Assembly: GCF_032116555.1 (NCBI RefSeq) | Contig: NZ_CP134949.1 | Location: 1,302,001 to 1,366,000, forward strand | Direction of reading: 5' to 3' | DNA length: 64,000 nucleotides | Source: Halorarum halobium | GTDB lineage: Archaea > Halobacteriota > Halobacteria > Halobacteriales > Haloferacaceae | Part shown: in pieces, positions 1 to 64,000 of the stretch | Layout: each line of letters opens with the position of its first letter | How positions within the stretch are numbered: position 1 is the first letter of the stretch | The notes under the pieces: model-generated | What the model was told of the DNA's origin: nothing | The model's input: only the letters and a program-made list of their open reading frames with translations | The model's database searches: none | Position numbers and translations under genes: made by a program

Positions 1-1059
1 CTGCACGTCGTGGGCGACCGCCTGCTCGCCGACCGAGATGACCGTCCCCTTGTCGTCGTGTTGCCACGAGCGGAGCGGCGCGCCGCGGACCGCGCGCGCG
101 AGGTTCTCGCCCGCGACCTCGGCGGCCTGCCAGGCGGCCTGCGCGGTCGGCGGTGCCACGTCGTCGTCGCCCTGGTCGATCAGCGCGCTGTCGCCGATGG
201 CGAACACGCGGTCGTCGCTCGTCTCGAAGGTGGACTCGGCGAACACGCGGTTCGAGCGCTCGTCCTTCTCCAGGTCGACCTCGGTGATCTCCTCCTGGCC
301 GGTGATGCCGCCGGTCCACAGGAGGATGTCGTAGGGAAGCTCCTCTGGCTCCTCGTCCTCGCCGCCGCCCAGATAGGCCGCGTCCTCGTCGACCTTGGAG
401 ATGAAGTCGCCGGTGAGGATGTCGATGTCCTTCCCGAGCAGGCGCTTGCGGAGGGCTCCCTGCACCTCGGGATCGTTGCCCGGGAACACCTCGTCGAGCC
501 CCTCGACGAGCGAGATGTCGATCGGCGAGCGCGTCGCGTCGCGGTACTCGGCGATCTCGCCGGCCGCCTGGATGCCCGAGAGCCCCGCGCCGCCGACGAG
601 CACCGTCGCCGGATCCATCTCGGTCGCGTCCTCGGCTGCCGTCTCGAGTTCCCGGTGGATCTCTCGGGCGTCGTCGAGCCCCTTCAGCGTGAGCGAGTGT
701 TCGCGGAGCCCGTCGATGCCGTAGAACGCCGTCGCCGAGCCGACCCCGACCAGCAGGTAGTCGTAGTCGATATCGGCGCCGTCCTCGGTCTCGACCGTGC
801 GCTCGTCGGTGTCGACGTCGGTGACGCGCCCCTTGCGGAACTCGGTCGAGTCGTCCTTGATCTCCTCGACGGGGATCGCGACCTTCGACTCCACCGACGG
901 GTCGCGGATGCAGCGGTGGACCTCGTGGAGCACGAGGTGGTAGTCGTGCTCGGAGACCCACGTCAGCGTCGCCTCACCGGGTTCGATCTCCTCCTCGAAC
1001 GCCTTCACAGCGCCTGCACCGGCGTAGCCCGAGCCGATGACGACGACGTTCGTACTCAT
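1..1059 (-). CDS. NAD(P)/FAD-dependent oxidoreductase, type II NADH dehydrogenase-like (3' end runs off the window)
   Basis: Not in the ORF track; manual minus-strand translation from ATG at 1059 gives MSTNVVVIGSGYAGAGAV (GxGxxG), YDYLLVGVGS, a second Rossmann motif VLVGGAGLSGIQAAGEIAE, and LLWTGG. Confidence 0.85.
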   Translation of the reverse strand, partial: MSTNVVVIGSGYAGAGAVKAFEEEIEPGEATLTWVSEHDYHLVLHEVHRCIRDPSVESKVAIPVEEIKDDSTEFRKGRVTDVDTDERTVETEDGADIDYDYLLVGVGSATAFYGIDGLREHSLTLKGLDDAREIHRELETAAEDATEMDPATVLVGGAGLSGIQAAGEIAEYRDATRSPIDISLVEGLDEVFPGNDPEVQGALRKRLLGKDIDILTGDFISKVDEDAAYLGGGEDEEPEELPYDILLWTGGITGQEEITEVDLEKDERSNRVFAESTFETSDDRVFAIGDSALIDQGDDDVAPPTAQAAWQAAEVAGENLARAVRGAPLRSWQHDDKGTVISVGEQAVAHDVQ

Positions 1060-1252
1060 GGCCGGCGATTTCGAGTCCTGGAATAAATGGGTATTGAAAC
1101 GGCCTCCAACGTGCAACGTTGCCGTGACCGGTTCTCCTATCCGGTTCGGCCGGATTCGGGCATCGCCGTGTGGGGCCGTGTCGAGCGAACCGGTCGCAGT
1201 TCGTCGGTGACGCCCCGAACGCGGGACCACCCCTGCCGGGGTGTCGTGCCGG

Positions 1253-2074
1253 CTACTCCAGCGAGAGGCCCGCGTGCCAGCGGTCGACGCCGGCCTCGGC
1301 TTTCACCCGGTCCATCCGCGCGAGCAACGCGGCCGCGAGGCTCGCACACTCGACGGCGCGCGACTCGCCCTCGGTTCTGAACTCGCCGGTGATCCGGTTC
1401 GCGTACACCGTACAGACGGCACCGGCCCGGAGGCCGTACACGTTCGCGATGGTCATGATCGCCGACGCCTCCATCTCGATGTTCTTCACGTTCGCCTCGC
1501 GGAGCTCCTCGACGAGCGAGTCCGCGCCGGCGGCCTCGAACCCCTCGAACCCGGGTCGACCCTGCCCGGCATAGAAGGAGTCGGCCGACATCGTGAGGCC
1601 GACGTGGTAGTCGTACCCGAGCCGCTCGGCGGCGGCGACGAGCGCCGAGACGACCTCGTGGTCGGCGCTCGCTGGGTAGTCCTCCCGGACGTACTCCTTG
1701 CTCGTCCCTTCCTGCCGGACGCCCCCCGAGGTGATGACGAGATCGCCGACGTCCATCCCCTCCTGGATCGCCCCGCAGGAGCCGACCCGGATGAACGTGT
1801 CGACGCCGACCCGCGCGAGCTCCTCGACCGCGATGGCCGCCGAGGGAGAGCCGATGCCGGTCGAGGTGACCGAGAGCGCCTCGTCGTCGTACGTGCCCGT
1901 GGCGGTGCGGTACTCGCGATGCTGGCCGACCTCGACGTGGTCGTCCCAGACCGCCGTCACCTTGTCCACGCGCTCGGGATTGCCCGGAAGCAGAACCGTG
2001 TCCGCCATGTCGTCGGACCCGACTTCGACGTGGTACTGCACGTCATCGTTGGGATCCTCGCTCGCGTCGGTCAT
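1253..2074 (-). CDS. udp: Uridine/nucleoside phosphorylase
   Basis: Motifs VLLPGNPERV, STGIGSPSAAIAVEEL, IRVGSCG, NIEMEAS; close to cdd. Confidence 0.92.
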   Translation of the reverse strand: MTDASEDPNDDVQYHVEVGSDDMADTVLLPGNPERVDKVTAVWDDHVEVGQHREYRTATGTYDDEALSVTSTGIGSPSAAIAVEELARVGVDTFIRVGSCGAIQEGMDVGDLVITSGGVRQEGTSKEYVREDYPASADHEVVSALVAAAERLGYDYHVGLTMSADSFYAGQGRPGFEGFEAAGADSLVEELREANVKNIEMEASAIMTIANVYGLRAGAVCTVYANRITGEFRTEGESRAVECASLAAALLARMDRVKAEAGVDRWHAGLSLE

Positions 2075-2220
2075 GCCACGTGGATTCGGCGAGGCCGGTG
2101 TTAGTCCTTCCGCGTTCCGTGCGTCGTGCCCCCCTCGGCGTCGGGAATCACGCCCGAGTCGGGTCGGGACGCGGGGACGACCGCCCCCGTGTTTAAGCGA
2201 TTCCCGCGAGATACGCGTCC

Positions 2221-2850
2221 ATGAGCAGCGCGCCCGACCCGGGACTCGTCCCGGAGAACCCGGCCGCCGCGTACGGCTTCGACGCCGCCTACCGCGGCGC
2301 GCCGCCGAACTGGGACATCGGCCGTCCCCAGCGGGCGTTCGTTCACCTCGAGGAGACCGGACGGATCGGCCGGCGCGTGCTGGAGGTCGGCTGTGGAACC
2401 GGCGAACTGTCGCTGTATCTCGCCCGCCACGGCCACGACGTGTTGGGGATCGATTTCGCGCCGAGCGCCATCGCGCAGGCCCGGAGCAAGGCGCGCTGGC
2501 GACGCGTTCCCGCCCACTTTCTCGTCTGGGACGCGCTGAAGCTCCCCGAACTCGGCGTCCGCGTCGACACCGTGCTCGACTCGGCGATGCTCCACTGTCT
2601 CGGCGAGGCCGAACAGGCGCGGTTCGTCGACGGGCTGGCGAGCGTCCTCGATCCGGGCGGGAGCTACTTCCTGCTGTGTGACGTGAAGCCGGAGGGTGCG
2701 AGCTACTTCCACGGGGCGTCGCTCTCGCGCTCGGAGATCGAACGGCTGTTCGCCGGCCCGGAGTGGGAACTCGAGTCCGTCTCCGAGACGGTGTTCGAAC
2801 GCCGGGCGTCCCACAACCCGGCGTACCTCGTCGGCGTCACGCGAACGTGA
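2221..2850 (+). CDS. Class I SAM-dependent methyltransferase
   Basis: WDIGRPQ and VLEVGCGTG (motif I), GIDFAPSAI, DSAMLHC. Confidence 0.88.
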   Translation: MSSAPDPGLVPENPAAAYGFDAAYRGAPPNWDIGRPQRAFVHLEETGRIGRRVLEVGCGTGELSLYLARHGHDVLGIDFAPSAIAQARSKARWRRVPAHFLVWDALKLPELGVRVDTVLDSAMLHCLGEAEQARFVDGLASVLDPGGSYFLLCDVKPEGASYFHGASLSRSEIERLFAGPEWELESVSETVFERRASHNPAYLVGVTRT

Positions 2851-2877
2851 GCCGCTTTCGCCCGACGGTCGCGGAAC

Positions 2878-3330
2878 TCAGTCGTCGCCCTCGCGGGCCG
2901 CCTCGGCGTCCTCCAGCGTCTCCAGGCTGATGGTGTTCGGGAGGAGTTCGCCGAGCGTGTAGCTGGCGACGTCGTCCCCCTCGTCACAGACCACCTCCGT
3001 GTCGCCCGCGCAAAACTCCGCGAGCGTCTGCCGGCACATCCCGCAGGGCGTGACGCCGTCCCGGGCCGCGGAGGCGACGGCGACGCGTTCGAACGAGTCG
3101 TGGCCGTTCTTCACCGCCTCGCCGATGGCGACTTCCTCGGCGTGCAGCGAGTTGGAGTAGTTCGCGTTCTCGACGTTGCAGCCGACGAAGACGGAGCCGT
3201 CGGTGGTCCGGACGGCCGCGCCGACCGGGTACTCCGAGTACGGGACGTAGGCGTCTGCGAACGCTTCGCGGGCCCTGACGAGCAGCGGGTCATCGGTCGG
3301 GTCGGCGCCGCCGTCGGTGGCGTCGGTCAT
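2878..3330 (-). CDS. cdd: Cytidine deaminase
   Basis: AYVPYSEYPVGAA, GCNVENANYSNSLHAE, PCGMCRQ zinc motif; start moved to MTDATD at 3330 (3348 is an alternative). Confidence 0.93.
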   Translation of the reverse strand: MTDATDGGADPTDDPLLVRAREAFADAYVPYSEYPVGAAVRTTDGSVFVGCNVENANYSNSLHAEEVAIGEAVKNGHDSFERVAVASAARDGVTPCGMCRQTLAEFCAGDTEVVCDEGDDVASYTLGELLPNTISLETLEDAEAAREGDD

Positions 3331-3402
3331 GGGTGTGGTAGGCTCCATGGCCGGCCACATAAATCCCGACAGACCCTTGGCGGGGGCGGTCGAAGGTCGG
3401 CC

Positions 3403-3687
3403 GTGCACAGCCAGGACGCCCGGCACGACGGCGAGGTCGCGGCCGGCGGGGACGGACGGCGGTACCTCGTCGGTGCAGGCGCCGCGGTGACGCTGTTCGC
3501 CGCGACCGCGGGGTTCCTGCTCGCCGCCAACAACGCCGTCAACGGGGTGACGGTGTTCGGGACGGTTCACGTCCCGGGCACGCCGGCGGCGATGGCGCTC
3601 TACGGCGCGCTCCTCTCGGTACTGCTCCTGCTCGCCCTGTTCTCGCTGGTCTCGCTCGCGTCCCGCTACGACGAGGACGCCACGTAA
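3403..3687 (+). CDS. Small two-TM haloarchaeal membrane protein
   Basis: GTG start; two hydrophobic segments ending in ASRYDEDAT. Confidence 0.65.
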   Translation: MHSQDARHDGEVAAGGDGRRYLVGAGAAVTLFAATAGFLLAANNAVNGVTVFGTVHVPGTPAAMALYGALLSVLLLLALFSLVSLASRYDEDAT

Positions 3688-3745
3688 CCCGGACCGGGCG
3701 GTCCGAGAGCGGATTGCTTTTGTGCCGTCACGGCCCAGTGGGAAC

Positions 3746-4018
3746 ATGGCAACGACGCCGGAGACCGACGGCGACGTCGCCGCGGGCACGGCCGACCCGG
3801 ACGGCGCAGGCGAGGGCGACGGCACCGAGGGCCGGACCCGCAAACGCGGCGTCCTCGCCACGCTGCCGTTCCTCGCCATCGGCATCGCGGACGTCATCCT
3901 GCTGCTGGAGGTCGGCCTGGAACCGCTCTGGGGCTTTGCTATCCTGCCGCCGATCCTCTTCTGTTCGGTGCTGGCCTACCTGGTGTTCTCCACGGACTTC
4001 CTCGAGGACCGCACCTGA
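3746..4018 (+). CDS. Small membrane protein
   Basis: Acidic N-terminus followed by two hydrophobic helices (LPFLAIGIADVILLL; WGFAILPPILFCSVLAYLVF). Confidence 0.7.
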   Translation: MATTPETDGDVAAGTADPDGAGEGDGTEGRTRKRGVLATLPFLAIGIADVILLLEVGLEPLWGFAILPPILFCSVLAYLVFSTDFLEDRT

Positions 4019-4092
4019 GCGTCGACGTCGCTGGCGACGATGCCGTTCGCAGACGTTCACGGCCGCCCTCCCGACGCGACTCGATCCGCGGG

Positions 4093-4677
4093 TCACCCGC
4101 CGGTGTCGTACTTGTAGGTCGCCTCGTCCGGGTCGATGCCGAAGTCCTCGGCCGTGTCCTCGGGTTCGGGGGCCGGCTCGTCCGCCATCGGCTTCGCGTT
4201 CTTGAACGCCTCCCTGAGTTCGCCCGGCACGGCGAACGACTCGCGTTTGAGCACGAGCGGTACGGCTTCGGCCTGTTGCTCGCGGACGGTCCCGAGCCGC
4301 TCCCGCATCGGTTCGGGGAGCGCGGACTCCTCGACCGCTTCGAAGCCGAACTGGGTCAGGTAGTCCGCGGTCTCGGTGAAACAGTAGACGACGTCGAAGC
4401 CGTCGTCGCCGGCTTCGTCGACGAGCCGTTCGAGGATGTGTGCGCCGACGCCCTGACCGCGCCAGGCGGGCAACACGCCGATGCTCGTCAGCTCACAGAA
4501 GTCGCCCCCGTCGGTCTTGTGGAGCCGGAACCGCCCGAACCCCGCGCGGTCGTTGCGTCCCTCCTCGACCGCGATGACGTAGTCACGGGACCGGAACGAG
4601 CCCTCGTCCAACCCCATCTCCTCGATGTGGTCGAGCAGCCAGACCTCGTCCCGGTTCCTGGCATCACGGACGTACAT
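4093..4677 (-). CDS. GNAT family N-acetyltransferase
   Basis: Acetyl-CoA motif IGVLPAWRGQGVG and YLTQFGF; start MYVRDA at 4677. Confidence 0.88.
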   Translation of the reverse strand: MYVRDARNRDEVWLLDHIEEMGLDEGSFRSRDYVIAVEEGRNDRAGFGRFRLHKTDGGDFCELTSIGVLPAWRGQGVGAHILERLVDEAGDDGFDVVYCFTETADYLTQFGFEAVEESALPEPMRERLGTVREQQAEAVPLVLKRESFAVPGELREAFKNAKPMADEPAPEPEDTAEDFGIDPDEATYKYDTGG

Positions 4678-4843
4678 AACTGACTCTACGCGGCGGGGTG
4701 GAAAATCGTTTTGGCGAGGTGGGGGACGGCCCCCGTCACCAACGGCGCGCCGTTCGGTCGCCGCCATCTCACCGTCGCTCCATCAGGCCGTCATCGGCCC
4801 CCGCCGCGCGCGGGCCGTCGTCGACCCGGCTACTCCCGAACCC

Positions 4844-5626
4844 TCACCGCGCCGTCCACCCGCCGTCGACGGAGAGACACGTACCGGTGACGTAGGCCGC
4901 AGCCTCGGAGGCCAGAAACACGACGGGGCCGGCGACCTCCGCCGGCTCCGCGAACCGTCCCATCGGGGTCCGGTCGAGGACGGACCGACGCAACTCGTCG
5001 TTCTCCGCGATGCCCGCAGTCAGGTCGGTCAGCACGTACCCCGGCGCGACGGCGTTCACCCGGACGTCGGGCGCCCAGGACAGCGCCATGCTCTTGGTCA
5101 CGCCGACGAGGCCGTGCTTCGAGGCGACGTACGGGTGCTGGCGCGGGAGGCCGACCAGCCCCCCGACGCTGGCGACGTTCACCAGCGACCCGCCGCCGTC
5201 GGCCCGGAGCGCAGGCGCCGCCGCGCGGGCACACCGCAGCGCCCCCTCCAGGTTCACGTCGAGGACGGTCCGGGTGCCCTCCTCGGTCGTTTCCTCCGGC
5301 GTCCCGAGCGCGCCGCGCGGGTTCACCCCGGCGTTGTTGACGACGACGTCGAGCCGGCCGAACTCGGACTCGACGGCGTCGAACAGGTCCATCACCGCGT
5401 CCGCGTCGGTCACGTCGGTCGGGCGGACGAGCGAGTTCACGCCCTCGGCCTCGACGGCCGCGGCGGCGTCCTCGACGTCCTCGCGCGTTCTGGAGGTCGG
5501 CACCACGTCGGCGCCGGCGCGGGCCAGGCCCAGCGCGATGGCCCGTCCGATGCCGCGCGTCCCGCCGGTCACGACCGCGGTTCGTCCGGAGAGGTCGAAG
5601 CTGGCGTCCGGGTCGAACTCGTCCAT
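4844..5626 (-). CDS. SDR family NAD(P)-dependent oxidoreductase
   Basis: TGGTRGIG, NNAG, YVASKHG (YxxxK), VNAVAPG; start MDEFDP at 5626. Confidence 0.93.
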   Translation of the reverse strand: MDEFDPDASFDLSGRTAVVTGGTRGIGRAIALGLARAGADVVPTSRTREDVEDAAAAVEAEGVNSLVRPTDVTDADAVMDLFDAVESEFGRLDVVVNNAGVNPRGALGTPEETTEEGTRTVLDVNLEGALRCARAAAPALRADGGGSLVNVASVGGLVGLPRQHPYVASKHGLVGVTKSMALSWAPDVRVNAVAPGYVLTDLTAGIAENDELRRSVLDRTPMGRFAEPAEVAGPVVFLASEAAAYVTGTCLSVDGGWTAR

Positions 5627-5702
5627 GCCGGGTGGTGTGTGGGGGCGTGACTTACTCCTTGTCGTCGTAGGTTGGTTGTTCGATTGTCTTCGATCAGTGG
5701 AC

Positions 5703-5965
5703 GGTGGGAACGGTACGATCTCGAAAGCCCCCACGGCGCTGGACTCGGCCGGCCGGCTGCGCTCCTCGCTCGCTTGCGCTCGCTGCGGTGCTTGACCGGC
5801 CGGCCGTCGTCCAGCACCGTGGCCCCTTTCAGTCCCACCCACCGCACCGCTCCGCACCTCACCCTCCCCAGCCTCTTGCGCTCCTCGCGCTCCCCTGTGG
5901 CTCGCGCTCCGGTGCTCATCCCTCGCGCGAGTTGACCGCCCACGAGGGACGGCCGCCGCGCGCCA
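5703..5965. repeat. Modular palindromic intergenic repeat (copy 1, most complete)
   Basis: Long inverted repeat GAAAG..CCACGGCGCTGGAC..CGGCCGGCCGG / CCGGCCGGCCG..GTCCAGCACCGTGG..CTTTC; segments are shared with 16315-16440 and 26041-26060. Confidence 0.8.
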
Positions 5966-5998
5966 TCCGGCTCCGTCCCAGCACGCACGGGAGAGTCC

Positions 5999-7609
<1,611 letters not shown>

Positions 7610-7743
7610 GGTCGAACCGTGTTCCGTGGTGGCAAATGCCTTTCCACGAACCAGTGGGGGAACGGAGTCGAAGGGGCGGCTCCGCCGGCGCTCGGCGGAC
7701 ACCCGCAAACCTACTTACCCCCACGCGAGAACCGTCCGACGAG

Positions 7744-9798
7744 ATGGCGCCCACGGAGATCGACACGGACGCGGTGGTCCACGAACCGGACGAGGCGGTC
7801 GCCGAGGCCACGAACGTCCGCCAGTTCATGCGGGAGTACGGCATCGAGGACTACGAGACCCTCATCCAGCGGACCTGCACTGACGTCCCGGGCGAACCCG
7901 AGTCGGGCGTCGACTGGTTCTGGGACGAGCTCGTCGAGTACCTCGGCATCGAGTTCTACGAGCCGTACGACGAGGTGAGAGACGACGCGGACGGCCCGCA
8001 GTTCACCGACTGGTACCCCGGCGGCGAACTCAACCTCGCGCACAACGTCCTCGACCGCCACGCAGCGCCCGACTCCCCGAACAGGAACTCGGTCGCGTGC
8101 ATCTGGGAGGGCGAACCCGGGGACGAGCGCCACGTCACCTACCACGACCTCCACCGGCAGGCGAACAGGGTGGCGAACTACCTCGAGTCGGTCGGCGTCG
8201 GGACCGGCGACACGGTGGGGCTCTACATGGCGATGGTGCCCGAGGTAATCTCCATCCTCTACGGCTGTTTCAAGGTCGGCGCGATCGCGGTCCCCATCTT
8301 CTCCGGGTTCGGCACCGAGGCGACGGCGACCCGCATCGACGACTCGGAATGCAGGGTGCTGTTCACCGGCGACGGCTTCTACCGCCGCGGGAGCGAGGTG
8401 GTCCTGAAGGACACGGCCGACGCGGCCATCGCGGAGGCGGGTCACGTCGAGCACACGGTCGTCTACGATCGGTTCGGCACCCGCGAGTCGGCCGACGGTA
8501 ACGCGGCCGGCGGTAACGCGACCGACGGCGGTACGATCGACATCCCGTGGAACGACGAGCGGGACGAGTGGTGGGAGGACGCCGTCGAGTCACGGTCCCG
8601 CGAGTACGACACCAAGTCGCTCCCGTCGGACCAGGAGTCGATGCTGCTGTACTCCTCGGGGACGACGGGGACCCCGAAGGGAATCGTCCACACGCACGCC
8701 GGCGTCCAGACCCAGTGTGCCAAGGAGATCTACTTCGGCTTCGACCACCAGCCCGAGGACCGGTTCTTCTGGGTCTCGGACGTCGGCTGGATGATGGGCC
8801 CGTGGACGCTCATCGGCAACCACACGCTGGGCGGCACCGTCTTCATGTACGAGGGCGCGCCGGACCACCCCGGCCCGGACCGCTTCTGGGACATGATCGA
8901 ACGCCACGGGCTGACGACGTTCGGCATCTCGCCGACGGCGATCCGCGCGCTCCGCAAGCACGGCGACGAACACGTCCACGAGCACGACCTGTCGAGCCTC
9001 CGCCTGCTCGGGTCGACCGGCGAGCCTTGGGACCCCGAGAGCTGGATGTGGTTCTACGAGAACGTGGGCGGCGGCGAGTGCCCGATCATCAACATCTCGG
9101 GCGGCACGGAGATCTGCGGCTGCTTCCTCATGCCGATGCCCGACCAGCCGCTGAAACCCTGCACGCTCGGCGGGCCGGGGCTGGGGATGGACGTCGACAT
9201 CGTCGACGTCGAGGGCGACTCAATCGCCGACTCCCACGAGCGGGGGTACCTCGTCGCGCGCGACTCCTGTCCGTCGATGACCAAGAGCCTCTGGTCGGGC
9301 GACGAGCGCTACCTCGAGGAGTACTGGTCCACGTTCCGCGACCCGCCGCTGTGGAACCACGGCGACTGGGCCCAGAAGGACGAGGACGGCTTCTGGTTCC
9401 TCCACGGCCGCGCCGACGACGCGCTCAACGTCGCGGGGCGGAAGATCGGGCCGGCCGAGATCGAGGGGGTGCTCATCGACCACGACGCCGTGAACCAGGC
9501 CGCCGCTGTCGGCGTCCCCGACGAGACGACCGGAACCGCCGTCGTCGCCTACGTCGTGCTGGAGGACGGCGTCGACCCGAGCGACGACCTCCGCGCGGAA
9601 CTCACGACGCTCGTCGGCGAGGAGCACGGCAAGCCGTTCCGGCCGCGCGAACTGCTGTTCGTCGAGGAGTTCCCCAAGACGCAGTCGGGCAAGATCATCC
9701 GCCGCGCCATCTCGGCGGTCCACGAGAACGAGGACCCCGGCGACCTCTCCTCGATGGAGAACCCCGAGTCGCTCGAGAAGCTCCGGTCGGCGAGGTGA
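7744..9798 (+). CDS. Acetyl-CoA synthetase-like AMP-forming acyl-CoA ligase
   Basis: WYPGGELNLAHNVLDRH, YSSGTTGTPKG, GSTGEP, GRADDALNVAG, PKTQSGKIIRR; start MAPTEI at 7744. Confidence 0.93.
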   Translation: MAPTEIDTDAVVHEPDEAVAEATNVRQFMREYGIEDYETLIQRTCTDVPGEPESGVDWFWDELVEYLGIEFYEPYDEVRDDADGPQFTDWYPGGELNLAHNVLDRHAAPDSPNRNSVACIWEGEPGDERHVTYHDLHRQANRVANYLESVGVGTGDTVGLYMAMVPEVISILYGCFKVGAIAVPIFSGFGTEATATRIDDSECRVLFTGDGFYRRGSEVVLKDTADAAIAEAGHVEHTVVYDRFGTRESADGNAAGGNATDGGTIDIPWNDERDEWWEDAVESRSREYDTKSLPSDQESMLLYSSGTTGTPKGIVHTHAGVQTQCAKEIYFGFDHQPEDRFFWVSDVGWMMGPWTLIGNHTLGGTVFMYEGAPDHPGPDRFWDMIERHGLTTFGISPTAIRALRKHGDEHVHEHDLSSLRLLGSTGEPWDPESWMWFYENVGGGECPIINISGGTEICGCFLMPMPDQPLKPCTLGGPGLGMDVDIVDVEGDSIADSHERGYLVARDSCPSMTKSLWSGDERYLEEYWSTFRDPPLWNHGDWAQKDEDGFWFLHGRADDALNVAGRKIGPAEIEGVLIDHDAVNQAAAVGVPDETTGTAVVAYVVLEDGVDPSDDLRAELTTLVGEEHGKPFRPRELLFVEEFPKTQSGKIIRRAISAVHENEDPGDLSSMENPESLEKLRSAR

Positions 9799-9834
9799 TC
9801 GCGGAGACGGGCCGGGCCGACGGCGGCGCCCCGG

Positions 9835-10779
9835 CTACTCCTCCTCGCCGGTTCCCGCGACGTACTCGGTCACGTTGCCGAGGTTCATCGCCACGGCCAG
9901 CACGACCGCGATGACGGCGACGATGAACGTCGAGACGGCGTTCATCTTCGGCGCGGTGCCGTACTTGATCATCGAGAACATCGACGTAGTGAGCACGTCG
10001 GCGGTCCCCCGGACGAAGAACGCCCGGATGAAGTCCTCGAACGAGCGGATCCACGCGAACAGGAACCCGGCGCCGACCGCAGGCCCCACGATGGGCAGCG
10101 TGACGTCGCGGAACGTCGCCAGCGGGTCGGCTCCCAGGTCCCGGGCAGCCTCCTCCAGCGACTCGTCGTACGTGTAGAGTCGCGCCGTGACGATCAGCAG
10201 GACGAACGGGAAGCCGTAGACGCTGTGGGTGAGCACGAGCGTCAGGAACCCCGGCGTCAGCCCCAGCAGCGTCCGGAAGTAGATGAGCAGCGCCATCCCG
10301 AGCACGATGCCGGGGATGACCATCGGGAGGATCCCGAACGTCCGGTACAGCTCCTTGTACGGGAAGTCGTACCGGGCGAGCGCGAAGCTCGCCAGCACGC
10401 CCAGCACCGTCGCGATCGACGCGGACAGGGTGGCGATGACGACGCTGTTGAGAAGCGACCGCATCAGCCCCGAGTCGCTGAACGTGGCGGCGTAGTGTGC
10501 CAGCGTCAGCCCCTCGAACGGGAAGATCGTGCTCGCGTTCACGGTGAACGACAGGACGAACATCACCAGCAGCGGGATCCACAGGAACACCAGCAGGCAG
10601 CCCGCGACGGCGTACAGCGCCCACTTCAGGAGCTGATTCCGTCGCTGCCGGCCGAGCAGGAAGCCGCCGTCGTGGCTGCTCGCCCGCTCGCTCGTGGCTC
10701 CGACCGGCCCTTCGGTCGCCTGTCCGGTCCGGGCGCTCGACGTCCCGCCGTCGCTCGCGTCACTCCCCATCTCAGACAC
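9835..10779 (-). CDS. potC: ABC transporter permease (PotC-like)
   Basis: EAA loop LEEAARDLGA; multiple TM segments; last gene of the operon. Confidence 0.88.
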   Translation of the reverse strand: MSEMGSDASDGGTSSARTGQATEGPVGATSERASSHDGGFLLGRQRRNQLLKWALYAVAGCLLVFLWIPLLVMFVLSFTVNASTIFPFEGLTLAHYAATFSDSGLMRSLLNSVVIATLSASIATVLGVLASFALARYDFPYKELYRTFGILPMVIPGIVLGMALLIYFRTLLGLTPGFLTLVLTHSVYGFPFVLLIVTARLYTYDESLEEAARDLGADPLATFRDVTLPIVGPAVGAGFLFAWIRSFEDFIRAFFVRGTADVLTTSMFSMIKYGTAPKMNAVSTFIVAVIAVVLAVAMNLGNVTEYVAGTGEEE

Positions 10780-11701
10780 CCCCGAGCTCTTCGATGCTCA
10801 CGTAGCGGAAGGCGAGCGCGAACGCCACGACGATGGAGACGACGATGAACATCGACGCCGCGCTGCCGTAGCCGATGGCGTACAGCGACTTGATCCGCGC
10901 CTCGATGAGCTGTCCGATCATCTGTACCTTCCCCTGCCCGAGGAACCGGGGGGTGATGAACGCCCCCAGCGACGGGACGAACACGAAGAGGCTGCCGGAG
11001 ATGATTCCCGGCAGCGTCAGCGGGACGATGACGTCGGTCAGCGCCTCCCGTCGGCTCGCCCCGAGGTCGCGCGCGGCCTCGATGAGCGAGAAGTCGAGCC
11101 CGTCCATGCTGGCGTACAGCGACAGCAGCATGTACGGGAAGTACGCGTGCGTGAGCCCCACGATTATCGCCGGGATCCCGAAGTTGAACGCCCCGACCGG
11201 TTCGGAGACCACGCCGAGACGCAGCAACGTGGCGTTGATGACCCCGCTCGGACCGAACATCAGCACCCAGGAGTACGCCCGGACCAGGTACATCGTGAAG
11301 AAGGGCAGCAGGACGAAGAAGATGACCACCTTGAACGTCCGGCCGCCGCTGCGCGCAAGCAGGTACGCCAGCGGGAACGCCAGCGTGAGACAGGCCACCG
11401 TCGTCACGAACGCGATGCCGTACGACAGCAGGAGCGACTGCGCGAACGCGCCGCTCAGGAACGGCCCCTCGCCCGCGAACAGCGACCCGTAGTTCGACAG
11501 CGTCGGCTGCCAGACGATGTCGTATGCGTCGTTGACGGTCAGGAAGCTCACCGTCACCATGAACGTCAGCGGTGCCAGCAACAGCAGCGCGAGCCAGACG
11601 ATGCTGGGGCCGGCCGTGATGCCGAGGCGCGCCCCGTGCGACTGGAACCGCGCCAGCAGCCGCTTTCGTGTGGTTTCCTCCGGGTCCGTTGTCGTCGCCA
11701 T
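10772..11701 (-). CDS. potB: ABC transporter permease (PotB-like)
   Basis: LIEAARDLGAS and VRAYSW motifs; multiple TM segments. Confidence 0.88.
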   Translation of the reverse strand: MATTTDPEETTRKRLLARFQSHGARLGITAGPSIVWLALLLLAPLTFMVTVSFLTVNDAYDIVWQPTLSNYGSLFAGEGPFLSGAFAQSLLLSYGIAFVTTVACLTLAFPLAYLLARSGGRTFKVVIFFVLLPFFTMYLVRAYSWVLMFGPSGVINATLLRLGVVSEPVGAFNFGIPAIIVGLTHAYFPYMLLSLYASMDGLDFSLIEAARDLGASRREALTDVIVPLTLPGIISGSLFVFVPSLGAFITPRFLGQGKVQMIGQLIEARIKSLYAIGYGSAASMFIVVSIVVAFALAFRYVSIEELGGV

Positions 11702-11704
11702 CGA

Positions 11705-12886
11705 TCAGGCCGACTTGATCTCTTCCCAGGCGGTGATCCAGGACTCCTCGTTCTCGACGGCCTTGAACGGGATCATCTGTTCGAGGCGGGCCGGATCGAT
11801 CGAGCCGAACATCTCGTTCTCCTGCTCGGTGAGGTTGTCCTGCGTGTTCGGGTTGACGCTCGGCGAGTACCCCGCCTTCGCGAGGGTCGCGCCGTTCCGT
11901 GCGGAGATGTACTCGTTGATGACCTCCCAGGCGGCCTCCTCGTTGCTGGACGCGCTGGAGACGACGGCCGACTCGAACCACGCGAGCGACCCCTCCGTCG
12001 GGGCCGCCATCGTCGGCCAGTCGTTGTCGTTCGACCACATCTCGACGATCTCGTTGCGGCCGGACTGGCCGACGAGGAAGTTGCCCTGGTTGAAGTTCTT
12101 GATGTACGTCGGGTCCGCCGCGATGTACCCCTGGAGCCGCGGCTTCTGGTCGATCATCAGCTGTTTCACCTCGTCGATCTGATCCCCCGAGAGGGTCACC
12201 CTCGAACCCTCGAAGGCGTCGCGGTAGCCGAGGTACAGGGCCGCCGCGCTCATCGCCTTGAAGTGGTTGTCGTACATGATGAGGCTGCCGCCCAGGTCGG
12301 CGTCGACGTAGTCCTCCTCGAAGAGGACCTTGTAGCTGTCCTCGTGGTCGGAGACGCTCCGCGAGTCGTACGAGTAGCCGTACCACCCGAAGCGGATGGG
12401 GACGCCGTACATGTCCCCGCCGCTGGTGAACTGCGAGTCCGCGAAGTCCTTGAACACGTCGTAGACGGCGTCGTAGTTGCTGACGACGTCCTCCTGGACC
12501 GGCGAGACCAGGTCGGCGTTCATCATCTTCGGGACGTAGTTGTTGTTCGGGATGGCGATGTCGTACTGCTCGTTCTGTCCCGAGTTCCACGTCGAGAACA
12601 TCTCCGAGGACGACGTGGACTTCGTGATCGACAGGTTCACCCCGGCGTTCTCCTCAATCCGGGACTGGATGTCGTCGTTGGCGTACTCCTCCCAGGTCAG
12701 GATGTTGATGGTCGGCGTTCCGCCGCCACCGCCGCCCAGACAGCCGGCGGCACCGACGGTCGCGGCCGTGCCCGTGGCAGCGAGGAACCGTCGACGGCCG
12801 ACGGCCGGTCGGCCGTCGGAGCGGGAACCGTTCGTGGTGGAAGACTCGTCCGTCGCGCGGGAGCCGTGAGTGTCTTCAACTGGCAT
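11705..12886 (-). CDS. potD: ABC substrate-binding lipoprotein (PotD/PotF-like), Tat-exported
   Basis: Tat motif GRRRFLA, lipobox AAGC, NILTWEEY, YDIAIPNNNY. Confidence 0.85.
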   Translation of the reverse strand: MPVEDTHGSRATDESSTTNGSRSDGRPAVGRRRFLAATGTAATVGAAGCLGGGGGGTPTINILTWEEYANDDIQSRIEENAGVNLSITKSTSSSEMFSTWNSGQNEQYDIAIPNNNYVPKMMNADLVSPVQEDVVSNYDAVYDVFKDFADSQFTSGGDMYGVPIRFGWYGYSYDSRSVSDHEDSYKVLFEEDYVDADLGGSLIMYDNHFKAMSAAALYLGYRDAFEGSRVTLSGDQIDEVKQLMIDQKPRLQGYIAADPTYIKNFNQGNFLVGQSGRNEIVEMWSNDNDWPTMAAPTEGSLAWFESAVVSSASSNEEAAWEVINEYISARNGATLAKAGYSPSVNPNTQDNLTEQENEMFGSIDPARLEQMIPFKAVENEESWITAWEEIKSA

Positions 12887-13017
12887 ACCGACGAACCATC
12901 CCGATTCTAGTCAGTTAAATCCTTCCCGACGTCCTCCGATTTATCCCGAACGTCTCGGCCGGGGAGCGTGAGTTTTACTCCATTCGAGCGTGAGGGGGGT
13001 CTACGAGGGATACTCAC

Positions 13018-14103
13018 ATGGGAGACGTACTCGTCGATCTCGAGGACGTTCGAAAGGAGTTCGGCGACGTGACGGCCGTCGACGGCATCGATTTCGACAT
13101 CAAGGAGGGCGAGTTCTTCTCGCTGGTCGGGCCCTCCGGCTGCGGGAAGACGACGACGCTCCGGATGATAAGCGGCTTCGAGACGCCCAGTGACGGGACC
13201 GTCACCATCGGCGGCGAGCCGATGACGGGCGTCCCGCCCGAGGCCCGGGGGACGAACCTCGTCTTCCAGCACCTCTCGCTGTTCCCCCACATGACCGTCG
13301 GCGACAACGTCGCCTACGGCCTGAAAAAGGGCGGGTTGCCCGACGCGGACGGCGGAACCGACGGCGCCGGCGGCGAGGGGTCGACCGGGACCCGGCGCGA
13401 CCGCCTCGTGTCCGAATACCTCGACCTCGTCGACCTCGGCGGGTTCGAGGAGCGCAACCCGACCGAACTCTCGGGCGGCCAGCAACAGCGCGTCGCGCTG
13501 GCGCGGGCGCTGGTCAACCAGCCGTCGGTCCTCCTGCTCGACGAACCGCTGTCGAGTCTCGACCGGAAGCTCCGCAAGCGGATGCAGGTCGAACTCCGGA
13601 AGATCCACGAGAAGACGGAGGGCGCATTCTTCTACGTCACCCACGATCAGGAGGTCGCGATGACGCTCTCGGATCGGATCGCCGTGATGAACGACGGCTC
13701 GCTGGAACAGGTCGGGAGCCCCGAGGAGATCTATCGAAACCCGGCGACGCCGTTCGTCGCCGACTTCATCGGCGACACCAACCTGCTTCAGGGCGTCGCG
13801 GACGCCGACGGGGAGGCCACGGTGGTCGATCTCGATGGCGGTCGCATCGAGGTCGCCGGCGAGGCCAGCGGCCCGGTCGAGCTCTCGATCCGCCCCGAGG
13901 ACTTCCGGTTCGTCGCCGACGGCTCCCTGTCGGGGACGGTCGTCGAACGGTACTTCCAGGGCGATCAGACGAACTACGTGCTCGACGTCACCGCGGGCGT
14001 CCCGGAGCTCACGGTCGTCGTGCAGGGTCGGGACAGCCCGGTCGCCCCCGGCGACGACGTCGAACTGGCCGTCGACCCCGACGCGCCGGCCGTCTTCGCC
14101 TGA
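13018..14103 (+). CDS. potA: ABC transporter ATP-binding protein (PotA-like) with TOBE domain
   Basis: Walker A GPSGCGKT, LSGGQQQRVALARAL, LLLDEP, VTHDQE; divergent from the potD-B-C genes. Confidence 0.92.
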   Translation: MGDVLVDLEDVRKEFGDVTAVDGIDFDIKEGEFFSLVGPSGCGKTTTLRMISGFETPSDGTVTIGGEPMTGVPPEARGTNLVFQHLSLFPHMTVGDNVAYGLKKGGLPDADGGTDGAGGEGSTGTRRDRLVSEYLDLVDLGGFEERNPTELSGGQQQRVALARALVNQPSVLLLDEPLSSLDRKLRKRMQVELRKIHEKTEGAFFYVTHDQEVAMTLSDRIAVMNDGSLEQVGSPEEIYRNPATPFVADFIGDTNLLQGVADADGEATVVDLDGGRIEVAGEASGPVELSIRPEDFRFVADGSLSGTVVERYFQGDQTNYVLDVTAGVPELTVVVQGRDSPVAPGDDVELAVDPDAPAVFA

Positions 14104-14217
14104 CCGCCGGGGAACCGGCGTTCCCGGGGCCGATTCGTTTTCTCGCCCGTCCGGCCGTTCCGACGCTCCCGGAGCCACGCGAGGAGTAGGGGGCGCGCGA
14201 AACGCCCCGAAAATCAC

Positions 14218-14907
14218 CTACCCGCCGTCGCGTTCCGTCGCCGGATCGACGCTGCGCCCGGCGAGGTTGGCGGCCCTCCCGTCGAGCAACGCGGCGAGGA
14301 GGGCGACGACGGCCCCGGGGTCCGAGAGGGGGTCCCGGATCGGCCGGTCCCGTCCGGCCACGCGGTCGGCTCGGAGACCGTTCGCTCCCCGCAGCAAGCG
14401 GGCGTGACTGTAACCGCCGTCGCCGACGGCGAGCACCGGATCGTCGGGGTCGTGATCGGTCGGCGGGAACGCGGGGTTCTCGCTCCACACCTCCCCTTCC
14501 CAGTGGGTCGTCGTCGGCCGGTCGGGTTCGCCGCCGAACGCGAGCAATCGTGCCCCGGGCGGGAGGTCGAACTCGTCCTCCCGTTCGGCGTGGACGACGA
14601 CCGCGCGTGCGTCGGTCACGTCGTCGGCACCCGGATCCGCGCGGAACGCCGTGACTGCGCCCAGCAGCGTCGCCCCGAGGAACGTCAGGACCGGTTCGGG
14701 GGCGGGGCGCGGTTCGACGTCGACCACGTCGCCCGCGCGGACGCCGTGGTGGCTGAGGACGTTCCCGGCCTTGTACGCGGTCGTGCAGAGGTCCCGGTAG
14801 CTGAGCGTCCGGTCGCTCGCCGCGACGTGAAGCGCGGTCGTCCGGTCCCGCCGGTCGCGCGCGAGGAGGTCGCCGACGAGCGTCGCATCCGGCAGGGGGT
14901 CGGGCAT
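14218..14907 (-). CDS. Truncated AMP-binding-like hypothetical protein
   Basis: Resembles the N-terminal part of acyl-CoA synthetases (TLSYRDL..KAGNVLSHHGVRAGDVV) but lacks the SGTTG motif; lies downstream of dnaJ. Confidence 0.7.
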   Translation of the reverse strand: MPDPLPDATLVGDLLARDRRDRTTALHVAASDRTLSYRDLCTTAYKAGNVLSHHGVRAGDVVDVEPRPAPEPVLTFLGATLLGAVTAFRADPGADDVTDARAVVVHAEREDEFDLPPGARLLAFGGEPDRPTTTHWEGEVWSENPAFPPTDHDPDDPVLAVGDGGYSHARLLRGANGLRADRVAGRDRPIRDPLSDPGAVVALLAALLDGRAANLAGRSVDPATERDGG

Positions 14908-14976
14908 GGGCGTCGGTTCGGGGCCGGGGACAAAGAGTGGCGCGGGAGCGGTCCGGGTCGCTCCGAGCGGTAGCGG

Positions 14977-16149
14977 TCAGAACGAGTTCTTGATCTTCTC
15001 GAAGAACCCCTCGCTGACGTCGATCTCCTCGCCGCCGGCCTCCGCGAACTCGCGCAGCGCCTCGCGCTGGTCGTCGCTGAGGTCCTCGGGGGTCACGACC
15101 TGCACCTGCACGTAGAGGTCGCCCTCGCCCCGCCCGCGGAGGCGGGGCATCCCCTTGCCGCGCAGGCGGAACGTCTCCCCCGACTGGGTGCCGGCCGGCA
15201 CGTCGAACTCGACCGCGCCGTCGAGCGTCTCCAGTTCGATGGTGTCGCCGAACGTCGCCTGCGGGAACGAGATGGGCCGGGTGAGCCGCAGGTCCGCGCC
15301 GTCGCGCTCGAAGCGCTCGTCGTCCGCGACGTGGATCTCGATCAGCAGGTCGCCGTCCCGCGCGCCGGGTTCGCCGGGCGCGCCCTCGCCGTCCATCCGG
15401 AGGCTCTGGCCGTCCCGAATCCCGGCGGGCACGTCGACGGTGAGCGTCGACTCCTCGCGCACCACGCCGCCGCCGTCACAGCGCGCGCAGTCCTCGGAGT
15501 ACAGTTCGCCCTCGCCCTCACAGCGCCGGCAGGTCGTCGCCTGCTGGACCCGCCCGAGCGGCGTCTGCTGGACCTGGGTCACCTGCCCCTGGCCGTTGCA
15601 CTCGGGACAGGTCCGCACGTCGGCGTCGGGCGGATGCCCCTCGCCGTCGCAGTCGGGACAGCGCTGCGGCCGTGCGGCGGTGAACTGCTTCGTGACTCCC
15701 TCGTAGGCCTCCTCAAGCGTGACCTCGAGGCTCGTCCGGAGGTCCTTGCCCGGACGCGGGCCGCCGCGGCCGCGTCCACCGCCGCCGCCGAAGAACTCCT
15801 CGAAGATGTCGCCGAGACCGCCCATGCCGCCGCCGCCCATTCCACCGCCGCCCATGCCGCCGAACGGGTTGCCCTGGCCGCCCATCCCGCCGGCGCCGCC
15901 GCCGTCGAAGCCGCCGCGCTTCTCGGCCTGCTCGAAGCGGTCGTGGCCCATCTGGTCGTACGCCTGACGCTTCTCCTCGTCGGTGAGCACCTCCTGAGCC
16001 TTCTTGACCTTCTTGAACTTCTCCTCGGCGTTCGGGTCGTCGCTCACGTCCGGGTGGTACTCGGTCGCCTTCTGGCGGTACGCCTGCTTGATCTCGTCCT
16101 CGGAGGCGTCGCGCGAGACCCCCAGCACCTCGTAGAAGTCCTCGCTCAT
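14977..16149 (-). CDS. dnaJ: Chaperone DnaJ
   Basis: J domain with HPD, G/F-rich linker and four CxxCxGxG repeats. Confidence 0.98.
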   Translation of the reverse strand: MSEDFYEVLGVSRDASEDEIKQAYRQKATEYHPDVSDDPNAEEKFKKVKKAQEVLTDEEKRQAYDQMGHDRFEQAEKRGGFDGGGAGGMGGQGNPFGGMGGGGMGGGGMGGLGDIFEEFFGGGGGRGRGGPRPGKDLRTSLEVTLEEAYEGVTKQFTAARPQRCPDCDGEGHPPDADVRTCPECNGQGQVTQVQQTPLGRVQQATTCRRCEGEGELYSEDCARCDGGGVVREESTLTVDVPAGIRDGQSLRMDGEGAPGEPGARDGDLLIEIHVADDERFERDGADLRLTRPISFPQATFGDTIELETLDGAVEFDVPAGTQSGETFRLRGKGMPRLRGRGEGDLYVQVQVVTPEDLSDDQREALREFAEAGGEEIDVSEGFFEKIKNSF

Positions 16150-16314
16150 GGTCGTGTTATCAGTGTCATGGCCGTCGTGCTATTTGAAACGCGTGACTCC
16201 GTGTTCTCGTTTTCGGGTGGCGTGGCTGAGATTCCGGCGGGGTTCGACTGATTTCGGCGTCCGTCGATTGCGGGTGGTTCGGCCGGGCGGACCACTCCCC
16301 CTAGCTCACCTGAA

Positions 16315-16440
16315 ACCGCACCGCACCGGACCACGTCCTCCCCAGCCGATTGCGCTCCTCGCTCGCTTCGCTCGCCTGCGGTGCTCATCCCTCACGCGCG
16401 AGAGCGAGCCCCACGAGGGCGCTCGCGGACACGCGCGCCA
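16315..16440. repeat. Modular palindromic intergenic repeat (copy 2)
   Basis: ACCGCACCGC..CTCCCCAGCC..TTGCGCTCCTCGC..CGGTGCTCATCCCTC..CCCACGAGGG..CGCGCGCCA aligns with 5841-5965. Confidence 0.8.
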
Positions 16441-16494
16441 CCGCGCCGGCTGGTCGTCCGAGCGAGGCGGGGAGGAAATCGGGTTTTCCGCGCG

Positions 16495-18423
16495 TTAGTC
16501 CTCGTCGGAGTCGTCCTCGTCGTCCACGTCCTCGAAGTCGGCGTCGACGTACTCCTCGTCGTCGCCGCCGGCACCCGCGGCGCCGCCGGGGCCGGCCCCG
16601 CCGCCCATGCCGCCGGGACCGGCGCCCGCCGCGCCCTCCGGACCGCCGGCACCGCCCGGCCCGGCCTGCGCGCCCTGCGCCTGCTGGTACATCTGCTTGC
16701 CAATCTCCTGCAGTTCGGTCGAGAGCTCCTCGGTCGCGTCCCGCAGTTCCTCGGTCTCGGCGTCCTCGTCCTCGAGGACTTCTTCGACGTCGGCGATGGC
16801 GTCCTCGATGTCGCTCGCGAGCTCATCGTCGACCTCTTCCTCGTTCTCCTCGAGGAGCGTGTTCGCGCGCTGGACCGCGCTCTCGGCCTCGTTGCGGGCC
16901 TCGATGTGCTCGCGCCGGGCCTCGTCCTCCTCGGCGTGCTCCTCGGCCTCCTCCTGCATCCGGTCGATCTCCTCGTCCGAGAGGCCCGCGCCGCCCTCGA
17001 TGGTGATCGATTCGGCGTTGCCCGAGCCCTGGTCCTCGGCCTCGACGTTGACGATGCCGTTCTCGTCGATGTTGAACGACACCTCGATCTGGGGGGTGCC
17101 GGCGGGGGCGGGCGGGATGCCCGAGAGCTGGAACTCGCCGAGCAGTTCGTTCTCCTCGGCGATCTCGCGCTCGCCCTGGAACACGCGGACCTGGACGGAC
17201 GTCTGGTTCGCGGCCGCCGTGGTGAACACCTTCGACTCCTCGGTCGGGATGGTCGTGTTCTTGTCGATCAGCCGCTCGAAGAGCCCGCCCTTCACCTCGA
17301 TGCCCAGCGAGAGCGGGGTGACGTCGAGCAGCACGAGGTCGTCGACGTCGCCCGAGAGCACGCCGCCCTGGATCGCCGCGCCGAGCGCGACCGCCTCGTC
17401 GGGGTTGACGTTCTTCTTCGGCTCCTGGCCGACGAGTTCCTCGACCTGTGCTTGCACCTGGGGCATCCGGGTCGACCCGCCGACGAGGATCACCTCGTCG
17501 ATGTCGTCGGCGTCATAGCCCGCGTCCGAGAGCGCCTGCTCGGTCGGCCCGACGGTCCGCTCCACGAGATTCGAGGTGAGCGACTCGAACGTCGCGCGCG
17601 TCAGTTCGGTCTCGAGGTGGACCGGCCCCGAGTCGGTCGCGGTGATGAACGGGAGGTTGATGTTCGTCTGCTTGCGCGAACTGAGTTCGATCTTCGCCTC
17701 CTCGGCAGCGTCCTTCAGCCGCTGGAGCGCCTGCCGGTCCTCGCGCAGGTCGATGCCGTGGTCGTTCTCGAACTCCTCGGCGAGGTGGTCGATGACCGCC
17801 TCGTCCCAGTCGTCGCCGCCCAGGTCGTTGTCCCCGTTGGTGGCGACGACCTCGTACACGCCGCCGCCCAGATCGAGGACGGAAACGTCGAACGTCCCGC
17901 CGCCGAGGTCGTACACGAGCACCGTCTGGTCCGAGTCGTCGTCCAGCCCGTACGCCATCGACGCCGCGGTCGGCTCGTTGACGATGCGGTCGACCTCGAA
18001 GCCCGCGATCTCGCCGGCGTCCTTCGTCGCCTGGCGCTGCTTGTCGTTGAAGTACGCGGGGACGGTGATCACCGCCCTTTCGACGTCGTCGCCGAGGTAC
18101 TCCTCCGCGTCGCGCTTGATCTTCTGGAGGATCATCGCCGAGAGCTGCTCGGGCGTGTACTCCTCGCCGTCGATCTCGACCGAGTAGCCCTCCTCGCCCA
18201 TGTGCCGCTTGATGGACTGGATGGTCCGGTCGGGGTTCTGGACCGCCTGGTTCTTCGCGGGCTTGCCCACGAGTCGCTCGCCGTCGTCGGAGAACGCGAC
18301 GACGGAGGGGGTCGTCCGGTCGCCCTCGCCGTTCACGATGATCTCCGGGTCGCCGCCTTCCATCACTGCGAACGCGGAGTTCGTCGTTCCGAGGTCGATC
18401 CCCAGAATCTTGTCACTCGCCAT
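16495..18423 (-). CDS. dnaK: Chaperone DnaK (Hsp70)
   Basis: [36 protein letters not shown]. Confidence 0.99.
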
Positions 18424-18447
18424 ATTACCTGCATCTACGCGGCCCGA

Positions 18448-18472
18448 TTCCGTTAAAGGTTACTAGATAGGG
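18448..18472 (-). promoter_or_regulatory. Putative TATA-like promoter of dnaK
   Basis: Minus strand reads CTATCTAGTAACCTTTAACG, with TTTAA about 30 nt upstream of the dnaK ATG, the spacing of a leaderless haloarchaeal transcript. Confidence 0.5.
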
Positions 18473-18645
18473 AGCCACACGCCCGAACATCGGGTCGTCG
18501 CTTGATGGCGATTCTCTCGCCGACCGTGCGCCCGTAGTGACAACGCTTATCACGAACCGCGATTCGAGGCGCGTCCCGTCGACGCGCCGGGGCCGCCCGC
18601 GCCCGCCGACGGGCGGAGGCTCGACGTCTCCCCGTCTCCGCTGAG

Positions 18646-19290
18646 CTACTCCTCGTCCTCGCTGACGGTGACCTGTGCGGCCTCGATGACCTTCCCGGCC
18701 ATCTCGTAGCCGGGCTTGTACACGTCGGCGACCGTCCCGGCGGGGTGGTCGCTGGCGACGCGCATCATGACCTCGTGGCGCTCGGGGTCGACCTCCTCGC
18801 CCGGTTCCGGGTCGAGGACCTCGACGTTCTCGTCGGCCAGCACCCGATCGAACGTCTCCAGCGTCGACTCGACGCCGGGGCGGATGTCGGCGTCCCCGTC
18901 CTGTTCGAGCGCGCGGACGAGGTTATCCCGAACCTCGGTGAGTCGGCCGACGAGGTCCTCGGTCGCGCGCTCCTTCTCCCGTTCCTGTCGCTTCTTCGCC
19001 CGCTTCTTGTAGTTCTGGAAGTCCGCCTTCGTCCGCGCGAGGCTCGACTCCAGTTCCTCCGCGCGCGACTCGGCCTCGCTCGCACGCTCCTCGGCCTCCT
19101 CCACGCGCGACTCCAGCTCGGCGACGGCCGCCGCGAGTTCGTCGTCGTGGGCCGCGACCTCGGTCGCGAGCGCCGCCTCGGCCTCCGCGTCCCGCGTCTC
19201 CCCGTCGGCGACGGCGTCCGACTCTTCCGTCTCGACGTTCCCGTCGGCGACCTCCGGTTCCTCCGGCTCGGTTCCGGCGTCCTCGCTCAT
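18646..19290 (-). CDS. grpE: Nucleotide exchange factor GrpE
   Basis: ADFQNYKKR, DNLVRAL, DPERHEVM, GYEMAGKVI; upstream of dnaK. Confidence 0.96.
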   Translation of the reverse strand: MSEDAGTEPEEPEVADGNVETEESDAVADGETRDAEAEAALATEVAAHDDELAAAVAELESRVEEAEERASEAESRAEELESSLARTKADFQNYKKRAKKRQEREKERATEDLVGRLTEVRDNLVRALEQDGDADIRPGVESTLETFDRVLADENVEVLDPEPGEEVDPERHEVMMRVASDHPAGTVADVYKPGYEMAGKVIEAAQVTVSEDEE

Positions 19291-19421
19291 ACGTCGATGG
19301 AATCGGTCGGCGGGGATAAGGGTTGTAGAATCCGCGCGGTCCTCCCGGCTACCTGCCCGGTCGATTCGGATGACGCGGCTGCTGATCGGCGGACGTGACC
19401 GGCCGGCCGGCCCCCGTCGGG

Positions 19422-19505
19422 TTAGAAGAGCGTGACCGCGTACGCCAGCGACGAGAACACCATCAGTCCGACCAGCACGAGGGCGAGCACCTGTTGTCGG
19501 TCCAT
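19422..19505 (-). CDS. 27-aa single-TM microprotein
   Basis: Manual translation MDRQQVLALVLVGLMVFSSLAYAVTLF*; GC-rich third positions; AATTAA about 25-30 nt upstream. Confidence 0.65.
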   Translation of the reverse strand: MDRQQVLALVLVGLMVFSSLAYAVTLF

Positions 19506-19556
19506 GTCGCTACGAGAGGCGGTCCCGTGTTAATTCCTCGGGGTCGCCGGGTCGAC

Positions 19557-20309
19557 TCACTGGTACATCCGGAGCCGCTGGGCCTGTGAGGAGTTCTCGT
19601 CCTCCTCGCTCATCCGCCGCGCGAGCTGCTCTTTCGCCTCCTGGATCTGGTCAGCGTGTGCCTCGAGGTCCCTCGTCGGCACGTCGATGCCGGCGACGGG
19701 GGCGATCCCGTCCTCGATGACCCGCTTTGCGGCGAGCGGGTCGGGGAACCGCGGGTCACACTCCGCGATGAGGCCGACTGCGGTGAGGTCGGTTTCGAGC
19801 GCGTGGTTCAACAGCGCGCCCGTCGGCCCGGAGGCGATGCCCGCCTCGTCGGGGGCGGGAACCCCCGCGCGATCGAGGAGCACCGCGCCGTCGCCGGCGG
19901 CGACGCCGAACATCGCCGCGTCACCCTCCGGCTCCGACCCCTCCCGTCGCTGGCGTTTGAGCCCCGCGACGTACGCCGGCGTCACGGACGCCTCGCGGAA
20001 CCAGTCGGTGAGACAGTCCGCGAACTCCGTCGCCGCCTCCGGCGAGACGGGCACGTCCGACTGGAGGACGAGCAGGTCGCGCTCGCCGTCGGCGTACAGC
20101 CGAACGGGGGTTCGGACGGCCCGATCGCCCGCGCCGAAGGCGGCCGATTTCGGGAGCGACTCGCAGTGGACGTCCCCGTAGTGAACCATGTCGAACGCCG
20201 CGACGAGGTGGTCGGCGGCGATCTTCCCGACGAGGCCGACGCCCGGGAACCCCTCCACGAGCACCGGGTCGGAGAGCGACACGTCCGTCCGCACGTCGAT
20301 TCGCGCCAT
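19557..20309 (-). CDS. PAC2-family proteasome assembly chaperone (paralog 1)
   Basis: LVEGFPGVGLVGKIAADHL, GPTGALL, FPDP; C-terminus MYQ. Confidence 0.9.
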   Translation of the reverse strand: MARIDVRTDVSLSDPVLVEGFPGVGLVGKIAADHLVAAFDMVHYGDVHCESLPKSAAFGAGDRAVRTPVRLYADGERDLLVLQSDVPVSPEAATEFADCLTDWFREASVTPAYVAGLKRQRREGSEPEGDAAMFGVAAGDGAVLLDRAGVPAPDEAGIASGPTGALLNHALETDLTAVGLIAECDPRFPDPLAAKRVIEDGIAPVAGIDVPTRDLEAHADQIQEAKEQLARRMSEEDENSSQAQRLRMYQ

Positions 20310-20445
20310 GTCCGATCCTCCTCGGCGGGGGACCGTAAAGGTGCGCCGCGCGGGGAACCGGACTCGGTGACCGTCCGTGGAGTCCCGAGCCGTCGCCGCC
20401 CGCCGTGTCGAAACCGACAAACGCGACCCCGCCGAACCCGGGTGC

Positions 20446-21414
20446 ATGAACCCCCTCGACCGCTACGGGCCCCTCGTCGACGACGAGGCCGCGTTCCGGG
20501 CCGCCTGCGAGCGCCCGCTTCCCTCGGTCGTCCGGACGAACCCCATCAGGGCCGGGCCGGACAGGGTCGCCGAGGCGTTCGACGAGGAGGGAACCGGCTA
20601 CGAGCGCGTCGACTGGCACGAGGGCCTCTTCCGGCTCGACGAGCGGACGCCGGGGACGACGTGGCCCTACGCCCACGGCTGGGTCCACGGACAGGAGGAG
20701 GTGTCGGCGCTGCCGGCGCTCGCACTCGACCCCCGGCCCGGCGAGCGCGTCTGGGACGCCTGCGCCGCGCCGGGGAGCAAGACGAGCCAGCTCGCCGGGC
20801 TGATGGAGGACCGCGGCGCGCTCATCGGCAACGACTCGAACCTCGGTCGCATCTCCGCGCTCCGGCACAACGCCGAGCGCCTCGGGGTCACGAACCTCGT
20901 CGTCGACCAGCAGGACGCGCGCAACTACTCGCTGAACGGGTTCGGCTTCGACGAGTTCGACCGGGCGCTCGTCGACGCGCCGTGCTCCTGTGAGGGGACG
21001 ATCCGCAAGAACCCCGACACGCTCGAGAAGTGGACGCTCCAGCACGTCCACGAGGTCGCCGGCATCCAGAAGGGCATCCTCAAGCGCGCCGTGCAGGCGA
21101 CGAAACCCGGCGGCGTCGTCGTCTACTCCACCTGCACGTTCGCGCCCGAGGAGAACGAGGCCGTCCTCGACCACGTGCTGGCAGAGGAGGACTGCGAGGT
21201 CCTCGACTGGGACTGCCCCCTCGACTCCCGCCCCGGCGTCACCGGGTGGGAGGACGAGACGTACGACGAGCAGGTGAGGCGGGCGACCCGCGTCTACCCG
21301 CACTTCAACGACACCGGCGGGTTCTTCCTCGCGAAACTTCGCGTGGGTGGCGACCCGGAGGGGGGCAAAGAGGGTGCTTCGACCGGCGAAGGAGCCACGG
21401 GGGTGGGTGCCTGA
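20446..21414 (+). CDS. RsmB/NOP2-family RNA m5C methyltransferase
   Basis: DACAAPGSKT, DAPCSCEG, YSTCT (both catalytic Cys), TGGFFLAKL; start MNPLDRY. Confidence 0.94.
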   Translation: MNPLDRYGPLVDDEAAFRAACERPLPSVVRTNPIRAGPDRVAEAFDEEGTGYERVDWHEGLFRLDERTPGTTWPYAHGWVHGQEEVSALPALALDPRPGERVWDACAAPGSKTSQLAGLMEDRGALIGNDSNLGRISALRHNAERLGVTNLVVDQQDARNYSLNGFGFDEFDRALVDAPCSCEGTIRKNPDTLEKWTLQHVHEVAGIQKGILKRAVQATKPGGVVVYSTCTFAPEENEAVLDHVLAEEDCEVLDWDCPLDSRPGVTGWEDETYDEQVRRATRVYPHFNDTGGFFLAKLRVGGDPEGGKEGASTGEGATGVGA

Positions 21415-21941
21415 TGGCCGAGCACGACAACGACGGCCAGCAGTTCGACCGCCTCCCCGCGACGGCGGCCGATCGCGAGATCGTGGGGCGCGCCACGCGC
21501 GCCGAGGTGCTGGACTGGTGGGAGGAGCGCTTCGCCGTCCCGGCCGAGACGTTCGACGGCTACACGTTCTGGGAGAAGGGCGCGGGGAAGATCTGGGCGT
21601 TCGCGGCCGACGTCCCGACGCCACAGGTCCGGGAGGGCGTCGGCATCACCTTCCTCCGCACCCGCCAAGAGCACTGGAAACCGACGACGACGGCGGCGAT
21701 GCGCTGGGGTCGGCTGGCGACGCGAAACGTGATCGACCTCTCGCCTGGCCAGGCCCGCGCGTTCGCGGCCGGCCACGATCAGGACCTGCCCGGCTGGGAG
21801 GGCGACTGGGGCTACCTGATCGCGACCCACGAGATCGCCGGCGGGCGCGAACCGATCGGCGTCGGGCTCTACCTCTACGACGAGCTTCGCTCGGTCGTAC
21901 CGAAGGGGTATCAGGAGGAACTCCCGGAGCGACCGCGCTAG
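21414..21941 (+). CDS. Conserved haloarchaeal protein coupled to the m5C methyltransferase (NIP7/PUA-like)
   Basis: TGATG overlap with the upstream stop; WEKGAGKIW, WKPTT, ATRNVIDL; family assignment is inference. Confidence 0.75.
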   Translation: MAEHDNDGQQFDRLPATAADREIVGRATRAEVLDWWEERFAVPAETFDGYTFWEKGAGKIWAFAADVPTPQVREGVGITFLRTRQEHWKPTTTAAMRWGRLATRNVIDLSPGQARAFAAGHDQDLPGWEGDWGYLIATHEIAGGREPIGVGLYLYDELRSVVPKGYQEELPERPR

Positions 21942-22075
21942 GCGGCAGTCGATCGTTCGCCTCGAGCGACGCACTGGCGGCCGTTCGAGCAGGCGGAGCC
22001 GGACTTCCGAATCGCGACGTCAGCCGGAGACCGTAGCCGAATCCTACTCGTCCCGACGACCCGTGACGGGCGACG

Positions 22076-22315
22076 TTACCCCTCCGTCTCCGAGAGCAGG
22101 TCGGTGAGGCGGTCGAGCCCGAGCGTGGCCACGAAGAAGGCGGTTCCGATGTACAGCAGCGACTGCGGTCCGGCGACGAGGCGAGTTACGAACGCGTTTC
22201 CGTAGCCGATCAGCGTCCCGAGAAAGCCGAGGATGGACATCGTCCATCCGAGGCCGGTGACTCCCGCGAGCTGGTTGAGGACGTTCTTCGACCACGGTCT
22301 CTCTTTTCGGGGCAT
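22076..22315 (-). CDS. Small two-TM membrane protein
   Basis: MPRKERPW start; two hydrophobic segments. Confidence 0.65.
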   Translation of the reverse strand: MPRKERPWSKNVLNQLAGVTGLGWTMSILGFLGTLIGYGNAFVTRLVAGPQSLLYIGTAFFVATLGLDRLTDLLSETEG

Positions 22316-22482
22316 GGGTGGGTAGTACACGCTTACCGGCGAGTAAGCCATGAAGATTTTTCCGGGATGGGAGCGGGGTGGTTACCAGTTACGCGCCCGT
22401 CTCTGAGGGAAACTGCCCCGATGCAGACGCGGCGGCCAGCGCGTTCCGAGCCGGGTCGGGGATCGAGTCGGTTCCCCGAACG

Positions 22483-24030
22483 TCACTCCTTCGCCCGGAG
22501 CGTCCCGCCGCCCAGCCCCTCCCACTCGACGCGATAGCCGAGACGCGAGAGCGCCGCGCTCGCGTCGGCCAGCCCGTATGAATCGAGCGCGTCTTCCGCG
22601 TCGGCGTAGGCCATCCCGGGCTCAAGCGCATCCGCGACCGCCTCCAGCACCGCGGGCCGCACGAGGCTGCCGCCGACACGCTCGTGCTCCGGGAACGAAA
22701 CCCCGTCGAGCGCGTCCCGGGGGACGCCGTGTTCGGCGGCGACCTCGTCGAGAGCGACCGCGTCGTCGTCCGGTGCGAGCACGCCCGGGAGGTCTGCAGT
22801 CACGGCGGCTTCGAGCTCGGATTCGTACTCCCGTAGCGCGTCCACCACGTCCTTGACCCGGACGGTCCCCGAGTAGGGGATCGCTCGATGGTCGCGAGCC
22901 TCGATGGCCTCGCCGACCCCGAGCGACTCGTCGACCGCGACGACGAGTTCGACGTCCTCGACGCCCGCGAGCTGATCGAGCTTCTTCTCGACGTACTCGG
23001 GCGTCCAGAACCCCATCACCTCGAAGAAGACGCGGAAGTCGGCGTGCCGGTACTCGAAGGAGAAGTCGGGGATCATCACTCGCGCCCCCACCTCGGCGAA
23101 GTCACCGGGGCCGCCTCGGGCACCGACCTCCAGCGGTTCCGGCTCGCGGACGAGCGTCCAGTCCAGGTCAAGCGCGCGGAACCGCGCGGCGAAGTCGGCC
23201 TCGACGCCGGAGTCGAACGCCGGCTCCGCGAGCGGCTCGGTGCCCGGATCGGACACGTCGGCGTCGCTCAACCGGAGCTCCCGTTCCGTGCCCCGGTCGT
23301 CGATGGTCGCGGTCAGCTCCCAGTCGGCCGTGCTCGCGGCGACCGTCCCGAGGAGGCTGGCGAACGCGGTTCCGTAGCGCCGCCCGCGACGGAACAGCGC
23401 GTCCGGTCCGGTGAGGACGAATTCCCGACCCCCGTCGGTCCTCACGACCTCGTACAGGAGCCCGAGCCGTTTCGCGGCGGACACGAGCGTCTTCGGATCA
23501 GCCGAGCGGAGCCGAACCTCGACGGCGTCGAACAGCGCGGTCTGTGCGAGCGAGAGGTCGTACTGCTCGCACAGCGTCTCCGGGTCCCACCGCGGTTCGA
23601 ACGCGACGAGGACCCGTTCGGGCTCGCGGTCGGCCGACAGCGACGACTCGACCGCCTCGGCGTCCGTGCCGAGCCGATCCCCGGCAGCGGAGAGCGCTTG
23701 CTCTCGTTCGGTCTCGCTCGCGACGCCGACCCGTTCGGCGGCGGCGAACGCGGCCCGCCTGGCCCGTTCGGGTGGGAGCGGCGACCTGGTCTCGAAGGTG
23801 GCCTCCCGCTCCAGCAGCGCGGCGAACCCCCGGACGAGCTTGAAGTCGGGGGCGTCCCGTTCGAGGTCGGTGAGCGCGGCCTCCAGCGCCCGCCGGGGCT
23901 CGCCCACGTGACCCTGGTAAGTGCCGACGACCCTGGCGGCGAGGTCGACTGCCGCCCCGTCGTCGGCGACGAACTCGGGTCGGTAGCCGCCGCCGCGACG
24001 GGAGACGCGCAGGAGATCCTTGCGCAGCAC
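22483..24030 (-). CDS. DUF790-family protein (Bax1-like endonuclease)
   Basis: GTG start VLRKDLLR; YDLSLAQTALF, FDSGVEADFA, REPEPL, MIPDF, FEVMGFWTPEYVEKK (PD-(D/E)xK-like). Confidence 0.88.
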   Translation of the reverse strand: MLRKDLLRVSRRGGGYRPEFVADDGAAVDLAARVVGTYQGHVGEPRRALEAALTDLERDAPDFKLVRGFAALLEREATFETRSPLPPERARRAAFAAAERVGVASETEREQALSAAGDRLGTDAEAVESSLSADREPERVLVAFEPRWDPETLCEQYDLSLAQTALFDAVEVRLRSADPKTLVSAAKRLGLLYEVVRTDGGREFVLTGPDALFRRGRRYGTAFASLLGTVAASTADWELTATIDDRGTERELRLSDADVSDPGTEPLAEPAFDSGVEADFAARFRALDLDWTLVREPEPLEVGARGGPGDFAEVGARVMIPDFSFEYRHADFRVFFEVMGFWTPEYVEKKLDQLAGVEDVELVVAVDESLGVGEAIEARDHRAIPYSGTVRVKDVVDALREYESELEAAVTADLPGVLAPDDDAVALDEVAAEHGVPRDALDGVSFPEHERVGGSLVRPAVLEAVADALEPGMAYADAEDALDSYGLADASAALSRLGYRVEWEGLGGGTLRAKE

Positions 24031-24139
24031 GCCCGACCCTTCCGGGTCCGCGGGTAAAATCGCGCCGGTGGGGGCGGGACGGGTCCGCAGGTCGCTCCGG
24101 ATGGACAAGGCTCATACGGGATGGGCATGAGGCCCGGAC

Positions 24140-24523
24140 ATGGAGCGTCGGGGAGTCCTCGTCGGCATCGCGGGCCTGGTCGCTGGGACGGGCTGTACGG
24201 AGTCGACCCAGCCGTCGGGTCCCCGAACCCCGCCGCGGTCGCCCGTCCCGACCGAGCCGCCGGCGACGGGGCTCGTCATCGCCGGGATCGCCGACGAGGC
24301 GGCCGAGGACGGGACGCTGCTGCTCCGGGTCACCGTCGAGAACCGGTCCGGGGAGTCCCAGTCCGGGACCGTCGTCGCCGACGTGCAGGCCGGGGACGAG
24401 GAGAGCACCGTTTCGCAGTCGGTGACCGTCGAGCCCGACGGCCAACTGGAGGTCGAACTCGAGACGGGTCTCGAGTACGAGGCGTTCTCCGGAAACGGCT
24501 CGCTGAGCGTCGACGTGCAGTGA
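24140..24523 (+). CDS. Putative Tat lipoprotein, hypothetical
   Basis: MERRGVL twin-arginine start, AGTGC lipobox-like motif, Pro/Thr linker and beta-rich C-terminal domain. Confidence 0.7.
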   Translation: MERRGVLVGIAGLVAGTGCTESTQPSGPRTPPRSPVPTEPPATGLVIAGIADEAAEDGTLLLRVTVENRSGESQSGTVVADVQAGDEESTVSQSVTVEPDGQLEVELETGLEYEAFSGNGSLSVDVQ

Positions 24524-24573
24524 GGACTGTCGGCGTCGTCCCGTCGAGCCGTCCCGGTCGTCGGTCCTGGCGG

Positions 24574-25926
24574 TTACCGCCGGCGGTCCGCCACCCGCTC
24601 CTCGGCGGTTTCGCTCGTCACGAGTTCGTACAGGACCGCCCGTTTTTCGCCGTCGCTTCCGGGCCGCAACAGCCTGCCGAGCCGCTGTGTGAACTGCCGT
24701 TCCGAGCCGGTGCCCGAGATGACGACGCCGACGCTGGCGTCCGGCACGTCGACGCCCTCGTCGAGCACGTTCGCGGAGACGACCCTCGTGTACTCGCCGT
24801 CACGGAACTTACCGAGGATTTCGCGGCGCTCGGCGGCGCCGGTCTCGCCCGTGATCGCCGGAAGCAGGAACCGTTCGGAGAGCCGATACACGAGGTCGGT
24901 GTGGGCCGTGAACACGATGACCCGCTCGTCGCGGTGACGTTCCAGGATGCGTTCGAGTTCCGTCACCTTCGCGTCGGCGTTCATCATCACCTCGCGTGCG
25001 CGCTGTTTCGCGAGCAGCGCCTCGCGCGCCCGGGGGTCGTTGCCCGAGCGGTACACCAGCTCCTGATAGTCGCTCCCCGAGGAGAACGTGATCCCCGCAT
25101 CGCGGACGTACTCCACGAACGTTCCCTGCTCTCGCTCGTACTCCTCGCGCTCCGATTCGGAGAGCCGTACCTCGATTCTCCGCACGTCGTACTCCGCGAG
25201 GTGCTCCCCGGAGAGGGCGTCGACGTCGCGCTCGAACACCACCGGACCGACGAGGTCGGCGACCGTCTCGTGTGCGCCGTCGGGCCGCTCGAACGTCGCG
25301 GTCAGCCCGAGCCGTGCCGGCGCGGCGAACAGGCGGGCGACGTCGCGATACCCCTCGCCGCCGAGGTGGTGGACCTCGTCGAACACGATCAGGCCGAAGT
25401 CGCCGCCGACGTCCTCGGCGCGGAGGTACGCCGAATCGTACGTCGCCACCGTCAGCGCCGCCGCGCGCTGCTCGCCGCCACCGAACTGGCCGACCGGCAC
25501 GCCGAACTCCGATTCGAGTTCGCGTCGCCACTGTTCGAGCAGGTCGACCGTGGGAACGACGACCAGCGTCGGGACGCCGAGTTCCGCCATGGCCGCGAGC
25601 GCGAGCACCGTCTTCCCGCTCCCGGTCGGCAGTTCGACCACGCCCCGTTCGTCGTTCCCTCGCCAGGCCGCTAGAGCGGCTTCCTGGTACTCGCGGAGGT
25701 CATAGCGGAGCGAGAGTTCGAGCCGAGCGTCGGGGGCGACGCGGTCGTCCACGTCGGCCCCGCGGTCCCGGAGCGCGTCGCGGACCGCACGGTAGCGGCG
25801 TGCCGGAGCGCGGTGGCTCCCGGTGCGTGCGTCGCGTTCGACGCCGGGGAGCGAGGTCGGGTTGAGGTCGTCGCCGTCGCTGCTCACGACGACGGCGCCG
25901 TCCTCGAACCGCAGCGTGACCGTCAC
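24574..25926 (-). CDS. XPB/Rad25-like SF2 DNA helicase
   Basis: LREYQ, LPTGSGKT, DEVHH, LGLTATFER, LDEGVDVP, QRLGRLLR; GTG start at 25926. Confidence 0.92.
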   Translation of the reverse strand: MTVTLRFEDGAVVVSSDGDDLNPTSLPGVERDARTGSHRAPARRYRAVRDALRDRGADVDDRVAPDARLELSLRYDLREYQEAALAAWRGNDERGVVELPTGSGKTVLALAAMAELGVPTLVVVPTVDLLEQWRRELESEFGVPVGQFGGGEQRAAALTVATYDSAYLRAEDVGGDFGLIVFDEVHHLGGEGYRDVARLFAAPARLGLTATFERPDGAHETVADLVGPVVFERDVDALSGEHLAEYDVRRIEVRLSESEREEYEREQGTFVEYVRDAGITFSSGSDYQELVYRSGNDPRAREALLAKQRAREVMMNADAKVTELERILERHRDERVIVFTAHTDLVYRLSERFLLPAITGETGAAERREILGKFRDGEYTRVVSANVLDEGVDVPDASVGVVISGTGSERQFTQRLGRLLRPGSDGEKRAVLYELVTSETAEERVADRRR

Positions 25927-26040
25927 GGGGTTACGTAGTCGACGTCGGCGCTTATTCCCTCCGGGTGATTCGTACTCCTCTCGACTCCCGTGCTCGACCA
26001 CGTTCCGTCAGCCACCGCCGTTGATGCCAGCGAGAGCCGC

Positions 26041-26060
26041 GGCCCCTTTCAGTCCCACCC
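26041..26060. repeat. Fragment of the modular intergenic repeat (copy 3)
   Basis: GGCCCCTTTCAGTCCCACCC is identical to 5821-5840. Confidence 0.75.
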
Positions 26061-26175
26061 GGTGTGTGGACGGGTAGCGTCAGCGGGTGGAAGGCCGGAC
26101 TGCGTTCGCCTGCGGCGATTCGGCCTCGCCGCTCGCGGTCACAACACCCACGTACCGCCGGCCCGATGTCGGCCC

Positions 26176-26325
26176 ATGAGCAACGACGAAGCGGTCGAGG
26201 CGTTTCTGGAGGAGGCCGACGACGTGCTCGGCGAGTACGAGCAGGGATACATGGACGCTGACGCGGCGCTGTCGCGGCTGACCGGGAGCATCGAGGACCT
26301 GCGCGACGAGTACGACGAGCCGTGA
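26176..26325 (+). CDS. 49-aa acidic small protein
   Basis: MSNDEAVEAFLEEADDVLGEYEQGYMDADAALSRLTGSIEDLRDEYDEP; typical halophilic composition and codon use. Confidence 0.7.
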   Translation: MSNDEAVEAFLEEADDVLGEYEQGYMDADAALSRLTGSIEDLRDEYDEP

Positions 26326-26405
26326 TTCGAGCGGGGTCGACGGTCCGAACGACGCGCCGGGGTCGTGTGACAACACCTATCCCGGTTCGGTCCGGTCACC
26401 TCGAT

Positions 26406-27524
26406 ATGCCGAAGTTCTCCGACCGCGTGGAGGCGATCTCCATCAGCGGCATCCGCGAGGTGTTCGAGGCGGCCGGCGAGGACGCCATCAACCTGGGGCT
26501 CGGCCAGCCCGACTTCCCCACGCCGAGCCACGCGAAGGACGCGGCCGTCGCGGCCATCCGCGAGGGAAGCACGGACGCGTACACGTCCAACAAGGGGACG
26601 CTGGCGCTCCGCGAGGCGATCGCGGCCAAACACGAGCGCGACCAGGGCGTGACGGTCGATCCCGGCGACCTCATCGCGACCTCCGGCGGGTCCGAGGCGC
26701 TCCACCTCGCGCTCGAGGCACACGTCGACGTCGGCGAGGAGGTCGTCATCCCGGACCCGGGGTTCGTGAGCTACGACGCGCTGACGAAACTCGCCGGGGG
26801 CGAGCCGGTGCCCGTCCCGCTCCGCGAGGATCTCACCCTCGATCCCGCGACCGTCGAGGCGGCCATCACCGACGACACCGCCGCGTTCGTCGTCAACTCG
26901 CCCGCGAACCCGACGGGCACCGTCGCGAGCGAGGACGACGTCAGGGAGTTCGCGCGGATCGCCCGCGAGCACGACGTCCTCTGTCTCTCCGACGAGGTGT
27001 ACGAGCACTTCGTCTTCGAGGGGGCCCACCACTCGCCCCTGGAGTACGAGCGCGAGAACGTCGTCGTCGTGAACGCCTGCTCGAAGGCGTACTCGATGAC
27101 CGGCTGGCGGCTCGGCTGGGTCACGGGCGCGACCGACCGGATCGAACGCATGCTCAGGGTCCACCAGTACGCCCAGGCGTGCGCGTCGGCGCCGGCCCAG
27201 TTCGCCGCCGAGGCGGCGCTGTCGGGCCCACAGGACGTGGTGGGTGAGATGCGCGACTCGTTCGAGCGCAGGCGCGACGTCGTCCTCGAGGGGCTCGCCG
27301 ACGCGGGGCTCGACTGTCCGACGCCCCAGGGTGCCTTCTACGCGATGCCCGAGGTACCCGACGGGTTCGTCGACGAGTGCATCGACCGCGGCGTCGTCGT
27401 CGTCCCCGGCGGCGCGTTCGGCGAACACGGCGAGGGCTACGCGCGCATCTCGTACGCGACCGACGAGGACGTCCTCCGCGAGGCGCTCGGGATCATGGCG
27501 GACGCCGCGGCTGCGGTTCGCTGA
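26406..27524 (+). CDS. PLP-dependent class I/II aminotransferase
   Basis: INLGLGQPDF, NSPANPTG, SDEVY, SKAYSMTGWRLG. Confidence 0.95.
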   Translation: MPKFSDRVEAISISGIREVFEAAGEDAINLGLGQPDFPTPSHAKDAAVAAIREGSTDAYTSNKGTLALREAIAAKHERDQGVTVDPGDLIATSGGSEALHLALEAHVDVGEEVVIPDPGFVSYDALTKLAGGEPVPVPLREDLTLDPATVEAAITDDTAAFVVNSPANPTGTVASEDDVREFARIAREHDVLCLSDEVYEHFVFEGAHHSPLEYERENVVVVNACSKAYSMTGWRLGWVTGATDRIERMLRVHQYAQACASAPAQFAAEAALSGPQDVVGEMRDSFERRRDVVLEGLADAGLDCPTPQGAFYAMPEVPDGFVDECIDRGVVVVPGGAFGEHGEGYARISYATDEDVLREALGIMADAAAAVR

Positions 27525-27570
27525 GCGACGCTGACTCCGTTCGAGGCGGTCCGTGTCCCGGCGACGGGCG

Positions 27571-28314
27571 TTACTGGAACATCCCGGTTACCGACGCGCG
27601 CGACTGGTCGCCATCGCTCGCCTGCTGGATGCGCTGGGCGAGTTGCCGGCGCCGGTCCATGATCTCCTCGGCGCTCTCGACCAGCGGGTCGGTGTCGACG
27701 TCGACGCCCGCGAGCGGAGCGATCCCGTCCCGCACGAGCACGTGTGCGCCTTCCGGGTCGGGGAACTTCGGCGTCGTCTCCACGATGAGCCCGCACGCGT
27801 CGCGGTCGCGGTCCTTGGCCGCGCTCAACAGCGCGCCTGCGGGACCCTGGATCAGTCCGTCCGCGGCCGGCGCCGAGACGTCCACCTCGTCGAGCAACCC
27901 GCCAGCTTCCCCGGTGGCGACGCCGTACAGCTCCGGGACGTCTTCGGGTTCGCGCTGGGTCGGAAGCCCGCTCAGGTACAGCGGCGTCGCGCCGATCTCG
28001 TCCATCCAGTCCGACAGCGCTCCCGCGAGACCGTCGGCGTCGATGGCCTCGATGGGCACGTCGCCGACGAGCACGATGACGTCGTTCGACTCGTCGACGA
28101 ACAGCCTGACGGGCGAGTGCAGGGTCCGGTCGTCCTCGGTGAAGGCGGCCGCGGAGGGGAGTTCCTCACCCCGGAGTTCGCCGAAGTACCTGGTGTCGAG
28201 TTGCTCCCTGACGTGGTCGGCGGCGATCTTCCCGGCGAGGCCGACGCCGGGTAGTCCTTCCACGAGCACCGGATCGGAGAGCGAGGGGGCGAACTCCGTG
28301 CTGACCTCGAACAT
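27571..28314 (-). CDS. PAC2-family proteasome assembly chaperone (paralog 2)
   Basis: LVEGLPGVGLAGKIAADHV, GPAGALL, FPDP; C-terminus MFQ. Confidence 0.88.
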   Translation of the reverse strand: MFEVSTEFAPSLSDPVLVEGLPGVGLAGKIAADHVREQLDTRYFGELRGEELPSAAAFTEDDRTLHSPVRLFVDESNDVIVLVGDVPIEAIDADGLAGALSDWMDEIGATPLYLSGLPTQREPEDVPELYGVATGEAGGLLDEVDVSAPAADGLIQGPAGALLSAAKDRDRDACGLIVETTPKFPDPEGAHVLVRDGIAPLAGVDVDTDPLVESAEEIMDRRRQLAQRIQQASDGDQSRASVTGMFQ

Positions 28315-28359
28315 ACCGGAACACGGGTCGCCGGATGGGAAGGAGTAGTGGCCAGTTGG

Positions 28360-29541
28360 TCAGTTCGCCGTGCTGACGACCTTGATGACGTCGCCCTCCT
28401 CCAGCTCGTACTCCTCTCCGATTCGCCGCTCCGTCTTCGCATTGACCGCGTGGAGGTACCCCTCGCCGATGTCCGTGTGGACGGCGTAGGCGAGGTCCTT
28501 CGGGCCGCTCCCGCGCGGGAGGAGGAACGCGTCCGGCAGGACGTTATCGCGCGCGTCGGTCCAGTGGGTCTCGTTCTGGACGGGGTAGGCCGTGATGCGG
28601 TCGAGCAGGCCGTACACCGCCTCGTCGAGGGCCGTCTGGACGCCGGTGCCGCCGAACGCCGCCATCACCTCGCGGATCCGCTCTAACCCCTCGGCCTGCG
28701 CGTCGCTCACGTCGCCGAGCAGTTCGAAGTCCGCGTCGCCGGGGTCGTAGTCGAGAACGCCCGACTCCGCCGCGGATCGGAGCGCGAGTTCGCCGTCCGC
28801 GGTCGCGGGCACGACGGGTTTGTCGGTCTCGCGGAGCCGCTCGACGTTCCCCTCGGGTGCGATGTCGGCCTTGTTCGCCACCAGCACGATCGGTTTCGTC
28901 CGCGCGCGGACGTCCCGCGCGAGGCGTTCCCGGTGTTCGTCGGTCCACTGGATCGGATCCTCGGGGTATTCGATCCCCCGGAGGACCGCCGTCACGTCGT
29001 ACTCGGTGGCACCGAAGCCGGTCAGCAGGTCGGTCAGCGCCTCGTCGATGTCGAAGTCGGGGGAACGCGACTTGCGCTCGACCGACTCCCAGTTGCGCTC
29101 GACGATGCCCGCCAGCCACTGGTCCATCTCCTCCTCGACGAAGTCGGCCTCCTCGACCGGGTCGTACTCGCCGACCTCGACCGGTTCGCCCTCGGCGTTC
29201 GTCGCCCCGGCTGCGTCGATGACCTGGAGGATGACGTCCGCGTCCGTGAGCGCGTCGAGGAACTGGTTGCCCAGGCCCCGCCCCTCGTGTGCGCCCGGGA
29301 CGAGCCCCGCCACGTCGAGCAGTTCGACCGGAACGTAGCGCTTTCCGTCCCGGCAGTGCTCGTTGCCACAGCGCTCCTCGCGGTCGAGACAGGGGCAGTC
29401 GGTCCTGACGTGGGTCACGCCGCGGTTCGGGTCGATGGTCGTGAACGGGTAGTTGCCGACGTCCACGTCGGCCATCGTCGCGGCCTTGTAGAACGTGGAC
29501 TTGCCGGCGTTCGGCTTTCCCGCGAGCGCGACCGAGAGCAT
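28360..29541 (-). CDS. ychF: Redox-regulated ATPase YchF (archaeal OBG family)
   Basis: GKPNAGKST, NYPFTTIDPN, DVAGLVPGAHEGRGLGNQFL, ANKAD and a C-terminal TGS domain; start MLSVALA. Confidence 0.95.
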   Translation of the reverse strand: MLSVALAGKPNAGKSTFYKAATMADVDVGNYPFTTIDPNRGVTHVRTDCPCLDREERCGNEHCRDGKRYVPVELLDVAGLVPGAHEGRGLGNQFLDALTDADVILQVIDAAGATNAEGEPVEVGEYDPVEEADFVEEEMDQWLAGIVERNWESVERKSRSPDFDIDEALTDLLTGFGATEYDVTAVLRGIEYPEDPIQWTDEHRERLARDVRARTKPIVLVANKADIAPEGNVERLRETDKPVVPATADGELALRSAAESGVLDYDPGDADFELLGDVSDAQAEGLERIREVMAAFGGTGVQTALDEAVYGLLDRITAYPVQNETHWTDARDNVLPDAFLLPRGSGPKDLAYAVHTDIGEGYLHAVNAKTERRIGEEYELEEGDVIKVVSTAN

Positions 29542-29658
29542 ACCACGACGTAGGCCGCCGCCGCGAAAAGCACCTTTCGGTCCCGCTCCCGGTCGGCGGC
29601 TCCCGGGCCGCCAGTCCGAATCGAAATTCCCACTACGGCGGGTACTGAAACCGTCCTC

Positions 29659-29952
29659 GTGTTCCGTCCAGGTCGTCTCGGCCCCCGTTCGGGGACGCTG
29701 TTCCGCCCCGCAACGGCGCTCCTCGTGCTCATCTGCACGCCGGGGTCGGCGCTCGCACACCCCGGTCACGAGGGAGCGGCGACCGAGATCGAAACCTGGC
29801 TCGTCTACGGGTCGGTCCTGCTCGGCGGGGTCGTGATCGTCACGGCCGCCGGACTGAGCCGGGAACGAGTCCTCTCCCGGGAGCGTGCATTCGTGACCGG
29901 CGTCCTCGGAGCGCTGCTGCTCGCCGTGGGACTGTTCCAGTGGCTCACCTGA
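29659..29952 (+). CDS. Small membrane protein, hypothetical
   Basis: Signal-like segment ending ALAHPGH followed by two TM helices; start uncertain. Confidence 0.55.
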   Translation: MFRPGRLGPRSGTLFRPATALLVLICTPGSALAHPGHEGAATEIETWLVYGSVLLGGVVIVTAAGLSRERVLSRERAFVTGVLGALLLAVGLFQWLT

Positions 29953-30001
29953 ACCGGACGGGGTCGCCCGATCGGGTGGCCGCCCCGATCACTGGCCCCG
30001 A

Positions 30002-30367
30002 TCACTGCTCCTCGAACAGTTGTTCGACGGCCTCGGCCGTCTCTCCGGTCCGGGCGTACTCGATGGCGAGTTCGTGGACCGAGAACGCCGTCCCCTCGAA
30101 GGCGGGCAGCTCCCGTGCGGCGGCGTACGCCCGGAGCCAGTCGTTGAGCGCACCCTCCAGCAGCGAGCGCTCGACCGCGGACAGCCGGATTCCGTCACGA
30201 CAGCAGCGGACGTACTCAGTGAGGAGCGGTTCGATGCCCTCGGCGATCGCTTCCGCGGGCGTCGACTCCTCGGGGTCGAACGACTGGCACTGGTGACGCG
30301 AGGTCTCCGCGAGCGTGGTCACGGCTCGCCACCTGACCGAGCGCCCACCCTTCGCGTCGCCCTGCAT
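30002..30367 (-). CDS. Hypothetical protein
   Basis: Acidic helical ORF (EGIEPLLTEYVR..LEGALNDWLRAYA..FSVHELA); start MQGDAK inferred. Confidence 0.6.
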   Translation of the reverse strand: MQGDAKGGRSVRWRAVTTLAETSRHQCQSFDPEESTPAEAIAEGIEPLLTEYVRCCRDGIRLSAVERSLLEGALNDWLRAYAAARELPAFEGTAFSVHELAIEYARTGETAEAVEQLFEEQ

Positions 30368-30471
30368 ACTGGCGAGAGGCTGTGTTCCAGTGTCATAACT
30401 GTACGTGAAACGTCGCTGACTCGTCGCGCCGGAACTTCGACCTTTTACGTGCCCACGTCCAACGATCGAGC

Positions 30472-30666
30472 ATGACCGCGCTGTCGTTCGACGAGTCCGG
30501 CGTCGACGTCGTCCACGAGGGGACCGAGTTCCGGCTGGAGAAGGAACTGGTCGAGGACGCGACCGAGAAGTCCTACCTGGACGTGACCGACCACGAGGTG
30601 CTGAAGCTGATCGAGGAGCGGCCCGCGCTCTCGGGGGAACCGCGCCGGATCGGCGACATCCTGTAG
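30472..30666 (+). CDS. Small conserved haloarchaeal protein (DUF5800-like)
   Basis: MTALSFDESGVDVVHEGTEFRL..DVTDHEVLK..GEPRRIGDIL; family name recalled, not searched. Confidence 0.8.
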   Translation: MTALSFDESGVDVVHEGTEFRLEKELVEDATEKSYLDVTDHEVLKLIEERPALSGEPRRIGDIL

Positions 30667-30694
30667 CCGGCCCCGGGCACACTCGTCCGGGGGG

Positions 30695-31501
30695 TCAGGC
30701 GTCGACGGTCGGGAACGTCTCCCGGTGCAGGCGACCCGCGACCTCGTCCGCGAGCGTGCGGAGGTTCACCGTGTCGTCCCGGTTGTACGAGACGAGCGTC
30801 TCCAGGGCCCGGTCGTCGCCCCGCTCGTACTCGTGCCAGAGCCGGACTGCGTCGCGTCCGGTCAGCTCCGGGCCGTCGCGCCCGATGTCGAGTTCGCGCT
30901 CGATCGGCTTGAGCCCGCCAGTCAGGTTCAGCGTTCGGCAGGGGTACATCAGATCCAGATGTGGGGTTTCGACGGTCAGATCGAACGACGACTCCAGGAA
31001 GGGAGCGTCGAACCGTTTGCCGTTGAACGAGACGAGGAGGTCGGCTTTCTCGAACTGTTCACGAACGGCCTCGCCGGTCAGGTCCTCACCGCGCACCAGC
31101 GTCGTCGTCTCGCCGCCGGCGTCGCTCCTCGAGCCCGGTTCGCACGTGCCGAGTTCGGACGTGCCGGGTCGGTGGAAGGTGGCGGTCGTCACCCTGTCGC
31201 GGTGCTGTGAGAGCCCGGTCGTCTCGATGTCGAAAAAGCAGGCGGTCCCCCGGAAGTTCTCGTAGAGTCGCCACCGTTCCGCGCTCGGAAACGCGTCTTC
31301 GAAGAACGCGGAGTCGCCGTCGTCGAGCCGTTCCCGCGCCTCGTCGATGAACGACTCGATGCGGCCGGCCGTCGTGGCTCCGACCCCCCGGATGGTTCCG
31401 CCCGAGAACAGGTCCCACTCGGTTACGCCACTCTCCCACAGTCGGCGCTCGGTCGCCTCGCCGACCCCCTCGACCGGAATGAAGCTGTTCTCGATTCGCA
31501 T
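30695..31501 (-). CDS. YprB/RNase H-like exonuclease domain protein
   Basis: FFDIETTGL, SFNGKRFDAP, GGLKPIE, YNRDD (DEDD-like). Confidence 0.88.
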   Translation of the reverse strand: MRIENSFIPVEGVGEATERRLWESGVTEWDLFSGGTIRGVGATTAGRIESFIDEARERLDDGDSAFFEDAFPSAERWRLYENFRGTACFFDIETTGLSQHRDRVTTATFHRPGTSELGTCEPGSRSDAGGETTTLVRGEDLTGEAVREQFEKADLLVSFNGKRFDAPFLESSFDLTVETPHLDLMYPCRTLNLTGGLKPIERELDIGRDGPELTGRDAVRLWHEYERGDDRALETLVSYNRDDTVNLRTLADEVAGRLHRETFPTVDA

Positions 31502-31642
31502 CAGGTACTCCTGCGCACGCGGGGCGCGTCGGTGGTAGTCACTCGTCCGCTCTGGCTGGTAAACGTTCGGGACCCGAACCGCCCGCTGCCGACCGCGGTG
31601 CGCGGAATCGTTAACCCCGTTCCCACCCGACTATCACCCGTC

Positions 31643-32338
31643 ATGTGTGGCCGATTCTCGCTGTATCTGCCGCCGGCGGCTCTCGAATCCAGGTTCGAGG
31701 CGGAGCCCCCGGCGGACCTGCAGCCGCGGTACAACTGTGCGCCAGGCCAGTCGCTTCCGGTGCTCGCCGCCGACGACACCGGCCGGATGCGCCGGATGAA
31801 GTGGGGGTTCACCCCCTCGTGGGCCGACGAATCGTTCGACCTCATCAACGCGCGGGTCGAGACGGTCCGCGAGAAACGGAGTTTCACGGACGCCTACGAG
31901 TCACGCCGGTGTCTCGTTCCCGCCGACGGGTTCTACGAGTGGACACGGCGTGATGGCGGGAAATGGCCGTACCGGGTGTCGTTCGCGGACGACAGGCCGT
32001 TCGCGATGGCGGGTCTCTACGAGACGTGGACGCCGCCGACTCGCCAGGCGGGCATCGGCGAGTTCGGACGCGACGAACCCACGGGCGAGGAGCGGGTCGA
32101 AGCGTTCACCGTTCTGACGACCGAGCCGAACGACCTCGTCTCCGAACTGCACGACCGGATGGCGGTCGTCCTTCGCCCGGAACACGAGCGAGCCTGGCTG
32201 GATGGATTCCTCGATCACGAAACGCTGGCGACCCCGATCTCCGACGACGAGTTCCGGGCGTATCCGGTTTCGACCCGGGTGAACTCGCCCGCGAACGACG
32301 ACCCGTCGCTGGTCGAACCGGTCGAACTCGGTTCCTGA
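31643..32338 (+). CDS. SOS response-associated peptidase (SRAP/HMCES/YedK family)
   Basis: N-terminal MCGRF, RYNCAP, INARVET, RCLVPADGFYEW, HDRM, VSTRVN. Confidence 0.95.
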   Translation: MCGRFSLYLPPAALESRFEAEPPADLQPRYNCAPGQSLPVLAADDTGRMRRMKWGFTPSWADESFDLINARVETVREKRSFTDAYESRRCLVPADGFYEWTRRDGGKWPYRVSFADDRPFAMAGLYETWTPPTRQAGIGEFGRDEPTGEERVEAFTVLTTEPNDLVSELHDRMAVVLRPEHERAWLDGFLDHETLATPISDDEFRAYPVSTRVNSPANDDPSLVEPVELGS

Positions 32339-32380
32339 AGCGATTTTCGGCGGATTCGGCTGCACGGGCGGCCGCGCCTG

Positions 32381-32480
32381 TATAGCGACATTTGCTATAG
32401 CTGAATAGGGTTTATATGACTGTGAGGGGGCGCCCTCTGGATTATCTGAATTACGAAACAAAGTAGTATACTTGGGGTGA
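32381..32480. promoter_or_regulatory. AT-rich pocket with palindromes and a TATA-like element
   Basis: TATAGC-N7-GCTATA (32381-32399), TTTATA (32411), GAGGG-GGCG-CCCTC and TTATCTGAA (32442-32450) in otherwise GC-rich DNA. Confidence 0.5.
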
Positions 32481-33563
32481 TTTCATCCGACTCGGCCGTC
32501 GACGACCCCGGGCCGCGGGGAGAACGCAGGGTTTCGGACGTTCTTCGGAGGGGACCGATCGAGCGGACATGCCGGTGGAAGCTCCTCGTCGGTGACTCCG
32601 TCGTCCTCGGCTGGATACTGGCCGTTTCGGATCCCGAATCCCGGTTCGAGAACGCGACGACGTCGAGACGAGCGATCAGGTCCTTACCGAACCTTCTCGA
32701 ACGCGTGTGCGGTCCTGCACTCGTTTTCGCCACGATTTGCGTCCCCTCAAACTGATGCTCTCTCGCGGGCGTGATACGGGAAATCGCGCCGGCCTCTGGA
32801 GCGAAACCTGGCCTGGGAACGCTTCCGAGGGGGACGGCTCTCGACCCGTCTGGAGGGGCTGACGGCCCGTTTCGCGAGGCAAGTTAGTTCGGAACGGTCG
32901 GGGAGGTTCCATCTGTGGACGTCCTCAGAGGCACAATTTCGTCCCACCGTCCTCCGACGACCGGAAGTGGGCTCGCTGACCGTCACAACGGTCAGGTTTC
33001 CGCTTCCGTCGGAGCTCACGAGGAATCGGCCCGCTCTGGTTCAGTGCCGTCAGAGCGACCCTGGGCACGTGCGGCTGTGCTCCAGGGGCGTCGTGACACT
33101 CCGGGGTAGTTCGCGTGCGAGCCGTCCCGTCGATAGGGATTGCCCGCTCTCCTCCCGCTTAGCGTTACTCCGATTCGGCACCACCAGCGGTGTCCTCGCC
33201 CTGAAAGCCCTCCCGAGGCGACGATGCACCGGTTCGCAACCCGGAGTCGAGCGCGTTCGACTGGGTGTGCAATCCGGGGGCGGCGATCCTCCGGCTACCG
33301 GATCAGCGTCCTGCTGCGGGGAGGTACGACCGCGCGCGGATCGTTCAGCCGGTAGCCGATCCGGAGGGTCGGTCTTCGAACCGGCCGTGGAAGGGTCTCG
33401 ACGTTTCAACCGGGGCCGATCGAAGTCAGCGTCGGGACCGGGCAGGCACTCGGCTGGCTTGCTTCTCCGTCGGGATCGCACGATCCCGTGCCGTCCTGCT
33501 TTCGCGGTCCGCCTGACTGACCGATTACCGCTGAGGAACGCAGATATCTGTCGGCCAGTCCGT
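32480..33563. ncRNA. Candidate long structured non-coding region downstream of the recombinase
   Basis: No credible ORF; many nested hairpins (32952-33014, 33032-33057, 33059-33087, 33285-33370, 33471-33488). Transcription is not shown. Confidence 0.3.
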
Positions 33564-34622
33564 TCACAGGAGCGAGTAGATGTGGCGTTCGTACGTTTCG
33601 CGGACGTTGTCGCCCCAGTTGTGGGTGTACGTGTCGATGATGTCCTCGGCGACGTCCCCGCGGAGGTACTTCACGATCCCGCGTTCGCCGGTCCGGTCGC
33701 GGAGGTGCGTCGTGAAGAAGTGGCGGAAGTAGTGGGGCGTGACGTTCTGTGTCGCCCCGGCACCCGATTCGTACCAGCCCATCTCGGTCGCGTGTTCCCT
33801 GACGATCCGCTGAACCTGCTCGGGTGTGAGTCGTTCGCCCCAGCCGCGGGCCGTCCCGAGGAACAGCGGCTCCGCGTCCGAAACCGGGTCCGGACGGATC
33901 GCGAGCCAGCGGCACAGCGTCCGTTCGAGTTCCTCGTCGACGGGTACGACGGTCCCACGCTTTCGTTTGTTCGAGGCGCCCCGCATCTCGCCGTTGTACT
34001 CGGTCCCGACGCTCGGTTCGGCGGCGACGTACAGCGATTCCGGGCGGCCATCGAGCTGGGCTCGATCCCCGAGGCGGAGTTCGCCCGTCTCGACCGACAG
34101 CGAGAGGTCACGGAGGTCCAGGTTGCACAGTTCACCGACGCGCATCCCCGTCTTCAGGAGCGTCACGATCAGCGCCCGTTCCAGCGGGTGGCCGACGGAG
34201 GCGACGAACCGCCGCATTCGGGGGACGGAGATCTCCCGGCGGGCGGGGTCGGTCTCGATTCGCTCGTCGAGTTCCTCCATGACCAGCGCCATCGGGTTCG
34301 CGTCGAAGGCGCCCACCTGGGTCATGTAGGCGTAGAACCGGTGGAGGTACGCGGCGTAGGTGGCGACCGACGAGTCGGCGAGGTCGGGGTCACGACGCAG
34401 TTCGTGGACGAACGACATACAGTCCCGGTGTGATGCGTCTCCGGGCTCGACGGTCCCGGAACTGCCGGGTCCGCCGTCCGCGAGGAAGGACTCGAACCGA
34501 CGGAGCACCCGACCGTACTCCTCTCGGGTCTGGTCGCTCTTGCCGTGTAGCTCCATGTCCTGAACGAAGTAGCCGATCGGGTCGGCCGGATCGTCGGCGT
34601 TCCGACTGTCGGTGCTACTCAT
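33564..34622 (-). CDS. Xer-family tyrosine recombinase (XerA/XerC-like)
   Basis: N-terminal SAM-like domain; KTGMRVGEL (R), NKRK (K), PHYFRH (HxxR), LRGD and DTYTH (Y). Confidence 0.93.
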   Translation of the reverse strand: MSSTDSRNADDPADPIGYFVQDMELHGKSDQTREEYGRVLRRFESFLADGGPGSSGTVEPGDASHRDCMSFVHELRRDPDLADSSVATYAAYLHRFYAYMTQVGAFDANPMALVMEELDERIETDPARREISVPRMRRFVASVGHPLERALIVTLLKTGMRVGELCNLDLRDLSLSVETGELRLGDRAQLDGRPESLYVAAEPSVGTEYNGEMRGASNKRKRGTVVPVDEELERTLCRWLAIRPDPVSDAEPLFLGTARGWGERLTPEQVQRIVREHATEMGWYESGAGATQNVTPHYFRHFFTTHLRDRTGERGIVKYLRGDVAEDIIDTYTHNWGDNVRETYERHIYSLL

Positions 34623-35022
34623 CGGTCAACACGTACCCTCCGTCGCGCCCGCTGAACCGGACGCGACCGGACTGTTGCAGATCGCCCATCGTCTCGTCGA
34701 GCCGTTCCTCGACGTCGCCGACGACCGAGTCGAGGAGGTCGTCCCACGTCACCGCCCCCTCGCCACGAAGAGTGTCGAGGACACGGTCTTCGAGGCCTTC
34801 ACCCCCGGGGTCGGCGGGGTCAGAACGGGGTTCCGTTTCGCCGGACGAATCCGGGGTCGATTTCAGATCCAGGCCGAGTTCGCTGCGGCCCGCCTGGACC
34901 ATCGTTCGGACGAACTCGGTCTGGGACATGTCGAGCCGCTCCGCGTCCTCGACCCATTCGGCCTTCTGGTAGCGCGGGAGGTTCACCCTGACTTCGGTCC
35001 GTTCCGTGTCGAGTTCGCTCAC
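34615..35022 (-). CDS. DUF5805-like DNA-binding protein (N-terminal RHH-like, C-terminal wHTH-like)
   Basis: GTG start; VRVNLPRYQKAEWVEDAERLDMSQTEFVRTMVQAGR; overlaps the recombinase start by 8 nt. Confidence 0.8.
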   Translation of the reverse strand: MSELDTERTEVRVNLPRYQKAEWVEDAERLDMSQTEFVRTMVQAGRSELGLDLKSTPDSSGETEPRSDPADPGGEGLEDRVLDTLRGEGAVTWDDLLDSVVGDVEERLDETMGDLQQSGRVRFSGRDGGYVLTDE

Positions 35023-35044
35023 GCACCCACGATACGGCGGGGTC

Positions 35045-35200
35045 CTTATCAATTCCACTGTTTCCCGTCTAAACTTACTAAGACCACGAACAGCGTGCAA
35101 AATCGGCGTAATATAGGCTTAGTAACTTGCCTTACATAAGAAGAAGACACGATATCCTGTCTTTCAATATACTCTACAGTTCCACAGGAACTTGCCTTAC
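35045..35200. promoter_or_regulatory. AT-rich control region with direct and inverted repeats upstream of the DUF5805-recombinase operon
   Basis: AACTTGCCTTAC twice (35124, 35189); palindrome AAGACA-CGATATCC-TGTCTT (35144-35163); TTACTAAG/CTTAGTAA inverted pair. Confidence 0.6.
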
Positions 35201-36045
35201 GAACTGCTTCGCGATTCGCCGCGCTCGTGTCGTCCCACTCGGTTACCTGTTCGAAGCGGACCACCGAACGGAACTGGTGTGGGTGATCGTTACTCGTCGT
35301 CGAGCGGGGAGGCAGCTCGTCGACGCACCGTCGAGAACGCCTCCCGACTGGTCGTGGGCGCGATCTCCACGACGAGTTACGAGTTCGCCGAACAATCCCG
35401 CCGACGGGGTTCCGGGATACTTCGCCGCCGGCGGCTCGGTCGATCCTCCGTCGGGGTCGATTCGGGATGGCGACCGGCTCCCGTCGAACGCCGAGCGTCG
35501 CCACCGCCCGTGGCGTGTGCTCCGTTTGCGGTCGCCCTCCCGTGGTTTTGACTCCGAGCGACCTCTAGGCAGGCTCGGCCGAACTCCCCGTGCCAGTTTC
35601 TCTGCGAGGAGAGGAATCCCGCTCTACTCAACTGCGGGTGAGGCTGGCGGCTGCGGTTTCCGGCCGTTCGCTGAAGCGGGGTGTCGTTACGGATTCGACG
35701 GACGTCCCCGAAACACTGGCTCCCACTGCCTCCGCCCGAGACCCGCAGACGGAACGGGGAAACGGAGACCGACTTCGTCGCCCGTCGGTGAGGCTCCGAG
35801 TGAGTCGGTACGGAGCTCGCAGCCGGTTTCGGCCGGTCCCGAAACAGCCTCCGTGGAGTGGCGCCGTCGATCCCGAAGGCGAGCCCGCGGAGGAACTGTC
35901 CATCCCCGGGTTATCGAAACGGAGTTCGGCGCGTGATCTCTCGACGCCCTCGATCACTGCTAGTCGATCCGACCTCGCTCCGATTCGCGCTCTCTGCTTG
36001 TGGTTTCCATGGTTCTATCGAACACGTGAGAACCGATGGACTGCG
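35200..36045. ncRNA. Candidate long structured non-coding region upstream of the recombinase operon
   Basis: No credible ORF; nested stems 35292-35377 and long-range pairs 35578-35587/35921-35930 and 35632-35639/35741-35748. Transcription is not shown. Confidence 0.3.
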
Positions 36046-36049
36046 GTAG

Positions 36050-36856
36050 TTATCGCTCGGCGGCCTCGACGAGTTCGCGGACCCGCGGCTCGGAGACCGG
36101 CCCCCGGACGTCTCCGTCCTCCTTGAACGCCGTCCCGACGATGACGCCGTCGGCGACCGAGAGGATTTCCCCGACCGATTCGGTTGTCACCCCGCTCCCG
36201 ACGAACAGCGGCGTCTCCAGGCCGAACTCGTCGTGTGCGGCCCGTGCGGCCTCGAGGTCGGCCCGCTCGACCCCCTGTCCGGTTCCCGACCCCGTGATGA
36301 TCGTCCCGTCCGCGAGGCCACGCTGAACGGCGTCGACGATCGATTCAGCGCCCGCGGACTCCGTTCCCACTGCCGTGGAGTGTTTCACCTCGTGATCAGC
36401 GAGCACCCGCACGTCGGCGTCGATGCGGTCCTGCAGTCGGGCGGTCTCGTGGGCTTTCCCCTGGATGAGCCCCTGGTCGGTCAGTCGTGCCCCGGAGTGA
36501 ACGTTCACCCGAACGAAGGACGCGGCGGCGGCCGCAGCGACCGAAACCGCGGCGTTCGCGTCGTTCCGGAGCACGTTGACGCCGACCGGGACGTCGACGG
36601 CGTCCCGGACCTCGCCGGCCGCACGGGTCATCATTGCGACGACGTGCTTCGGAACGTCGTCGGGGTAGAACGGGGCGTCCCCGAAGTTCTCGAGCATGAC
36701 GGCGTCGACGCCGCCGTCCGATAGCCGCCCCGCGTCGCGGCGAGCGTCCGCGAGCAGTGCTTCGCGGGACCCGGCGTACTGGGGCGCTCCCGGGAGCGGC
36801 GGGAGGTGGACCATGCCGACGACCGGCCGCGCGGTTCCGAACGTGGATTCGAGCAT
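36050..36856 (-). CDS. BtpA/SgcQ family protein
   Basis: VGMVHLPPLPG, ENFGDAPF, GVNVLRND, VKHS, GSGTG, ADGVIVGT. Confidence 0.93.
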   Translation of the reverse strand: MLESTFGTARPVVGMVHLPPLPGAPQYAGSREALLADARRDAGRLSDGGVDAVMLENFGDAPFYPDDVPKHVVAMMTRAAGEVRDAVDVPVGVNVLRNDANAAVSVAAAAAASFVRVNVHSGARLTDQGLIQGKAHETARLQDRIDADVRVLADHEVKHSTAVGTESAGAESIVDAVQRGLADGTIITGSGTGQGVERADLEAARAAHDEFGLETPLFVGSGVTTESVGEILSVADGVIVGTAFKEDGDVRGPVSEPRVRELVEAAER

Positions 36857-37201
36857 GGTGTTCGACTGGTTCTCCGGGGGGTAAAGTCCGCCGCGTTCCC
36901 CCCGCTGTCGCGTCTCCATCCACTGTTTCGTTGCTTCGGAAGCGACGAAACGGTGGCCGCACCGCGACTTATACACTGTATGTGGCTATACCAAGCAAAC
37001 GGCCGAACTGGCAGCGGTCTCGGGCGTGTGCCCCCTCGTTCGATGGGTGTGTCCCCCCGCTCGGCCAGCTCCGGATCACGTCGTCTCCCGGCGTCGAAAC
37101 TACGGCGTCACCTTCGGATCGTGACGGATGGCGGCGCGTCACGTCCGTGGTGGTACTGGACGAGTACCGGCCCGTCCCGACCGACCTCCGGGAATCTCAT
37201 G

Positions 37202-37870
37202 TCAACGGTTCGCGGCTCGCTCGTCGAGCCGCGCCGCGAGCTGATCGACGACGCCAGTCAGGTGGGCCGTGCCGACGACTGCGACGACGAGGCCGCCGAC
37301 GGAGTCGTAGACGATGTCGAGGACGGTGTCCTCGAGTCCGTACTGCGTGAGAACGGCCTCGCCGCCGATCACCCCGGACGCGACGCTGATGTAGAACTCC
37401 AGCAGTTCCCAGACGACGCCGAAGGCCAGCACGAACACGAGGAGGTAGAGGGCGAGGAACCGCGGCGGGAGGGCGATCGCCTCCGAGTGTTCGTCGAGCG
37501 CTCGTGCACCCGTGTAGGCGACGCCGACGACCAGCGACGCGGATAGCGCGTGGGTCAGGTGGTCCCACCACCACGTCCCGCCGTACAGCGTTGAGAAGTC
37601 GAGCCCGGGGAGCGGAACCGTCCCGAACGCGTGCAGGAACATGGCGACGGCGATCCACAGGACGAGTCCGACGTCGACCGTGAAGCCGTAGTTTCGCTCG
37701 AGCGCCGCCGGGAGGAGACTCACCAGCAGTCCGGCGCCGGCGTTGACCATGATTCCCGGGTCCCGGTTCACGAGCCCGAGCAGGAAGATCCCGAGCATAC
37801 AGAGCTGGAGCAGGCGCACGAGCGTCCACTCCCGCTCGGGTGTGAGTCCGATGCGACGAACGACGCTCAC
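37202..37870 (-). CDS. Multi-TM membrane protein (WWDHLTH / WELLEF motif family)
   Basis: GTG start overlapping the upstream stop; motifs LHAFG, WWWDHLTHALS, WELLEF, LEDTVLD. Confidence 0.78.
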   Translation of the reverse strand: MSVVRRIGLTPEREWTLVRLLQLCMLGIFLLGLVNRDPGIMVNAGAGLLVSLLPAALERNYGFTVDVGLVLWIAVAMFLHAFGTVPLPGLDFSTLYGGTWWWDHLTHALSASLVVGVAYTGARALDEHSEAIALPPRFLALYLLVFVLAFGVVWELLEFYISVASGVIGGEAVLTQYGLEDTVLDIVYDSVGGLVVAVVGTAHLTGVVDQLAARLDERAANR

Positions 37871-38472
37871 GTCGAGTTCACCTCGCCGGTCGCACCCGCC
37901 CCGTTCGAGCGCCGGAGCCGCCGACGGAACAGCCACCGGAACACGAGGCCGCCGATGACGCCTCCGAGCGCCGCGGCGGTGAAGACGGACATGAGTTCGG
38001 CGTTCGTCCCGACGAACGGCGTCCCGAGGACCGCCGCCGCGGCAGCGGCGAGGACCGTCCAGACGGCGGCCGTCGCAAGCGTCAGGAACACGACGAACGA
38101 AACGGCAAACGAGGGCGTCATGCTGACGCTCGTGGTGGCCTGTATCGTCGCGGCGGCGAGCATTCCGATCGCGGCGATGCCGACGCCGTCCACGACCAGC
38201 CCGAAGAACCCCGGGTCGACCGTCCCGACGACGTGGGGCGCCGTCGCGAGTGCCAGGACCGGCCACGGTACGAACCGCAGCGGCGACTCGCCGACCACGG
38301 CCGGGTAAACTGCCAGCGCCGCGGCCGTCCCCGCGAGCACTGCGTCGACCGGCCGTCCGGCGAGCAGGCTACCGACCGCAGCGAGTGCGAGCGCCCCGGT
38401 GAGCGTCAGACCGATCACCGAGTTCGCTCGGCTGTCGCCGAGATACCACCCGTCCGTTGCCGCCTGGCTCAT
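37867..38472 (-). CDS. Multi-TM membrane protein
   Basis: About six hydrophobic segments; translationally coupled to the downstream membrane gene. Confidence 0.75.
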   Translation of the reverse strand: MSQAATDGWYLGDSRANSVIGLTLTGALALAAVGSLLAGRPVDAVLAGTAAALAVYPAVVGESPLRFVPWPVLALATAPHVVGTVDPGFFGLVVDGVGIAAIGMLAAATIQATTSVSMTPSFAVSFVVFLTLATAAVWTVLAAAAAAVLGTPFVGTNAELMSVFTAAALGGVIGGLVFRWLFRRRLRRSNGAGATGEVNST

Positions 38473-38654
38473 GAGCTGTGCCTCGAACGAGGGCTGACGG
38501 TCTCAAAACGATAGTTTCGAGAAGCCGACCGTTTTCTCGACGGTTCGTTACCGGACGCTCGGGCGAGGCGCTCCCCATGAGTACGGCCCACCGACCGTTC
38601 CTACCGAGACTCCGGACCGGTCCCGCGGTCCCGACTCGCGCATAACCGGTCCGG

Positions 38655-38825
38655 TCAGGACGGGAGCGAAACGATCAGTTCGTGCTCGGTGCCCTCCAGA
38701 ACGGGGTGCCCACAGAACGGGCAGTACTCGTACGTGTGGACGCCGGGTTTGACGTTGTACCCCCCGGTGTTGTCACAGTCGATCCGCGTCGTCGCCTTCG
38801 TCGTGTTCGGCGGTTTCGTGATCAT
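38655..38825 (-). CDS. Small CPxCG zinc-finger-like protein
   Basis: 56 aa with IDCD..YCPFCGH..HEL; start MITKPP inferred. Confidence 0.55.
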   Translation of the reverse strand: MITKPPNTTKATTRIDCDNTGGYNVKPGVHTYEYCPFCGHPVLEGTEHELIVSLPS

Positions 38826-39017
38826 CGTTGCGGTGCGGTACCGGCACACAGGGTAGGGTGATCATAAACGTTCTCCCGCCACGTTCCCTCCGCCCGTCGG
38901 GTCGAGCCGGGTCGTGGTGTAGGACGGACCTACCGGCGTCTCTCCGAGCGCCAACGACCACCGCAGAACCGGAGTCGCGACCGGCCACCACCTCCGCTCA
39001 CCGGCCACCACCCCCGA

Positions 39018-39989
39018 TCACCGGTCAGCCGGAACGATACACCGAAAGCCGACGTGGCTCGTGGAGGTGTCGACCGGCTCGGGGTACCGGGCGGCCGGCC
39101 GGTAGCGGAAGCAGTAGTTGGGTGCACAGAGATGCGAGCCGCCTTTCAACACCTTCCTGGGAACCTCGGCGGGGTCGCGCGGGTCGACGCTCTCGGCTTC
39201 CTGAACGCCCCGCGGGTTCGTCGGCGTACAGCACGAGGGCGAGTCCGCTTCGCCGGCCGTCGGGTCGGCGCTGAACCAGTCGCGGGTCCAGTCCCAGACG
39301 TTGCCCGCCACGTCGTGGAGGCCGAACTCGTTCGGGGGGAACGAGCCGACGGGCGAGGTGCGCTCGTACCCGTCGAGTTCCAGGTTCTCGTGGGGGAACT
39401 CGCCCTGCCAGGTGTTCGCCAGCAGGGTCCCGTCCGGGACGTGCTCGTCGCCCCAGACGAACCGCTTGCCGTCGAGGCCACCCCGAGCCGCGCGTTCCCA
39501 CTGGGCCTCGGTCGGGAGGCGCTTGTCGGCCCAGTCGGCGTACGCCCGGGCGTCCTCGAAAGCGACGTGGACGACCGGGTGGTCCGGCTCGTCCTCGATG
39601 GAGCTGTCGGGGCCCAGCGGGTGGTGCCAGCAGGCGCCGGGGACGTACTCCCACCAGCCGCTCGGGTCACGGAGGTCGACGGGACCGTCGGGCGAGGTGA
39701 AGACGGCCGACCCCGGAACGAGGTCGGCGGGGTCCGAGCCGGGGTAGTTCGCCGGGTCGGGGTCTCGTTCGGCCAGCGTCGTGTAGCCGGCGTCCTCGAC
39801 GAACCGTTCGAACTCGGCGTTGGTCACGGGCGTCTCGTCCATCCAGAACCCGTCGACGTCGACCTCCCGGGTGGGGGCCTCCTCGGGGTAGAACTCGTCG
39901 GATCCCATCCGGAACGTCCCGCCGGGAATCCAGACCATTCGGTCGTCCGGCGCGGTCGGCGGTTCGGGGTCGGTTCGGTGTCGAGTCAT
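39018..39989 (-). CDS. Formylglycine-generating enzyme (FGE/SUMF1 family)
   Basis: GGTFRMGS, RLPTEAQWERAARGG, GNVWDW, KGGSHLCAPNYCFRYRPAAR (both active-site Cys), HVGFRC. Confidence 0.95.
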   Translation of the reverse strand: MTRHRTDPEPPTAPDDRMVWIPGGTFRMGSDEFYPEEAPTREVDVDGFWMDETPVTNAEFERFVEDAGYTTLAERDPDPANYPGSDPADLVPGSAVFTSPDGPVDLRDPSGWWEYVPGACWHHPLGPDSSIEDEPDHPVVHVAFEDARAYADWADKRLPTEAQWERAARGGLDGKRFVWGDEHVPDGTLLANTWQGEFPHENLELDGYERTSPVGSFPPNEFGLHDVAGNVWDWTRDWFSADPTAGEADSPSCCTPTNPRGVQEAESVDPRDPAEVPRKVLKGGSHLCAPNYCFRYRPAARYPEPVDTSTSHVGFRCIVPADR

Positions 39990-40462
39990 GAATCGTGATC
40001 GGTCGCCGGGGACGACCGAACTGGTACCCGATGACGACGTGCCGTGGACGCAGCTTTGTTATGCACACACGATTCTCCATGACGTCCGGCTTAGAAGCTG
40101 AAACGACGGATTAGCGGACGGATCGGGGGCTCAGGATGCGCCTACTCGGACGAGATCGCGTTCCCGGACGCGTGCGCCCGTGACACGACGCTCCGGGACG
40201 ACTGGATCGCTCCTACGGGAACCCTTCGCGCGGACGCCCGTCCATTACAAAGGTCGTGCTCGACCAACGGCACGTTCACATGATCGTCACCGACCACGTT
40301 CGCGTTCGACGACGGTGAGGGTGCGATACGACCGTATCCGGGACGGAACCCTCCCGACGCACGTCCCGGTCCGGACCGGGCGTCCGCGGGGGGACGAGCC
40401 CGGACTCCGGGACGCGTCCCGTGCCCGCGGGCCGGTGATCGACCCCGTCGTTCTGGACGACC

Positions 40463-42187
40463 ATGTCGACCGATAGTCCCTCCGAGCGCGCGAAGCGCTT
40501 CGCGGGGTCGGTGCTCCCGGTGACCGAGTGGCTCCCCGCGTACGACCGGTCGTGGCTTCGGACCGATCTCGTGGCGGGGATCACGGTCGCGGCCGCGGTC
40601 ATCCCGGAAGGGCTCGCGTACGCCTCGCTCGCGGGACTGCCCCCCCAGACGGGGCTGTACGCCGCGCTGATGGGTGCGGCCACGTACGTGTTCTTCGCCT
40701 CGTCGCGCCAGGTGCTCCTCGGGCCGACGTCGGCGCTCGCCATCCTGCTTCTCGCCGGCGTGGGCCCGATCGCGGACGGAAGCGAACTGTCCTATCCCGC
40801 GCTCGTCACGGTGACGACGGTTCTCGTCGGCGTCATCGCCGTGGCCGCGAGGGTGTTCCGGCTCGGCCACCTCGTGAGCTTCATCTCGGGGTCGGTCCTG
40901 ACCGGCTTCTCGACGGGGGCCGCGCTGTACATCATCTCCACGCAACTCGGGAAACTGCTCGGTATCTCGGGCTCCGAGGGCACGTTCTTCGAACGCGTCT
41001 GGTTCGTCCTGGTCAACCTGAACGAGGCGCAGGCCGCGACGGTCGCCGTCGGACTCATCTCGATCGCGCTCCTGTTGCTCGGAGAGCGGTACGTGCCCCG
41101 CTTGCCCACCGCGCTGGTGGTCGTCCTGCTCGCCATCGTCGCCTCGTCCGTCCTGAACTTTCAGGCGTGGGGAGTCGAAATCGTCGGGGAGCTCCCCGGC
41201 GGGCTTCCGTCGCTCACGGTTCCGTCGATCCCCTCGATCCCCGTCCTCGGAGCGCTCTTTCCGGTGGCGTTCGCGCTCTTTCTCCTCTCCTACGTGGAGG
41301 GGATCGGTGCCGTCCAGACGTTCGCGCGCCGGAACGGCTATCGGGCCGACCCCGACCAGGAACTCCTCGCGGACGGCGTCGGGAACGTCGCCGCGGGGCT
41401 GTTCGGCGGGTTCGTCGTCGGCGGGAGCATGTCCCGGTCGGCGCTCAACGACTCCATGGGCGGGAAGTCCCAGGTCGTCAGCGCGGTGATGGCGCTCGTC
41501 CTGGTCGTCGTCCTCCTGTTTCTCACCGGGCTGTTCACGACGCTGCCGGATGCCACCCTCGGGGCGATCGTCGCCGTCGCCGCGCTCGGGCTCGTCGACG
41601 TCGCGGGGATGGAACGGCTCAGGAGCGTCAGCCGGAGCGAGTTCGTCATCGCGTCCGCGGCGCTGCTCGGGGTGCTCGCCGTCGGCATCGTCTGGGGCGT
41701 GTTCATCGGCGTCGGCCTGTCGCTGCTTCACACGATCTCCCTGGCTAGCAGCCCGAAGACGGAGGTCCTCGGCCGAATCCCGGACACCGATCATTTCGTC
41801 AACCTCGGGAGCTATCCCGAGGCGGTCGAGGACCCCGGCGTGCTCGTCTACCGCGTGGACGCCGGGCTGTTCTACGCGAACACGAACGTCGTTCGGGAGG
41901 ACCTCGAGGCGCGCGTCGAGGGGCGCGACTCGCCCCTCGATCTGGTCGTCTTCGACCTCTCCTCGTCGCCCATCGTCGACTTCGCGGGCGCGGAGTTCCT
42001 CGGCGAACTCCGGAGCGATCTCGCCTCCCGGGGGATCGACCTCCGCGTCGCGGGCGCGAACGCACAGGTCACGGAACTGCTCGCGGCCGCCGGCCTGGAC
42101 GGGGAACTCGGCGGCGTCCGCGAGGACGAGCGGATCGCCTCCGCCATCGACCGATGGCGGCGCGAGGAGGAGGAGGAAACGTCGTGA
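40463..42187 (+). CDS. SulP/SLC26 anion transporter with STAS domain
   Basis: DLVAGITV, PEGLAYASLAGLPPQTGLY, GSMSRS, C-terminal LFYAN..FDLSS. Confidence 0.95.
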   Translation: MSTDSPSERAKRFAGSVLPVTEWLPAYDRSWLRTDLVAGITVAAAVIPEGLAYASLAGLPPQTGLYAALMGAATYVFFASSRQVLLGPTSALAILLLAGVGPIADGSELSYPALVTVTTVLVGVIAVAARVFRLGHLVSFISGSVLTGFSTGAALYIISTQLGKLLGISGSEGTFFERVWFVLVNLNEAQAATVAVGLISIALLLLGERYVPRLPTALVVVLLAIVASSVLNFQAWGVEIVGELPGGLPSLTVPSIPSIPVLGALFPVAFALFLLSYVEGIGAVQTFARRNGYRADPDQELLADGVGNVAAGLFGGFVVGGSMSRSALNDSMGGKSQVVSAVMALVLVVVLLFLTGLFTTLPDATLGAIVAVAALGLVDVAGMERLRSVSRSEFVIASAALLGVLAVGIVWGVFIGVGLSLLHTISLASSPKTEVLGRIPDTDHFVNLGSYPEAVEDPGVLVYRVDAGLFYANTNVVREDLEARVEGRDSPLDLVVFDLSSSPIVDFAGAEFLGELRSDLASRGIDLRVAGANAQVTELLAAAGLDGELGGVREDERIASAIDRWRREEEEETS

Positions 42188-42801
42188 GCTTCCTCACGGT
42201 GCTCCCGCTGGCAGTGGTGATGGTCGCGGGCCCGCAGATCCTGAGCGCCATCTTCCTCGCGACGAGCGACGGATGGCGGCGCAACTCGGCCGCGTTCGTC
42301 CTCGGCGCGGCGCTGTCGATATCCCTCGTGGTCGCCGCCGCGTTTCTCCTGGGGGACGGTGCCATCGGCCAGGGAGGGTCGAGGGAGACGCTCGATCTCC
42401 TCATCCTCGTGCTCCTCATCGTCGCCATGGTCCGCACGTTCCTGACGCGCGGGCAGTCGGAACCCCCGGAGTGGATGGGCAGGCTCCAGACCGCGAGACC
42501 GCGGCTCGCGCTTCGGCTGGGGTTCCTCCTGCTCGGGTTCTTCCCGACCGACGTCATCACCTCGGTCACGGTCGGCTCCTATCTCGCCGCCAACGGGTTC
42601 CCGCTGACGGAGGCGATCCCGTTCGTCCTCCTCACGCTGCTGTTGCTGGCACTCCCGTCGCTCGCGGTGGTCGCGCTCGGCGAGCGCGCCGAGGTCACCC
42701 TCCCGCGGATCCGGGACTGGATGAACGCGAACTCCTGGATCGTCAGCGAGGTCGTCATCCTCTTTTTCATCGTCATCGTCCTCGACGGCCTCCTGGGATA
42801 G
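42184..42801 (+). CDS. GAP/Sap-family membrane protein
   Basis: GTGA overlap with the SulP stop; AGPQILSAIFL, PPEWM, RDWMNANSW; about six TM segments. Confidence 0.78.
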   Translation: MSFLTVLPLAVVMVAGPQILSAIFLATSDGWRRNSAAFVLGAALSISLVVAAAFLLGDGAIGQGGSRETLDLLILVLLIVAMVRTFLTRGQSEPPEWMGRLQTARPRLALRLGFLLLGFFPTDVITSVTVGSYLAANGFPLTEAIPFVLLTLLLLALPSLAVVALGERAEVTLPRIRDWMNANSWIVSEVVILFFIVIVLDGLLG

Positions 42802-42932
42802 GCGGGACGGCCGACGGCCACGAGTGGGTACAGGCGGCGGGTAGCAGTCGATACCGGCAACTTGTTGACGACGTCGGGGTCGTCCCGTGGGGTCGGTTCA
42901 TTGGTCTCGAGTCGTCGATGTCTGTCGGACGG

Positions 42933-43501
42933 CTATCCCCCGTGTCCGATCGTGTCGATGGCGGCCGCGACCGCGAGGACGACGCGTTCGTCCTCGCGGT
43001 CGCGGCCGCCACCTCGACGCCGTAGGTGTCGCGGACGCGGTACTAGCGCTTCGAGACGGTCGCCACCCGTGCGCCCTCCCGGGTGATGGTGTACTCGTGG
43101 TCGAAGACGTTCCCCCGGACGTGCAGCGGCGGCCCGTCGGCGACCTGGACGGTGAACCGGTCCCTGACGGGCGTCACGAGCGCCCGGTCGATGGACGCCA
43201 CCCGGCGGCCGTTCCGTTCGATCACCATCGTCTCCCTGAGCCGGACGACCCGCTCCTGGACGCGGTAGAGCGGTCGTCCCCGCGAGTCCCGGATCCGGAT
43301 CGTGTTCCGGACTCTGAGGGCCTCGCCGTCGACCCTGAACGCCGGCACGCCCGCGCCCGTCTCGATGACGAAGTCGTCGCCGAACGAGAGCAGTCGTTCG
43401 CGCATCCGGTATCTGGTCGGCGCCGCGCGGGCCCCCGGTCCGCGTCCCCGCGACCGGCCGCGCTGGCCCTGCCGTCCCTGCCGGCGCCGGAGCGGACTCA
43501 T
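42933..43501 (-). pseudogene. LURP-one/Tubby C2-like gene with a premature stop and frameshift
   Basis: MRERLLSFGDDF..GNVFDHEY..VSKR then TAG at 43043-43045; the frame continues YRVRDTYGVEV and another frame gives DERVVLAVAAAIDTIGHGG*. Confidence 0.8.
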
Positions 43502-43508
43502 CCCGCCA

Positions 43509-45827
43509 TCACTCCCGGGCCAGGATGCGGTCCATCTCCTTGTCCTCGTGGACGAACGGCTCGCCGCTGACGTCGACCGTCACGCGGGCGATATCGCCGG
43601 TGAACGCAAACGGTGCCCGGTCCCGGTAGTCGTCGCTGACGGCGTCGACCGCGTCCCGGCCACAGCTCAACCCCGCGACGATGCTGACGGTGATCGGGAT
43701 CGTCGTCGGGAGGTCGCCCTCGCCGACCTGTTCGTCGCCGTAGTAGAGCCTGACGGTGCCGGGGGCGCCCTTGCCGTCGGGGACGTCCGGGTCGCCGGTC
43801 GTCTCGAACTCCATGCTGACCGTGACCTCGCCCTCCGGGAGACGCTCGTCGGCGACGACCTCGTACTCGTCGACGCCGACGTAGTTGTGTACGTAGCGGA
43901 GCCGCCCGTCGTCCACGAACAGCGAGTAGCCGCCCGAGCGGGAGCCGTGGGCGAGGAGAACGCCCTCGGCACCGCCCGCCGGAACCGACAGGTCGGCGGT
44001 GATGCTGTGATCGCGGTTCAACACCTTGACGGCCGCGTTCTCGGGGACGTGCTGGCCGCCGGGGTAGTAGACGTACCTGTCGCGGGGCTTCCCGGGCTGG
44101 GGACGCGGCTCCGCGAACCGTTCCGTGCCGCGGCCGTCCAGCGGCAACACGTCGTGCTTCCCGGCTTCGGCCCACCACAGCTGGACGAGTTCGAGCACCT
44201 TCTCGGGGTGTTCGTCGCTGACGTCGTGGGCCTCCGAGAAGTCCTCGGCGACGTGGTACAGTTCCCACCCGGAGTCCTCCAGGCTGGTGGCCGAGAGGTC
44301 CTCGGCCGTGATCGGCTCGTTGAACGGCCAGGGGTGGACCGCGCGCCAGCCGTCGTGGTAGACGGCGCGGGTCGCGAGCATCTCGAAGTACTGGGTCGTG
44401 TGCCGCTCCGGCGCGTCGGGCTCCTCGAACGAGTACGCGAAGCTCGTCCCCTCGATCGCCGACTGTGAGTACCCCTTGATCTCGTCGGGGGCCTCGATGC
44501 CGATCGACTCCAGGATCGTCGGTACCAGGTCGATGGCGTGGACGAACTGGTCGCGCACCTCCCCCTCGGCGTCGATGCCGTTCGGCCAGGAGACCACGAG
44601 CGGGTCGCTCGCGCCGCCGCGATAGCTCTCGCGCTTCCAGCGACGGAACGGCGTGTTCCCCGCCCACGTCCACCCGTACGGGTAGTGGTTGTAGTACTCG
44701 GGACCGCCGAGTCCGTCCATCGCCTCGAGGTTCTCCTCCAGGTCCTCCTCGATGTTGTTGAAAAAGCGGTTCTCGTTGAGCGATCCCGTCGGGCCCCCCT
44801 CGGCGCTGGCGCCGTTGTCCGAGACGAGCAGCACCATCGTGTCGTCGAGTTCGCCGATCTCCTCGAGGAAGTCGAGGACCCGCCCGATCTGGGCGTCGGT
44901 GTGTTCGAGGAAGCCGGCGAACACCTCCATCATCCGGGCGTAGAGCCTCCGTTCGTCCTCCGAGAGCGAGTCCCACTCCCGGACGTCCTCGTTCTGTGGC
45001 GACAGCTCCGTGTCCTCGGGGACGACGCCCATCTCCTTTTGCCGTTCGAGGATCCGCTCGCGGGCCTCGTCCCAGCCCATGTCGAACTCCCCATCGTACC
45101 TGTCGGCCCACTCCTGTGGGACCTGGTGGGGCGCGTGACACGCGCCCGGCGCGAAGTACGTGAAGAACGGCTTGTCGGGGTCGACCTGTTTCGCGTCCCC
45201 GATGAAGTTGATCGCCCGGTCGGCGATGTCCTCGGTGAAGTGATAGCCTTCCTCGGGGGTCGCGGGGGGGTCGACCTGGTGGTTGTCGTGGACGAGCGGC
45301 GGCGTGTACTGGTCGGCGTCGGCGCCGAGGAACCCGTAGTAGCGCTCGAACCCGCGCCCGAGCGGCCACTCGTCGTACGGGCCGGCGGCGCTGTTCGACT
45401 CGGCCGGGGAGAGGTGCCACTTGCCGAGCGCGTGGGTACTGTAGCCCTGCTCGACGAGCATCTCCGAGAGGAACCCGTTCTCGTGCGGGACGTGACCGTT
45501 GTAGCCGGGGAAGCCGGTCGAGACCTCGGTGATGCCGGCCATCGCGTTCGAGTGGTGGTTACGCCCGGTCAACAGACAACTCCGCGAGGGCGAACACAGC
45601 GCCGTCGTGTGGAAGTTGTTGTACCGGAGCCCGTCCTCGGCCAGCCGGTCGACGTTCGGCGTGTCGATCAGCCCGCCGTAACACCCGAGCTGTCCGAACC
45701 CGACGTCGTCGAGGACGATCATCAGGACGTTCGGTGCGTCCTGGGGGGCCCGCGTCTCCTCGGGCCACCACGGTTCCGATTCGTCGTACGTGCGGCCGAT
45801 CCGGCCGTGAAACTCCTTTCCTTGCAT
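43509..45827 (-). CDS. Arylsulfatase (Cys-type, FGE-dependent)
   Basis: PNVLMIVLDDVG, LCSPSRSCLLTGR (CxPxR), GKWHL, HAPHQ, SDNG; start MQGKEF at 45827. Confidence 0.96.
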   Translation of the reverse strand: MQGKEFHGRIGRTYDESEPWWPEETRAPQDAPNVLMIVLDDVGFGQLGCYGGLIDTPNVDRLAEDGLRYNNFHTTALCSPSRSCLLTGRNHHSNAMAGITEVSTGFPGYNGHVPHENGFLSEMLVEQGYSTHALGKWHLSPAESNSAAGPYDEWPLGRGFERYYGFLGADADQYTPPLVHDNHQVDPPATPEEGYHFTEDIADRAINFIGDAKQVDPDKPFFTYFAPGACHAPHQVPQEWADRYDGEFDMGWDEARERILERQKEMGVVPEDTELSPQNEDVREWDSLSEDERRLYARMMEVFAGFLEHTDAQIGRVLDFLEEIGELDDTMVLLVSDNGASAEGGPTGSLNENRFFNNIEEDLEENLEAMDGLGGPEYYNHYPYGWTWAGNTPFRRWKRESYRGGASDPLVVSWPNGIDAEGEVRDQFVHAIDLVPTILESIGIEAPDEIKGYSQSAIEGTSFAYSFEEPDAPERHTTQYFEMLATRAVYHDGWRAVHPWPFNEPITAEDLSATSLEDSGWELYHVAEDFSEAHDVSDEHPEKVLELVQLWWAEAGKHDVLPLDGRGTERFAEPRPQPGKPRDRYVYYPGGQHVPENAAVKVLNRDHSITADLSVPAGGAEGVLLAHGSRSGGYSLFVDDGRLRYVHNYVGVDEYEVVADERLPEGEVTVSMEFETTGDPDVPDGKGAPGTVRLYYGDEQVGEGDLPTTIPITVSIVAGLSCGRDAVDAVSDDYRDRAPFAFTGDIARVTVDVSGEPFVHEDKEMDRILARE

Positions 45828-46310
45828 GTCTGCCCTCCGTCGTGTCCGACGGATTCGCGGCGCGACCCCCGCTGCTGCCGACCGCGTGACCGGACGCCCG
45901 CGGGGCTTCCGACCGACAGTTCGAACTGCGGTCGCGGGGGTATAGTTATAATATTCCATATGGTTTCGGGGCCGAGCTTACCGTCCGGAAAGCTCGACGT
46001 TTATCCAAAGGACGGTGACCGCTTCCGGACTGGATGCCGGTTTTCTGACCGTCGGTTCCGACGTGATGGTACGGGATACTGACGAGGTTCGACGGTCGTC
46101 GGTCACAGTTCGAGGCGTGCCCTCGCCTCCGTGTCGACGACTCGTCGCCGCGGGTCGGGTCTCGGATCCGTCGAGCAGTCCCGGGTCGCGAGTCCGAGTC
46201 CGGACGACCGGTTTTTCCGTTCCGCGGTCGGTACGTCGGACGGTAACGACGGATTACGCCGACGGGGCCGGCGTCGGATCCGGCCGACGATCGACCCGAG
46301 CGATCCGTTC

Positions 46311-47627
46311 TCAGGCCCGCTCGTCCCCGGCGTCCTCGGCAGTCCCCGATTCATCGCACTCCGGTCCGCCGTTCTCGCCCGTTCCTGGTCCCTCGTCTCC
46401 CGATCCGGCGCTCTCGCGCTCGTCCGCGTCCCCCCCGCCGCTTTCGCTCGCTCCGCCGCCCGTGTCGCGCCCCCTGCTCGGGTCGTCATCCTCGGCTTCC
46501 GTCGGTCGCGCCCCCACCGACTCGCCCATCGACACCGCCGGCGTCAGCGGGCGGCCCGAGACGAGTTCGGGCAGGACGATCCGGACGGTCTCGAGCAGCA
46601 GGACGAACAGGATGGGGAGCAGGAAGAACCCGTACCAACCGAACAGGATGGGGCCCAGCAGGTAGGCGAACAGCAGCACCATCACGTCGAGGTCCCGACC
46701 GGTGATGTACGGCTGGAGGAACGTCTGCGGGAGGATGTCCAGGACGAGGAAGTAGGCGACGAGCACGCCGCCGACGAAGACGAGTCCCCTCCCGTCCATG
46801 CGCAGGGATCCGAACGCGAGGTAGGCGACGACCGGCAGGTAGACGACCTTGCCGACGACGATGGGGATCAGGCTGGCGACGCCGGTGAGGAACGCGAGCA
46901 CGAGCACCATCGGGACCGCCAGCCCCCGGGGGGCGAGCAGGTTCGTGCCGAAGTAGGCGACGGCGGCCACGACGGTCATGGCGAGGACGAACAGGAAGTT
47001 GCCGAAGAACACGGATTCGAGGTCCTCGTCGACGGCCGACGCGTAGGCGAACGCCGTCGTGTCCCGGCCGCCGAACAGCCGGACCAGCCCGGCCGACAGC
47101 GCGTCGTCGTTCTTCAACAGGAAGTACGACAGGGTCACCGACAGCGAGAGCAACAGCAGTCCGCCGATGACCGCCGTGACGGTGGTCACCCCCGCCTGCA
47201 GGATGGTCCGTGCGGTCCGCTGTGGGTCGGTGATGGCCCGTCTCGGGTTCCGAACCGTCGAGAGGAGCGTCCGCCGCTGTTCGGGCGAAAGCGCCTGCAG
47301 GGACTCACCGAGGAACGGGACGCCCGCGCCCCCGCCGAGTAACTGCTGGGCCTGCTGGAACAGCTGAAACCCGGCGTACCCGAGCATGAGGAGGATCGGG
47401 ACGAGCACGACCAGGATGGTGAGCCAGGCCGCGATCCCGTCCGAGTCGATCCTCGTCGAGAGCCGCCGGTAGATCGGTCGGGTGGCGTAGTAGCCGAACA
47501 CCCCCAGCACCAGGATGCCGACGAACGAGTAGGCGACGAACGCGGCCGCCAGGCCGAGTAGCCCGGTGAACGCCCACCAGCCGATGCGGGTCCGTCGTTC
47601 CCGGGGGCCTCGGTCGGCGTCGGTCAT
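46311..47627 (-). CDS. AI-2E family transporter
   Basis: YYATRPIY, SLIPIVVG, LQPYITGR, GPILFGWYGFFLLP; start MTDADR. Confidence 0.88.
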   Translation of the reverse strand: MTDADRGPRERRTRIGWWAFTGLLGLAAAFVAYSFVGILVLGVFGYYATRPIYRRLSTRIDSDGIAAWLTILVVLVPILLMLGYAGFQLFQQAQQLLGGGAGVPFLGESLQALSPEQRRTLLSTVRNPRRAITDPQRTARTILQAGVTTVTAVIGGLLLLSLSVTLSYFLLKNDDALSAGLVRLFGGRDTTAFAYASAVDEDLESVFFGNFLFVLAMTVVAAVAYFGTNLLAPRGLAVPMVLVLAFLTGVASLIPIVVGKVVYLPVVAYLAFGSLRMDGRGLVFVGGVLVAYFLVLDILPQTFLQPYITGRDLDVMVLLFAYLLGPILFGWYGFFLLPILFVLLLETVRIVLPELVSGRPLTPAVSMGESVGARPTEAEDDDPSRGRDTGGGASESGGGDADERESAGSGDEGPGTGENGGPECDESGTAEDAGDERA

Positions 47628-47945
47628 CGGCGGCGAGGTGGCGACCGGATCGACGGCGGGGCGACGTCGCGTCCGTGGCTCGCCGGGCCACCGGACGAGT
47701 ATCGACGGCGGGAGTTCACCCGTCCCCGCGACCCGCCGAGGACCCGCCGACTCCCGTGAGTTCGACCGTCTCCCCTCGGTCACCCGTACGGCGTGTTTCG
47801 AGCGCGGGCGGCGTCGGGGTCGCCCGGACGGGACGGGTCGGCGATGCTGTCACGGCTCGCACGGTCGGCTCGAACCCACTTTGCAAATCGGTGCTTACCG
47901 GCCGGCTCCCGGCCGCCGTCGACGGACGCGGGTCGAGCGGCCGGA

Positions 47946-48845
47946 TCAGTCCGCGCGGATCGCGGTCTCGACGCCCCTGCCGAGCGCCGACTTCAGCCGG
48001 TCGGTCGCGCCGGTCGCCTCGGCCTCGTTCTCCAGCAGGACGGTCTCGCTCGGGAACAGGTCCTCCCCGAGCACCAGCCCGTGGTCGCGGGCGGTCCCGC
48101 CGGTGACAGTGAGGTACACGCCGAGTCCGGCCTCGGCGATGGCCGCCTCCTCCTCGGCGGCCGCGTCGGGGTACACGAACTCGACGTCGTCGAGCGTGTC
48201 GGTCCCGAGCACGGCTTCGACCAGCCGCTCGTACCGCGGGGAGATACAGAGCGGGCCATCGTAGTCGGCGACGAACGAACGGTCGAGGTCGACGCCGGCC
48301 GGAAGCGTCCCCGGCGTCGCCATCAGGGTGTGGCGCACGGTGTCGCCGAGCCCCGTCGAGACGCGAACGTCCGTGTCGCGCGGGTCGATGCGAGCGTTCA
48401 CGTCCGAGAGCCCGGCCAGCCCGTGGGGGCGGAGCTGGACGACCTCCTCCAGCACGAGGTCGGCCGAGTCGAACCCGAGTGCGAACTCGTGGGTGCGGAG
48501 CGCCCTGAACGGCTCCTCCCTGCCGACGAGCAGCACGTCGATCCCGGCGACGGGCAGGCGGGCGCTGTCGAAGACGACCCGGCGCGGGTGGCCCTCCCGG
48601 TCGTCGCGCACGAGGGTGTACTCCGGGCCGTCCTCACCGTGCTCGCTGTACTCGGCCAGTCGGTCGTACACCGAACGGTCGGCGGGCTGTGCCCCCTTGG
48701 TGATGGCCTTCTCGTAGCGGAGCGTCGACGACACGTCGTCGGCCAGCGCCGCGGCCGCCGGCCCGCCGACCGCCGCGAGGCGTTCGAGCGCCGCCTCCAG
48801 GGGTCGCCCCTTCCGTGGCACCGCCACCGCGACCGGTCCTGTCAT
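47946..48845 (-). CDS. Divergent HisG (ATP phosphoribosyltransferase)-like protein
   Basis: N-terminal VAVPRKGR and C-terminal TVTGGTARDHGL..SETVLLEN resemble HisG landmarks, but the middle is very divergent. Confidence 0.6.
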   Translation of the reverse strand: MTGPVAVAVPRKGRPLEAALERLAAVGGPAAAALADDVSSTLRYEKAITKGAQPADRSVYDRLAEYSEHGEDGPEYTLVRDDREGHPRRVVFDSARLPVAGIDVLLVGREEPFRALRTHEFALGFDSADLVLEEVVQLRPHGLAGLSDVNARIDPRDTDVRVSTGLGDTVRHTLMATPGTLPAGVDLDRSFVADYDGPLCISPRYERLVEAVLGTDTLDDVEFVYPDAAAEEEAAIAEAGLGVYLTVTGGTARDHGLVLGEDLFPSETVLLENEAEATGATDRLKSALGRGVETAIRAD

Positions 48846-48891
48846 TGTCCGTCCAACGGGGTCACACGTCAAAAACGGCGCGCTTCGGGCG

Positions 48892-50448
48892 TTATTCCGC
48901 GTCTCCGTTCCCCTCGTCCATGCCGGGGGCCCCGGCGCCGCCGGCGCCGAACACCGACGAGAGCCGCTCGCGGAACGCCTCGAACTCCTCGAGCTCCGTG
49001 TGCATCTCCGCGAGGTCGGCGCGGAGTTCGCCGACCTCCTCGTCCATCATCGCGGAGAGCGATTCGAGCTCGTCCTCGACGTCGGCCATCTCGTCGCGGA
49101 CCTCCGCGACGGCGTCGTCCTCCTCGGCGACCTCGTCCTGGAGCTCCTCCAGTTCGGATCGGATCTCCGCGACGGACGCCTCCAGCCCCTCGGCACGCTC
49201 CGCCACGTCGTCGGTGACGTCGTCGACGGCTCCGCGAACGTCCTCGACGTCGTCGAAGAGTTCCGCGCGTTCGGCCGCCGCGCTCTCGACGTCGGCCTCG
49301 ACGTCGTCGAGCGCGTCGCGGACCTCGGTCACGTCGGCCTGCAGCCCCTCGATGAGGTCGTCAGCGGTGCCGTTCTCGTCGATGAACTCCTCGAGCGCGT
49401 CGGTGTACGCGGCCAGATCCTCGACCGTCGACTGCAGCCGGGAGATGCGCGCGTCGACGCTCGTCGCGTGGTCGAGTTCGAGTTCGCGCTTCAGGAGTTC
49501 GCGGTCCGCCTCGGACACCTCGCCCGAGCGGAGTTCCGTGGCGAGCGCCGCCGCGATGCCGCCCGCGGCCGCTTGCGTCGCCCCCGCGCCGGCGTCGCCG
49601 GTCGGCTCGGTCACGTCGGGGTCCTCCGCCAGGCCGAGGTCGTCCTCGCCGGCTTCCTCCGTCGGCACGTCGAGGCCGCCCTCGTCGGCGTCCCCCTCGT
49701 CTGCGTCGAGTTCGGCTCCCGAGTCGTCCGAGCCGTCGTCGTCATCGTCGGCGGGTTCATCGTCGTCGTCCGCCGCTTCGAGCGGGTCGGCGAGCGGGTC
49801 CGGATCGTCGCCGACGGCGTCGGCCACCGCGTCGTCGTCCGCGGCCTGCTCGGGGTCCTCGTCCTCGTCCGCAGCCGGGTCGGTGAGCCCGAGGTCGTCC
49901 TCGGCGGCCGCGAGATCGATCGTCGCGTCGTTCGACCCCTCGGCTTCGGAGATCGCACCGGGCCCGGACGCGGGGGCGTCCTCGTCGCCCGGGATGGCGT
50001 CGCGGTCGCCCGAAAGCACGTCCCGGACGACCTGGGAGGAGTCCTCGCCGATGACGTCGGCGACGTCGCCGACCGGGTCGGCGTCCTCGTCCACCTCCTC
50101 GATGGTCGGCTCCCCGAGGAACGACGCGCCCGTGCTCGGATCGTCCGTCCGGATGCCGTACACCGTCGTCACTTCCTCGCCCGGTTCGAGCCGTCGGCGG
50201 TACTCGACGCGGTGGTCCTGGTAGGCAGTCCAGTGTTCGGACTCGTACTCCGGGTGGAAGCCGACCCGGTCCATCGGGAAGTCCTCCGGGATCTCGTCGA
50301 CGAGTCGGAACTCGGCCGGATCGTCCCGCTCGGTCCGGAGGGTGAACGCGACTGCGGGCACGGGGAATTCGTCCGCGGTGAAGCGCTTTTCGACGGTGAC
50401 CCCGTCGTGCTGGACGACGGTGTCGTCAAGATCGGACCCCTGACTCAT
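48892..50448 (-). CDS. Very acidic hypothetical protein with a C-terminal coiled coil
   Basis: Beta-rich N-terminal domain, D/E-rich disordered linker and heptad-like C-terminus; start MSQGSD. Confidence 0.8.
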   Translation of the reverse strand: MSQGSDLDDTVVQHDGVTVEKRFTADEFPVPAVAFTLRTERDDPAEFRLVDEIPEDFPMDRVGFHPEYESEHWTAYQDHRVEYRRRLEPGEEVTTVYGIRTDDPSTGASFLGEPTIEEVDEDADPVGDVADVIGEDSSQVVRDVLSGDRDAIPGDEDAPASGPGAISEAEGSNDATIDLAAAEDDLGLTDPAADEDEDPEQAADDDAVADAVGDDPDPLADPLEAADDDDEPADDDDDGSDDSGAELDADEGDADEGGLDVPTEEAGEDDLGLAEDPDVTEPTGDAGAGATQAAAGGIAAALATELRSGEVSEADRELLKRELELDHATSVDARISRLQSTVEDLAAYTDALEEFIDENGTADDLIEGLQADVTEVRDALDDVEADVESAAAERAELFDDVEDVRGAVDDVTDDVAERAEGLEASVAEIRSELEELQDEVAEEDDAVAEVRDEMADVEDELESLSAMMDEEVGELRADLAEMHTELEEFEAFRERLSSVFGAGGAGAPGMDEGNGDAE

Positions 50449-50524
50449 GGCTACACCCACCTCGAGGCGACATAAAAAGGCCACGGGCCGATTCTCAGAC
50501 GACGAAGCCGTCGGGGGCCGCGAC

Positions 50525-50971
50525 TCACTCGGTGACGACCGTCACGGGAACGGTCGCGTCGAGGATCACCCGCTGGGTGTCGTCGCCGAACAGCGCCTTC
50601 CCCGTCGGCGAGCGTTTGTTCCCGGTCAGGAAGACGTGATCACAGTCGCGTTTGCCAGCCTCGGTGAGGACCGTCTCGGCCCGGTCGCCCACGCTCCCCA
50701 CGGCGTCGTACTCGACGTCGATGCCGTCGAGCACCTCCCGGCCGATGTCGCCCGCGTAGCTTCGGGCACCTTCGACCGCCTGCCCGACGCTGTAGGTCGC
50801 GCTCGTCCCCGCGACTTTCGCCAGCTGCTCGCGCTGTTCGTCGTACTCCTCCTCGTCGGTCACGTGGATGAGCGTCAGGTCGGCACCGACGCCCTCGGCG
50901 AGTTCCCCCGCCTCACGGACGAGCCGCTTTGCCGTCTCCGTCGGGCCGACGACCGCGAGTGCGTGATCCAT
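50525..50971 (-). CDS. Universal stress protein
   Basis: GNKRSPTGKALFGDDTQRVIL..VPVTVV. Confidence 0.92.
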   Translation of the reverse strand: MDHALAVVGPTETAKRLVREAGELAEGVGADLTLIHVTDEEEYDEQREQLAKVAGTSATYSVGQAVEGARSYAGDIGREVLDGIDVEYDAVGSVGDRAETVLTEAGKRDCDHVFLTGNKRSPTGKALFGDDTQRVILDATVPVTVVTE

Positions 50972-51032
50972 GCCCGCCGACTCGGCAGGTCGCCCCAAAA
51001 ATATAGTGGCTGTCCGGCGGTCGCCGGGAGCG

Positions 51033-51458
51033 CTACTCGGTCAGTGGCTCCCGCCCGAGTTGCCCGAGCATGCCGAACACGTCGACGGTCGCCCACCGCT
51101 CGGCGACTCCCGTCCTCGACCCGAACGACGCTGATCACCATGACGTCGATCTGGTTGCCGGTCGGTTCGATTCCCATGAACGGCCCCTCGTGGGTCCCCG
51201 TCGCGCGGCCCCAGATGGAGACCAGGTCGTCCTCCGCGATGTAGCGGTCGACGGCGAGGGTGAGATCGGGGAACGCCTCGTGGTACCCCCGGATGAACTG
51301 CTTGAACTCCGAGAGCGGCTCCTCCCCGTCGCCGGTCGGGTCGTGGTAGCGCTGTGTTCGGTGAGTATCTCGTCCATCGCGTCCGTGTCGCCGTCGTTCC
51401 ACGCGACCTCGACGTCGCGGCGGGCGACCTCCTTCGGGTCGAGTTCGTCGGTCCCCAT
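51033..51458 (-). pseudogene. SnoaL-like ester cyclase with two frameshifts
   Basis: Three pieces: MGTDELDPKEVARR..WNDGD; YHDP..AFPDL..GTHEGPFMGIEPTG..VEDG; VAERWATVDVFGMLGQLG..*. Confidence 0.85.
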
Positions 51459-51520
51459 ACCAGCCATACGATTCGGGACCACGAGGCTGTTGCCCGCACC
51501 CCGGTCCCGCCGTGGCGAAC

Positions 51521-52360
51521 TCAGAGGTCGACGCGGTCCCCGATCTCGACGATCTCCAGGCGTTCCGGGTGCTCGAAGCTCCCCGCGTGCTCGTGGAGCG
51601 CGGTCGGGTCCGCCGTCATCCCCTTCCACATGTCCCAGTGGCTCGGGAGCAGCCGGTCTGCCCCCAGCGCGCTGGCGATCTCGACCGCCTCGTTCTCGTC
51701 GCTGTACCACTTCCTCACGCGCGGTTCGCCCGTCTCCTTGTCCGGAATCCGGCCGACCGAGCCGAACGCGACGACCGCTAGGTCGACGTCGTACGCCTCG
51801 CCGACCGACTCGAACCCGTCGTGGGGCTTCGTGTCGCCGCCGTGGAACAGCGTCCCCGCCTCGTGCTGGATCACGTAGCCGACCGGGTGGCTCGCGTCGC
51901 CGTCGTTCACCTCGACCACGTCGACGTCGAACGTGCCGAACGACACCGAGTCGCCCTCGGCGAGTTCGACGAACTGGTCCTCGGTCACGTCCCAGTGGTC
52001 GGTCCAGGCCTCCGCCTCGCGGGCGACCGCGAGCGAGTCGTCCGGGCCGTACAGCGACGCGCCAGTGCCGGCCAGGATCGGTGCCTGCGAGGGACCGTGG
52101 ACGTGGTCGGTGTGCTCGTGGGTGGCCAGCACTGCGTCGGCTTCGCTCACGTCGGCCGGGTCGAACGGGACGGGAATCATCCGGACCGTCCGCGGCGGGT
52201 CGCCGGTGCCGAGGTAGGGGTCGATCCAGAGCGTCGTCCCGTCGTCCGCCTTCACGGCGAAGCCGTTGCAGCCGAGATACCAGAGCGCGACGCCCTCGGG
52301 TTCGGCGGACTCGACCGCACGCGGGAGCCAGTCGCCCCAGTCGGAGGTGGTGTCTGCCAT
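51521..52360 (-). CDS. Metallo-beta-lactamase fold hydrolase (UlaG-like)
   Basis: WYLGCNGF, THEHTDH, FHGGDT, PSHWDMW. Confidence 0.9.
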   Translation of the reverse strand: MADTTSDWGDWLPRAVESAEPEGVALWYLGCNGFAVKADDGTTLWIDPYLGTGDPPRTVRMIPVPFDPADVSEADAVLATHEHTDHVHGPSQAPILAGTGASLYGPDDSLAVAREAEAWTDHWDVTEDQFVELAEGDSVSFGTFDVDVVEVNDGDASHPVGYVIQHEAGTLFHGGDTKPHDGFESVGEAYDVDLAVVAFGSVGRIPDKETGEPRVRKWYSDENEAVEIASALGADRLLPSHWDMWKGMTADPTALHEHAGSFEHPERLEIVEIGDRVDL

Positions 52361-52537
52361 GGTTTTCACCTGCCGTGCCGGGGACTAAGCGTTGTCCACT
52401 CCGCCCGTTCTCGCCGGCGATGCGCCGCCCCGAAGACGTGTCGTTAATTCCCGGACTCGCACCAATGGACGGCCCACGCCGCGGGTTCCGACCGGAACGC
52501 ACCGACCAGTTTTCCCCTCGCGGGACGACCCCGAAAC

Positions 52538-53305
52538 ATGGACGGTGACCCACGATCAGCGCTCGCCTCGCTGGCCGAGGAGGTCCGCGCGGCCGACCGC
52601 GCCGTCGCGCTGACCGGAGCCGGCGTCAGCGCCGCCTCCGGAATCCCGACGTTCCGAGGCGATGACGGCGTCTGGGGCGACCAGTTCGACCCCGCCGCGT
52701 TTCACGTCGACCGGTCCCGCCGGGACCCGGCCGGCTTCTGGAGCGACCGTCTGGAACTCCACGAGACGATGTACGCCGCGGACCCGGAGCCCAACGACGC
52801 CCATCGCGCGCTCGCACGGCTCGAACGCGAGGGGTCGCTCGACGCGGTGGTGACCCAGAACACCGACGGGCTTCACGCCCGCGCCGGCAGCACGACGGTC
52901 GAACTCCACGGCAACGCCCGGCGGGTCGTCTGCACGGGCTGTGGGGAGACAGTCGACGCCGCGCCGGTCCGCGAACGCACTCGGTCGGGGGAACTGCCGC
53001 CGCGCTGTGGCGCCTGCGACGGCCCGCTGAAACCCGACGTCGTGCTGTTCGGCGAACGGCTGCCCCCGGCGGCGTTCGCCGAGGCCCGGGAGTTCGCCCG
53101 CGAGGCGGACGTCGTCCTCGCCGTGGGCTCCTCGCTGACGGTCGAACCGGCCGCCTCGCTGGCGACGGCCGGCGACGGCACGCTCGCGGTCGTCAACTTC
53201 GACCCGACGCCGTACGACGACCGCGCCGAGTACGTCTTCCGCGAGGATCTGACCGACGTGCTCCCGGAACTCCTCGCGCGGGTCGGCACGGCCGAGGACG
53301 GGTGA
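52538..53305 (+). CDS. cobB: Sir2-family NAD-dependent deacylase
   Basis: TGAGVSAASGIPTFRG, TQNTDGLH, ELHG, two CxxC motifs, KPDVVLFGE, GSSL. Confidence 0.94.
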   Translation: MDGDPRSALASLAEEVRAADRAVALTGAGVSAASGIPTFRGDDGVWGDQFDPAAFHVDRSRRDPAGFWSDRLELHETMYAADPEPNDAHRALARLEREGSLDAVVTQNTDGLHARAGSTTVELHGNARRVVCTGCGETVDAAPVRERTRSGELPPRCGACDGPLKPDVVLFGERLPPAAFAEAREFAREADVVLAVGSSLTVEPAASLATAGDGTLAVVNFDPTPYDDRAEYVFREDLTDVLPELLARVGTAEDG

Positions 53306-53407
53306 GTCGGTGACGGGTCCGTCGAGAACGGTGACCCGGCGCCAGTTTCGGAGTGAACGGCCGGGGCAGGGACGGGTACGCGGAGAACGGGTCCGTCGCG
53401 GCTCCGT

Positions 53408-53971
53408 TCACCCGCGCCAGGAGACGTAGAGGGACTTCCCGACCATCCCGGTGCCGAACATCGTCGCGACGGTCGTGATGAGGTTCCCGAGGATCGGGAT
53501 CGCGGCCAGCAGGCCGAGTACGACGGCGCCGACGAGCGCCGCCTTCCCCGACACTTCGCCACGCTCGCCGCCGAGCACGGCTCCGAGGGTGACGACGGTC
53601 ACCGCGGTGCCGACGATGCCGATCGGGATGAGCAGCAGGATTCCGGGGATCGTCACGACGAGGCCGATGATCGTGAACGCGAGCAGGACGAGCACGATCG
53701 GGACGAGGATCGTCATCACCAGCCCCCAGCCGAAGGCCGCGATCGGGTCCTCGCGGATCTCGGTGCTCAGTTCGGTGGCGTACTGCGGGCCGAGCGCGAC
53801 GAGCGCGCCGCCGAGCAGGAGGTAGACGACGAGGCTGACGACGAGTCGGAGTCCGATCCTGGTTCCGAGTCCGAGCGCCGCGTCGCCCGGCGACTGTGCG
53901 CTGACCGTTCCGACGAGCGCGAGCGCCGCGACCGCGGCGCTCGCGCGAACGAGCGTTCGTGCGGAGGGCAT
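53408..53971 (-). CDS. Membrane protein, hypothetical
   Basis: Signal-like N-terminus plus several TM helices. Confidence 0.75.
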   Translation of the reverse strand: MPSARTLVRASAAVAALALVGTVSAQSPGDAALGLGTRIGLRLVVSLVVYLLLGGALVALGPQYATELSTEIREDPIAAFGWGLVMTILVPIVLVLLAFTIIGLVVTIPGILLLIPIGIVGTAVTVVTLGAVLGGERGEVSGKAALVGAVVLGLLAAIPILGNLITTVATMFGTGMVGKSLYVSWRG

Positions 53972-54052
53972 CGCCGGAAGGACCTCGCGCGATGCTAAAT
54001 TCTTTGGGATATCGACGTCCGGGGACCGTCGCCGGTCACCGATCCGTCGGGC

Positions 54053-55090
54053 TCACCAGGTTCCGTGGAACGTGTCGAACTCGAGGTCCTCGAGCGGCTT
54101 GTTGCCGACGGCGATCTCGTACTCGCCGGGCGTGAGCATCGGCTTGTGGAACCTAGGGCCGTCGTCGGTCGTGATGCGCGGACAGCCGGTGTTGACGAAC
54201 GCGTCGAAATCGAAGTTGCGGAGGCGGTCGGGCGTCACCTCGTCCATCGTGATGAGGTGGGCGTTCTCGTTCTCCTCGACGATCCCCTCGGCGGTGTCGA
54301 ACCGGCCCTGGCCGATCTTCGTACAGAGGATGACGCCGAACGTGTCGGCGTCCATCGCGCGGTGGACCGCGCCGTAGCGCTGTTTGAGGAACTTCTCGGT
54401 GTCCGCGACGGTGACGACGTTGTTGACGGGGTCGGCGATGACGACCGTCTTCTCGGGGTGTTCCATCGCGAGGCCGAGCGGGTGGAACTTCCCGCCGCCG
54501 ACGTACAGCACCTGGTCGGCGTCGATGTCGGCGGAGGCGTAGTTGCAGCCGAGCACCTGCCCCTCGTGGGTGAGTCGGTCGTCGCCCCGGCGGGTGTGGA
54601 CCTCGAAGCCGCGCTCCTCCAGCCAGTCGTACATCTCCTCGAACAGGTTCATGTGCTGGGCGGTGGTGACGAGGCCGACGTCGGGGTCCTCGGCGGGGTC
54701 CGCGAGTTCCTCCAGCGACTCGTCCATGATGGGGAACGGGTCGACGTTCGAGAACAGGGGGACGTAGATGATCTTGTCCGACTGCTTCATCGGCGAGTGG
54801 CCGAAGTGGACGAACACGTCACACCGGCGCATCAGGTACGTGTCGAGGTCGCAGGCGCCGTAGCACGGCTGGCCCGAGATGAGATAGCGGACGCCCTCGG
54901 TGAGTTCGCGGAGGTCGTCGGCGACCGCGGGCGCGCGCCGCTTCAGCCCCTCCGGGAACTGGAGGCCGACCTTCTCGGCGTCGCGCTCCTCGACCGCCTC
55001 CACGATGCGGTCGAGTTCGTAGTCCCACTCGCGGTCGTGCTTGAGGGACATCCCGGTGTTCGTGAGGTCGCCCTCGCGTCGCTGGCTCAT
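54053..55090 (-). CDS. dph2: Diphthamide biosynthesis protein Dph2
   Basis: LQFPEGLK, CYGACD, VHFGHS, GQVLGCN, KIGQGR, TGCPRI (three Fe-S Cys). Confidence 0.96.
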   Translation of the reverse strand: MSQRREGDLTNTGMSLKHDREWDYELDRIVEAVEERDAEKVGLQFPEGLKRRAPAVADDLRELTEGVRYLISGQPCYGACDLDTYLMRRCDVFVHFGHSPMKQSDKIIYVPLFSNVDPFPIMDESLEELADPAEDPDVGLVTTAQHMNLFEEMYDWLEERGFEVHTRRGDDRLTHEGQVLGCNYASADIDADQVLYVGGGKFHPLGLAMEHPEKTVVIADPVNNVVTVADTEKFLKQRYGAVHRAMDADTFGVILCTKIGQGRFDTAEGIVEENENAHLITMDEVTPDRLRNFDFDAFVNTGCPRITTDDGPRFHKPMLTPGEYEIAVGNKPLEDLEFDTFHGTW

Positions 55091-55352
55091 TGACGCGGCG
55101 TAGCGGGCGTAGGTGGTTAAACGACCCGCTTGAGCCGTGGCTGGTGGGTCGGTGACACGACCCCGTGTCCGCGAGTCACTCTCTCCCACACCCCGATAAC
55201 GCCTTACTCCCTGCCGCCACAATAGGTGTCCCGTCGGTGACGGGAGAATCGGGGCGAGAGTGTCCGAGCGGGACAGAAATCGGGGTTTCAGACGTACCCT
55301 GTCTTCGTATGCAATAAACAGTATATCGGCTCTCCCGCCCGTTCTCCACCAG

Positions 55353-55550
55353 TTACCGCCCCTTCTTGTTCCCCGATTCCTCGTGTACGACGTAAGCGAG
55401 ATACTGGGCCACGTTGTCGTCCGGCCCTTCGGCTTCGATGTCGTCCCGGTTCATGCGAGACGCACGACGGCTCCGTTCTGCGAGACGAACGAGGGCGTCA
55501 TGCTTGCTACGGACACCGTCGTCGTCCACCCGGATTGTGTATTCTTTCAT
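55353..55550 (-). CDS. Small RHH-like hypothetical protein
   Basis: 65 aa; ATGA overlap with the upstream ORF; YTIRVDD strand and AQYLAYVV helix. Confidence 0.6.
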   Translation of the reverse strand: MKEYTIRVDDDGVRSKHDALVRLAERSRRASRMNRDDIEAEGPDDNVAQYLAYVVHEESGNKKGR

Positions 55551-55750
55551 TCGTCCATCAGCCCGGCGTCGGCCAAGTCGTCCCGTACCAGTTCCTTCAT
55601 GTACTGCGCAGCGTCGGCGTCCTCGACTTCCGCAGCGAGTTCGTTCCGGCCAGCGTTACGGAGTTGGCGGGCACGCTTGGACTGCAACTGTTCGATACGA
55701 CGACGAACAACCTGCTCGTACTCGTCGGACACTTCCAGCGTCACCTTCAT
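55547..55750 (-). CDS. Small RHH-like hypothetical protein
   Basis: 67 aa; ATGA overlaps at both ends; VTLEVSDE strand and AQYMKELV helix. Confidence 0.65.
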   Translation of the reverse strand: MKVTLEVSDEYEQVVRRRIEQLQSKRARQLRNAGRNELAAEVEDADAAQYMKELVRDDLADAGLMDE

Positions 55751-55905
55751 TCGTCGTCACCTCGCGCTTGCTGTACGGCGTGACGGACGGCGTGGCGCAG
55801 TCCGACGTGTTCGGTGTCGAAAACGTCGTTTCGGTACTCTCGAATCAGTTCTTTATCCGACCCGGTTAGCCACAGACTCGTGGCTTCGTCAGTTGCTTTG
55901 CTCAT
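55747..55905 (-). CDS. Small RHH-like hypothetical protein
   Basis: 52 aa from MSKATDEATSLWLTGSDKELI..LRHAVRHAV; ATGA overlap with the next ORF. Confidence 0.55.
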   Translation of the reverse strand: MSKATDEATSLWLTGSDKELIREYRNDVFDTEHVGLRHAVRHAVQQARGDDE

Positions 55906-56421
55906 TGCGACGATTGCGACGGAAAGGGCCGTTGCCCGGTGTCTCGGACTACCCCGGCCATATTGAGTCGAACAGCCTGTATGCTGCTGCACTCAGCGGA
56001 TCTCACACACACGCATAGAGGGGCATGACGGCCCGTATGCGAGAGGGAACACTGGCAGCCGACAATTATTACTTTCAGTTATACCTTGTAACTCAAACTA
56101 CTTAAACCTTTCGGCAGTATGTACGTACCGATGGGAGAGATTCTGGTTCCATTCTGAGGCAGATTTCTGGCGGTAAGTCCGCCGGGGTGGGTAAGACCGA
56201 AGTGTTCTCTTATTTAAGAAAACTGTCTTAACTATCTAAAGTTCGAACTGACAGAAGAGCTATGTTAGTGTATGAACCTAACGCGAGAAGCATACGTTCG
56301 CCCCGGCGATGAATCAGTCACTCAATAATACACTCAACACCAGACTCGGATTACGGAGTGGCCCACCGACGACGACACCGATTTGTAGCCGACAATCCGG
56401 GGTATCGTCCCGAAATCTACC

Positions 56422-57456
56422 CTACACCCGGATAAGCCCGAACATCCCGATAGTCTCGCCGACAACCCACCCGACGAAAATGAGATAGGCGACGAGTAGA
56501 CTGTATGATTCTACATCGGTGAGAGTCAAATCCGTTCGCAGCATGGTGAATAGGAGGATTGTAGCGACGGTTAGAACTCCCATCATCGGTGCTGCAACCG
56601 TAAATGATACGGGAGCACTCCCGGCGATGAGCACACCCACAGGAATGGCAACCAGCAAGTCGAAGGTGTTACTACCGAGCACGTTTCCGAGACTCGTCAC
56701 ACTCTTACCACCTCTTGCAGCCCGGACACTGACGAGTGCGTCCGGCAGGCTGGTGGCTGCTGCTATGATAGTCACGCCGGCCAGAAACTCAGGGATACCG
56801 AACGTGGCGTTTAGCCCTTCGACAGCACCGACAAGCGACTCGACAGCGACGAGAATCACGAGCAACCCGACGGCCAACCGTCCCCATTCACGGAGCACGT
56901 TCACGTCACCACCGGCATCGTCGCTTTCGTGATCCCCCACATCTTGCCACTGGATGAACAGATACAGTCCGTAGAGGAGCAACGGAATCAGTGCGAGCGG
57001 GCGGGTTACATTCCCCTCAAGTGCTGCCCCACCATCCACAGGGAAGTAGATAATTGCAAAGGCGAAGGTAATAACCAGTGCAGATACAGCAAGCATGTAA
57101 AATTGCGCTTCTTTATACACAATCGTTCGGCTTACGTCGAGCGGTTCATGGGTTGCTATTCCAGAGAGGGCCGGAATGACAAGAATATTGAATATTGCCG
57201 AACCGACGACAGCACCCACCCCCATCCCGAATGAGTCCCCGAGTGCGGTAATGACGACGGAGGCCAGTTCGGGGAAACTTGATCCGACAGCAACGACGAC
57301 AGAACCCTGCACTACCGCAGGCAACCCGTAGTATGCCGAGAGATGTTCTGCCGAACTCTCCAACCACCCGCTGCCTAACCATATCAGGCCGGTAGTGACA
57401 GCGATGACAGCCACATGCACAAGAGTCGAGTCGGGCAGGAATCCGCCAAGCACCAT
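56422..57456 (-). CDS. Na+/Ca2+ (CaCA family) antiporter, lower-GC copy
   Basis: Alpha-1 repeat VGSSFPEL..VGSAIFN and alpha-2 repeat ATSLPD..GNVLGSNTFD; GGAGGTG Shine-Dalgarno-like motif upstream. Confidence 0.93.
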   Translation of the reverse strand: MVLGGFLPDSTLVHVAVIAVTTGLIWLGSGWLESSAEHLSAYYGLPAVVQGSVVVAVGSSFPELASVVITALGDSFGMGVGAVVGSAIFNILVIPALSGIATHEPLDVSRTIVYKEAQFYMLAVSALVITFAFAIIYFPVDGGAALEGNVTRPLALIPLLLYGLYLFIQWQDVGDHESDDAGGDVNVLREWGRLAVGLLVILVAVESLVGAVEGLNATFGIPEFLAGVTIIAAATSLPDALVSVRAARGGKSVTSLGNVLGSNTFDLLVAIPVGVLIAGSAPVSFTVAAPMMGVLTVATILLFTMLRTDLTLTDVESYSLLVAYLIFVGWVVGETIGMFGLIRV

Positions 57457-57846
57457 CTACCGAGCACCTCCGACGCCCGAATTGTTATCAATTGATAACT
57501 GCCATGAGTAGAACTGGGCCTCCTTGTACACCACGTCGCGGTCGGCGGTCAGCCCCTCCCCCCGGATCGCGCTCCAGGCTGGGATGATGAGGATGTTGAA
57601 CACGGCCGAGCCGACGATGGCGCTGACCCCGAGATCGAAGTTCCCGTGCACCAGCACGGCGATGACCGAACTCGATAGCTCCGGGAACGACGACCCGACG
57701 GCGGCGATGACGGCGCCCTGGACGACCGGCGGGAAGCCGTAGTGTGCGCCGAGTCGTTCGCTTGCGGACTCCAGACGTCCCCCGGCGAGCCACACCGTGA
57801 CCGTGCCGCCGACCGCGAGCGCGAGGGGAACGAGTAGGGAGATCAT
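57457..57846 (-). pseudogene. 3'-truncated native Na+/Ca2+ antiporter
   Basis: High-GC codons; MISLLVP..VGSSFPEL..VGSAVFN..YKEAQFY, then similarity ends at about 57507; the alpha-2 half is missing. Confidence 0.85.
57484..57499. promoter_or_regulatory. Perfect 16-bp palindrome upstream of the antiporter
   Basis: GTTATCAATTGATAAC, about 30-45 nt upstream of the ATG and close to the insert junction. Confidence 0.6.
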
Positions 57847-58016
57847 ACCGGGGGCACCGGCCCCGAACGGGTAAAGCCGGTCGATTTCCCGCGGTTGCCG
57901 TCGGAACGTGAAGCCCGACTGCCCACGCGAGCACCAGGGGTTCACGGGAGCACCAGCGACTGTACCGCGGGGGAGACCGACGGCCGACCGAGCGAGGAAG
58001 GCCCTCGATGGAGGTG

Positions 58017-58643
58017 CTATGCGATGTCGCGGCTCGTGTCGATGGTGACCGACTCCTCAAGCTTCAGCTTGATCGTCTCGTCGAGCGCGCGTCCGCCACG
58101 GAACTTGGGCACCGCGAGCTGGTTCACCACGTCCGTCCCGCGGACCGTCGTGCGGAGGTCCCAGACGACGTCCGCGACGTGCTCGGTCACGGCCCTGTTC
58201 TCGGGGGTGTCCTCGCTCTTCATGCAGTGGAGGAACGCGACGCTGTTCGTGTTGACCATCGTCGTCTGCAACTCGTTGAGGAAGCGCCGGTAGCGCCCCC
58301 CGTCCAGCCGTTCGAGCGGGTCGAGCACGTCGATGACGAGGTTCGCTCCCTCCGGGAGCGTCCCGACGAGCCGGTTGGCCGCGTCCAGCGGCGCGTCCCC
58401 GTCGATCTCCCGGACCGTGGGGTTGCCGACGCGGGTACCCGTCGCGTCGAAGGCGTCCGTGACGGCGGTCTGGGAACGAAGGGTCGAGAGGTACAGCGTC
58501 CCGCGGGCGGCCGTCAGTTCGTACAACAGCAGCTCCGACTGGCTCGCGGGGTCGGCCGCGAACTGGACGACGCTCCCCGCGGGGAGTCCGCCGTCGAACC
58601 GGCGGTCGAGCACGTCGACGCCGGTCGGGAGCCGGTCGGTCAT
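58017..58643 (-). CDS. RAD55/KaiC-like protein with a degenerate Walker A
   Basis: LPTGVDVLDRRFDGGLPAGS, then ADPASQSE in the P-loop position; HVADVVW, VPKFRG. Confidence 0.85.
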   Translation of the reverse strand: MTDRLPTGVDVLDRRFDGGLPAGSVVQFAADPASQSELLLYELTAARGTLYLSTLRSQTAVTDAFDATGTRVGNPTVREIDGDAPLDAANRLVGTLPEGANLVIDVLDPLERLDGGRYRRFLNELQTTMVNTNSVAFLHCMKSEDTPENRAVTEHVADVVWDLRTTVRGTDVVNQLAVPKFRGGRALDETIKLKLEESVTIDTSRDIA

Positions 58644-58678
58644 GCCCCAGCCCATCCACCGGGCCCAATTAACGGTTG

Positions 58679-59299
58679 TCACCCGACTCTCCGCGTTGAT
58701 AGCGCCGGCAGTTCCGCCGCGGCCGACTCGTAGGCGGACCGAACGCGGGCGGTCGAGAGCACCTCGGGGTCGACCGCCGGGATTCTGGCGAGCACCGGAC
58801 AGTCGAGCACGTCGTCGATGCCGGGTGGAACCGCGTGGGCACGGGTGAGCACGGCGCCGACGACCGGCGTCCCGACCCGTCGGGCCATCGCGGTCGCCTT
58901 CGCGGCGTCGCGCACCGCGGGCGCACACGGGGTGACCGCGAGTATCGCGGCGTCGGCGACCCGGAGCGGCGCGACCGCGTCGGGGCCGGCACCGGCCGGA
59001 CAGTCCACGAGCGCGAGCCGATCCAGCGAACCGACCGCGTGGAGCACGGCGTCGACTTCCCGGTCCTCGCGGTCGGCCGGCGCGGGGAGGACGCGCGTCC
59101 CGTCGGCGGCGGCTGCCTCGGCCGCCGCCCGCTGGACGGAGTCACCTTGCCACGCGCTGGAGACGCCCGCGAGCGCGTGGAGGTCCGGGAGGTCCCAGTC
59201 GGCGTCGACCGCGAGGGTCGGGGCGTCGATGGCGCGGGCCAGCCCGAGCGTCGTCGTAGTCTTGCCGGAGCCGCCCTTGCCGCCCGTGACTGCGAGCAT
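58679..59299 (-). CDS. Short MinD/ParA-family ATPase
   Basis: Deviant Walker A GGKGGSGKTT, DADWDLPDL, VDCPAG. Confidence 0.85.
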   Translation of the reverse strand: MLAVTGGKGGSGKTTTTLGLARAIDAPTLAVDADWDLPDLHALAGVSSAWQGDSVQRAAAEAAAADGTRVLPAPADREDREVDAVLHAVGSLDRLALVDCPAGAGPDAVAPLRVADAAILAVTPCAPAVRDAAKATAMARRVGTPVVGAVLTRAHAVPPGIDDVLDCPVLARIPAVDPEVLSTARVRSAYESAAAELPALSTRRVG

Positions 59300-59381
59300 G
59301 GGCGGTCTGGTCGCGTCCTCGGGTTTGAACCTTCACCCGGCCCGAACGACGCCGTCGACCTGGTCCGGGAAAATCAGTTCC

Positions 59382-59783
59382 TCAGTCCTGACAGCAGCCG
59401 CCGGCCTCGCCGCCGAAGTCGACCGCGAGCGGCTCCGAGACGGCCTCGTTCAGCGTTTCGAGCCGGTCCTGGAGTTCGTCCTGCGCCTCGACGTACTCGG
59501 CCATCACGGGCAGCGAGTGGAGGTCCGCCTGGGCCTCCCGAACCTTCTCCAGGCTCTCCTCGTCGGCGTTGCCCATCTGGCGCGCGAAGGCGAACTCCTG
59601 GCGGAGCTGTTCGAACTCGGAGATACGTTCCTGGGCCTCCTCGTCGTCCTCGACGGCCGCCTTCGCCTCGGCGAACCGGCGGTAGGCGGGCAGGTCGGCG
59701 ATCGCCTCGCCGAGCCGGCCCGCGAGCGCGTCCACGTCCTCGCCCGTCGTCGCGTCGGCGTCGACCTCCGTCTCGATGCTCAT
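59382..59783 (-). CDS. YlbF/YmcA-family regulator
   Basis: Helical acidic protein (LGEAIADLPAY..) ending GGCCQD. Confidence 0.82.
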   Translation of the reverse strand: MSIETEVDADATTGEDVDALAGRLGEAIADLPAYRRFAEAKAAVEDDEEAQERISEFEQLRQEFAFARQMGNADEESLEKVREAQADLHSLPVMAEYVEAQDELQDRLETLNEAVSEPLAVDFGGEAGGCCQD

Positions 59784-59924
59784 GGACGAGCGTTGGTGTT
59801 GTGGTGGTAAAAGCGCCGCGACTGTGACGGCGCGGGTTCGGCCCCGCCGGCGGTCTGGCGAGCCCGGTCGGGCGAGCGCGGTCGGACGAACTCTGGTTCC
59901 GCGACCCCGCTCGATGGAACGCGT

Positions 59925-60185
59925 TCAGCCGAACAGCGCGTACGCGCCGGCCGCGACCGCGACGACGAGCGCGAGGACGGCCCAGTTCCGCGCGGTGTCG
60001 AACGAGCCGTACGGGCCGCCCTTCCGCGTGAACAGGTACGCGAAGTAGACGACGAGCGGCGAGGCTCGCAGCGGGAACGACACCGCGACGTTCGCGCCCA
60101 ACTCCAGAACCAGCGTCATCGCCACCGCGGACCCCGCCGCCGCACCGGCGACGAGCAGGTCCTCCCGGACTGATTCGAGATCCAT
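59925..60185 (-). CDS. Small three-TM membrane protein
   Basis: Hydrophobic 86-aa ORF (PLVVYFAYLF, RNWAVLA). Confidence 0.7.
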   Translation of the reverse strand: MDLESVREDLLVAGAAAGSAVAMTLVLELGANVAVSFPLRASPLVVYFAYLFTRKGGPYGSFDTARNWAVLALVVAVAAGAYALFG

Positions 60186-60200
60186 CGGGGGCCGGGGTGC

Positions 60201-61199
60201 TTACTCCTCGTCGGCGTCGAGCTCCTCGACGAGTTCGTCCGCATCCACGTCGACGTCGTCGAGCGCCTCCTCGACGTCCTCGACGTCGCCGCCGCCCATT
60301 CCGCCCATGCCACCCATCATGCCGCCCATGCCGCCCATCATGCCGCCGGAGCCGTCGATGACCTCCTCGACGATGACCTTGTCGAGCCCGAGCCGGCCCA
60401 TCAGGTCCTGGGCGATCTGCTGTTTCGAGAACATCCACTGCTGGTTCATCTGCATCATGGGGGACGCCTCGATGTACAGCGTCTCCTTCTCGACGTCGCG
60501 GAGCTCGGTCTCCTTTTCCATCTCGCCCTCCTCGTTCTCGGTCGCCTCGAGGGTGACCTCCTCCTCGACGGTCTCGGACTCGATGCGGACCTCCGGCGCT
60601 TCCTGGAGGTACATCGCCAGCATGCTCGCGGCCTGCTCCTCGCGGTCCTCGACGATCCCGACGATCTCGTACTCGTACTCGAGGTCGTCGCCGGCCAGCG
60701 GGTGGTTGAAGTCGACGCGCGCGCGGCCGCCGATGACGGTCTCGAGGTAGCCCTGATCGCCGTCGACGGTCACCTGCGCGCCGGGGTAGCGGTCGTCCTC
60801 GGGGATCTTGTCGACGCTGACGGTCCGCACGTCGTCGGGGTCGAACGAGCCGAACCCTTCCTCGGCGGGGACGGTGACGACGTTCGAGTCGCCCACGTCC
60901 TTGCCGAGCAGGTCGTCGTCGACGCTCTCGAACACGTGGCCCTCGCCGACGACGACGGTGCGCGGGGAGAAGTCGTACTCCTCGTCGTCGATGCCGGCCT
61001 CCTCGGCGACCTCCTCGCTGGTGGTGTCGACGACCTGGCCCTCCTCCTCGTCCTCGCCGGGGACGGTCCGGACGGTGTACTCGAGCGTGACGAAGTCGTT
61101 CCGCTGGATTCCGTCCTCGCTCTCCTCGTCCGCCTCGGTCTCGCCGTCCGCGCCGGCATCCGCGGACTCGGCCGCGTCTGCCTGCTCTTCTTCGCTCAT
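60201..61199 (-). CDS. FKBP-type peptidyl-prolyl isomerase (long archaeal/SlyD type)
   Basis: VVDTT, VDFNHPLAG, acidic C-terminal extension; start MSEEEQ. Confidence 0.93.
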   Translation of the reverse strand: MSEEEQADAAESADAGADGETEADEESEDGIQRNDFVTLEYTVRTVPGEDEEEGQVVDTTSEEVAEEAGIDDEEYDFSPRTVVVGEGHVFESVDDDLLGKDVGDSNVVTVPAEEGFGSFDPDDVRTVSVDKIPEDDRYPGAQVTVDGDQGYLETVIGGRARVDFNHPLAGDDLEYEYEIVGIVEDREEQAASMLAMYLQEAPEVRIESETVEEEVTLEATENEEGEMEKETELRDVEKETLYIEASPMMQMNQQWMFSKQQIAQDLMGRLGLDKVIVEEVIDGSGGMMGGMGGMMGGMGGMGGGDVEDVEEALDDVDVDADELVEELDADEE

Positions 61200-61420
61200 G
61201 TCCTGACGGTCGCTCGTCTGCTTCTTAACAGTCACGTTTCGGTCGGGGGCCGAAATCAGGGACGAGGGGGCTCACGGACGCGCCGGATCGCTGATGGCGT
61301 CGGAACGTCGGAATCTGGTCCCGACCCGGAAAACGCGACGCCGGGTCGGGCGAACACGACGCGGGGTCGCTCGAACGCGACGGGCACCCTTTTTCAGCGT
61401 CACGGCGCGTGGGTACGCAC

Positions 61421-62011
61421 ATGTACGAGGTCGAGGTGAAGGTGCGGGCCGACCACGACGCCGTGCGGGACCGACTCGCCGAACTCGGTGCCGAACGGGT
61501 CGGCGGGGTCACACAGACGGACGTGTACTACGACGCGCCCCACCGCGAGTTCGCCGAGACGGACGAGGCGCTTCGGCTCCGCCGCGAGCGGGGATCCGAA
61601 GACGGCGACGGGAACGCCGACGGACGGGCGGACGAATCGACCGAAACCCGGCTCACCTACAAGGGGCCGCTCGTCGAGCGGGCGTCCAAGACCCGCGAGG
61701 AACGCGAGACGGCGGTCGCGGATCCGAAGGCGATGCGGGGGATTCTCGACGGGCTCGGCTTCGAGCCGGCGGCGACCGTGGAGAAGGAGCGGGAGCGGTT
61801 CCTGCTCGACGGCTACACCGTCACGCTCGATTCTGTCGTGGGGCTGGGGGAGTTCCTCGAGGTCGAGGCGGAGGCCGCCGAATCGGAGATCGAGACCGTC
61901 AGGGAGGGTGCGCTCGACGTCCTCAGGGACCTCCGTCTGGACCCCGAGGAGAGGATCAGGACCTCGTACCTCGGCCTGCTGCTCGCCGCCGGGAGAGATG
62001 TCTCACAGTAA
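61421..62011 (+). CDS. cyaB: CYTH-domain class IV adenylate cyclase-like protein
   Basis: MYEVEVK (ExExK), QTDVYY, ALRLR, LTYKGP, VEKER, FLEVE, SYL. Confidence 0.92.
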   Translation: MYEVEVKVRADHDAVRDRLAELGAERVGGVTQTDVYYDAPHREFAETDEALRLRRERGSEDGDGNADGRADESTETRLTYKGPLVERASKTREERETAVADPKAMRGILDGLGFEPAATVEKERERFLLDGYTVTLDSVVGLGEFLEVEAEAAESEIETVREGALDVLRDLRLDPEERIRTSYLGLLLAAGRDVSQ

Positions 62012-62071
62012 TCGGCCGGCCTCGAATCGTTTCCGGAAGTTATAGTTCGAGCGCTCTCGACCGACTCGGTA

Positions 62072-63271
62072 ATGAGGAACATCCAGGTGTCCGAACTCGA
62101 CCGCGCGGCGGTCGAGGATCAGGACGTGGAGATCGTCGAACGGAAGGGGCTCGGCCATCCCGACTCCATCTGTGATGGCATCGCGGAGTCGGTCTCGCGG
62201 GCGCTCTCGCGGCTGTATCTCGACCGCGTCGGCAAGGTCCTCCACTACAACACCGACGAGACCCAGCTCGTCGCTGGCTCCGCCTCCCCGGCGTTCGGCG
62301 GCGGCGAGGTGCTCGAACCGATCTACGTGCTCATCGTCGGGCGCGCCACGAAGAAGTACGAGGGGCAGACGCTCCCCGTCGAACGGACGGCCATCGAGGC
62401 CGCGCGGGCGTACCTCCGGCGGAAGTTCCCCGAACTCGACGTCGGCGGGGACGTCATCCTCGACGTGAAGCTCGGCGAGGGCTCGGGCGACCTCCAGCAG
62501 GTGTTCGGCGAGGAGGGCGCACAGGTGCCCGAGGCGAACGACACCTCCTTCGGCGTCGGCCACGCGCCCCGGACCGAGACCGAGCGGATCGTCCTCGAGG
62601 CCGAGCACGCGCTCAACGGGCGGTACGGCGACGACCACCCAGAACTCGGCCAGGACATCAAGCTGATGGGCAAGCGCGAGGGCGACGAGATCGACATCAC
62701 GGTCGCGGCCGCGATGGTCGACGCCCACGTCGAGGACATGGACGACTACGTGGCGGCCGTCGACGCGGTCGAGGCGTACGTCACCGACCTCGCCGAGGAG
62801 TACACCGACCGCGAGGTCCACGTGCAGGTGAACACCGCCGACGACCTCGCGGAGGGCGCGATCTACCTCACGACGACCGGCACCTCGGCCGAGCAGGGCG
62901 ACGACGGTTCCGTCGGGCGCGGCAATCGAGCGAACGGGCTCATCACCCCGAACCGGCCGATGAGCATGGAGGCGACGTCCGGGAAGAACCCCGTCAACCA
63001 CATCGGGAAGATCTACAACCTGCTTTCGACCGACATCGCCGAGGCGGTCGTCGCGGAGGTCGACGGCATCCGCGACCTCCAGGTCCGACTGCTCTCCCAG
63101 ATCGGCCGCCCCATCGACCAGCCCCACGTCGCCGACGCGCAGGTCGTCACCGAGGACGGCGTCGCGGTCTCGGACGTGGAACCGGAGGTCCGCGCGATCG
63201 TCGACGAGCGGCTGGCGAACGTCACCGACGTCACCCGCCGCGTCATCGACGGCGACCTCTCCACCTTCTGA
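62072..63271 (+). CDS. mat: Archaeal methionine adenosyltransferase
   Basis: [55 protein letters not shown]. Confidence 0.97.
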
Positions 63272-63350
63272 CCGGCATCGGACGCACCTCGTCTCCGGTC
63301 CCGGCTGACGCCCCGGAACCACAGCACCGGGCTTCCGCGAAAAATCGGAC

Positions 63351-63731
63351 CTACGCGTCGTCTTCCGCCAGCTCCGCCGCGAGGAACGCCGCGATGGACG
63401 CGTCGGCGCTCTCGACGAACCTGGCGACTTCCGTCCCGTCCCGCTCCACGACGACGGTCGGGATGAACTCGACGCCGTACTCGTCCATTCCGGGCCCCCG
63501 CTTCTCGCCGTCGACCTTCTCGACCGGGTACTGTTCGATCCGCTCGTCCGGCACGCCAGCCGCACCGAGCGCGGCCGCGAACGCGGGCAACTGGCTCGTG
63601 CAGTCACCACACCAGTCGCCGCCCCAGACCCTGAACGTCAGCGAGTCGTCCGCGAGCACGTCGATGGCTTCCGGCGGGGCCGCTCGGGACCCCACCGGAT
63701 CCGGCCGCATCGTGTCGAGTCGGCTGCTCAT
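63351..63731 (-). CDS. Thioredoxin family protein
   Basis: WCGDC active site and cis-Pro motif FIPT. Confidence 0.9.
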   Translation of the reverse strand: MSSRLDTMRPDPVGSRAAPPEAIDVLADDSLTFRVWGGDWCGDCTSQLPAFAAALGAAGVPDERIEQYPVEKVDGEKRGPGMDEYGVEFIPTVVVERDGTEVARFVESADASIAAFLAAELAEDDA

Positions 63732-63930
63732 ACCCGGCGTAGGGAACCGGCCGGCATAACCCCGACGCCCGCGGCAGCGGCTGCACAGGACCGTGGCGAG
63801 CGTGGCGACCGTCCCGCGGGCCTGTCGGGTGCGGGGTCGAGTCGGCGGCCGGACGGCTAGGTGGCGTCGTCCCGTCGAGCGTTTGCCGGTGTCGGCGAGT
63901 GATTAAGGGGCACGTCCCGTAGCCACGTCC

Positions 63931-64000
63931 ATGGACGACTCCGTGCTGGAGACGATCGGCTCGCCGCTCGTCCGGGTCGACTCGCCGCCCGGGACGACAG
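63931..64000 (+). CDS. PLP-dependent cysteine synthase family protein (5' fragment only)
   Basis: MDDSVLETIGSPLVRV resembles the CysK/CysM N-terminus; TTAAG about 25 nt upstream. Confidence 0.65.
   Translation, partial: MDDSVLETIGSPLVRVDSPPGTT

Follow-up and report, generated by a model that had tools for sequence, protein, structure and literature searches.

A core haloarchaeal DUF5805–xerA operon between inward-facing polar motifs: a candidate dif site and a possible directional Smc barrier

In Haloferax volcanii and Halobacterium salinarum, the DNA upstream of the xerA operon has been reported to hold a putative dif site and an Smc-dependent boundary (Yamaura et al., 2025, PMC11840125). 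The available sections of that report place Smc-dependent boundaries in Haloferax at the xerA operon and near HVO_B0249 on pHV3, and state that boundary 1 of T. kodakarensis requires the DNA surrounding dif, and neither dif itself nor XerA. They also cite directional barriers or unloaders of SMC complexes, namely XerD at XDS and MatP at matS; polarity of binding sites is likewise described for CTCF (PMC9764264). FtsK is absent from archaea, and a cell holds about 20 chromosome copies (PMC8371274; PMC11840125, available sections). The locus analyzed here is very probably the same operon as that of Yamaura et al., with which it shares, as far as the accessible text goes, a dif-like TAA-N6-8-TTA upstream and long intergenic DNA around dif. 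The window is a stretch of 64,000 nucleotides from Halorarum halobium, in which the locus has the following features.

32377-32404: partial copy of site B, overlapping the left site B
32392-32431, plus strand: site B downstream of xerA; core 32392-32419 (28 bp) and a near-invariant C at 32431, pointing to the operon
32432-33563: left spacer, non-coding, unconserved, with no folding excess
33564-34622, minus strand: gene for a 352-residue tyrosine recombinase resembling XerA, with matches to Pfam PF00589 and to SAM-like domains
34615-35022, minus strand: DUF5805 gene (135 aa; Pfam match)
35046-35053, minus strand: TATA-like box some 28 bp upstream of the operon's start codon, read from sequence
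35062-35089: site A1, a palindrome with a 6-bp spacer directly upstream of the TATA box
35115-35142: site A2, a second 11-6-11 candidate with a TAA-N6-TTA core
35143-36049: right spacer, non-coding and unconserved
36050-36835, minus strand: btpA-family gene, a passenger enclosed by the B pair
36955-36994, minus strand: site B upstream of the operon; core 36967-36994 and C at 36955, pointing to the operon

Gene calls and Pfam bear out the two-gene operon proposed in the initial annotation, with the DUF5805 gene overlapping the recombinase gene on the minus strand. The locus is the core haloarchaeal DUF5805–xerA operon: DUF5805 is encoded in 149 of 151 genomes of the order, and xerA is a chromosomal core gene, usually in single copy (27 of 31 genomes). 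The TATA-like box, a presumed promoter element, has a conserved position in relatives. The ORF-poor flanks are also real, with gaps of 1,225 bp (32339-33563) and 1,027 bp (35023-36049) on a chromosome where our own gene caller finds 31 gaps of at least 1 kb among 3,258. A search of both for hidden or decayed genes gave no coding-like segment (best score in any of 12 frames 6.5, against 19–75 for neighbouring genes), and tblastx returned low-complexity noise only. Each flank begins on its left with an AT-rich pocket, as had been noted (GC 0.54 and 0.46 per 200 bp, compared with about 0.68), the left one because it contains the site B copy at 32392-32431. That no tRNA att site had been seen agrees with the lack of any tRNA or tmRNA in the window. 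The range first given to the locus (32340-36049) holds the operon and its flanks, but the unit runs on to 36994. Among dereplicated loci, the btpA-family gene lies inside the B pair in six and outside it in one.

The recombinase retains R161, K219, H297, R300 and Y332 as invariant residues, as the earlier reading of R-K-HxxR-Y had it, but the second catalytic histidine (LGH motif) is replaced by D323, here and in 31 of 31 haloarchaeal homologues; five of the six residues of the full set R-K-H-R-H/W-Y are thus kept. Its score against the XerA model NF040815 is 109.9 bits, below the cut-off of 220, which is reached by all five of the non-halophile recombinases at B pairs. Among solved structures, its closest relatives are archaeal XerA (chains 4a8e and 5hxy). 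A viable deletion of HVO_1422 (cited in PMC7776575) was considered as evidence on xerA and dropped, HVO_1422 being a provirus integrase (PMC9436352). DUF5805 has an N-terminal ribbon-helix-helix (RHH) domain, residues 6–58 of the model matching RHH proteins (best Z 6.0, r.m.s.d. 1.6, 44 residues aligned), and the domain after the linker is probably a winged helix, judging by secondary structure and weak Z-alpha matches (E 0.04). DUF5805 is likely to be a co-regulator of the operon; the B/A site architecture is also present in families without it. The literature searched held no description of DUF5805 or of site B.

The flanks had been called hairpin-dense and were proposed to be long cis elements or structured RNAs guiding the recombinase. 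The gaps are indeed among the longest 1% in the genome, and a few windows, such as 32820-33060 and 35443-35562, fold with z below -2. However, folding is no better than in other intergenic DNA: in 120-nt windows the mean z on the two strands is -0.27/-0.37 on the left and -0.37/-0.15 on the right, with 7 of 35 windows on the plus strand and 1 of 35 on the minus strand below -2, whereas 118 windows taken as controls from other intergenic DNA of this genome average -0.83/-0.61 with 21%/15% below -2. Nor is flank length conserved, at least 800 bp being present upstream in 16 of 34 loci, downstream in 7 and on both sides in 3; these counts are approximate, as the gene caller mis-called the upstream gap of the query genome itself and an earlier caller failed on low-GC loci. 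In all six same-genus comparisons the flank sequences stayed within or near the shuffle range, and the best Rfam match in the flanks (E 4.5) was far under the gathering score. The kilobase flanks are unconserved spacer DNA, not structured RNA. RNA guides were accordingly dropped as candidates, and the chance that the flanks encode them, or long cis elements, is very remote. What does hold up is the view that the locus is conserved and dedicated to chromosome resolution, that its cis elements go beyond a single dif, and that a gene for a DNA-binding protein is coupled to it. Orthologous flanks are unrelated, which speaks against the initial proposal, but short conserved motifs are present in them, which speaks for it, and they probably hold the target site of the recombinase.

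Site B is a polar motif of 28–40 bp, and both query copies, 32392(+) and 36994(-), face inward. The left copy scores 24.9 bits with a PWM trained without the query genome and lies in a 76-bp match to a same-genus locus; the upstream copy, outside the range of the initial annotation, scores 30.5 bits. In 80 metagenome loci outside the training set, 158 of 163 B matches point to the operon, and an inward pair is present in 36 of the 37 with enough flank, compared with 30 of 34 loci in the genomes that formed the training set. The best-conserved copy lies antisense at a median of 88 bp past the xerA stop, the upstream copy at a median of 1.6 kb. A C at +35 marks 138 of 142 xerA-flanking copies; non-halophiles lack it, as do most of the other copies in the query genome. 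That genome holds about 16 copies (16 matches above 16 bits, where column-permuted matrices give 0.55 above 14 bits), and the 13 matches on its chromosome are in mixed orientation. The bracketing of xerA by B extends to six non-halophilic families; pairs on pHV3 and around a two-gene unit enclose no recombinase. We found no recombinase homologue within 3 kb of B on 22 viral contigs, and there is therefore no sign of phage use of B.

Site A, which lies no more than 120 bp from the start of the operon, is a likely candidate for dif. A1 is the positional counterpart of a conserved dif-like site whose core, T.A-N6-T.A, is found in 57 of 70 dereplicated loci. It has the top site-A score within 32300-37100, yet only 9.4 bits, and 30 sites in the genome score higher. 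A2, 53 bp from A1, showed no conservation in the relatives compared; a 9-mer within it recurs at 35189(+) and 32877(-), so that three of the genome's six copies lie here, a count made post hoc. Distinct from B, an 11-6-11 palindrome of the A type precedes xerA in these 57 of 70 haloarchaeal loci; it does so in 9 of 12 non-halophile loci that bear B, and in 4 of 8 from f22, a family without B. Its arms vary between lineages, and B is common to them. With origins placed by orc1 hits only, xerA lies 175–180° from orc1 in all four closed f22 genomes, 98–170° away in six B-bearing genomes and 131° from orc1 plus ORB in the query genome, where GC skew located no terminus.

The distribution of B across the genomes compared tracks DUF5806 and not XerA, a link that rests on two clades whose members, as kin, are not independent. 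DUF5806 is 65% identical between two B-bearing groups and 41% identical to its f22 counterpart, whereas XerA, found in B-less families by search with a family model, is 27% identical between the same two groups and 34.5% identical to that of f22. All 24 genomes whose helix type is QAVNQAR contain B; of the 19 with a different helix type, 5 contain it, always unpaired. Each of the 18 non-halophile loci of the QAVNQAR type has a B-like site directly ahead of its DUF5806 gene. Unseeded motif discovery within 3.5 kb of xerA in f22 gave no variant convergent motif, although the positive control recovered B. The fold of DUF5806 had no Foldseek match at E 0.001 and the protein no solved relative by sequence; a helix-turn-helix match was weak (Z 5.4–5.8, under the bar of the tool), the Atlas returned DUF5806 clusters only, and the literature searched offered a table row with no description. 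Smc is encoded in the query genome and in every B-bearing family.

Our preferred reading, to which we give a probability of roughly 45%, takes A as dif and B as a directional barrier bound by DUF5806; it is built on the observed sites, their polarity, conservation and co-distribution, and predicts every binding and function from sequence. The locus would be the chromosomal Xer/dif landmark of haloarchaea. XerA would bind the 6-bp-spacer palindrome at its own promoter, resolving chromosome dimers and repressing its operon, with the RHH protein DUF5805 probably assisting it, in a setting where the flanks are spacer without constraint. The inward B pair would offer polar binding sites not to XerA but to another conserved host protein, with DUF5806 as the likeliest candidate, and sites so occupied may halt loop-extruding Smc, or unload it, whichever side it comes from. 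Such a stop could produce the Hi-C boundary reported at the operon and help dif sites of the same molecule to pair in a polyploid cell; the remaining chromosomal and plasmid B copies would be further boundaries. Consistent with this, the sole B pair on pHV3 lies 2.6 kb from a sequence given beside the pHV3 boundary in the available sections of PMC11840125 (about 2% by chance), although it does not enclose the dif candidates named there, and the Hi-C link comprises two loci (operon and pHV3), both of Haloferax. Counting against the reading are the weak score and two candidates for A, D323, the displacement of xerA from 180°, the presence of DUF5806 and Smc with B absent in f22 and f15, and single B copies that adjoin plasmid recombinases of another family. 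The stronger proposal that DUF5806 is CTCF-like (a single-copy protein of haloarchaea and non-halophilic kin that would bind a polar, roughly 28-bp motif, present as inward pairs around dif and as additional copies on every replicon, and would act there as a sequence-specific, directional barrier to Smc) is tentative and rather doubtful.

Alternatively, B could be the target of XerA itself, an unusual dif whose centre spans about 11 bp, leaving A as operator only; each copy would recombine only with its sister copy, and plasmids would carry their own. The B arms are pseudo-palindromic around an 11-bp centre and resemble the T. kodakarensis dif arms given in the available sections of PMC11840125; difSL, the site of the 356-residue XerS, also has an 11-bp centre (PMC5357621). 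B adjoins three recombinase families, and the centres of the 16 query copies are all distinct, which would prevent cross-recombination. Paired centres are alike at 5.61 of 9 positions, compared with 5.12 when shuffled (p 0.001, kin not being independent), the module has flipped relative to its outer neighbours, and a further B pair coincides with a break in synteny. B is, however, common to the XerA groups that share 27% identity and absent beside the closer f22 XerA, all three groups have the separate canonical palindrome, and B is strongly polar, with its one-sided C, and occurs in pairs without a nearby recombinase. Genes adjoining the locus in relatives lie within 3 kb of other B copies in 1 of 50 cases (2% expected) and within 10 kb in 7 of 50 (6% expected), which also leaves B unsupported as a hot spot joining distant chromosome sites. 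We regard a B-type dif as possible, though unlikely.

A role of B as operator or promoter element, with DUF5806 regulating xerA and other genes, is improbable: B contains a TATA-like run, precedes the DUF5806 gene in the 18 loci mentioned and lies upstream of several other genes, but its best-conserved copy is antisense behind xerA, the upstream copy is often past another gene, and 4 of the 17 query copies listed are oriented against the adjacent gene. Fork traps of the Tus/Ter and RTP/Ter type have polar sites facing the dif region, and the Tus-Ter lock is a feature of the former. DUF5806 as a terminator keeping fork fusion at dif would suit the inward sites, the candidate binder encoded beside one of them, the lone conserved C on the inward side, which recalls that lock, and the tolerance of B-bearing genomes for xerA far from 180°. 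Forks would, however, be blocked in intervals without orc1, three of five divergent intervals holding no orc1 gene (origins taken as orc1); the C is absent from the copies noted above; and third-position skew, a weak signal, shows no turn at the locus. We consider such a trap highly improbable. Scarcely credible is an invertible switch or mobile, pdif-like cassette that XerA flips or moves between the inverted B sites. The module takes both orientations relative to outer genes (23 and 11 of 34 lineages), with one clean reciprocal swap (L034 and L201), and passenger genes and IS elements vary within the pair, but the tree requires only four, clustered, orientation changes (bootstrap 3–6) against 9.4 for shuffled labels, the two query centres differ at 5 of 11 positions, and the operon is a near-universal core unit.

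The B pair may be mirror-image conserved motifs that tell chromosome-folding motors where to stop. The locus bears on what directs XerA to resolve polyploid chromosomes instead of joining them, and on what sets the Smc-dependent boundaries of Haloferax, for which it supplies exact sites, a candidate protein and a copy map; the predictions can be tested in a genetic model organism, in part against published Hi-C data. Should B instead prove to be dif, it would be the first defined haloarchaeal XerA recombination site, with unusual geometry. The initial RNA idea can be set aside.

Among described systems, the query resembles archaeal XerA/dif (Pyrococcus, Thermococcus, Thermoplasma and Sulfolobus; PMC2958812, PMC8371274) in its single chromosomal Xer, the 11-6-11 geometry of its candidate sites and the archaeal XerA chains that are its best solved relatives. 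It differs in falling under the NF040815 cut-off, in having Asp for the second His and a dif candidate adjoining the gene, and in its coupled RHH gene and flanking polar sites. The boundary model of PMC11840125 invokes TrmBL2 and AT-rich DNA, and its available text is without the polar motif pair, DUF5805 or DUF5806. With XerS/difSL and XerH/difH (PMC5357621) the query shares a recombinase of about 355 residues and a site beside the gene, the 11-bp centre of difSL equalling the B spacing by symmetry only; unlike those one-site, FtsK-dependent systems, it has sites of two classes, one inverted pair and numerous additional copies. As in Tus/Ter and RTP/Ter, B is polar, faces the dif region and has a candidate binder encoded beside a site, whereas the layout of B copies misfits the origins of the query genome; no Ter or Tus is known in archaea (PMC7776575). 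The pdif (xrs) modules of Acinetobacter plasmids (PMC11705084) likewise have inverted sites with unlike centres and variable enclosed genes, but they are dif-like XerC/D sites around accessory genes, whereas the query encloses a core recombinase operon. Like the sites of CTCF, XerD/XDS and MatP/matS, B is a specific, multi-copy, polar motif associated with the dif region; there is no homology to these systems, and B is unlike A, in contrast to XDS, which resemble dif.

The tyrosine recombinase and DUF5805 genes of Halorarum halobium (genome of 3.68 Mb in three contigs: chromosome C1, with the window at 1302001–1366000, and plasmids C2 and C3) form a two-gene operon between SRAP and btpA genes. 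It carries two candidates for a palindromic site (site A, the proposed dif) and is bracketed by an inward-pointing pair of a polar motif (site B). The features, in their order along the window, are as follows.

31643–32338, plus strand, SRAP gene
32392–32419, plus strand, site B, left copy (B matrix), pointing at the operon
33564–34622, minus strand, tyrosine recombinase gene
34615–35022, minus strand, DUF5805 gene
35062–35089, site A1, a weak variant of 9.4 bits
35115–35142, site A2, second candidate, TAA-N6-TTA
36050–36835, minus strand, btpA gene
36967–36994, minus strand, site B, right copy (B matrix), pointing at the operon

As the initial annotation described, the operon has gene-free flanks of 1,225 bp (SRAP side) and 1,027 bp (btpA side) with AT-rich pockets. 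There is no tRNA gene in the window. Both gaps are non-coding by the codon model (top segment over 12 frames 6.5; neighbouring genes 19–75), and only 31 of 3,258 chromosomal gaps reach at least 1 kb. The flanks are not hairpin-dense, as had been claimed: the mean folding z is −0.15 to −0.37 with 8 of 70 strand-windows below −2, compared with −0.83/−0.61 and 21%/15% in 118 windows of control intergenic DNA, and an Rfam search of the flanks gave no match approaching the gathering score. Against 34 related loci they align only in a 41 bp promoter piece and a 76 bp piece at the left pocket; with the alignable ends removed, the scores of all six same-genus flank comparisons fall inside or close to the range given by shuffled sequence. 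Gap lengths among relatives vary from less than 100 bp to 3 kb (approximate medians 606 upstream and 326 downstream). Neither length nor bulk sequence is conserved among these loci, and the structured-flank idea fails. A 9-mer with six genome copies occurs three times in the window, twice in the right pocket [35124(+) and 35189(+)] and once, inverted, in the left flank [32877(−)]; it was not seen to be conserved. The genes for SRAP, an RNase H-like protein and DUF5800 (30472–32338) make up a block that many relatives keep beside the module bracketed by B, on one side or the other.

The recombinase is present in 27 of the 31 genomes searched, and the closest named matches of the window protein are from Haloferacaceae. 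Arg161, Lys219, His297, Arg300 and Tyr332 are invariant across 31 homologues, in agreement with the catalytic set reported as intact, but the histidine of the LGH motif is an aspartate (Asp323) in all 31. This substitution could mean either that the enzyme is an atypical catalyst or that its role is in part architectural; the protein scores 109.9 against the XerA model, under the cut-off of 220. A PDB chain named 'ribosome-associated translation inhibitor RaiA' (9i5v_14, 401 residues) matches the Xer profile with an E value of 6e-14. DUF5805 is nearly universal in the order (149 of 151 genomes), but in the 102 other genomes of the phylum sample it has a single match, which is under the cut-off. 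It has a ribbon–helix–helix domain (nearly all top structural matches are of this fold; best Z 6.0, r.m.s.d. 1.6 over 44 residues) linked to a second domain that is probably a winged helix. In some genomes two DUF5805 matches lie less than 1 kb apart (G235 C7:154114–155088, G238 C1:3889700–3890521 and G266 C1:2261339–2262129).

Comparison of relatives gave the site B consensus TNNRTATAGCRNHATRNRRTTTAYNNG. A matrix trained on 33 loci, with H. halobium left out, finds the two copies listed above. The H. halobium genome has 17 matches above 12 bits, 16 of them above 16, compared with 0.55 above 14 bits for column-permuted matrices. The pair is found within 4 kb in 30 of 34 genome loci and the downstream copy in all 34 (L060, a duplicate of L031, was not counted). 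Among 80 non-training metagenome loci (the best 80 of 534, some near-identical), upstream matches are on the plus strand in 73 cases and opposite in five, and downstream matches on the minus strand in 85 and opposite in none; of the 37 whose flanks reach 5 kb upstream and 3 kb downstream, 36 have the pair. The median distance between the downstream copy and the stop is 88 bp, and that between the upstream copy and the start 1,623 bp, across 71 dereplicated pairs; of their 142 copies, 138 carry a C at +35, which is on the inward side. A strict pattern matches 19/19 genomes of the order, 18/18 in six other families, presumably methanogens, and 9/84 in the rest; the reversed pattern, used as a control, matches 7/121. 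Both sites are present in 12 of 13 loci fetched from the six families, with the recombinase inside the pair in ten of the 12 and just outside in two; all five of these recombinases that were scored exceed the XerA cut-off. In four of the 12 (L109, L110, L114 and L118) the sites enclose transposase or resolvase genes, and the interval may tolerate insertions. Both H. halobium plasmids begin with parA-type operons that have a B copy close by (C3:1798 and C2:157758). Copies also occur on 22 viral contigs (L067–L088), five of which, of low GC content, have two direct copies ∼400 bp apart. A full-text literature search, confined largely to non-subscription journals, gave no account of B, of DUF5805 or of what DUF5806 does.

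None of the six non-halophile families has DUF5805. Immediately beyond the B pair, 11 of 12 of their loci have a DUF5806 gene, and all 18 non-halophile DUF5806 loci compared carry a B-like site upstream of that gene. The haloarchaeal gene is single-copy and unlinked (C1:523639–524130 in H. halobium; L159:4640–5131). DUF5806 residues 20–85 resemble the helix–turn–helix domains of sigma-4 and WhiA, but with Z scores of only 5.4–5.8. The putative recognition helix QAVNQAR occurs in 24 genomes, all with B; 19 genomes have other helix sequences and five of these have isolated B matches. Between the B-bearing groups DUF5806 is 65% identical, compared with 41% to f22, a family with DUF5806 that lacks B, whereas the corresponding values for XerA are 27% and 34.5% (four proteins per group). 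The distribution of B therefore tracks DUF5806 rather than XerA, in two clades and not in many independent cases. A predicted variant of the motif was searched for within 3.5 kb of xerA in f22 and not found. DUF5806 has a C-terminal CxxCxH motif in several haloarchaea, and is present in family f15 (11 genomes) with no XerA above the cut-off.

That B is XerA's own recombination site may be suggested by its 11 bp centre, as in difSL (accessible text of PMC5357621), by its position beside three recombinase families and by the lack of a shared centre between any two H. halobium copies. One of these families, of plasmid type and undetected by chromosomal XerA at E 0.01, adjoins B on four replicons, including both H. 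halobium plasmids (C2:1820–4273, where a second copy is in pieces, and C3:70944–72304; also L092 and L099); the available part of PMC13532300 states that no known Xer sites were found on haloarchaeal xerA plasmids. We rank this reading second because a canonical palindrome exists apart from B and because B does not follow XerA descent. This palindrome, site A, is located immediately upstream of the operon's TATA-like box, and its complete core T.A-N6-T.A is present in 57 of 70 dereplicated loci; 30 H. halobium sites score above 11 bits by the site A matrix, compared with 9.4 for A1. Palindromes of the same 11-6-11 form, with different arms, occupy this position in nine of 12 non-halophile B-bearing loci and in four of eight f22 loci, and f22 xerA lies 175–180° from the best orc1 gene in all four closed genomes. 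A replication-fork trap formed by the B pair is disfavored because, of the five divergent intervals that separate chromosomal copies, three contain no orc1 gene, and an invertible switch because the orientation of the module relative to the outer genes changes four times in 34 lineages (9.4 in shuffles).

We favor instead a barrier role for B, which would be consistent with two further pairs and with published boundary data. Haloferax volcanii pHV3 (438 kb) has three B-pattern matches (pHV4 four, pHV1 one), two of which form an inward, intergenic pair at 294,448 and 294,862 with no recombinase match in the surrounding 10 kb. The accessible text of PMC11840125 (Yamaura et al.) places a pHV3 boundary near HVO_B0249, and the sequence printed there maps to 297,432, 2.6 kb from the pair; the chance of a pair within 5 kb is about 0.02. 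A second conserved pair, also inward, surrounds a two-gene unit in H. halobium, G116 and G136. The same two small genes, one NifU-like by eye, lie inside it in H. halobium [C1:3291172(+)/3292189(−)] and in L125 and L126, whereas the DNA outside the pair maps to locations far apart. PMC11840125 also describes a putative dif, with an Smc-dependent boundary, upstream of the xerA operon in H. volcanii and Halobacterium salinarum; we infer that this is the same operon as in the window and that its site is A. As reported there, the dif boundary of Thermococcus kodakarensis depends on a roadblock protein and on the intergenic DNA around dif, but needs neither dif nor XerA; in Haloferax, according to the available part of a review (PMC9764264), nine boundaries are lost without Smc. 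The window locus probably corresponds to the xerA/dif boundary already known in part from haloarchaea, to which it adds a polar B pair not described before and DUF5806 as the candidate protein that binds it.
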